Shown here one piece after another: positions 1-32,000 of a DNA stretch of 32,000 bases. How positions within the stretch are numbered: the first letter of the stretch is position 1; each line of letters opens with the position of its first letter. The position numbers were made by a program, and so were the translations under genes. The notes under the pieces were generated by a model, which had not been told where the DNA came from, ran no database searches, and worked only from the letters and a program-made list of their open reading frames with translations. The stretch comes from Nostoc sp. PCC 7120 = FACHB-418 (GTDB lineage: Bacteria; Cyanobacteriota; Cyanobacteriia; Cyanobacteriales; Nostocaceae), in NCBI RefSeq assembly GCF_000009705.1, contig NC_003272.1, positions 150,001 to 182,000 on the forward strand. The letters are read 5' to 3'.

Positions 1-776
1 AATACAGGGATAGAGAAGCCTGCTGCCAAGCTCATGACGGTAGCAAAACCAAAGTTACCTAAATAAACTATTAAAGGTACATTAAGCTGCGATCGCTCAA
101 ATTTGATCGGATTATTTCTCCACAACACAGCAGCCACTGTCATGAATACTGCACCTGTACCCAACCAACCAGCAAAGTTCTGATAGGGCATTCCAAAGAA
201 GGGGCCTGGTTGTTGCCAATACCAGAAAGGTAAGGAAGTTTGGCTCATAGCAGGGTCAAGCACAAAATCCCATGAGGTGAGTAGTAATGAACCCAAGCTA
301 ATAGCACCGATATGGCGTAACAAGGTGGGTTTTTTATCTACCTCTAAACCAGCACGCCCCAACAGGTATGAGGAACATCCTACATAAAACCATGACAAGG
401 GAATTGTGAACGGTACTAGACCAGCAATTTTATAGCCCAAGCCACTTAAATAACTGTAGTGACCAAAAGGAAAGCCTGTGCTGGTTCCTAACAGTTCACT
501 GGTTAAGGATATTAGTACAGCAGGTAGCATAAAACCCAAAGTACGACCTAACCCTAATGTGCGTAGGGCATATAAAAATACGGCCGCTGCACCCAAAATC
601 ATGTAAACTACACCACCACCAGCCATACTCCACTGCATGGCTGTCTGTCCAAACTCAGATAGATGGAACAGTACCTCGGCATTGGGTACAACTAGTAGTA
701 TCCCTACTAGTCCAAAAAACATCGAGACGATATGACCAATAAGGCATATCCGCTCTGCAATAACAATTTGTTTCAT
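1..776 (-). CDS. Carotenoid biosynthesis membrane protein, CruF/DUF422-like (3' end cut by window edge)
   Basis: I translated the minus strand by hand from the ATG at 776, which has AAGGA 7 nt upstream. The frame stays open to position 1, so it is missing from the ORF track (no stop inside the window). Sequence: MKQIVIAERICLIGHIVSMFFGLVG...TGFPFGHYSYLSGLGYK...TSWDFVLDPAMS... It is multi-TM and carries the FPFGxYxY and WDxxxDP motifs I associate with the DUF422/CruF family. Confidence 0.45.
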   Translation of the reverse strand, partial: MKQIVIAERICLIGHIVSMFFGLVGILLVVPNAEVLFHLSEFGQTAMQWSMAGGGVVYMILGAAAVFLYALRTLGLGRTLGFMLPAVLISLTSELLGTSTGFPFGHYSYLSGLGYKIAGLVPFTIPLSWFYVGCSSYLLGRAGLEVDKKPTLLRHIGAISLGSLLLTSWDFVLDPAMSQTSLPFWYWQQPGPFFGMPYQNFAGWLGTGAVFMTVAAVLWRNNPIKFERSQLNVPLIVYLGNFGFATVMSLAAGFSIPV

Positions 777-1209
777 GGTCATTCCTTGAACACGATGTGA
801 TACTTACTTCGCTACTCGGCTGCTAATAGTTTACAAATGTTTACTAAAATATTTAACTAGTTTTTACCGTAATTCTCTGCAAAAGTTGTTTAAACTTTTG
901 TCAGAGACTGACAACCTATTGATTGCATATAGAAAAAATAGGATGATAAACTAATAGTCTAAGCGATCGCAGCCAAAATCCATCCAAGCAAATTAGGTTT
1001 TTTGCTGGTTTCTAAGTACAGTGTGCTTCTTGTCGTATTTTTAAACCAGACAACCATAACAAAAATTGCCTTGACAGGAAACAGATTCTTGAATATTGGA
1101 TGAACCTCACCTAAGTAAGTATTACAAATGTATAGTAATCCGATTTGATTATTAAACAAACTTAAGTATTACAAATATAGATTGCTCTGCTAAATAGCTA
1201 TACCCACCC

Positions 1210-1659
1210 ATGTCAATTTTGAATAAACTCCCTTGGACAGCCATAATGCTACTACTGTTGAGCTACAGCACTTTGGGTTGGGTCTTGTCCGAGATGAAAG
1301 CCCCTTGGGCTGTCTGGGTTATTCTTCTGCTGGCGATATTTTTCTTGGTAGGAAGCATCACTGCCCCTTATCCGAAGATAGCTAATTACTCTAGTGTTTT
1401 ACTTGCTTCCAGTATTAGGAGTTTTTTCGTTGCTGTAGCCGGAGCATTCTTATTTTTTATAATGATAGCTTGGTTTCGAGTGTTTCTTGATACATTACTT
1501 GTCATTTCTGCCGCTCTCTTAGCAAGAATCGACTTCCAATCAGATGGGTTTACAGAATGGCAAGCTTTTATAGCTACATTGATTGTTTCAATTGCTGGGG
1601 TAGGATTAGGAGCATTTACAAATATGCTGTTAACCCAAAAGATAATGTTAGGTTTGTAG
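1210..1659 (+). CDS. Hypothetical integral membrane protein (about 4 TM helices)
   Basis: 149-aa ORF with an ATG start. It is strongly hydrophobic with four helix-length apolar segments. The antisense ORF 1386..1676 looks spurious. I recognise no family motif. Confidence 0.5.
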   Translation: MSILNKLPWTAIMLLLLSYSTLGWVLSEMKAPWAVWVILLLAIFFLVGSITAPYPKIANYSSVLLASSIRSFFVAVAGAFLFFIMIAWFRVFLDTLLVISAALLARIDFQSDGFTEWQAFIATLIVSIAGVGLGAFTNMLLTQKIMLGL

Positions 1660-1705
1660 TAGGCGCTCCATACCAAATTTAAGAACTAAAGTATTGACTA
1701 CAAAC

Positions 1706-1729
1706 AAGGTGAGCATGATCGCTCACCTT
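1706..1729. terminator. Bidirectional stem-loop between convergent genes (1210..1659 and rpmA)
   Basis: AAGGTGAGC (1706-1714) and GCTCACCTT (1721-1729) form a perfect 9-bp stem with a 6-nt loop. The hairpin lies between two convergent stop codons. The T-tracts on both sides are weak. Confidence 0.45.
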
Positions 1730-1735
1730 GATCGT

Positions 1736-2014
1736 TTAGCTAGCTACTGCTTCTGCTGCGGCGGCTGGGTAAACGCTAACTTTCTTGCGGGATTTGCCTT
1801 TGCGTTCAAAGGTAACTACACCATCAACCAAGGCAAACAAAGTATCATCTTTACCGATGCCAACATTGTTACCAGCGTGAAACTTGGTTCCACGTTGACG
1901 CACGAGAATGTTACCTGCAATAACGGCTTGTCCGCCAAAGCGCTTTACACCCAGACGCTGGGCGTTAGAATCACGACCGTTGCGTGTACTACCTGTTCCT
2001 TTCTTGTGAGCCAT
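1736..2014 (-). CDS. rpmA: 50S ribosomal protein L27
   Basis: [29 protein letters not shown]... is the canonical L27 N-terminus. The ORF is 92 aa and lies directly downstream of rplU. Confidence 0.97.
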
Positions 2015-2041
2015 AATTTCCTTTTTATTGCTTCTTTACTA

Positions 2042-2434
2042 TTATTCAGCAGCAGTTTCTGTATCTGGGGTAGCGTCGGCAGTTTCCTCAGTTGCAGTAG
2101 GTGCTGTTAAAACTGTGCCGTTAAGAGTGATGGAATCTATTAAAAGTCTGGTGATTTCCTGGCGATGACCCCGTTTTTTGCGGGTCTTCTTTTTCGGCTT
2201 CATTTTATAAACCAGGACTTTGCGACCTCTAAGATGCCGCAACACCGTTCCTTGTACTGTTGCCCCAGCTACTAACGGTTGTCCAATGGTGACTTCACCG
2301 TCATTCTGCACTAGTAATACAGAGTCTATTGTAACTTTTTCATCTGGTTCAACAGAGAGGAGTTCAATATCGTAAAAACGACCTGGCTCAACTCGCACTT
2401 GCTTGCCACCAGTCTCAATAATCGCGTAAGCCAT
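2042..2434 (-). CDS. rplU: 50S ribosomal protein L21
   Basis: [22 protein letters not shown]... is the canonical L21 N-terminus. AAGGA lies 8 nt upstream of the ATG. There is an acidic/Thr-rich C-terminal extension. The rplU-rpmA gene pair is conserved. Confidence 0.95.
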
Positions 2435-2536
2435 GAAATTGTCCTTGAGGTTGCCGTACAGGTAGCTGGTTTTGATTTACCAGCTTTTGTAGTATGTCTA
2501 CCTGATCCGAGCAGGTAATTAGACAGACAATCTAAA

Positions 2537-2566
2537 ATTGTATGCTATTAGCCAATATTAGGTCAA
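2537..2566 (-). promoter_or_regulatory. Candidate sigma70-type promoter of rplU-rpmA
   Basis: On the minus strand this reads TTGACC (2566-2561), an 18-nt spacer, then TACAAT (2542-2537). That places a TSS near 2530 and implies a leader of about 95 nt. Confidence 0.4.
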
Positions 2567-2701
2567 TCTTTTATCTATAGTTTTTGAGGGTATAGCTGGA
2601 AAATTTTCAAATAAAGAACTTATCAATTAATTTCGGCGAAATTTGCGAAATCTCAAAAGTGTTTGATGTAGTAAACAATGACACAGAACAGCACCAACAA
2701 G

Positions 2702-2743
2702 TCTGAGCAAAGGATCTCCTGGCTCAGATTTTCCCTTTTTTAT
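2702..2743 (+). terminator. Orphan plus-strand terminator-like hairpin with T-tract
   Basis: TCTGAGC (2702-2708) pairs with GCTCAGA (2722-2728), followed by TTTTCCCTTTTTTAT. No plus-strand gene ends nearby. Confidence 0.3.
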
Positions 2744-2868
2744 CAGGGAGTGGGAAGTTATGTAAATGCTTGATGCAAGTGATTTTCTTAATCACGAATT
2801 GGCGTAAGCCCATAGTACAGCCCATAACAGTAACATTAAAGTAAGACACTCAATTAGGAGAAGATGAG

Positions 2869-3114
2869 ATGACTTCCCAAGTTGTAGATACTACTTCAGA
2901 TTTAATTGCCAAGCTAGAAACCCTACCACCAGAAAAGTTACAGCAGGTACTAGATTTTGTCGAATTTTTAGCACAGAAATACACTCAAACCCCAGAATCT
3001 GAACAAACGCCTCAAAAACGGGTATTAGGTTTAAATCAAGGAGAAATATGGATGAGTGATGATTTTAATGAGCCTTTACCGGATGAATTTTGGTTGGGTG
3101 AAGGAGAAATATGA
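2869..3114 (+). CDS. Type II antitoxin, DUF2281/VapB-like
   Basis: 81 aa. LPPEKLQQVLDFVEFLAQKY and the C-terminal GEIWMSDDFNEPLPDEFW are typical of DUF2281 antitoxins. GGAG lies upstream. The stop overlaps the PIN gene start by 4 nt (ATGA). Confidence 0.8.
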   Translation: MTSQVVDTTSDLIAKLETLPPEKLQQVLDFVEFLAQKYTQTPESEQTPQKRVLGLNQGEIWMSDDFNEPLPDEFWLGEGEI

Positions 3115-3497
3115 AGTTACTCTTGGATACCCATGTACTTATTTGGTCAACAGGAAATCCAGAAAAACTATCTGAAAGAGTTAAAAACTTACTGCTAGAT
3201 AATAACAACTCTTGGATAGTTAGTGTTGCTAGCGTTTGGGAGTTACAAATTAAATATCAAATTGGCAAGTTAAATTTAAGCTCATCGCTGCCAAATTTGA
3301 TAGAAACTCAACAGCGAGTGAATAATCTACAAATTTTACCTATTGAATTATCTCATATCTATGCTTTGGACAGTTTACCAAACCATCACCGCGACCCTTT
3401 TGATAGAATTGTCATCGCTCAAGCAATATCTGAAAAAATTCCTTTGTTAAGTACAGATACAGTTTTTGATGCCTATCCAGTGGAAAAGATATGGTAG
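3111..3497 (+). CDS. vapC: PIN-domain ribonuclease toxin, VapC family
   Basis: 128 aa. The acidic PIN residues sit in the expected contexts: LLLDTHVLIW, SVWELQIK, DPFDRIVIAQA. It is translationally coupled to the upstream antitoxin. Confidence 0.85.
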   Translation: MKLLLDTHVLIWSTGNPEKLSERVKNLLLDNNNSWIVSVASVWELQIKYQIGKLNLSSSLPNLIETQQRVNNLQILPIELSHIYALDSLPNHHRDPFDRIVIAQAISEKIPLLSTDTVFDAYPVEKIW

Positions 3498-3550
3498 GAA
3501 AACTGGCTCAAATAATTGGGTATAAAGAGCCTATATTTTAATTTATAGAT

Positions 3551-4639
3551 ATGAAAAGAGTAGACGTTGAGAAAAGAACTATTTTAATTGGTTTGGCTGG
3601 TAGCCACGGGTATGGATTAAATCGCCCTGATTCTGATTTGGATTTTCGGGGGGTGTTTATTGCACCTAAAAGGTATTATTTGGGATTTGACCACATAGAA
3701 CAAAAGGATGCAGGTTGGGATGAGCCGGGAATATTTCCTTTGCTGGATGGGAATAAAGACACGGTTATATATGAATTAAGGAAAATACTCCAATTGTTAT
3801 CGGGAGCTAATCCCAATGTTTTGGAGTTGTTATGGTTAAATGAATATCCTGTGTTAACGGATGTCGGACAATATTTAATCAATCATCGGAAATTATTTTT
3901 AAGTAAAAAGGTTAAACATACTTACTCTGGGTATGCTTTTGCTCAAATTAAAAAGATGGAGACCCATCGTAAGTGGTTGTTAAATCCACCAGAGAAGAAA
4001 CCACTACCATCTGATTTTGGCATAGAAGATGAAGCACCCTTAATTAAGGATGATTTGAATGCTTTTTTGGAGTATCTTTATACTTTGATTAGGGGTAGGA
4101 TTGAATTTCTAGAAGAAGCAGAACAATTATATAAGTTGTTAACTGCTGATATTGATTTTAAAGGAGTGCTAAAACAATATACTTTACCTGATGAAACTTT
4201 AGAATATACGCAAAATTTAACTAATAGCCGTAAAGATTTTATTCGGTTGTTACAAAAAAGCCAAAATTACCAAATAGCTTTGAGGGAATGGAAAGCTTAT
4301 TTAAGTTGGCAAGAAAATCGTAACCCGGCTAGGGCAGAGATGGAAAGGAAGTCTGGTTTTGATCTCAAGCATGGGATGCACTGCATTCGCTTGTTACGCA
4401 GTGGGTTGGAAATATTAAAGACTGGAGAAATAACTGTAGATAGGAGAGTTGCGGGTGATGTTGAGGATTTAAAAGCTATCCTCCAGGGTGAGTATTCTTA
4501 TCAGCAGGTGATGGAGATGGCTGATGATTTGGTTGCTCAGATGGATGCTGCTTATGAACATTCAACTATACCCCATAGGCCGGATTTAGAAGCAATTAAT
4601 AATTTGTGTATGGAGTTAGTGGAAATGCAGGGTTGGTAA
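3551..4639 (+). CDS. Pol-beta superfamily nucleotidyltransferase, PF10127 (RlaP/YcgL-like)
   Basis: 362 aa. The N-terminal LAGSHGYGLNRPDSDLDFRGVFIAP matches the G-S...D-x-D minimal nucleotidyltransferase motif in the form typical of the predicted RNA-repair NTase family. This assignment is by eye only. Confidence 0.6.
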   Translation: MKRVDVEKRTILIGLAGSHGYGLNRPDSDLDFRGVFIAPKRYYLGFDHIEQKDAGWDEPGIFPLLDGNKDTVIYELRKILQLLSGANPNVLELLWLNEYPVLTDVGQYLINHRKLFLSKKVKHTYSGYAFAQIKKMETHRKWLLNPPEKKPLPSDFGIEDEAPLIKDDLNAFLEYLYTLIRGRIEFLEEAEQLYKLLTADIDFKGVLKQYTLPDETLEYTQNLTNSRKDFIRLLQKSQNYQIALREWKAYLSWQENRNPARAEMERKSGFDLKHGMHCIRLLRSGLEILKTGEITVDRRVAGDVEDLKAILQGEYSYQQVMEMADDLVAQMDAAYEHSTIPHRPDLEAINNLCMELVEMQGW

Positions 4640-4688
4640 TTGGGAATTGGTGATTGGGAATTGGAAATTGATGATTGGGAGTTGGTTA
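4633..4688. repeat. STRR-like tandem heptamers (TTGGnnA) x8
   Basis: The units are TTGGTAA TTGGGAA TTGGTGA TTGGGAA TTGGAAA TTGATGA TTGGGAG TTGGTTA. The first unit contains the stop codon of the 3551..4639 CDS. Confidence 0.9.
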
Positions 4689-4706
4689 TATACTGATGAT
4701 TTTTTA

Positions 4707-4741
4707 CTATTACCTATTACCTATTACCTATTACCTATTAC
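4707..4741. repeat. Perfect tandem heptamer (CTATTAC) x5
   Basis: There are five exact copies. The array ends 2 nt before the stop codon of the minus-strand ORF at 4744. Confidence 0.95.
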
Positions 4742-4743
4742 CG

Positions 4744-5040
4744 TTAAAGAGTTTTGAGTAAGTCAGCAAAACCATAGAGGCTGATGAAGAGTAGGAGTAG
4801 GGCTGTGAGTTGGGTGACTTTGTTTTCGGGTGAGGGGGCGATCGCTTCTCGTACTAAGATAGAAATGGATGCACCAACTACGAAGCTTAAGCCCAATACT
4901 AAATAAGGTTTGTCTGGTAGAATCACAGCAATGGCTAACATGGCGATCGCTAGCATCAGCATGACTAACTCTACAAATCGGGGTGGGTTGTATTGGCTAG
5001 CTAAAATAAAGCTGTTTAACCAAAAATTCCAATGTCTCAT
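4744..5040 (-). CDS. Hypothetical small membrane protein
   Basis: The ORF contains three hydrophobic helices. The ORF track opens at a TTG (5064), but I prefer the ATG at 5040 (MRHWNFWLNSF...). I recognise no family. Confidence 0.4.
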   Translation of the reverse strand: MRHWNFWLNSFILASQYNPPRFVELVMLMLAIAMLAIAVILPDKPYLVLGLSFVVGASISILVREAIAPSPENKVTQLTALLLLFISLYGFADLLKTL

Positions 5041-5092
5041 CAGTGCTGATTTGCCAAGTACCAAGTGAATGCTGAGTACTGAATTTCAATTT

Positions 5093-5129
5093 ATCAGTGA
5101 ACAGTTGTTAATTATTACTGTTCACTGAT
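5093..5129. repeat. Perfect 12-bp inverted repeat (stem-loop) just downstream of chlI
   Basis: ATCAGTGAACAG (5093-5104), a 13-nt loop, then CTGTTCACTGAT (5118-5129). There is no T-tract on either strand. Confidence 0.8.
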
Positions 5130-5134
5130 AGTGA

Positions 5135-6259
5135 TTACCGGACACCTGTCTTAATTTGACCTGCACCGTTTTTTTGTGAGGAGTCATCTTCTAGTAGTTC
5201 TACCCCAAAGATACGGGCAAACACTTTCTCTACTTTGTAGCCAGAATCAATTGACTCTAGGGGGTCTTTCCGCAGGCGGTGACGCAGACATAATGTAATT
5301 ACACGGCGGATATCGTCAACTGTAACTTCTGTGCGTCCCTCATAAGCTGTGAGGGCTTTGGCGGCGCGGTTGGTGACGATGTCACCGCGTAAACCGTCTA
5401 CATCTAGTTCTGAACAAACTTCTGAGATTTTTACCCGCAGGTCATAATCTAGTTTTACTTCTGGCAAGAGCTTTTGGGCTTCGACAATTTTCTTTTGTAG
5501 TGCTGTTTGTTCAGGGTTGTACTTTTCTAGGAATGTTGGTGGGTTTTGGTCAAATTCCGACCTTTGTTCCACAATTTGCACCCGCAAAGCTGGTTCTTTA
5601 ACGGTGTGGATTTCGGCGTGCATTCCGAAGCGGTCAAGCAATTGGGGTCGGAGTTCGCCTTCTTCTGGGTTTCCTGAACCGACGAGTACAAAACGGGCTG
5701 GGTGGCGGATGGAAATACCTTCACGTTCTACAGTGTTCCAGCCACTTGCGGCTGAGTCGAGGAGTACGTCTACTAGGTGGTCATCTAGGAGGTTGACTTC
5801 ATCGACGTAGAGAATACCTCTGTTGGCTTTAGCTAAAAGTCCAGGTTCAAAGGCTTTGACACCTTCAGATAAAGCTTTTTCGATGTCGATAGTGCCGCAC
5901 ACTCGGTCTTCTGTAGCACCTAAAGGCAGGTCTACCATTTGGACTTTTTTAAATTCTATGGGAATTTCTGCCCCTGTGCCTGATTTTTGCCGGACTTCAT
6001 CGCTCATCAAGTCGGGGTCGCTGGGGTCACTGTTGAAGGGGTCATTGGCAACTACAGGGATTTCTGGCAATAGATCAGCCAGGGCCCGGATAGTTGTGGA
6101 TTTACCTGTGCCGCGATCGCCCATAATCATTACACCACCGATTTTGGGATCAATCACGTTCAACAGCAGCGCCAGTTTCATCTCTTCCTGGCCCACAATT
6201 GCCGTAAATGGGAATACCACGCGACGCGCACTTGCCGTGGTTTGAGCTGTTGGAGTCAC
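5135..6259 (-). CDS. chlI: Magnesium chelatase ATPase subunit I
   Basis: [40 protein letters not shown] (Walker A) together with full-length resemblance to ChlI/BchI. 374 aa. Confidence 0.95.
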
Positions 6260-6574
6260 TAAATTACCTTAACAATACTTTTCTTATTACAGTTCTTTAT
6301 TGTGCCACAGTTGGGGGTTCGGGGAAGATTAAATCAATTCTCAATATCGCAAACGGTAGGCTAAGGCCAACGCAATTCGCCATCTTGCTCTTTTGGGATG
6401 GGTTTCTAGCCCGTCCGGTGCTGTCTGTCCTACACCACAAGTGAATTTTAATGCAACATTTTAGTCTAGACACGCCACTACAAGATCAGGCGATCGCACT
6501 AGCATCGGGTGAAGCGGGTCGTTGGGCGCTTCGTACAATAATAAGTAAATAAGTCATCTTTTAAGCTTTCAATA

Positions 6575-8188
6575 ATGACACTCCCATCACCAAATAAAGT
6601 CGATGAATTATTTTCCGAATGGGATAAACCAGGCTCTCCTGGTTTTGCTTTAGCCATCACCAAAGATGGTGAGACTGTCTATAAGCGCGGCTATGGTATC
6701 GCTGACTTAGAACACAACATAAAGATTTTTCCAAATTCGGTCTTTGATATTGCCTCAACGTCCAAGCAGTTTACAGCGATGTGCATTGCTTTACTTGCAA
6801 GAAAGGGGAAACTTTCTTTAGATGACGAGATCCAAATCTACATTTCAGAGATACCAAGATATGAGTATCCCATTACTGTGCGGCATCTGATTCACCACAC
6901 AAGCGGCATTCGTGATTACTTAACCCTGATGGGATTGGCAGGAATGCGATGTGAGAATGAGTATCCTGATAACGAAATCATTGGTTTAATAGCTCGTCAA
7001 AAAGAATTGAACTTCAAGCCAGGAGAGGAGCATTTGTACAGCAACTCAGGATATTTTCTTTTGGCAGAAATTGTCAAACGTGTCTCCGGAGAATCTCTTG
7101 CGGTTTTTGCTGATAAGCATATTTTCAGTCCCCTTGGGATGAAGACAACTCACTTTCACGATGATTTCACAAGGATTGTCAGCAATAGAGCGATTGGCTA
7201 CTCTCTGAAGGACGAAGGTAGCTTTCGGATTGATATGTCTATTCTTGATGTAGTGGGTGACGGTGGTATCTACACTACGGTTGAGGATCTATGTATCTGG
7301 GATAAGAATTTTTACCAAAACAAATTAGGAGGATATGGGCAAGACCTGATCGAAGAAATCATTACACCTGGAATATTGAATAGCGGCGAAGTGATAGATT
7401 ATGCCTTTGGTTTAGTCAGAGGGCATTACCGAGGATTAGAAACCATCAGTCACAGTGGCGGATGGATGGGTTACAGATCACAGATGCTTCGATTCCCCAA
7501 ACAGAGATTCTCTGTAATTTGCTTGTCAAATTTGGGCAGCGCTGAACCACCAGAGCTTGCCAGAAAAGTCGCAGATATCTACTTAGTTGATGACTTTACG
7601 GAGCAAAGCATAGAATCTGTAAGCCACCAAACCCAAATAATAGAAATTCCATCGGTTAATTTAGAGAGCAAGACTGGCTTTTATCAAAACCTAAAAACAG
7701 GAACCGTTTGGGAGTTATTGGTAAAGGATAGAAAATTAATCGTGGAATTTGCCGGAATGAGCTTTACACTTGCTCCTGTGAGTTCAAGTCATTTTGTCAT
7801 AATGGATATTCCTTCTAATCCCGATGTTGAATTTGAAGAGTCAGGTTTAGATGAACCCTCTCATCTTTACGTTTGTGTGGATGGCAAACCACGGGACGTT
7901 TTCCAACGGCTGGACTTTGCTCCTCCTGATTCTGAACAGTTGATGGATTTTACAGGAGAGTATTATTGCCAAGAGTTAGATATCACCTACAGAATCAGTA
8001 TAGAAGGTGGAGAGTTGCTGCTAAATCGAAGAAATTCTCTTCGAGAAACCCTCAAGCCAATTCATAAAGATTTACTGGAAGGTACGGACATCACTTTGCA
8101 GTTTGTCCGTGATGACTTTCATCAAGTTGCTGGATTCAATATGAGCGCAGGATATGGAAGTGTCAGAAACATTCAATTTTTGAAATAA
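6575..8188 (+). CDS. Serine hydrolase, class C beta-lactamase/D-aminopeptidase-like, with an extra C-terminal domain of about 180 aa
   Basis: Three motifs are present in the correct order: SxxK (STSKQF), YxN (YSNSGY) and HxG (SHSGGW). I see no N-terminal signal peptide, so it is probably cytoplasmic. Confidence 0.8.
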   Translation: MTLPSPNKVDELFSEWDKPGSPGFALAITKDGETVYKRGYGIADLEHNIKIFPNSVFDIASTSKQFTAMCIALLARKGKLSLDDEIQIYISEIPRYEYPITVRHLIHHTSGIRDYLTLMGLAGMRCENEYPDNEIIGLIARQKELNFKPGEEHLYSNSGYFLLAEIVKRVSGESLAVFADKHIFSPLGMKTTHFHDDFTRIVSNRAIGYSLKDEGSFRIDMSILDVVGDGGIYTTVEDLCIWDKNFYQNKLGGYGQDLIEEIITPGILNSGEVIDYAFGLVRGHYRGLETISHSGGWMGYRSQMLRFPKQRFSVICLSNLGSAEPPELARKVADIYLVDDFTEQSIESVSHQTQIIEIPSVNLESKTGFYQNLKTGTVWELLVKDRKLIVEFAGMSFTLAPVSSSHFVIMDIPSNPDVEFEESGLDEPSHLYVCVDGKPRDVFQRLDFAPPDSEQLMDFTGEYYCQELDITYRISIEGGELLLNRRNSLRETLKPIHKDLLEGTDITLQFVRDDFHQVAGFNMSAGYGSVRNIQFLK

Positions 8189-8241
8189 AAAGATGCGCCC
8201 AACGATCTCGTTGCACACCGACCGTATAGAGTCTTTTCATT

Positions 8242-8520
8242 ATGTCATTACAACTAAAAAGAGACTATCTAGAAACACTTCCTGATGCCTTATAAAAGAC
8301 ATGAAAAGATACTTTAGAATCTCTGAAAAAAATAGCTGACAGTCGAGATATGTCCTGTGAGGCATTACTTAAGTTGTATATTTGGCAAGGTTTACGCCAA
8401 TATTTAGCTAAGTTATTTTCTAACCTTGTGCTAGAGGCTATTGCTCAAGTGCTGGCACGACATATTGAATTCAGAAGCAGAAATTTCTCACATTCTACAA
8501 GAAATTCTTTCTCAAACTAA
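8242..8520 (+). pseudogene. Decayed BrnA/CopG-like antitoxin remnant (two in-frame stops)
   Basis: A single frame reads MSLQLKRDYLETLPDAL*KT*KDTLESLKKIADSRDMSCEALLKLYIWQGLRQYLAKL... The LKKIA..R..S...L.K.....GLRQ pattern resembles BrnA-type antitoxins. The in-frame stops are at 8293 and 8302, and the longest intact piece is 8350..8520. Confidence 0.35.
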
Positions 8521-8588
8521 TTGTTAGTGCGATCGCTTTCTTGATTATCTTACAAAAGGCGATCACCGCATAAGGTCACTGTTCACTA

Positions 8589-9779
8589 TTAAAACATCCG
8601 CCGACGTTGACGCTTGTTCTCCATTTGTGGTCTTCGTATTGGTACTACCTCGGCTTCACTACTTTCTCTGGCGACGCGAATTAGTAAACCTGCACCGATT
8701 AAGCTAGCAATCATGGAGTTACCACCATAACTAAACATGGGTAAGGGTAAGCCTGTCGTTGGTAAGGCTCCTGTGGCTACACCAATATGTAACAATGATT
8801 GTCCGACCATGATAATGGTGATGCCCATTGCTACCAAGCGATGAACGGGATTTTTTGTTTTCAGTGCAACTACTAGACCCAGAGTAGTAAATAGAGCTAA
8901 AAGTACTAACAGAACTATGCTACCAACAAAGCCAAATTCTTCTGCGAATACGGCAAAAATAAAATCGGTATCCTGAATTGGTAAATAGAATAACTTTTGT
9001 TGTGACATCCCAAATCCAGCACCCCAGGTTTTACCAGAACCTATGGCTAAGAGACTTTGTACTAACTGATAGCCGTCGCCTGTCGCGTCTGCCCAAGGGT
9101 TGAGAAATGACATTACCCGTCTGCGCTGATACTCTTTGATGCTAATACTGAGTAAGGCTAACAAGAATCCACCAACTGCTGTTCCTGCTAAATATTTATA
9201 GGGTAGGCCAGCAGCTAGGGCAATTAGCCAGATAGTCATACCGCAGAGTGCTGCTGTACTCAAGTTAGGCTGGGCAAGGATGCCTAAAATCACTAACCCG
9301 AAAATACCTAGCCAGGTGAGTCTTACTCGCCAACTCAATCTTTCCCACTGTCCAAATAATCTGGCACTTTGCAGTACTAAAAAGGGTTTAATTAGTTCTG
9401 AGGGTTGAATGGGAATGGGGCCGATAGCTATCCAACGGGCTGCATCAAAAGCTTTTTTACCCAATCCGGGGACAAGGGTAACAAAGATTAATAGTAAGAA
9501 TAATCCTAGTAGCCAATGGGAGATACCCAGAATTTTCTGTAAGGGTCGATTGACAATGACATTAAATCCAACAAGTGAGGCTAAAACCCAGAGGATTTGC
9601 CGCTTAAAGTAATACAACCCATCACCTTGACGGACATCAGCCACTACGTATGATGCTGAAAAGAGTATGGTTAAGCCAACAAATAACCAAAGAAATGTTA
9701 ACCAGCGCAGCAACCGCGCTTCTAATGCCCAGGTGGAGACGGAATCATCAAAAAATGGAATTAGGCTGCGTAGCTTCAC
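8589..9779 (-). CDS. ftsW: SEDS-family peptidoglycan glycosyltransferase / cell division protein FtsW
   Basis: 396 aa with about 10 TM helices. SEDS motifs are present: PSELIKP, TDFIFAVFAEEFGFVG and LPLPMFSYGGNSM. The start is a GTG. FtsW versus RodA cannot be settled by eye. Confidence 0.85.
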   Translation of the reverse strand: MKLRSLIPFFDDSVSTWALEARLLRWLTFLWLFVGLTILFSASYVVADVRQGDGLYYFKRQILWVLASLVGFNVIVNRPLQKILGISHWLLGLFLLLIFVTLVPGLGKKAFDAARWIAIGPIPIQPSELIKPFLVLQSARLFGQWERLSWRVRLTWLGIFGLVILGILAQPNLSTAALCGMTIWLIALAAGLPYKYLAGTAVGGFLLALLSISIKEYQRRRVMSFLNPWADATGDGYQLVQSLLAIGSGKTWGAGFGMSQQKLFYLPIQDTDFIFAVFAEEFGFVGSIVLLVLLALFTTLGLVVALKTKNPVHRLVAMGITIIMVGQSLLHIGVATGALPTTGLPLPMFSYGGNSMIASLIGAGLLIRVARESSEAEVVPIRRPQMENKRQRRRMF

Positions 9780-9852
9780 GATTCATTACAGGTAAAAGGT
9801 GAGGGATTATATCAAGTTTGGATAGTTACTTAATAATACGGTTGGTTTTGTT

Positions 9853-9880
9853 GGTAATGGGTAATGGCTAATAGGTAATT
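9853..9880. repeat. STRR-like heptamers GGTAATG GGTAATG GCTAATA GGTAATT
   Basis: Four tandem units. They are the reverse complement of the (CTATTAC)n family at 4707-4741. Confidence 0.85.
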
Positions 9881-9978
9881 GATTTGTAACATTTAGCTAT
9901 GACCAACTTCCCTAGATATTATTGGTGTCCAAACAGATATGAGATTAGGTGTTAGCATTTAGGTATAACACTCATAAC

Positions 9979-10992
9979 TTATAACTCATAATTGATGATG
10001 TGACCCATGGCAGCAATTGCACCATTGGTATATGTTGGTGCAGGGGATGGCTTTGTTAGTTCTAATTGCTCTAGGATCAATCTCACTGTAATCATGGCAT
10101 CTTCAATATTCTGCACCCAGTAACCTCTGCTAGCTCTTTTTTGTTGGCGATCGTACAATCGCGGTAAGGCTAACGCTACCAACGGTACACCTACGGCAGC
10201 ACATTCGTAAACCGTGTTATATCCTGCACTGCCGATGACTATATCAGCCGCCGCTAGACACTCTATCCCAGGATGATGGGATATCCACAAGCTTTCTGGG
10301 CAATTATGGGGGCAATGAGGAGCTAAAATCCTGACTGCACATTGGGGAAATTTTTGATGAAAATGCAGTGTAATTTCACCAAATAAAGATAGTTCTGATG
10401 CTTGTCCGGCGGCACAAACTAGGATAGTTTTATCTGATGAATTTGTTTTGAGGATATGCGATCGCACTATCATCTTATCTGGTAATTCTTCTGGGTTACG
10501 AATTAACCAAGGTGCTGTGTGCATTACTCCTGGTAAATCAGAAAAGGCTAAATCTGTGCCATCGCCTGGTATTATTAGCCCATGAAAATTTTCTAAAACA
10601 AACGATCGCAAGTTTTTGGTAGCTACATAATGAGGATTGATATCTCGATGGATGAGAATCCGGGGTGTGGCGTGCAATTGGGGTAAGATGTCGGCTATTT
10701 CTCCACCCAAACCTCTGGGAAATGTGTCGATAATTAAGCAGTCAAGGTGAGTATTGAAGATAATTTCCCGTATTTGTAGACAAGTTGTAGCAAAACCTAC
10801 ACTATCGGGAATCCAATGTAGTATGCAGCCTTCATGATTGATTTGTTGTGCATAGGGACTGTTTGTAATAATTTTGACGTTTCTTTGCTTTGCAGCAATT
10901 CTTCCCAAAGACAAAGCACGAGTCAAATGTCCCCAACCGCCACCCAAAGCGTAAATTAGCCAAGTTTTAGTCAATTGTTGGTTAGTTGTCAA
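9979..10992 (-). CDS. GT-B glycosyltransferase, MurG-like (GT28 C-terminal domain type), not canonical MurG
   Basis: 337 aa. It has an N-terminal G-loop YALGGGWGHLTRALSLG and a C-terminal GSAGYNTVYECAAVGVPLVALALPRLYDRQQKRA. TTG is the only available start. Confidence 0.6.
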   Translation of the reverse strand: MTTNQQLTKTWLIYALGGGWGHLTRALSLGRIAAKQRNVKIITNSPYAQQINHEGCILHWIPDSVGFATTCLQIREIIFNTHLDCLIIDTFPRGLGGEIADILPQLHATPRILIHRDINPHYVATKNLRSFVLENFHGLIIPGDGTDLAFSDLPGVMHTAPWLIRNPEELPDKMIVRSHILKTNSSDKTILVCAAGQASELSLFGEITLHFHQKFPQCAVRILAPHCPHNCPESLWISHHPGIECLAAADIVIGSAGYNTVYECAAVGVPLVALALPRLYDRQQKRASRGYWVQNIEDAMITVRLILEQLELTKPSPAPTYTNGAIAAMGHIINYEL

Positions 10993-11059
10993 TTTAGGAC
11001 TTACGCACTCAGGTTGTCTGTTGAGACTGGGGATCGGGGTGTAAGGGTTTTAAAGGTTT

Positions 11060-11677
11060 TTAACTTGCGCCCATATTGGTTTCATAATCGGTATCATATT
11101 CGTTTTCTAAACTCATTGCGTCGGCTTCGGTAAAGTCTATATTGCCTGTTTCCGAGTCGTATTCGTAGCGATCGCGGTTATAGTAATAGCTACTACCCCA
11201 AGAACCAGAATGGTAGTTACCATAGCCGGAATAGTAGGCGTAGTCTTGTTCGTAGGTTGGGTGACAGTGGGGACAGCCTGTGGTGTCTGTGCGTCCACAA
11301 CGGCGCTTAAAGAGAAATCCTATCATGCGATCGCACTCCCCAGGGGTTGTGACTGGGGTAAATTTTACGGTGATTTCACAACTACCGATTTTGATGCGAT
11401 CGCCATTATTTAGACTACCATTAGTTAGTTCTGTGCCGTTGATTTGGATGCCATTATCTGTATTTTGGTCAATAATTATCAGATCTTGATTTTGCCAATC
11501 AATTAAGGCGTGGTAATCTGCTATCAGGTCATCTTCAATGGTAATTCTGGAAACTCTTTGACCATTATTTTCTGATGGCATTGCTGCAAATTTTCGCCCA
11601 ATTGCCACTGGGGTTTCTAATGTTGGTTCGCTGTGTTCCCCTGTGTTGGGAACTATCCAACTTAGTTGAATTTGCAA
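11060..11677 (-). CDS. FHA-domain protein with Cys4 motif and Tyr/Gly/Ser-rich acidic tail
   Basis: The FHA signature reads VAIGR...DYHALIDWQNQDLIIIDQNTDNGIQINGTEL...GDRIKIG. It is followed by C-x11-C-x7-C-x2-C and then YYSGYGNYHSGSWGSSYYYNRDRYEYD. The start is a TTG with GGAGG 11 nt upstream. Confidence 0.8.
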   Translation of the reverse strand: MQIQLSWIVPNTGEHSEPTLETPVAIGRKFAAMPSENNGQRVSRITIEDDLIADYHALIDWQNQDLIIIDQNTDNGIQINGTELTNGSLNNGDRIKIGSCEITVKFTPVTTPGECDRMIGFLFKRRCGRTDTTGCPHCHPTYEQDYAYYSGYGNYHSGSWGSSYYYNRDRYEYDSETGNIDFTEADAMSLENEYDTDYETNMGAS

Positions 11678-11680
11678 GGT

Positions 11681-12349
11681 TTACTGTCCTCCTGTGGAAT
11701 TAACTGCATAAGCTAAAGCCGCTTGTTGTTCGCGGGTAAGTACGTCAAATCCAAAGCAAGCAAATGCAATGGGAGAGATATTTGATTTTGTGGAGAAAAC
11801 AGTTTTACCTGGGGGATTTCTTAAGGATATTTTTCCTTCTTTAATTCTCACTTGATACACTATTTTTGTATCTGCGCTAGCAATTTCTAAACCTTTGGCA
11901 TTTGTCTTAATCTGGTAAATTTCTTTTTTCTTACCATCTGTTAATTGATAATTTCCATTACCTTGTAGACTGAGAACATATAAAATTTGTTTGCCGTCTG
12001 GATTCTCTAGCTGCCAATTACCTTGAGATGTAACTACATAGCCTAAAACTTTATCTTGAGAATTTTTCAGTTTTAACTTATTAGCTTTATCTACTTTTAT
12101 TCTGGCTATTTCTTGATTTTTACCATCAACTAACTTTGCTCCATCCGCTTGCTGCTTCAGTGCAAATAAGTCTGAACCACCTTCTGTTTTAAATTTAATT
12201 TTATCGGTACTTTCAACATTAGCAGCTACAGGCGTTACGGCTGGATTATTGGGAGTGACTACAGAGTTAGGTGATTGATTACTATTACAACTAACAATTA
12301 ATGTCAGTAGTAAGCCTGAAACTAAAAATTTTAGAAATCGTTTTTTCAT
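11681..12349 (-). CDS. Lipoprotein of unknown function with internal beta-hairpin-like repeats
   Basis: The signal peptide plus lipobox reads MKKRFLKFLVSGLLLTLIVS-C. The protein is Lys/Gln-rich with repeated x-L-x-D/P-GK-x-x-I motifs. Its ATG lies 2 nt after the upstream stop. Confidence 0.7.
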   Translation of the reverse strand: MKKRFLKFLVSGLLLTLIVSCNSNQSPNSVVTPNNPAVTPVAANVESTDKIKFKTEGGSDLFALKQQADGAKLVDGKNQEIARIKVDKANKLKLKNSQDKVLGYVVTSQGNWQLENPDGKQILYVLSLQGNGNYQLTDGKKKEIYQIKTNAKGLEIASADTKIVYQVRIKEGKISLRNPPGKTVFSTKSNISPIAFACFGFDVLTREQQAALAYAVNSTGGQ

Positions 12350-12351
12350 GA

Positions 12352-13254
12352 CTATTTAGAAAGTAATTTAGCTAAATTCAGCACTTGATAACAACTTAGA
12401 AACATGGCTGCAATTGTTTCATATAAAGTATTTTGAACTTCCACAAATTGAGGTGCAATTCTGGCACTAATATTAATAGATTTATCTGTGACTTTCGCTA
12501 ATCTTAGTGTAGATGACTGTGGTAGTTTAACTGCACTATTGATCTCGTTTTGTAAAACTTTAATTGCTCCGTAGCGACTTTGAGGATAAGATAACTTCAA
12601 GTCTATATCTAAACCCATTCCTTTAGTTTTTGTTTTATATTTTTGCTTTCCACTGCTGCCCCGTTTCCAGCCATATTCTTTTTTAGATAGTTCAGTTAAA
12701 CTTAGATTAAAACGAGTTTTATCTAAAAATTGACCTTGTAGCCGTAACCATTCATTGCGATAACTATCTACTTTCCATCCTGACTTATATGGGTGGGGAT
12801 TAGTACCTATTTTGTTGTTATCAATTTCCATAGGTTGAAAAGATAGTTTTAAATCAAAGACAGATGCTTTATCCATATCCCTACCCAGCATCTGTAAAAT
12901 CTGCTTTGTTAAATTATATCGATGGTTACTAATATTTGTTTTTTTATATTGGCTCCGTTTCACTAAAGTATAAATACAGGCAACTATCAGCGCAAGTGTG
13001 ACTAGGAATAGCCCTATCATGGATAAGCTGAATATAAGATGATTGTTACTTGAAATCAATAAAATAAAAAGTAAGGTACAAGAGGTTAATATTCCCAGGA
13101 AATAGAATAAAGCTTTTTTACCATATTCTTTTTGCTTCATTTCTGAAAGCTGATCAATTTCTGCAATTTGTTGTAAATCATCTAATATGTTTGCTAACGG
13201 AAATTGTGCGGTGTATAGCAAATCTTTTCGCAAATTGTTTAACTCAATAGCCAT
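12352..13254 (-). CDS. Hypothetical membrane protein (N-terminal helix, 2 TM, C-terminal Lys-rich domain of about 200 aa)
   Basis: 300-aa ORF with an ATG start. Two hydrophobic helices span roughly residues 48-100. I recognise no family motif. It is the first gene of a tightly coupled three-gene unit. Confidence 0.6.
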   Translation of the reverse strand: MAIELNNLRKDLLYTAQFPLANILDDLQQIAEIDQLSEMKQKEYGKKALFYFLGILTSCTLLFILLISSNNHLIFSLSMIGLFLVTLALIVACIYTLVKRSQYKKTNISNHRYNLTKQILQMLGRDMDKASVFDLKLSFQPMEIDNNKIGTNPHPYKSGWKVDSYRNEWLRLQGQFLDKTRFNLSLTELSKKEYGWKRGSSGKQKYKTKTKGMGLDIDLKLSYPQSRYGAIKVLQNEINSAVKLPQSSTLRLAKVTDKSINISARIAPQFVEVQNTLYETIAAMFLSCYQVLNLAKLLSK

Positions 13255-13381
13255 ATTGTCTAAAAATCGTAATTATTATTTAAAATTTATTAATTTAAGT
13301 GAATAAAAAAGTCAAATCATCCCAGCTTCGCCGCAAGTATATCAAACAGAAAATAACCTGTCAACGAATTTATAAACTTGT

Positions 13382-14575
13382 ATGAATAAATTGAGTATCG
13401 CTTATATTACTTTCGATATTGTACCTGCGCCAAAGGGAGCATCAGTTCATATTGAGGCTTTTTCTTCGGCTTTAGCAGATGCTTATGAAGAAATACATTT
13501 ATTAACAGTTTCCCCAACGGCAGAATTGATATATTCAGAGCAAATTCATCCAAATATTAATCATGTAATGTTACCTGCTTTAGGTAATGATTTCATTCAG
13601 CGAGTTCTGTACTTCCGTCGAGCTTTACAAGGTTGGTTAAAAAATCAGCGATTTGATGTCATACATATTCGCTCAATTTATGAAGGTTTGATAATTGCTT
13701 GTAATAAAAAGCAATATTGTGACAGGTTAATTTTTGAAGTGAATGGTTTACCTTCCATAGAGTTAAAATATCGCTATCCGGCTGTGGCTGATGATGAGGA
13801 GCTACTGTATAAGCTACATTCCCAAGAGCAAATTTGTTTAAATGCAGCAGATTTGGTTGTAACCCCTAGTTATGTGACTGCTAAATATTTACAGGAAAGG
13901 GAAATATCAGAGAATAAAATTAAAGTTATTCCTAATGGCGTAGATTTAGATATATTTACTTATAGTAAGACTCAGCAGTTCAATACCGATCTAGTTCATT
14001 TACCTTACCAGATGCTATATTTTGGTACATTTTCATCGTGGCAAGGTGTGAATTTAGCGATTGAAGCGTTAGGTTTAGTGAATCGAGATTTTCCTGCTTG
14101 TTTAACAGTGATAGGACAAGGGAGAAATTATCAAATAAAAACTTTAAAACAACTAGCTTATAAGTTGGGTGTGGCAGACAAACTCAACATTTTAGAACCC
14201 ATGCCCCAAAAAGAGTTGGTTGCACATATTCATAGTTCAGATGTAATTTTAGCGCCTTTAACGGCAAACGATCGCAATCTCGTCCAAGGTTGTTGTCCCC
14301 TAAAGATTTTGGAAGGTATGGCGACGGGAACGCCTGTAATTACTAGTGATATACCAGTCGTGCAAGAGTTGGGAGAAAATGGAGTGCATTTTTTATCAGT
14401 CAAGCCAGGTTCAGCCAAGGCAATTAAGGATGCTGTGGTACAGTTACGAAATGATCAAGATTTAGCATCTCAACTAGCTATCAATGGCCGTCAACGCATA
14501 GAGGCGCATTACACTTGGCAAGGCGCGGGTAAGGATTTAATTGCGGCTTATCAGGAATTAATTACTGTTGACTAA
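13382..14575 (+). CDS. Glycosyltransferase, GT4 (group 1) family
   Basis: 397 aa with a GT-B C-terminal domain: ILEGMATGTPVITSDIPVVQELGENGVHFL, in an E-x7-E type context. Confidence 0.8.
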   Translation: MNKLSIAYITFDIVPAPKGASVHIEAFSSALADAYEEIHLLTVSPTAELIYSEQIHPNINHVMLPALGNDFIQRVLYFRRALQGWLKNQRFDVIHIRSIYEGLIIACNKKQYCDRLIFEVNGLPSIELKYRYPAVADDEELLYKLHSQEQICLNAADLVVTPSYVTAKYLQEREISENKIKVIPNGVDLDIFTYSKTQQFNTDLVHLPYQMLYFGTFSSWQGVNLAIEALGLVNRDFPACLTVIGQGRNYQIKTLKQLAYKLGVADKLNILEPMPQKELVAHIHSSDVILAPLTANDRNLVQGCCPLKILEGMATGTPVITSDIPVVQELGENGVHFLSVKPGSAKAIKDAVVQLRNDQDLASQLAINGRQRIEAHYTWQGAGKDLIAAYQELITVD

Positions 14576-15712
14576 ACAATCAATCACAACTTGTAGTTGC
14601 TGTTGTTCTTGAGAGATAGAATACTTGGTGAGGATGCGATCGCGTGCTGCTTGTTGAATGCAATTTTTCTCTCCTGCTGGCATTTGTAAACACTCCAAAA
14701 CCGCCTCACCTAATTTGTGCAGATGAGAACGAGGTAGCAAAAAGCCATTTTCACCATGTAAAATCACCTCTGGAATACCACCCGCATCACTGGCGATACA
14801 ACAGCAACCGCAAGCCATCGCTTCTAAAAGGGCATTGGGCATACCTTCCCACAGAGAAGGCTGGAGGTAAACATCACATAACTGTAGATAGGCGGCGACT
14901 GTTTGCGAGTCTGATAAATGTCCAGTCACTATTATCCTTTGGGCATCTTCTGGCTGCTGACTTGCATATAATTGCAACACAGATTCTTGAGAAGTCCTCA
15001 CTTCACCAATAATTAATAGACAAGCTGGGCGTTGTTGGCGGACTATTGTTAGGGCATTAAGGAGGAATTGCTGTCCTTTCTTTTCCCGCAATTCTCCACA
15101 AAATCCTAAAACCACTTCGTCAGGTGCAATTCCTAAAGTAGCCCGCAGATTAGTTTCTGCCAATGGTGCAAAAATATCTGTATCTACAGCATTTTTCAAC
15201 ACCAAAACATCATTTCGTCCACTCAATAGGTGAATTTTCCGTGCCATATCCGCACTCACTGCGGTGATAACTTTGGCGTGTTGCAACGTCCATTGCAGCC
15301 GGGCAAAATCCCCAGGGGGAAACATTTCCCGGTCAATATCGTTACCACGGGCGCTAACTGTACTGGCTATTCCTTGCAAAGCAGCAAACCAAGTCGCTAA
15401 AAAGCCACTAGGAAACAAGTAATGTCCCCAAACTGCATCGTAGGCGCGAGTTTGATGCAGCCACTCTAAAAAATTGAGGGTGTGGGGCATTGTCATATCC
15501 CAATGGCGATATAAGCCGATGCGGTAGACGCGGGGTTGTCCATTTAAAGATGTGGGTGGTGAGACTTCCCCTGGCTGCAAGTAACGACTCCAACTGACAA
15601 CATCAACTTCTACACCTAATTGAGACAGTGTTTTTACTAGACGTGTGGCACTAGTCGCTAAACCGCCTAAGTCTGGGGCAAATCTTTCTGTAATTAATAA
15701 AAGACGTGTCAT
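14558..15712 (-). CDS. Glycosyltransferase, GT4 (group 1) family
   Basis: 384 aa. It has N-terminal ITERFAPDLGGLATS and C-terminal PSLWEGMPNALLEAMACGCCCIASDAGGIPEVILHGENGFLL. Its 3' end overlaps the convergent GT4 gene by 18 nt. Confidence 0.85.
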   Translation of the reverse strand: MTRLLLITERFAPDLGGLATSATRLVKTLSQLGVEVDVVSWSRYLQPGEVSPPTSLNGQPRVYRIGLYRHWDMTMPHTLNFLEWLHQTRAYDAVWGHYLFPSGFLATWFAALQGIASTVSARGNDIDREMFPPGDFARLQWTLQHAKVITAVSADMARKIHLLSGRNDVLVLKNAVDTDIFAPLAETNLRATLGIAPDEVVLGFCGELREKKGQQFLLNALTIVRQQRPACLLIIGEVRTSQESVLQLYASQQPEDAQRIIVTGHLSDSQTVAAYLQLCDVYLQPSLWEGMPNALLEAMACGCCCIASDAGGIPEVILHGENGFLLPRSHLHKLGEAVLECLQMPAGEKNCIQQAARDRILTKYSISQEQQQLQVVIDCLVNSN

Positions 15713-15870
15713 GATTACTATCTGCGATATTCATCACCGCAATCGTCGATTAATTGATCTAATATGTAACGTGTTGCCACATTCCGTTTAATATCAGGCA
15801 AATATTTAAATCAGAGGGAAATTGCAACCTGCTGTCTGCTGATAGGGACATTTTTGGGAATTTAAAAGTT

Positions 15871-16206
15871 TTAACGCCAGCCTTTTTCTGCTTGTTCTAG
15901 AACGTAAGCCGCCACATCTTGAATTTCTTGTTCACTGAGACGGTCTTTGTAGGCTGACATATTATTTTTACCATTAGTGACGATCGCTTCAATGGCTTCT
16001 AGGGAATCCATCCCATATTTTTTTAGCGTCTTCTTTTGCAAGTTCTTACCACGCCGGATAATATTACTACCATTGATATGACAACCTGCACAGTGAACAC
16101 TAAAGATTTGTTCGCCATTGATTGTATTTTCTGCATTTGCAGGCGGAGTCAAAGTACTTATCAAGAATAAAAAGGTTACTAATACTAATTTGAGAAATTT
16201 CTGCAC
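15871..16206 (-). CDS. Cytochrome c6-like protein (c6B/c6C-type isoform)
   Basis: A signal peptide ends in PPANA. The heme site is CAGCH, and there is an axial Met in KNNMSAY. The NIIRRGKNL motif is typical of c6-like rather than canonical c6. The start is a GTG. Confidence 0.8.
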   Translation of the reverse strand: MQKFLKLVLVTFLFLISTLTPPANAENTINGEQIFSVHCAGCHINGSNIIRRGKNLQKKTLKKYGMDSLEAIEAIVTNGKNNMSAYKDRLSEQEIQDVAAYVLEQAEKGWR

Positions 16207-16534
16207 GTAGCTGCTCCTATAATGATGTGTTTCTTACTAAAAAATACTTAATTTCTGAAATATGTGTAGTTTTGGTGGACATTGCCTACCCTACAGATAC
16301 TTATATTTTTATGGGCAAGCGCAGGCTACGCCAACAATAATCAAATCGGATTCCTATAGTCACATACTCATCATCCCATAGATGGACAACAAGTTATACA
16401 TGACCTACTTTAGTATGGATATTCTAATTTTATGTCTCTAGGAAGTACCACAAATATGATGACTAAACCATAATGTAGAAGGAAGACTATCTACAAAAAT
16501 TTTATCCAAATTATCTAAATCACAAGAGTTGAAA

Positions 16535-17335
16535 ATGACTAATAATATCAAACAACAAATTCAAGCAGACTTACAGCAAGCAAAATCAACTGGGCAGCTA
16601 AAAAGTGAGAGAATCAGAGAAATTGTCAAAGCCGCAGTTTCTCAAGTTGCCTCTGAATTGAAAGAGGGTTCTAGTGAAATTCGTTCTCTAGTTAAAGATG
16701 CAGTTTCTACCGTAATTGAAAATCTCCAAGACAAAGGTACAGAAATCAAGGAAGAAGTTACAGCTTCTATTGAAGGAGCTATTGAAGGTGTTAATACTAA
16801 AAGACATGAGGCGATAGTTAGAAGTCAGTCAGAGTTGCAAAGACTGCAAGCTCAAATTGATGGTGAAGAAGAAAAAATTCAGCAAGAAGTTGATGGTATC
16901 TTAGCAGAAATAGCGGAAAATGGTAAGCAAGAAACTGCTAGCACAAAAACTGTAATTGATTCTGCCATTGATGTTATCAAAAATAGTGAAGAAGTTTCCC
17001 TCTTACAAAAGCGTTACGCGCAATTACAAGCACAACTATCAATAGTTAGGGCTAATTTAGCGGCTCGTTACGGCGGACGTTCAGAAGAAGTCAAAAATTA
17101 TCTGGATGAAGCCAAGATATGGTATGAGCAGGCTCGTCCCCAGGCTGAAGTTCTGGCTACTCAGGTAGAGGAGAAGCGATCGCAAATAGATAGTAAACTA
17201 GGGGAAGCTGGTACATCCCTAGCGAGAAAAGAGCGTCAAGTCAAACAAACTTTAAGAGAACTATTACTAGCAACTGCTGATTTGTTCAAAGATAAGGAAC
17301 ATCCAGAGCAAGAGAAAGAAGTCACACGCAAGTAA
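16535..17335 (+). CDS. Coiled-coil / amphipathic-repeat protein (LEA- or apolipoprotein-like)
   Basis: The ORF is rich in E, K, Q and A and has no Cys or Trp-rich core. It has repeats of about 23 residues: SERIREIVKAAVSQVASELKEGS / SEIRSLVKDAVSTVIENLQDKGT / EIKEEVTASIEGAIEGVNTKRHE. I prefer the ATG at 16535 over the TTG at 16529. Confidence 0.65.
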   Translation: MTNNIKQQIQADLQQAKSTGQLKSERIREIVKAAVSQVASELKEGSSEIRSLVKDAVSTVIENLQDKGTEIKEEVTASIEGAIEGVNTKRHEAIVRSQSELQRLQAQIDGEEEKIQQEVDGILAEIAENGKQETASTKTVIDSAIDVIKNSEEVSLLQKRYAQLQAQLSIVRANLAARYGGRSEEVKNYLDEAKIWYEQARPQAEVLATQVEEKRSQIDSKLGEAGTSLARKERQVKQTLRELLLATADLFKDKEHPEQEKEVTRK

Positions 17336-17351
17336 TCGAATAGGTGAAAAA

Positions 17352-17392
17352 TAGCCCAGGCTTATCAGATAAGTCTGGGCTATTTAAATTTT
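17352..17392 (+). terminator. Rho-independent terminator of the coiled-coil gene
   Basis: TAGCCCAGGCTTATC pairs with GATAAGTCTGGGCTA (15 bp, one G-U pair), followed by TTTAAATTTT. Confidence 0.75.
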
Positions 17393-17530
17393 GGAAAATA
17401 AGTATAATGCTTGACTGCTAACAGACTTGAGAGCCTTTTATTGTCAGGATTTCATCTTAGCTTGATGTCCTAATTTATCGTAAAATCAAGGGTTTAAGAC
17501 ACCTCTCTTACAAAGTTCTGTGACTGGCTA

Positions 17531-17563
17531 CGCCTATATATAAAAATAGGCGGGAATTTCCCG
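17531..17563 (-). terminator. Overlapping alternative hairpins downstream of the Pmp3-like gene
   Basis: CGCCTAT pairs with ATAGGCG (17531-17537 and 17546-17552). The near-palindrome CGGGAATTTCCCG (17551-17563) overlaps it. On the minus strand the second hairpin is followed by CCTATTTTTAT. Confidence 0.3.
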
Positions 17564-17599
17564 ACCTATCTCATCAAAAAAGGTGACATCTAACTTCAA

Positions 17600-17776
17600 T
17601 TAATAATTAAACTGTTCTTCGTGTTTAGCAATCACCCAAACAGCATGAATACTACCGGGTAGCCAACCTAAGAGTGTCAGCAAAATATTAATTACCAAAG
17701 TTGGGCCGACACCGACTGTCAAGAAAACCCCTACAGGAGGTAATAGTAGACCGAGAAGAAGACGAAGTAATTTCAT
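17600..17776 (-). CDS. Pmp3/YqaE (UPF0057) stress-induced proteolipid
   Basis: MKLLRLLLGLLLPPVGVFLTVGVGPTLVINILLTLLGWLPGSIHAVWVIAK matches the Pmp3 family pattern. The ATG at 17776 gives the family-typical length, so I prefer it over the TTG at 17797. Confidence 0.8.
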   Translation of the reverse strand: MKLLRLLLGLLLPPVGVFLTVGVGPTLVINILLTLLGWLPGSIHAVWVIAKHEEQFNY

Positions 17777-17935
17777 GGGTTTGTTGCTACTTTTCAAATG
17801 TTAGTTACTTACATTGTCCGAAATCAATCAAATTACTAACTCCATCTCCAGAATTAACTTAATTTGATGATTTACAATACGTACTCAAGCTTGTGTTATG
17901 AGAAGATGTAATTGCCACCCTTCTACTTACAAGTT

Positions 17936-18349
17936 TTATCGAGAAGATAATTCACCTTGTGATGGTAATTCACCTGGTGTCTTTGCATCACCTGTTAAAG
18001 CCAGATTCTTCTCGGCAAAATAGTTGTTGATGAAAGTACTAGCGAAAGAAAGAACTACTGGCCCCAAAATAAAGGCAAGAATGCCGTGGACGCTGAACCC
18101 AGGAACCAAAGCTGCTGCTAATGAAAAACACAATCCATTGACAATTAGAGAAAATGCGCCAAAGGTTAAGAAGTTAAGCGGTAATGATAGAGTAGATAGG
18201 ACTGGTCTGACTGAGCCGTTAACTAATCCAATCACTACAGCAGCTATGATGGCGGCAGGAAAGTTAGCAATATTGACACCAGGAACTACTAAATCAACAA
18301 TTAATAGGCTGAGTGCTGTAGCTAGAGCTGTTAAAAACATTCCCAACAT
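17936..18349 (-). CDS. DUF360 / phage-holin-4-like (YvlD-type) membrane protein
   Basis: 137 aa with 4 TM helices. LLIVDLVVPGV...VIGLVNGSVRPVL..LSLPLNFLTFGAF.LIVNG is characteristic of PF04020. Confidence 0.65.
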   Translation of the reverse strand: MLGMFLTALATALSLLIVDLVVPGVNIANFPAAIIAAVVIGLVNGSVRPVLSTLSLPLNFLTFGAFSLIVNGLCFSLAAALVPGFSVHGILAFILGPVVLSFASTFINNYFAEKNLALTGDAKTPGELPSQGELSSR

Positions 18350-18633
18350 TTTTTTACCTAAAATTCAGTAATAGATTATTTGTTTTTGCTATTACCATCT
18401 TGAATATTTAAATAAATAAAATCATCTCTAGCAAGATAGATTGCCCTTCTACCATCTGGAGTATTTTCAGAAAAATCAGATAAAATCATTCAAAAATCAG
18501 GAAATCGTCGCTTACTGTAAAATTACTCAGATTCAAAATGAGATTATTCTGATTTCCCTGCATCAGATTGATATTGACATACACTATTCACACAGCACAG
18601 TCTACTTGATCAACAATAGTAAGAAAACTAGAT

Positions 18634-21099
18634 ATGTCAGACACGAATGTTATCGCTACTGTGTCATCATCCCCAGCGTCCTTTGTTACTCTTTTACAAG
18701 AAAAAATTGCCCTAATTCGCAGTACTCTGCGCCCAGGACAACAACAAATGGCTGACTGGCAGTCGGGGCCTTTGGCGGTATCGGCTGTACCGGGTGCTGG
18801 TAAATCTACGGGGATGGCGGCGGCGGCGGCGATCGCTATTGCTCGTCAGTATCAGCAGGCGGCGGAGTCGCGCACATCTTCCCGTCGTCAGTTGGTGGTG
18901 GTTACTTTTACTCGCTCTGCGGCTGCCAATATTAAAGCAAAAATTCGTCACTATCTAAAGCAATTATCATTACCACAAACTGGTTTTGCTGTTTACACTC
19001 TGCACGGTTTGGCGTTGAATATTGCCAGCCGCCATCCTGATTTATCAGGGTTAGAGTTAGAAAATGTCACCCTCATCACCCCTAACCAAAGCCATCGCTT
19101 TATTCGTACCGCAGTTGAACAATGGATTAATAATCATCCCCGGCTTTATTTGCGGTTATTGGAAGGACAGCAATTTGATGGTGAAGAAACAGAAAGGTTA
19201 CGTCGCCAATCAGTATTGCGGACGGAAATTTTACCGGATTTGGCAACTACCGTGATTCATGAAGCCAAAAGTTCTGGTATATCACCAGAGCAACTACAGC
19301 AATGGAGTCAAGAAACTACAGACGCTTATGAGATTTTAACTATAGCGGCGGGTTTATACGAACAGTATCAAAACCTGATGCGATCGCGCGACTTCATCGA
19401 CTACGACGACATGATTTTAGCCGCCCTACGCGTCCTGGAAAACGACAGCGCCCGACGCATTGAGCAAAACCAAGTTTTCGCCGTCTTTGAAGACGAAGCC
19501 CAAGACTCTAGCCCCTTGCAAACGCAGTTATTAGAGATTTTGGCGAGTGGTGGAGAGACAGGGGGCAGGGGGCAGGGGAAGCAGGGGGCAGGGGGCAGGG
19601 AGCAGGGGGCAGGGGGAGAACTGACTGCAAGATTTTCGCCCAATCCCCAGTCCCCAATCCCCAGTCCCCAATCCCCAGTCCCCAATCCCCAGTCTCCTAT
19701 CAACTTAATCCGTGTCGGCGACCCCAACCAAGCAATTAACTCTACTTTTACCCCGGCTGATCCAATTTATTTTCGGGAATTTTGCCAAGAGTGCGATCGC
19801 TCTCATAAACTAGCGACAATGGATCAAGCTGGTCGTAGTACCACCATGATTATTGCTGCCGCTAACTTCGCGCTGGAATGGGTAAATGATTCTTACGATA
19901 AAAATAAAAAGTCTTCCCATCTTCATCTTTCTGCGCCCTTTAGTCTGCAAAAAATACATCCTGTCCATCAAACTGATGTCAACCCAGCACCAGTAGGCAG
20001 AGGATTAGAATTACATAGACCCCGTGATATTTATCACACTGTAGAATTGCTATCTCAAAGGGTGATTGAGCTATTAACCGAAGATATGGGCAAGAGTGCG
20101 GCGGTGTTAGTGCGGGAGAATCGCCAAGGACGTTGGTTGGTAGAGGCGCTAGCACCTAAGTGTAAAGAGCATAATATTACACTATTTGACGTGGGAGAAA
20201 GCGATCGCCGTTCTCATGTTCCTCAAGAAATTTTAGCGTTATTGCAATTTTGCGATCGCCCCCATTCCCCCGATTATCTCAAAGCTGCTTTAGAAGTATT
20301 GGTAAAGCGCCAATTAATTCCGACTCAAGACCTCAACGCCTTGGCTAGTCTACCAGAAGAATTTTTGTATCCTGGCCCCTTAGCTGCACCCCAGTCAGAA
20401 CTAGTCCAAAAAGCCTCTCATCTTTGCCGTAGTTTACTGCGCGCACGTTTGGAATTGCCTTTATATCAGATTATTTCTTTCCTCGCCCTGACGTTAAATT
20501 ATGACCAAGCGGAACTGGCGACTGCTGATAAACTTTCGGAACGGGTAAACAAGCAAATAGCGGGTAACAACTCAATGGGGGCTATGCTTTCAGCCTTAAG
20601 TGAAATCGTCAATTCCGAACGTTTTGAACCTGTGGAAACCGATGATTCGGAAGCCCGTTACACCCGCAATGGTCAATTAACGATTATCACCATGCACAAA
20701 GCCAAGGGGCTGGATTGGAATTATGTTTTTATCCCCTTCCTCCATGAAAACTTAATTCCTGGGAGATTTTGGGTTCCACCCCAAAGCCAGTTTTTGGGTG
20801 ACTTTACTTTATCAGAAGTTGCCCGCGCCCAGATTCGGGCTGCACTTCATGGTGAAACTGGAATACCGGAAGTAACGTCAGCTTGGGAGCAAGCAAAACA
20901 CCTGAAAACGGCAGAAGAATATCGTTTACTCTATGTGGCGATGACGAGAGCAAAGCAATTATTGTGGATGTCTGCGGCTCAGAAAGCACCGTTTACTTGG
21001 AGTAAACCAGAGAATTTACAAGAACAAGCCCCTTGTCCAGTTTTTTCCGCATTAAAGCGCCAGTTTCCTGAATTTGTAATTCACACTCAGCCCTCATGA
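18634..21099 (+). CDS. UvrD/Rep/PcrA-family superfamily 1 DNA helicase with a repeat-encoded insertion
   Basis: Motifs: I AVPGAGKST, Ia VTFTRSAAANIK, II FEDEAQDSSP, III RVGDPNQAIN, and C-terminal TIITMHKAKGLDW and YVAMTRAKQLL. 821 aa. Confidence 0.85.
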   Translation: MSDTNVIATVSSSPASFVTLLQEKIALIRSTLRPGQQQMADWQSGPLAVSAVPGAGKSTGMAAAAAIAIARQYQQAAESRTSSRRQLVVVTFTRSAAANIKAKIRHYLKQLSLPQTGFAVYTLHGLALNIASRHPDLSGLELENVTLITPNQSHRFIRTAVEQWINNHPRLYLRLLEGQQFDGEETERLRRQSVLRTEILPDLATTVIHEAKSSGISPEQLQQWSQETTDAYEILTIAAGLYEQYQNLMRSRDFIDYDDMILAALRVLENDSARRIEQNQVFAVFEDEAQDSSPLQTQLLEILASGGETGGRGQGKQGAGGREQGAGGELTARFSPNPQSPIPSPQSPVPNPQSPINLIRVGDPNQAINSTFTPADPIYFREFCQECDRSHKLATMDQAGRSTTMIIAAANFALEWVNDSYDKNKKSSHLHLSAPFSLQKIHPVHQTDVNPAPVGRGLELHRPRDIYHTVELLSQRVIELLTEDMGKSAAVLVRENRQGRWLVEALAPKCKEHNITLFDVGESDRRSHVPQEILALLQFCDRPHSPDYLKAALEVLVKRQLIPTQDLNALASLPEEFLYPGPLAAPQSELVQKASHLCRSLLRARLELPLYQIISFLALTLNYDQAELATADKLSERVNKQIAGNNSMGAMLSALSEIVNSERFEPVETDDSEARYTRNGQLTIITMHKAKGLDWNYVFIPFLHENLIPGRFWVPPQSQFLGDFTLSEVARAQIRAALHGETGIPEVTSAWEQAKHLKTAEEYRLLYVAMTRAKQLLWMSAAQKAPFTWSKPENLQEQAPCPVFSALKRQFPEFVIHTQPS
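19561..19616. repeat. Tandem heptamer array (GGGGGCA)n inside the helicase CDS
   Basis: GGGGGCAGGGGGCAGGGGAAGCAGGGGGCAGGGGGCAGGGAGCAGGGGGCAGGGGG, about 8 units. It translates in frame as GRGQGKQGAGGREQGAGG. Confidence 0.9.
19639..19694. repeat. STRR1-type heptamer array CCCCA(A/G)T x8 inside the helicase CDS
   Basis: CCCAATCCCCAGTCCCCAATCCCCAGT..., alternating CCCCAAT and CCCCAGT. It translates as SPNPQSPIPSPQSPVPNPQSP. Confidence 0.9.
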
Positions 21100-22599
21100 A
21101 TCGTCAAGGTTAGCTAATAGTTCTAAAATGACTCCGTTCGTCCAACCAAAACCTATCTCGTTAGAACTATAGCCAAAGCAGATTTCATCGGAAACTTGAG
21201 CCGAACAACGTTCTACATCGTATTTTTCTACAAAAAAGCCATATTTCGTAAATTCTTGAATCGCCATAGTTAGGAATTTATGAGCAATATCATCCCCCTC
21301 CTTGCGATATCCGTAACGATAAAGTCCTTGGACTGCAATTAAGGTGAGTGGGGCCCAGCCAAAAGGCGCGTCCCATTGGTTCCCTGTTACATGGGTGCTG
21401 GTGAAGATTCCCCCTGGGGCTGTAAATAAGGAAAGATTTTCTACAATGCGTTGGGCTTGTTCTGGGGAGGATAATCCTGTCCACAGGGGATAGAAGGTAG
21501 TGGCAAATTCATAATGACGGCGTTTGCCACTGTAGAAGTGATAGTCTAAATAAATTCCTTTTTCTTCATCCCACAGGTATTGATTGATACGCTCACGGCG
21601 CAAAGTGGCGCGATCGCTCCATTGTTCTGCAAGTTCGGGATTATCTAAAATCTTGTGAATTTGCGCCAAGTCTTGCTCCATTTGATAAAGCAGGCTGTTC
21701 AGACAGACAGGTGCATAATGGACGATATCAACGCTAAAGGGGCCAAAGCGGTTGGTGATATCAAAACCAGACTCGCGCATGGAGCGATCGCCTTTGTAAA
21801 ATAAGTCTGTGAGTTCGTCTCTTTCTGAGTCATAAAACAAACTCACATCATAATCATCAATCTCAAATGTCTTGTAATATTCCTTGACACGTTCGTAGTG
21901 GCTGCGTCCAGTTTCATCTAGCTCGGAAAATAATACTTCTGGTGCAGCCCCTTCGCCTAAGGCGTAGTATCTAGATAAGCCTGTGGCTGAATTTAGATGC
22001 GGCGGTACGACCCAATAATAGTAAAACTGTTCTAGCAATGGCAGGGTTGATTTGAGCCATGCTTGGTCTTGGGTGTGTTGGAATAACGCCAAGACCATCA
22101 TACTCAGAACGGGGGGTTGCGATCGCGTCAGCATATAGGTACGGTTGGCGTTGAGGATTGTACCGTAATGCTGGACTTGGTAAAGTAGCTGATCAACTTG
22201 ACTTTGGGCTAGTTCCCATTCTTCATCTTGCAACAGTCCAAGCAAAATAAAATAGCTATCCCAACCATACATTTCATTAAAACGACCACCAGGAACGACG
22301 TAAGCACCAGGGAGATATAACAATCCGTGTTCTTGGATGGCTTCAACTTCGCTGGGTAAGGTGCGAATTTCTATTTGCTGCATCTCTTTTGCCGAGAGTG
22401 ATCGCTCTAATACGGACTGGACTGTATTACAGTCTTCTTGGGGGGAGATGTAGATAATCCAAGGGGTGTTGGGTTGGTGTTCTAGTTTGGTGTCTTGGGC
22501 GGATTCTAGTAAATGTTGGTGGGAGCGAGTGAGGGTTTTCCAGGTTTGTTTGATGTAGGTTCTGACGGTGTTTTTGGTCATGGGTTTTTTCTCACGCAT
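21094..22599 (-). CDS. treH: Trehalase (GH37)
   Basis: Both trehalase signatures are present: PGGRFNEMYGWDSYF and QWDAPFGWAPL. 501 aa. It is the last gene of the tre operon. Confidence 0.92.
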   Translation of the reverse strand: MREKKPMTKNTVRTYIKQTWKTLTRSHQHLLESAQDTKLEHQPNTPWIIYISPQEDCNTVQSVLERSLSAKEMQQIEIRTLPSEVEAIQEHGLLYLPGAYVVPGGRFNEMYGWDSYFILLGLLQDEEWELAQSQVDQLLYQVQHYGTILNANRTYMLTRSQPPVLSMMVLALFQHTQDQAWLKSTLPLLEQFYYYWVVPPHLNSATGLSRYYALGEGAAPEVLFSELDETGRSHYERVKEYYKTFEIDDYDVSLFYDSERDELTDLFYKGDRSMRESGFDITNRFGPFSVDIVHYAPVCLNSLLYQMEQDLAQIHKILDNPELAEQWSDRATLRRERINQYLWDEEKGIYLDYHFYSGKRRHYEFATTFYPLWTGLSSPEQAQRIVENLSLFTAPGGIFTSTHVTGNQWDAPFGWAPLTLIAVQGLYRYGYRKEGDDIAHKFLTMAIQEFTKYGFFVEKYDVERCSAQVSDEICFGYSSNEIGFGWTNGVILELLANLDDS

Positions 22600-22657
22600 T
22601 CGACGAAGTCGTTCTCGAAGAGTAGGCGCAGAGGCGCAAAGAAGAGAGGAAAAAGAG

Positions 22658-25426
22658 TTATTCGGCGATTAACAGGGCTACGGGGAAGTGGGTGAGGGCT
22701 TGGGCGATGGGTAGGGTGTCTTCGGTTTGTAGGGTTTGGTGGGTGAGGGGGTTGTACCAAGTTTTGGCGGGGAGTTTTAGGTGAGTATCTTGCCAGATTT
22801 CGCCTAGTGGTGTTTGTCCTGGGGGGGTGAGGGTGGTGAGGAAGCGGGGGGCGATGGCGATCGCGGTTTGCTCACCTTTTTGTCTGGCAAATGCGATGAT
22901 ATGGTTGGCGTGGGTTCCGTGAATTTCTAACGGGAGATATTCGCCGTCTTGGAATAATGCAAGGTATTTTGTTCTGGCTTTGAGGGCTTGGAGTGTTAAA
23001 AATAGTTTGATTCTACCGTCGGTTTTGTGATGGATTAGTTCGGAAATTAAGCCGAGAATATCGGTTTTGCTTTGCTCCTGAATGGTGCTTAAGTATGCAG
23101 CGCGTGATTCAAAATCAACGGGACGGCGGTTGTCAGGGTCAACTAAGCTTAAGTCCCAAAGTTCTGTTCCTTGGTAAAAGTCGGGTACACCAGGAGCAGC
23201 AATTTTCAGAAGAGTTTGGGAAAGAGAATTAAATATGCCATATTCGGCAATTTTCTCTTGAAAGGGGTGGAATGTTTCTAAAAATTGCCGTGATACCTTG
23301 GGGTCAAGTACTTTCTCAATAAAAGAGCTACAAGCTTCTTCGTACTCATTATCGGGACGTAACCATGCAGTATGTACTTTCGCTTCCCGAATGGCTTTAA
23401 TCATGTAGTCTTGTACCCTCTGGACAAAGGACGCTTGTTCGTGTTCTGCAAAGGGAAACGCACCTACCAGAGTTTGATAGAGAAAATATTCGTCGTTGCG
23501 ATCGGGTTGGTTATTGCTACGATGTGTTTGATTAAGTTGGCTCCATAGATTTATCTGTTCTTCCCACTCCTGGGGAATTTCAGATAACACATTTAACCTT
23601 GCTCTCATGTCTTCGCCGCGCTTTGTGTCATGGGTAGCTGTGGCGTTCATGGTGTGAGGCCAGTTAGCTTGGTGTTGTTGGTTAAAGTGATGGAATTTAT
23701 CGACAGTAATACCGAAATGGCTGGGATTTCCGCCTACTTCATTCAAGGAAAGCAGACGGTTGTAAACATATAAGGTGGTATCTTCTACACCTTTAGCCAT
23801 AAGGGGGCCACTGTATTGCTGCATCCGCAAGACAAAATATATCCATTGTTCCCGTTCTGTTTGGTTAAGAGAATCATCGAACTCCAGCAGCATTACTTTT
23901 TCTATAAAGTTCATCTCGTGATGTAGGAGAGGTACTTGTTTTTTCGCAGCCTCGATGACTCCTTGAATGCAGACTTTATCACTATCTCCAATCCCATCGG
24001 GGGTGATATAAGTGCGGTAAATGGGGAATAGGGTCAGAACTGTGGCGATCGCTCTTTTCAACCCATTCAATGTAAAATCGTTACCATAGCGGTATTTGCT
24101 GGCAATATTCTTCAGCAAGCTTGCCAAGTTATCCACATCACCCGCTAAATTTTTTTCTAAAATCAGGTGTTTTTTCTCATTAACGAGGGATGGATAATCT
24201 ACAGGTTTCCCAATAAATTTATGGTAAATATTATCAAACAATGATTCATTCGCAGACTGACAAAATACCCCATTAACGTAATTCAAAAAATCATATCCAG
24301 ATGTACCTTGAATATCCCAATTTTCTGGTAAATCTTCAGTTAATTCCAAAATTTTCTCAACGGTGATATAAACATCCCCCATCTTTTCTCGTAGACGTTC
24401 TAAATACTGCGTAGGTTGATAAAGTCCGTCAATGTGGTCAATTCTTAAACCAGTAAATATGCCCTGTTCTATTAGTTGGTGAATTAAACTATGGGTATTG
24501 TTAAACACGCGCATTTCTTCTACTTTCACAGAAATCAATTCGTTAACAGTAAAGAAGCGGCGATAGTTCATTTCCTCTGCCCCGACCTTCCAAAAAGCGA
24601 GGCGATAGAATTGGTCATTGAGTAAGTCATCTAACAAATTAAAACTTTCAAAATTACCTGCTTCACCATTAAATGTTTGAATATTCTCCTCAATGAATGC
24701 GTGGATATCATCATTACTGGTGTAGAGTTCCCAAATCAAACCCTTGATAAAAGCAATTTGGTCTTGTCGCTGTTTTCCTACAACTTCCGAGGGAACATTT
24801 TTCAGAATGTAGAGAATGCCTAAAAGTTTAATAAAATCAGGGTGATTCCGTCCCAGTGTACGTGTGAGTTTACCCAAATTGTGACTAATAAATTTAGTAT
24901 AAGATTCTAAGCGCAATGGCAACTTTAAGCTGTAATAGTTAACAGTTAAACCATTTTGCTCATATTGCAGTTCAATATCTCCCTTTTCTAAAGATTCACC
25001 ATAAAAATCGCCTAATAAAGGAGCTAAGATGCGCTCCTGACTATTAGCAAATGGAGAGTTCCAACACACATCAAAGTAGTCGGTATAACTAGAATCCGGC
25101 CCATGTTCCAGCACATCCATTAAATATGGATTTTCGCTACTATAAGCCATGTGGTTAGGAACAATATCTTGCAACCAGCCCAGACCTAGAGACTGTAATT
25201 CAGCCACCAACGCCTCAAAAGCCTCAGTAGTTCCTAATTGGGGATTGAGTTGTGACCCATCCACCACATCATAACCATGTGTACTACCAGTTCTAGCCTT
25301 AAAAATCGGCGAAGCATAAAAATCAGAAATACCTAAATCTGCTAGGTAAGATGCGATCGCTCTAGCATCATCAAACCCAAACTCCGGTGTAAACTGAATA
25401 CGATAAGTAGCTTTAGGAATTCGCAT
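22658..25426 (-). CDS. treY: Malto-oligosyltrehalose synthase (GH13)
   Basis: MRIPKATYRIQFTPEFGF..., DIVPNHMA (region I) and GLRIDHIDGL (region II). At 922 aa its size is typical of TreY. Confidence 0.92.
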   Translation of the reverse strand: MRIPKATYRIQFTPEFGFDDARAIASYLADLGISDFYASPIFKARTGSTHGYDVVDGSQLNPQLGTTEAFEALVAELQSLGLGWLQDIVPNHMAYSSENPYLMDVLEHGPDSSYTDYFDVCWNSPFANSQERILAPLLGDFYGESLEKGDIELQYEQNGLTVNYYSLKLPLRLESYTKFISHNLGKLTRTLGRNHPDFIKLLGILYILKNVPSEVVGKQRQDQIAFIKGLIWELYTSNDDIHAFIEENIQTFNGEAGNFESFNLLDDLLNDQFYRLAFWKVGAEEMNYRRFFTVNELISVKVEEMRVFNNTHSLIHQLIEQGIFTGLRIDHIDGLYQPTQYLERLREKMGDVYITVEKILELTEDLPENWDIQGTSGYDFLNYVNGVFCQSANESLFDNIYHKFIGKPVDYPSLVNEKKHLILEKNLAGDVDNLASLLKNIASKYRYGNDFTLNGLKRAIATVLTLFPIYRTYITPDGIGDSDKVCIQGVIEAAKKQVPLLHHEMNFIEKVMLLEFDDSLNQTEREQWIYFVLRMQQYSGPLMAKGVEDTTLYVYNRLLSLNEVGGNPSHFGITVDKFHHFNQQHQANWPHTMNATATHDTKRGEDMRARLNVLSEIPQEWEEQINLWSQLNQTHRSNNQPDRNDEYFLYQTLVGAFPFAEHEQASFVQRVQDYMIKAIREAKVHTAWLRPDNEYEEACSSFIEKVLDPKVSRQFLETFHPFQEKIAEYGIFNSLSQTLLKIAAPGVPDFYQGTELWDLSLVDPDNRRPVDFESRAAYLSTIQEQSKTDILGLISELIHHKTDGRIKLFLTLQALKARTKYLALFQDGEYLPLEIHGTHANHIIAFARQKGEQTAIAIAPRFLTTLTPPGQTPLGEIWQDTHLKLPAKTWYNPLTHQTLQTEDTLPIAQALTHFPVALLIAE

Positions 25427-25503
25427 AAATTTTAACTCTTAATTTAATAAACCCAACAAACACTCCGCGCCCCTCCGCGCATCCCTCCGCGTTAAAAAAC
25501 CTC

Positions 25504-27324
25504 CTAGACCTCATACAAAACCAAACTTGTAGGCTGTAAAACAACCTCCTCCCCCACAGACAACGTCTCAAACCCTTCAGAATCAGCAGAGTCTAATAAC
25601 TTCCGCGCACTCTTTTCAATTGTTAAAACCAGCGACACCGGAGACGTATTAAAATTCATCGCCAATATCACTTCCCTTGACTCACACCAACGCCGTACCA
25701 CAACTATTTGCTTATCCTCATCACTAGTTGCTTCGATATTGTCGCGGTCATAATTCAGCAATGCGGGATGAGTTTTGCGTAAATGAATTAACTGACGATA
25801 CCAATCCCATAAAACCTTGTGCTGACCTTGATGACGTAATTCCCAGTTGAGTTTACAACGTAGGAAAGTTTCCGCCGATTCGGGGTCTGGTGGGTCTTCC
25901 GCATAATGGAACGCTTCAAACTCTTCCTTGCGTCCAGCACGTACCGCTTGAATCAAATCGAGGTCAGAATGACTGACAAAATATATAAAAGGTGCAGTTT
26001 CGCCATATTCTTCACCCATAAATAACAACGGTAAATAAGGCGATAGCAACACAGCACCAGCCGCTAACTTCAACCCTGCAAAGGAAATTCGCTCAGATAA
26101 GCGTTCCCCCTGCATTTGATTACCTATTTGGTCATGATTTTGGATACATACCGAAAACTGAGATAATGGGCGATCGCGGCATGATATACCATGAAAACGT
26201 TTACGGTGTGGCGCATACCGCCAATCATAGACAAAAGTATCTGCGTAGGCTTTAGCTAAATCGGCACACTTACCGAAGTCTTGATAATAACCTTGGCGAT
26301 CGCCTGTTAACAATGCGTGTAATGCGTGGTGAAAGTCATCACTCCACTGTGCATCAAGTCCATAGCCACCCGATTCTACCGGACGAATAATTTGGGGATT
26401 ATTCAAGTCACTTTCAGCAATTAAATGGCGTTTCCATGTTCCTCCTTGGGAGAAGTTATGTACAGCCTCCGCCAATTCCCACAAGAAATGCTTTGCACCC
26501 AAATCATAGATTGCTTGAATCGCATCCAACCGCAACCCATCTATGTGGAACTCTCCTAACCAATACAGCGCATTTTGAATAAAATAATTCCGCACACCTT
26601 GACTATAGGCATCGTCAAAATTCATCGCATTGCCCCAAGGTGTCTTATATGTTCTAGTAAAATAGGGCGCGAACTGACCCATATAATTACCTTCTGGGCC
26701 AAAGTGGTTATAAACCACATCCAGCACTACAGCAATACCATTTTCGTGACAAGCATTGACAAAATTCTTTAAATCTGCGGGGCTACCATAAGAATTTTGG
26801 ACAGCAAACGGATAAACACCGTCATAACCCCAGTTACGGTATGCTAAGTCAGGCTCAATATGATCATCACCCGGAAATTGAGCGATCGGCATAAGTTCAA
26901 TGGCATTGATACCCAACTCCCTTAGTTCTGGTAACCGGGGAATGATAGTGGTAAAGGTTCCTTCAGGCGTAAAAGTCCCTACATGAAGTTCATAGAAAAT
27001 CATCGATTCTAAGGAAATTCCAGACCAAGTTTTATCTGTCCACTCAAATTTATGATCAACAACTTGAGAAGCCCCGTGAACTCCTTCTGGTTGATATTGA
27101 GAAGCAGGATCAGCAAAGGCTTCTTGGTCATTTAATTGATATCGATACAGCGTACCTGGATACACATCATTTACTTTTATCTGCCAATATCCCTCCCCTT
27201 GAGCTTTAAGCGGAATTAACTTTTCCTCTGGCTTTAAGATTTGCACTGCAACGCTGTTTAATGTTGGAGACCAAACTGTAAATTCACACTCTCCATTACC
27301 CAAGTAGTGAGCGCCAATTTTCAT
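25504..27324 (-). CDS. treZ: Malto-oligosyltrehalose trehalohydrolase (GH13)
   Basis: MKIGAHYLGNGECEFTVWSP..., VVLDVVYNH, GLRLDAIQAI, LIAESDLN and QNHDQIGN. The ATG at 27324 has GAGGAGG upstream, so I prefer it over the TTG at 27375. Confidence 0.9.
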   Translation of the reverse strand: MKIGAHYLGNGECEFTVWSPTLNSVAVQILKPEEKLIPLKAQGEGYWQIKVNDVYPGTLYRYQLNDQEAFADPASQYQPEGVHGASQVVDHKFEWTDKTWSGISLESMIFYELHVGTFTPEGTFTTIIPRLPELRELGINAIELMPIAQFPGDDHIEPDLAYRNWGYDGVYPFAVQNSYGSPADLKNFVNACHENGIAVVLDVVYNHFGPEGNYMGQFAPYFTRTYKTPWGNAMNFDDAYSQGVRNYFIQNALYWLGEFHIDGLRLDAIQAIYDLGAKHFLWELAEAVHNFSQGGTWKRHLIAESDLNNPQIIRPVESGGYGLDAQWSDDFHHALHALLTGDRQGYYQDFGKCADLAKAYADTFVYDWRYAPHRKRFHGISCRDRPLSQFSVCIQNHDQIGNQMQGERLSERISFAGLKLAAGAVLLSPYLPLLFMGEEYGETAPFIYFVSHSDLDLIQAVRAGRKEEFEAFHYAEDPPDPESAETFLRCKLNWELRHQGQHKVLWDWYRQLIHLRKTHPALLNYDRDNIEATSDEDKQIVVVRRWCESREVILAMNFNTSPVSLVLTIEKSARKLLDSADSEGFETLSVGEEVVLQPTSLVLYEV

Positions 27325-27700
27325 GCAGTATCCTCCTCTTAAATAACGTGTTGTGAAAAATGTCACCAAAAACAAATGTCATCGATTACACACTTTTCAG
27401 TCATGCACCAGATAGAATCATGATTTGTCACTGAGCCAATTTACTAGAATCAAAAGGTATATTTCTTGTTAGCTAAAAGTAGTATTATTTGTGAATTTCA
27501 TATTCTTGATTTTTCTAATAAGTGGACAACATTGCTTCAAAACAGCTTCTAGCAAAGCTTAATCACAACTTACCCGCAGATAGATGTACAGAAAAAAAAA
27601 TTAGATAGATAATACCTATGGTTTACAGAAATGCGGAAATACAAAAACTTGTATCTCTGTTTATACATACTTTATATCGCATTAAAAATTGCATTTTTTT

Positions 27701-29629
27701 ATGGTACAAACACCACCATCACAATTTTCCGAAGAACAATACAAAATCGAAAATGCTAATGCAGAGGTACAAGCATTAATCGAATCACCTACGCCAGAGA
27801 CAGAAATAGATTTAGAATTTCTCTACACTAGGGATATTGAATTTCGCCAAGAAACTATTTACTTTCTAGTAGTTGATCGCTTTTATGATGGCGACCCTGA
27901 AAATAGCGAAGGCTATAATCCAGAACTTTATGACCCAAATGGAGAAGATTGGGGTAAGTATTGGGGAGGCGACTTACAAGGAGTTATTGATAAATTAGAC
28001 TATCTAAAAGATATGGGAGTAACCGCACTTTGGTTAACTCCTTTATTTGAACAAGTCGAAGAATTATTTGTTGGTAACGCCGCCATGCACGGCTATTGGA
28101 CAAAAGATTTTAAACGGCTGAATCCCCGCTACATTGGTAAGGATGAAAATCCTTCTTTAAACAATACTCAAGAAACCAGAAATACTACTTTTGACCGCTT
28201 AGTTACAGAATTACACAAGCGGAAAATGAAGCTCATACTTGATATCGTCTGCAACCATAGCAGTCCTGATACTAGTGGTAGCAAAGGCGAATTATATGAT
28301 GATGGGGTAAAAATCGCCGACTTTAATAATGATGTGAATCATTGGTATCATCACTATGGTGAAGTTGAAGATTGGGAAGATGATTGGCAAGTCCAAAACT
28401 GTGAACTTTCAGGACTGGCAACTTTTAACGAAAACAATACTGAATATCGTCAATACATCAAGTTGGCAATTAAGCAATGGCTAGACCGGGGTGTGGATGC
28501 ACTGCGGGTAGATACAGTCAAACATATGCCGATTTGGTTTTGGCAAGAATTTACTGGTGATATGTATAATCACAAACCAGATGTGTTTATTTTTGGTGAG
28601 TGGATTTACAATCATCCCAGTGACGATCTTTCGGTGGAATTTGCCAATAATTCCGGCATGACTTTACTTGATTTTGGTCTGTGCGTAGCAATTCGCGGCG
28701 CACTAGCCCAAGGCGCAGAAGGGGGATTCCACCTCATCCAAGAAGTATTTGACCAAGATTATCGCTACAACGGAGCTACAGAGTTAATCACCTTTGTTGA
28801 TAACCATGATATGCCCCGCTTTCAATCCCTCAATCCTGATCCGGCGATGTTGAAAGTAGCGATCGCCCTGATTATGACATCACGGGGTATTCCATGTATC
28901 TATTACGGTACAGAACAATATCTGCATGATGATACTAACGGCGGTAATGACCCCTATAACCGCCCCATGATGGGAAATTGGGATACTGATACTGAGGTGT
29001 ATAGATACCTCCGATTGTTGTCTGGTATCCGGCGGTTAAATCCAGCCATCTCTATGGGTAGCCAGTGGCAAAAATACCTCACATCTGATGTTTACTGTTA
29101 TGTCCGCCGTTATCGTTCTTCTGTTTGCTTCGTCGCCCTCAACCGGGGTGCAGAACTCATCTTACCAGAAGTCCAAACAGACTTACCAGATGGTGAACAT
29201 ACTTGCGCCGTGACTCGGAATAAATTTGAGGTAAAAGACGGTAAGATTTACAATCTGCAACTCGAAGAACGGGGAGTCATGGTTTTAAGTCATGTAGGTG
29301 AACGGGTAAAAGCGCAAACAATAGTCCGCGTTCAACTTAATGGTGTACATACTCAACCCGGTGAAACTATCGTAGTTGTCGGCGACTGTCCAGAATTGGG
29401 TAACTGGGATATTAGTAAAGCCTATCCCCTGGAATACATCAACTCTAATACTTGGTTTGCCGAAATACCATTTGATGAAAGCGCAGGTAAACTCATCAGT
29501 TATAAATATGCCATGTGGCGTGAAGGGCGATCGCCTCTGCGAGAAAATATCTTAAATCGTCGTTGGGTAGTGGCGAAGGAAGGCACAGTTAAATGGCGTG
29601 ATACTTGGGCTTCTGGGAGAGAATCTTAA
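27701..29629 (+). CDS. Cytoplasmic GH13 alpha-amylase family enzyme with C-terminal CBM20 starch-binding domain
   Basis: GH13 regions I-IV are present: DIVCNH, GVDALRVDTVKH, FIFGEWIY, FVDNHDMPRF. The CBM20-like tail reads VVVGDCPELGNWD...YKYAMW...W. There is no signal peptide. I prefer the ATG at 27701 over the TTG at 27689. Confidence 0.88.
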   Translation: MVQTPPSQFSEEQYKIENANAEVQALIESPTPETEIDLEFLYTRDIEFRQETIYFLVVDRFYDGDPENSEGYNPELYDPNGEDWGKYWGGDLQGVIDKLDYLKDMGVTALWLTPLFEQVEELFVGNAAMHGYWTKDFKRLNPRYIGKDENPSLNNTQETRNTTFDRLVTELHKRKMKLILDIVCNHSSPDTSGSKGELYDDGVKIADFNNDVNHWYHHYGEVEDWEDDWQVQNCELSGLATFNENNTEYRQYIKLAIKQWLDRGVDALRVDTVKHMPIWFWQEFTGDMYNHKPDVFIFGEWIYNHPSDDLSVEFANNSGMTLLDFGLCVAIRGALAQGAEGGFHLIQEVFDQDYRYNGATELITFVDNHDMPRFQSLNPDPAMLKVAIALIMTSRGIPCIYYGTEQYLHDDTNGGNDPYNRPMMGNWDTDTEVYRYLRLLSGIRRLNPAISMGSQWQKYLTSDVYCYVRRYRSSVCFVALNRGAELILPEVQTDLPDGEHTCAVTRNKFEVKDGKIYNLQLEERGVMVLSHVGERVKAQTIVRVQLNGVHTQPGETIVVVGDCPELGNWDISKAYPLEYINSNTWFAEIPFDESAGKLISYKYAMWREGRSPLRENILNRRWVVAKEGTVKWRDTWASGRES

Positions 29630-29661
29630 CTTGAAAGAAGGGTGAAGTAGATAAAAAAATA

Positions 29662-29683
29662 GGGAAGATTTGTTGATCTTCCC
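29662..29683. terminator. Bidirectional terminator between the amylase gene and tRNA-Leu
   Basis: GGGAAGAT (29662-29669) pairs with ATCTTCCC (29676-29683). An A7 run lies upstream, which is a T7 run on the minus strand, and the downstream plus-strand sequence is T-rich. Confidence 0.65.
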
Positions 29684-29864
29684 CGCTTTGATTATTCTTT
29701 TTCTTGTCTGGCTTGTTAGCTTCTTTGAGCTTTTGCCGCAACATTTGTCTTTGTTTCTTGAGTTGTCGCTTTCTTGCAGAGCCGCCTCTGCCTTTATCAT
29801 TTCTCCCTTCTTTGCGGGGAGATTCCCATCTTTTTAATCGCATCTTCTTTTTTCTAGTTAACAG

Positions 29865-29948
29865 TGGGCAGGAGGAGAATCGAACTCCTATGACCGCAAG
29901 GTCGCCACATTTTGAGTGTGGTGCGTCTACCAATTTCGCCACCCGCCC
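29865..29948 (-). tRNA. tRNA-Leu (anticodon CAA), class II with long variable arm, CCA not encoded
   Basis: I folded this by hand. The acceptor is GGGCGGG/CCUGCCC plus discriminator A. The anticodon arm is CCACA-CUCAAAA-UGUGG. The variable arm is GACC-UUGC-GGUC. The T-arm is AGGAG-UUCGAUU-CUCCU. Confidence 0.92.
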
Positions 29949-29965
29949 TTGGAGGCAACTTCACA

Positions 29966-29995
29966 ATTATAGTACAGCAATTAAGTTTAATGCAA
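29966..29995 (-). promoter_or_regulatory. Candidate promoter of tRNA-Leu
   Basis: On the minus strand this reads TTGCAT (29995-29990), an 18-nt spacer, then TATAAT (29971-29966). The -10 box ends 17 nt upstream of the mature tRNA 5' end. Confidence 0.5.
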
Positions 29996-30024
29996 GGAAT
30001 AAATTAAAATTCTCCTCTACCTAC

Positions 30025-31122
30025 TTACAAATGCAGAAAACTAGTATCAATATCTTGTAACTGAGAACAGCCTATCAGCGCCATTGCCACATTTAACTCC
30101 TTTTGTAGTAGAGAGATAACATGAGATACGCCTGCTTGTCCTCCTACTGCGAGTCCCCATAAAACTGGTCTACCTATGAGAACAGCTTGAGCGCCTATTG
30201 CTAAGGCTTTGATAATATCTGTACCCCGACGGATTCCGCCATCTAGTAAGACTTCTGCTTTACCGTTGACGGCTGCGACTATTTCAGGGAGGGCATCTAG
30301 TGAGGCGATCGCTCCATCAAGTTGCCTGCCCCCATGATTCGACACTACAATTGCTTTAGCTCCATATTCCACCGCCCGCGCCGCATCATCACCGCGCAAA
30401 ATTCCTTTGAGTACCAACGGTAGGGGAGATAAAGACTGCAACCATTCCAAGTCATCCCATGTTAAAGCCGGGTTGAGTTGTTGAGCAAAATAGGTAAACA
30501 ACCCAGATTCTCCTGGTGCATGAGGAATATTTAACCCGGAAATTGTTGTGAGATTAGCCAAATGCAACCCTGGAGGTAACACAAACTCATTACGTCTATC
30601 TCGTTCCCGTTGTCCGAGTACGGGAGCATCCACAGTCAAGCATAACGCTTTGTAACCTGCTGCATAAGCCCTTTCGACCAAAGCGCGAGTCAAACCCCGG
30701 TCTTTGTGGATGTAAAGTTGGAACCATTGTAGAGAAGGAGAAAATTTACTACCAACCTCTGCCACTTCTTCTAAACTTTTGGTGGACAACGTACTCAAAA
30801 CCATACCCGTCCCAGCCGATGCAGCCGCCATTGCTGTGGCTAGTTCGCCTTCCGTATGAGCCAAACATTGAAACGCCATTGGTGCAATTAATAGAGGTAA
30901 TTGCAGAGGTTGTCCCAAAACAGAAGTAGTGAGGTTGATTTGGCTAACATCCACTAGCATTCGTGGACGCAATTTAATACGTTCAAAGACTGCGCGATTC
31001 TCTTGTAATGTGATTTCATCTCCAGCCCCACTAATGTAGTAGTCAAAAGCCATTTGAGATAGATGAGTTTTGGCTAACTGTTCATATTCAAATAGGTTGA
31101 TGGGACTGGATATAGCTGTCAT
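30025..31122 (-). CDS. lox: FMN-dependent alpha-hydroxy-acid oxidase (L-lactate oxidase / glycolate oxidase family)
   Basis: The family signature VSNHGGRQLD is present. The 365-aa ORF resembles GOX/LOX over its full length: INLFEYEQLAK..., PLVLKGIL, LDGGIRRGTD. Confidence 0.88.
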   Translation of the reverse strand: MTAISSPINLFEYEQLAKTHLSQMAFDYYISGAGDEITLQENRAVFERIKLRPRMLVDVSQINLTTSVLGQPLQLPLLIAPMAFQCLAHTEGELATAMAAASAGTGMVLSTLSTKSLEEVAEVGSKFSPSLQWFQLYIHKDRGLTRALVERAYAAGYKALCLTVDAPVLGQRERDRRNEFVLPPGLHLANLTTISGLNIPHAPGESGLFTYFAQQLNPALTWDDLEWLQSLSPLPLVLKGILRGDDAARAVEYGAKAIVVSNHGGRQLDGAIASLDALPEIVAAVNGKAEVLLDGGIRRGTDIIKALAIGAQAVLIGRPVLWGLAVGGQAGVSHVISLLQKELNVAMALIGCSQLQDIDTSFLHL

Positions 31123-31249
31123 GGTGGTAGTTGTGAGTTAACCACAGTTATGATAGATCGCTTTGGAGAGACGCGATTATTCATCGAGGATTTTTTAAAA
31201 GAGCGATCGCCCCCTCTGTTTGGTACTGGTCGCCACTACGAAACAAAAT

Positions 31250-31283
31250 AAAAGCTCCTCTTGGCTATTTTAAAGGAGCTTTT
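31250..31283 (-). terminator. Terminator after the yefM-yoeB pair (symmetrical, could act both ways)
   Basis: AAAAGCTCCT (31250-31259) pairs with AGGAGCTTTT (31274-31283). On the minus strand it is followed by ATTTTGTTT. Confidence 0.65.
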
Positions 31284-31349
31284 ATTGTTTTATCAATATA
31301 GTTTTTTAGAGTTTTTAGATACAGAAGAATTATTTATATTTTTGAAAAA

Positions 31350-31667
31350 TTAATAATGATAGCGGGCTTGTAAAAAATTTATTTCATCGTCTTTAACAAG
31401 GTATACAATTCTATGTTCTTGCGTTAATCGACGAGACCAAGTATCAGGATCTAAATATTTTAAAGGTTCAGGCTTGCCTTTTCCCTTAAAAGGATCTCGG
31501 CAAGTCTCTTTGACAAGATCCAAAGCCTTTAAGGCAACTCGTTGATTAGTTTCTACCCAAAATTCTAAGTCTTCTAAAAATTCAGGTTGAAACACTGTTT
31601 TTCTTTGCTTTGGAGTTACTGGAACTTCTTCGTTTGATTGGTTTTTGTGACTCTTCTTTTTGGTCAA
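31350..31667 (-). CDS. yoeB: YoeB/Txe-family toxin with basic N-terminal extension
   Basis: The core FLEDLEFWVETNQRVALKALDLVKETCRDPFKGKGKPEPLKYL...WSRRLTQEHRIVYLV...ARYHY is canonical YoeB. The TTG at 31667 has AAGGAG 7 nt upstream. An alternative GTG at 31595 has no SD. Confidence 0.85.
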   Translation of the reverse strand: MTKKKSHKNQSNEEVPVTPKQRKTVFQPEFLEDLEFWVETNQRVALKALDLVKETCRDPFKGKGKPEPLKYLDPDTWSRRLTQEHRIVYLVKDDEINFLQARYHY

Positions 31668-31941
31668 ATCCTAACTCCTTACGAATATCATCCAAACTTT
31701 GAGATTCCACAACACCTGATTTAGCTCTATCTAAAGCCCTTAGCAAACGTTCAGCGTTACGTGGGGAACGTAAAAGATGAGCAGTTTCTAAAAGACTCGA
31801 AAGCTCGTCAACAGGTATTAAAGCGACATTTTCAGCATTCCGACGTGTAATAACTACAAAATCACGTTCTGAAGTAACCTTGTCGCATAATTCAGACAAA
31901 CGATCTCGTGCTTGTGTGTAAGTGTAAGTGTTAGAAAGCAT
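31582..31941 (-). CDS. yefM: Phd/YefM-family antitoxin with basic C-terminal extension
   Basis: MLSNTYTYTQARDRLSELCDKVTSERDFVVITRRNAENVALIPVDELSSLLETAHLL is canonical YefM. I prefer the ATG at 31941 over the longer track ORF. Confidence 0.85.
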   Translation of the reverse strand: MLSNTYTYTQARDRLSELCDKVTSERDFVVITRRNAENVALIPVDELSSLLETAHLLRSPRNAERLLRALDRAKSGVVESQSLDDIRKELGFDQKEESQKPIKRRSSSNSKAKKNSVST

Positions 31942-32000
31942 AAGTATTAAAAGCTCCCTTTGTGTACTTTCAAATTTAATCCAGTACATTTTTGCTCAAT

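Follow-up and report, generated by a model that had tools for sequence, protein, structure and literature searches.

A conserved six-gene cassette around all0158-all0157-all0156 of Nostoc sp. PCC 7120 with a probable role in membrane glycoconjugate assembly

In the phosphatidylinositol mannoside pathway of Actinobacteria, the cytoplasmic GT4 enzymes PimA and PimB', both of the GT-B type, act on a membrane lipid, and the lipoprotein LpqW handles the product on the periplasmic side. Two GT4 enzymes also work together in the GtfA/GtfB system, which glycosylates serine-rich repeat adhesins and in which one partner lacks the canonical catalytic motif. FHA domains are tied to cell-wall synthesis by the mycobacterial proteins FhaA and FipA. 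In cyanobacteria, steps of envelope glycolipid and lipopolysaccharide-core synthesis are still unassigned, and the strain PCC 7120 is genetically tractable. Here we describe a locus of this strain (Nostoc/Anabaena sp. PCC 7120) located in a window of 32 kb, the whole stretch of DNA that was analysed. The genes all0158, all0157 and all0156, encoding the proteins designated here as p1, p2 and p3, respectively, had been presented in an initial annotation as an orphan three-gene operon. Comparison of related loci revealed instead that they are, as judged from sequence, the non-enzymatic half of an undescribed six-gene cassette together with all0155, alr0159 and all0160, with a gene order conserved across cyanobacteria and beyond (Table 1). 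A literature search on locus tags and key terms retrieved no functional study of p1-p2-p3, and the cassette is undescribed in the literature searched; we infer that its function is most likely glycoconjugate assembly.

Table 1. Positions of genes, protein segments and regulatory sites of the cassette in the window
Feature	Position	Strand	Remarks
all0155, GT-B glycosyltransferase of GT1/GT28 type	9979..10992	minus	fourth gene of the same-strand run
p3 = all0156	11060..11677	minus	ORF, 205 aa, TTG start
p3 Tyr/Gly-rich linker, then DFTEAD and acidic tail ending MGAS	11063..11263	minus	Y149, Y152, Y155 and W160-G161 invariant
p3 cysteine cluster C115-x11-C127-x7-C135-x2-C138	11264..11335	minus	presumed zinc site; start of the conserved core
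p3 FHA domain	11384..11602	minus	residues 26-98
p2 = all0157	11681..12349	minus	ORF, 222 aa
p2 signal peptide and lipobox (LIVS-C21)	12287..12349	minus	MKKRFLKFLVSGLLLTLIVS-C21
p1 = all0158	12352..13254	minus	ORF, 300 aa
p1 poly-lysine beta-hairpin tip	12619..12675	minus	YGWKRGSSGKQKYKTKTKG; most conserved motif of the p1 family
p1 membrane hairpin	12955..13110	minus	residues ~49-100; variable sequence and length among homologs
FurC (PerR) box	13262..13280	minus	AATAATAATTACGATTTTT; published site, located in the window sequence (PMC10406281)
Sigma-70-like promoter candidate	13336..13364	minus	TTGACA-17-TATACT with extended TG; best match of the region, consensus match only
alr0159 = GT4b, GT4 glycosyltransferase	13382..14575	plus	divergent from p1
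all0160 = GT4a, GT4 glycosyltransferase	14558..15712	minus	converges on GT4b, 18-nt 3' overlap

The three minus-strand reading frames, their almost contiguous junctions, the TTG start of p3 and its Shine-Dalgarno site, all reported in the initial annotation, were confirmed on the sequence. The junction of p1 and p2 reads TAG-tc-ATG and that of p2 and p3 TAA-acc-TTG, with a GGAGG at 11688-11692 separated from the TTG by a spacer of 10 nt. The gap between p2 and p3 is at most 10 nt in 62 of 72 related loci (exactly 3 nt in 42), the start codon of p3 is TTG in 48 of 70, and a Shine-Dalgarno core precedes it in 59 of 70. This conservation exceeds chance and bears out the translational coupling claimed earlier, and the three genes are thus predicted to constitute a real, tightly coupled operon whose coupling is conserved across related loci. 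The original gene model of all0156 has to be corrected, as the GenBank record starts at Met33 and is truncated to 173 aa compared with the 205 aa obtained from the TTG.

The genes share one strand, minimal gaps, a conserved order and co-regulation, as found for members of an operon, and a single transcript is predicted. In a published transcriptome all three were grouped in one expression cluster (PMC4915528). A sigma-70-like promoter match precedes the start codon of all0158 by about 80 nt, and no terminator-like site was found on the minus strand from 13254 down to 9979, that is, into all0155. An Rfam scan of positions 9700-16400 revealed no known RNA. The FurC box is situated in the 127-bp divergent all0158/alr0159 intergenic region and was positive in EMSA (PMC10406281).

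In 136 loci labelled by HMMs for the cassette families, the recurrent order is GT4a, GT4b on the opposite strand, p1, p2, p3 and the GT1/GT28-like transferase. The co-occurrence and neighbourhood conservation proposed as a check of the operon were indeed observed, with p1, p2 and p3 recurring together in the labelled loci. The cassette was found across cyanobacteria and also in contigs of 31-74% GC which are poor in HIP1 (GCGATCGC). When only loci of 9 kb or more are counted, the HIP1-rich ones contain p1 in 73 of 75 cases, p2 in 66, the GT28-like gene in 71, GT4b in 69 and all six genes in 54, and the respective values for the HIP1-poor ones are 16, 14, 15, 15 and 10 of 16; all these counts are lower bounds, since contig ends truncate many loci. 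L081, L082, L084, L088 and L109 have the same genes in permuted order, and p2 is absent in some loci (L036, L049, L050, L068, L069, L070 and L074). The GT4 pair stays even beside distant p1 relatives. As to the taxonomy of the HIP1-poor contigs, only hints were obtained, from flanking genes of myxobacterial or planctomycete type in two of them: a MopE/RCC1 protein in L125 and PSCyt/PSD1/DUF1501 proteins in L088.

In the AF2 model (pLDDT 89, pTM 0.79) of p1, a protein with 10% Lys, a strand and a helix at the cytoplasmic N-terminus lead into a membrane hairpin of two helices, which is followed by an alpha/beta domain, again cytoplasmic, with a long helix at its end. Lys and Arg residues flank the membrane hairpin at both cytoplasmic ends, and its SSNNHL loop carries no charge. 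The positive-inside rule predicts that both termini of p1 are cytoplasmic and that only about six residues reach the periplasm. Conservation within p1 is lowest in the hairpin, the conserved part being the cytoplasmic domain; because sequence and length of the hairpin vary between homologs, it probably serves as an anchor rather than as a channel. In the model, the poly-lysine tip forms the turn between strands 181-198 and 204-222. Residues K197, K203, K205, K207 and K209 are invariant in alignment A1, K207 and K209 are preserved in distant family members, and in 108 of 117 sequences the median charge of this 18-residue segment is +8.

The statement that p1 and p2 belong to no family by motif proved correct: neither these proteins nor their homologs gave a significant family match in Pfam, NCBIfam or PADLOC, and the p1 and p2 alignments, used as profiles against PDB sequences, retrieved nothing. 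Matches of both proteins and their homologs were sub-threshold noise only (DUF3671, SLATT_1, DUF2207_C, bMG3 and LOR), and the UniRef labels 'DUF3137' and 'DUF4231' of a few p1 homologs were not reproduced by Pfam scans. Comparison of the p1 model with PDB and BFVD by Foldseek revealed no match at E≤1e-3; the best high-probability fold lead for the cytoplasmic domain was the type III secretion chaperone Spa15, with a probability of 0.91, a TM score of 0.46 and an E-value of 0.087, which is not significant. With 1090 representatives at the 50% identity level, p1 is, on present profiles, the founding member of an unnamed family. The idea that p1 and p2 are tubby-like paralogs was rejected, as profile-profile comparison gave a probability of 0.3%. 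In several loci p1 is tandemly duplicated.

From about 11.5 to 14.2 kb the GC content is only 0.30-0.36, compared with 0.40-0.46 in the flanks. The AT-rich stretch (given earlier as 11.7-13.3 kb) and the HIP1 gap were both confirmed, the former extending even further, into the plus-strand gene alr0159. HIP1 is present in 30 copies in the window and absent between 11403 and 14636, but this gap alone is not unusual because a longer one exists at 970-4838. The low GC content of p1 and p2 is preserved in 57 of 60 genomes and therefore gives no sign of recent transfer, and a repeat search around the locus revealed no flanking or terminal repeats marking a mobile insertion. Recent horizontal transfer was consequently rejected as the source of AT-richness, and with synteny conserved as well, neither AT-richness nor the HIP1 gap can be taken as a mark of foreign origin. 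The same chromosomal neighbourhood across Nostocales together with the conserved low GC content argues for vertical inheritance of the cassette.

These observations bear on the possibility of a conflict or defence system acquired horizontally, with the AT-rich composition as a trace of the transfer. In such a system, p1 would act as a pore-forming effector with two helices, similar to SLATT proteins, and the GT4 enzymes would modify the invader or the cell surface. As in SLATT effectors (PF18181), a helix precedes the two-helix membrane hairpin of p1, and this part was placed on viral SLATT proteins by Foldseek (probability 0.93-0.95, E 0.29); SLATT_1 appeared below threshold in 5 of 33 p1 homologs (best E 1.4e-3) and in P0467. 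Furthermore, all0160 barely reaches the cut-off of the GT4-conflict profile PF20706 (26.5 vs 26 bits), one p1 homolog is fused to TerB, and the tandem duplications of p1 would be compatible with such a role. However, the window protein gave no SLATT match and p1 stays below every threshold, its membrane hairpin being the variable and not the conserved part. Generic GT4 models score far above GT4-conflict (116 vs 26 bits), the six proteins gave no PADLOC family at E≤0.1, and among the six recurrent genes of the 136 loci, which were screened for the cassette families only, neither a SMODS/SLOG or other nucleotide-signal partner nor a nucleotide-generating, NTPase or nuclease partner was identified. 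The vWA/MoxR or GTPase cores on which NTP-dependent conflict systems are built (PMC7159879) are absent here. Given vertical inheritance as well, we consider a defence function very unlikely.

The second protein, p2 (11.7% Lys), carries a signal peptide followed by a lipobox, as expected for a lipoprotein, and Cys21 is invariant in 35 homologs and also preserved in two HIP1-poorer, high-GC homologs (alignment A5). AF2 modelling of mature p2 yielded a 14-strand beta-barrel-like fold with pLDDT values above 92 for residues 50-220, together with helices 193-200 and 206-218; a closed beta-meander appears to surround a hydrophobic C-terminal helix. The top Foldseek match was 1zxu (E 3.3e-5, probability 1.0, TM 0.51, rmsd 10.7 Å) from the LURP-one-related/Tubby C-terminal/phospholipid scramblase superfamily (PF04525), whose barrel around a C-terminal helix the p2 model may resemble. 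In contrast to this superfamily, p2 has 14 instead of 12 strands, is an exported lipoprotein and remains below the curated Pfam cut-off: PF04525 was detected sub-threshold in 5 of 35 homologs (best E 9e-4) and gave no match for the window protein. Hence, p2 is recognisable by its modelled fold only, as a probable tubby/LURP-one-like barrel. Structure prediction combined with Foldseek, proposed as a check of the three proteins, gave this fold match for p2 and no PDB match for p1 at the threshold used.

For p3, profile searches identified a genuine FHA domain (PF00498, 46.2 bits vs a cut-off of 20.7, E 6.4e-12). The best PDB sequence matches of the profile were FhaA (3po8, 3.4e-6) and GarA, and many p3 homologs also matched PF16697 (Yop-YscD_cpl). 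The likeness of p3 to mycobacterial FhaA (Rv0020c) and GarA, and to the non-phospho-binding FHA domain of YscD/EscD, is that of a true FHA domain; p3 differs in that its binding residues are degenerate, the cassette does without the domain outside cyanobacteria and no kinase partner was found at the locus. Among 119 p3 homologs, the canonical Ser of S-x-x-H is replaced by Ala in 103, the Arg of G-R is kept in 78, the Asn of N-G in 45 and the His in 118, and a conserved set of phosphothreonine-binding residues was not found. The domain is present in 84 of 90 HIP1-rich loci and in 1 of 43 HIP1-poor loci. The phosphothreonine-reader domain of the initial annotation therefore stands as an FHA domain but not as a core part. 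The distribution identifies it as a lineage-specific addition to p3, almost confined to HIP1-rich loci of apparently cyanobacterial type, rather than a central component of the cassette.

Three elements make up the conserved core of p3: a cysteine cluster presumed to bind zinc, a linker rich in Tyr and an acidic tail. Cysteines 115, 127, 135 and 138 are invariant or nearly so. The linker contains 22% Tyr and is of low complexity except for Y149, Y152, Y155 and W160-G161, which, together with the C-terminal residue of p3, are invariant from cyanobacteria to high-GC contigs; the tail has a median net charge of -8. Sequence searches assigned this core module to no described family.

The initial annotation likened the operon to a trans-envelope module for signalling or scaffolding, and regulation of the divisome or septal junctions was among the functions it considered. 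In this interpretation, the cytoplasmic FHA domain would read phosphothreonine, and the membrane protein and the lipoprotein would form a relay next to ftsW. The locus offers several features in agreement with this proposal: the FHA domain is real, as in the mycobacterial proteins that connect such domains with the cell wall, ftsW and the MurG-like gene lie directly downstream in PCC 7120, and ftsW adjoins the cassette in 39 of 75 HIP1-rich loci. However, the ftsW-adjacent loci are all labelled Nostocales except L002 (Leptolyngbyaceae), and adjacency was observed in 0 of 16 HIP1-poor loci; the ftsW neighbourhood is thus essentially a feature of Nostocales-labelled loci, and a link to the divisome is not supported. 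A trans-envelope role is likewise at odds with the predicted topology of p1, which would expose only about six residues to the periplasm. The FHA domain is missing in 42 of 43 HIP1-poor loci and mostly lacks its canonical Ser, the six recurrent genes include no identified kinase or phosphatase, and the invariant partners are three glycosyltransferases. The divisome or signalling interpretation is largely refuted by synteny, and we regard it as extremely improbable.

The first of these glycosyltransferases, all0155, adjoins p3 in almost all loci. Its C-terminal nucleotide-sugar domain and N-terminal Gly-rich loop with a His correspond to GT-B enzymes of the GT28/GT1 type; PF04101 was matched with 24.5 bits (cut-off 22) and found in 16 of 30 orthologs. 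Residues G17, G19, G21, H22, G257, Y258 and E263 are invariant and the GGYNTxxE donor motif is kept. The initial annotation described all0155 as MurG-like; assignment as MurG itself was rejected (TIGR01133, 21.2 bits vs an equivalog cut-off of 250.25). With MurG (GT28) and the GT1 enzymes YjiC, OleD and CalG2 it shares the GT-B layout, the G-x-G-x-G-H loop and the C-terminal nucleotide-sugar motif; its profile is closer to GT1 UDP-glycosyltransferases (YjiC at 1.2e-9) than to MurG, and it is conserved beside p3, not beside cell-wall genes. Both alr0159 and all0160 matched PF00534, PF13692, PF13439 and PF13579 well above the cut-offs, while the best PDB matches of the pair reached 44-84 bits only (BshA, MshA). 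In GT4a, the [E/D]-x7-E motif is intact, with E/D289 and E297 kept in 68 of 68 sequences. In GT4b, the first position of E-x7-E is an invariant Gly within QGCCPLKxLE (84 of 84), and this protein, which lacks the first Glu, could have a non-catalytic role.

From these data we infer that the cassette probably builds a membrane-bound, sugar-carrying molecule, that is, it functions in the assembly or handling of a membrane-associated glycoconjugate. Acting on the cytoplasmic side of the inner membrane, the three transferases would assemble a short glycan on an acceptor associated with the membrane, which is most likely a lipid. There, p1 may serve as membrane anchor and organiser, its poly-lysine hairpin (+8) holding the acidic tail of p3 (-8), an anionic lipid, or both. 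The small, presumably zinc-binding p3 would recruit or position the enzymes, and the Lys-rich lipoprotein p2 might bind the product or pass it on at the periplasmic side. In cyanobacteria, the N-terminal FHA domain added to p3 could provide a regulatory input, which may be phosphothreonine-independent. Both the lipid acceptor and the contact between p1 and p3 are suggested rather than observed. In favour of this interpretation are the operon, the conserved cassette, the motifs kept in GT4a and all0155, the membrane and periplasmic features of p1 and p2 and the charge complementarity of p1 and p3. Loci devoid of p2, the missing first Glu of GT4b, a conserved set to which no flippase, polymerase or ABC exporter belongs and the accessory radical SAM/SPASM and MNIO genes of some lineages count against it. 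Overall, we assign a probability of about 0.55 to the complete explanation, namely a vertically inherited cassette of a non-enzymatic half and three transferases making a membrane glycoconjugate.

Alternatively, p3 itself may be the acceptor. As a protein or peptide scaffold, it would receive sugar from the GT1-type enzyme at an invariant Tyr or the C-terminal region of its core, with extension by the GT4 enzymes, tailoring by accessory peptide-modifying enzymes in some lineages and p1 holding the acidic tail. The invariant residues in an otherwise low-complexity linker and the match of the all0155 profile to enzymes of the YjiC/OleD/CalG2 type are in agreement with this alternative, as GT1-type relatives of all0155 glycosylate phenolic hydroxyls. 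In five lineages a radical SAM/SPASM gene is found immediately upstream of GT4a, and L109 carries an MNIO (MbnB-like) gene close to the cassette; peptide modification fits these accessory genes at least as well as sugar tailoring. Finally, the fold of Spa15, the lead obtained for the cytoplasmic domain of p1, binds extended peptides. However, sugars are also targets of SPASM enzymes and sulfotransferases, the Spa15 lead is not significant, a cytoplasmic glycoprotein leaves the conserved lipoprotein p2 unexplained, and modification of p3 was not observed directly. We therefore consider p3 an unlikely acceptor. A broader version is likewise unlikely. Here, the p3 core would be a dedicated protein scaffold on which the transferases make either a glycan linked to tyrosine or a small molecule that is released, with participation of radical SAM/SPASM, MNIO or sulfotransferase enzymes in some lineages, and p1 and p2 would act as membrane-tethered holder and periplasmic receiver. 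If true, a p3 scaffold would represent a protein-primed glycoconjugate pathway, for which we know of no described bacterial counterpart.

Assembly of a membrane glycoconjugate thus remains the preferred interpretation. From Nostoc to HIP1-lacking marine and soil bacteria, the p1 family keeps the same three glycosyltransferases as partners, p1 and the p3 core are without a family by sequence, p1 has no match among solved structures and p2 is known by fold only. Such a distribution suggests a glycoconjugate pathway of the envelope or membrane that is widespread but unstudied. Compared with the GtfA/GtfB system, the cassette shows no detectable orthology and no accessory Sec genes, and its candidate acceptor p3 is cytoplasmic and Tyr-rich rather than Ser-rich; by analogy only, both have a fixed GT4 pair, one member of which (GT4b) is without the canonical motif, beside a low-complexity candidate acceptor. 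The phosphatidylinositol mannoside pathway is not orthologous to the cassette either, its LpqW is unlike the predicted tubby-like barrel of p2, and we know of no p1 or p3 counterpart in it. The likeness lies in the combination of GT4 enzymes with a lipoprotein, and all0160 matches PimB' structures at about 1e-13.

The genes all0158, all0157 and all0156, encoding p1, p2 and p3, had initially been annotated as an orphan operon. Comparison across genomes revealed instead that they accompany three glycosyltransferases as a conserved unit. Scanning genomes with p3 as the seed yielded 80 loci from many cyanobacterial orders, whose ORFs were labelled with profiles of p1, p2, p3 and the neighbouring proteins. 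Nearly everywhere the order was GT4a (all0160), GT4b (alr0159, on the opposite strand), p1, p2, p3 and a transferase resembling all0155. A metagenome scan seeded with the core module of p3 added 48 loci with this six-gene order, most of them on marine or soil contigs with little or no HIP1, the repeat that distinguishes cyanobacterial-type (HIP1-rich) from other (HIP1-poor) loci. Among loci of at least 9 kb, many of them cut by contig ends so that the counts are lower bounds, p1 was present in 73/75 HIP1-rich and 16/16 HIP1-poor loci, p2 in 66/75 and 14/16, the all0155-like gene in 71/75 and 15/16, GT4b in 69/75 and 15/16, and all six genes in at least 54/75 and 10/16. The GC content of HIP1-poor loci ranged from 31 to 74%; a flanking MopE/RCC1 protein suggests that one of these contigs is myxobacterial, and flanking PSCyt, PSD1 and DUF1501 proteins suggest that another is planctomycete-like. 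An exhaustive profile search gave 1090 representatives of the p1 family (E≤1e-3), 251 of them at E≤1e-30. Where distant members occur, the contig again has the GT4 pair, in most cases together with p2, a short p3 and an all0155-like gene, and the order sometimes differs. A divisome-signalling role is poorly supported, as FtsW follows the cassette only in Nostocales-labelled loci, with L002 (labelled Leptolyngbyaceae) as the sole exception.

Features of the cassette and its surroundings (window coordinates)
Feature	Position	Strand
ftsW (all0154)	8589..9779	minus
all0155, GT-B transferase	9979..10992	minus
all0156 (p3)	11060-11677	minus
all0157 (p2)	upstream of p3	minus
all0158 (p1)	upstream of p3	minus
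FurC (PerR) box, all0158/alr0159 intergenic region	13262-13280	
alr0159 (GT4b)	13382..14575	plus
all0160 (GT4a)	14558..15712	minus
Cytochrome c6-like ORF	15871-16206	
268-aa ORF	16529-17335	

The three ORFs and both of their junctions were read from the sequence as initially described; p2 is 100% identical to BAB77681 and p3 to the corrected form of all0156, both of Nostoc/Anabaena sp. PCC 7120. In a published table alr0159 has the chromosome position 163382-164575, from which the window spans 150001-182000 of the chromosome. The supposed coupling of p1, p2 and p3 was confirmed by short gaps, a TTG start and a Shine-Dalgarno core conserved across loci, and the three genes form a conserved, coupled operon. 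In 62/72 related loci p2 and p3 are at most 10 nt apart (exactly 3 nt in 42); p1 and p2 are at most 10 nt apart in 39/66, and p3 and all0155 at most 100 nt in 54/77. TTG is the start codon of p3 in 48/70 loci, and conserved T-G-G codons at the end of p2 supply the Shine-Dalgarno core that lies ahead of the start in 59/70; here GGAGG lies 10 nt upstream of the TTG. Since residues 1–32 of p3 are conserved, the TTG start at 11677 is real and the 173-aa gene model is truncated. This original GenBank model (BAB77680) begins at Met33 and lacks the first third of the FHA domain. The top promoter-like site of an 8-kb scan was located upstream of all0158, and the same scan found no terminator-like site on that strand down to all0155. 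The three genes belong to one expression cluster in a calcium-response transcriptome (PMC4915528), and the box between all0158 and alr0159 was bound by FurC in gel-shift assays (PMC10406281). The 3′ ends of the convergent GT4a and GT4b genes overlap by 18 nt (14558-14575); both this arrangement and the divergent GT4b/p1 promoter region that comes next recur in HIP1-rich and HIP1-poor loci. The flanking cytochrome c6-like ORF (CxxCH, 111 aa) and 268-aa ORF are syntenic in the two closest relatives only (L001, L002).

The AT-richness and the lack of HIP1 noted in the initial annotation were both evident: between about 11.5 and 14.2 kb the GC is only 0.30-0.36, and the stretch 11403-14636 has no HIP1 site, though another part of the window has a longer gap. 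The GC of p1 and p2, which are rich in Lys, Asn and Ile, lies below that of their own locus in 57/60 genomes (mean 7.3 and 5.2 points), while that of p3 and all0155 does not. As this low GC and the synteny are conserved and no flanking repeats were found at the cassette, the AT-richness is a lasting trait of p1 and p2 and does not mark a recent acquisition. Three HIP1 sites (11168, 11327, 11396) fall within the 618-nt p3 gene and none within p1, p2 and most of alr0159, a distribution paralleling their GC3 difference.

As initially stated, p1 and p2 could be placed in no family: neither they nor 33–35 homologs, scanned or used as profiles, gave a match above threshold in Pfam, NCBIfam, PADLOC or PDB sequences. 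A defence role is poorly supported. The AlphaFold model of p1 is confident (pLDDT 89, pTM 0.79) and predicts a short strand at the N terminus and a long helix that leads into a membrane hairpin of two helices, then an alpha/beta domain that includes three very long strands, and a 26-residue C-terminal helix. Both termini should be cytoplasmic by the positive-inside rule, because Lys/Arg flank both cytoplasmic ends of the hairpin and the connecting loop is SSNNHL. The membrane hairpin is the least conserved region, and the most conserved motif, G-K-x-K-[YH]-K-x-K, lies at the tip of a long beta-hairpin, where an 18-aa segment has a median charge of +8 in 108/117 sequences. Against solved and viral predicted structures the model had no match at E≤1e-3; two candidate leads lie above this threshold, the cytoplasmic domain resembling a type III secretion chaperone (prob 0.91, TM 0.46) and the N-terminal helices SLATT proteins (prob 0.93-0.95, E 0.29). 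Two or three tandem p1 paralogs occur in several loci (L047, L057, L058, L068, L087, L109, L113, L114), and single fusions carry a C-terminal TerB domain or an N-terminal zinc ribbon (P0467 in L082; P0505 in L084).

The p2 protein carries a signal peptide and a lipobox with invariant Cys. Its mature part, modelled at pLDDT >92, is predicted to form 14 strands and a hydrophobic C-terminal helix. The top structural match was the LURP-one-related tubby-like barrel 1zxu (E 3.3e-5, prob 1.0, TM 0.51), a likeness by fold only; weak PF04525 matches in 5/35 homologs are consistent with it, and by sequence p2 falls outside PF04525.

The annotated FHA domain of p3 gave a significant match and is present in 84/90 HIP1-rich loci versus 1/43 others (a Prochloron contig); homologs in HIP1-poor loci are 118–143 aa long and lack it. 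Aligned to mycobacterial FhaA, the canonical Ser is Ala in 103/119 homologs, with Asn retained in 45/119 and Arg in 78/119; a preprint naming "all0157" among less conserved bacterial FHA domains probably refers to p3. The core module, which matched no family by sequence, comprises a Cys cluster (four Cys in Nostoc, seven Cys and a His in short forms), a Tyr-rich linker (22% Tyr, ~45 aa) with invariant Y149, Y152, Y155 and W160-G161, and DFTEAD followed by an acidic tail (median net charge -8) always ending in Ser.

Among the enzymes, GT4a is nearest to BshA-type GT4 structures (84 bits) and GT4b to MshA (44 bits), and both are orthologs of no curated family. GT4a retains [E/D]-x7-E; GT4b has QGCCPLKxLE in its place (residues 302–311 of alr0159, invariant in 84/84 orthologs) and may serve GT4a as an atypical or non-catalytic partner. 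All0155 retains the donor-binding motif as well as the Gly-rich loop, including His22; it scores far below the MurG equivalog cut-off, and a search with its profile hit GT1 UDP-glycosyltransferases, for example YjiC at 1.2e-9.

Some lineages have further genes beside the cassette. In five of them (L058, L061, L068, L081 and L082) the gene immediately upstream of GT4a is a radical SAM/SPASM gene that fits no curated family, and its coding region overlaps the GT4a start in L082; an MNIO (MbnB-like) peptide maturase gene lies nearby in L109. Marine HIP1-poor cassettes add a sulfotransferase and a ~320-aa protein without match in Pfam or NCBIfam (L097:1367-3145, L098:759-2544; also L109-L113, L121, L088). 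On the planctomycete-like contig, GT4a is split over three frames (L088:3133-4156), either as a pseudogene or through long-read assembly errors.

We infer that at the cytoplasmic face the three enzymes would assemble a short glycan, using an acceptor associated with the membrane. The machinery would be anchored and organised by p1, whose lysine hairpin would pair with anionic lipid or the acidic p3 tail. In the periplasm p2, a lipoprotein rich in lysine, may handle the product, and the FHA domain may contribute regulation in cyanobacteria. In the main rival explanation p3 itself is the acceptor or scaffold, for which its invariant tyrosines, the GT1-type enzyme and the adjoining radical SAM/SPASM and MNIO genes argue. 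The literature searched contains no functional characterisation of any of the six genes, and their composition matches no described pathway. Sequence searches gave no family for p1 or the p3 core, no solved structure matched p1, and p2 can be recognised by fold only; the superfamilies of the enzymes are known, and operons that make envelope glycoconjugates are a familiar type of system.
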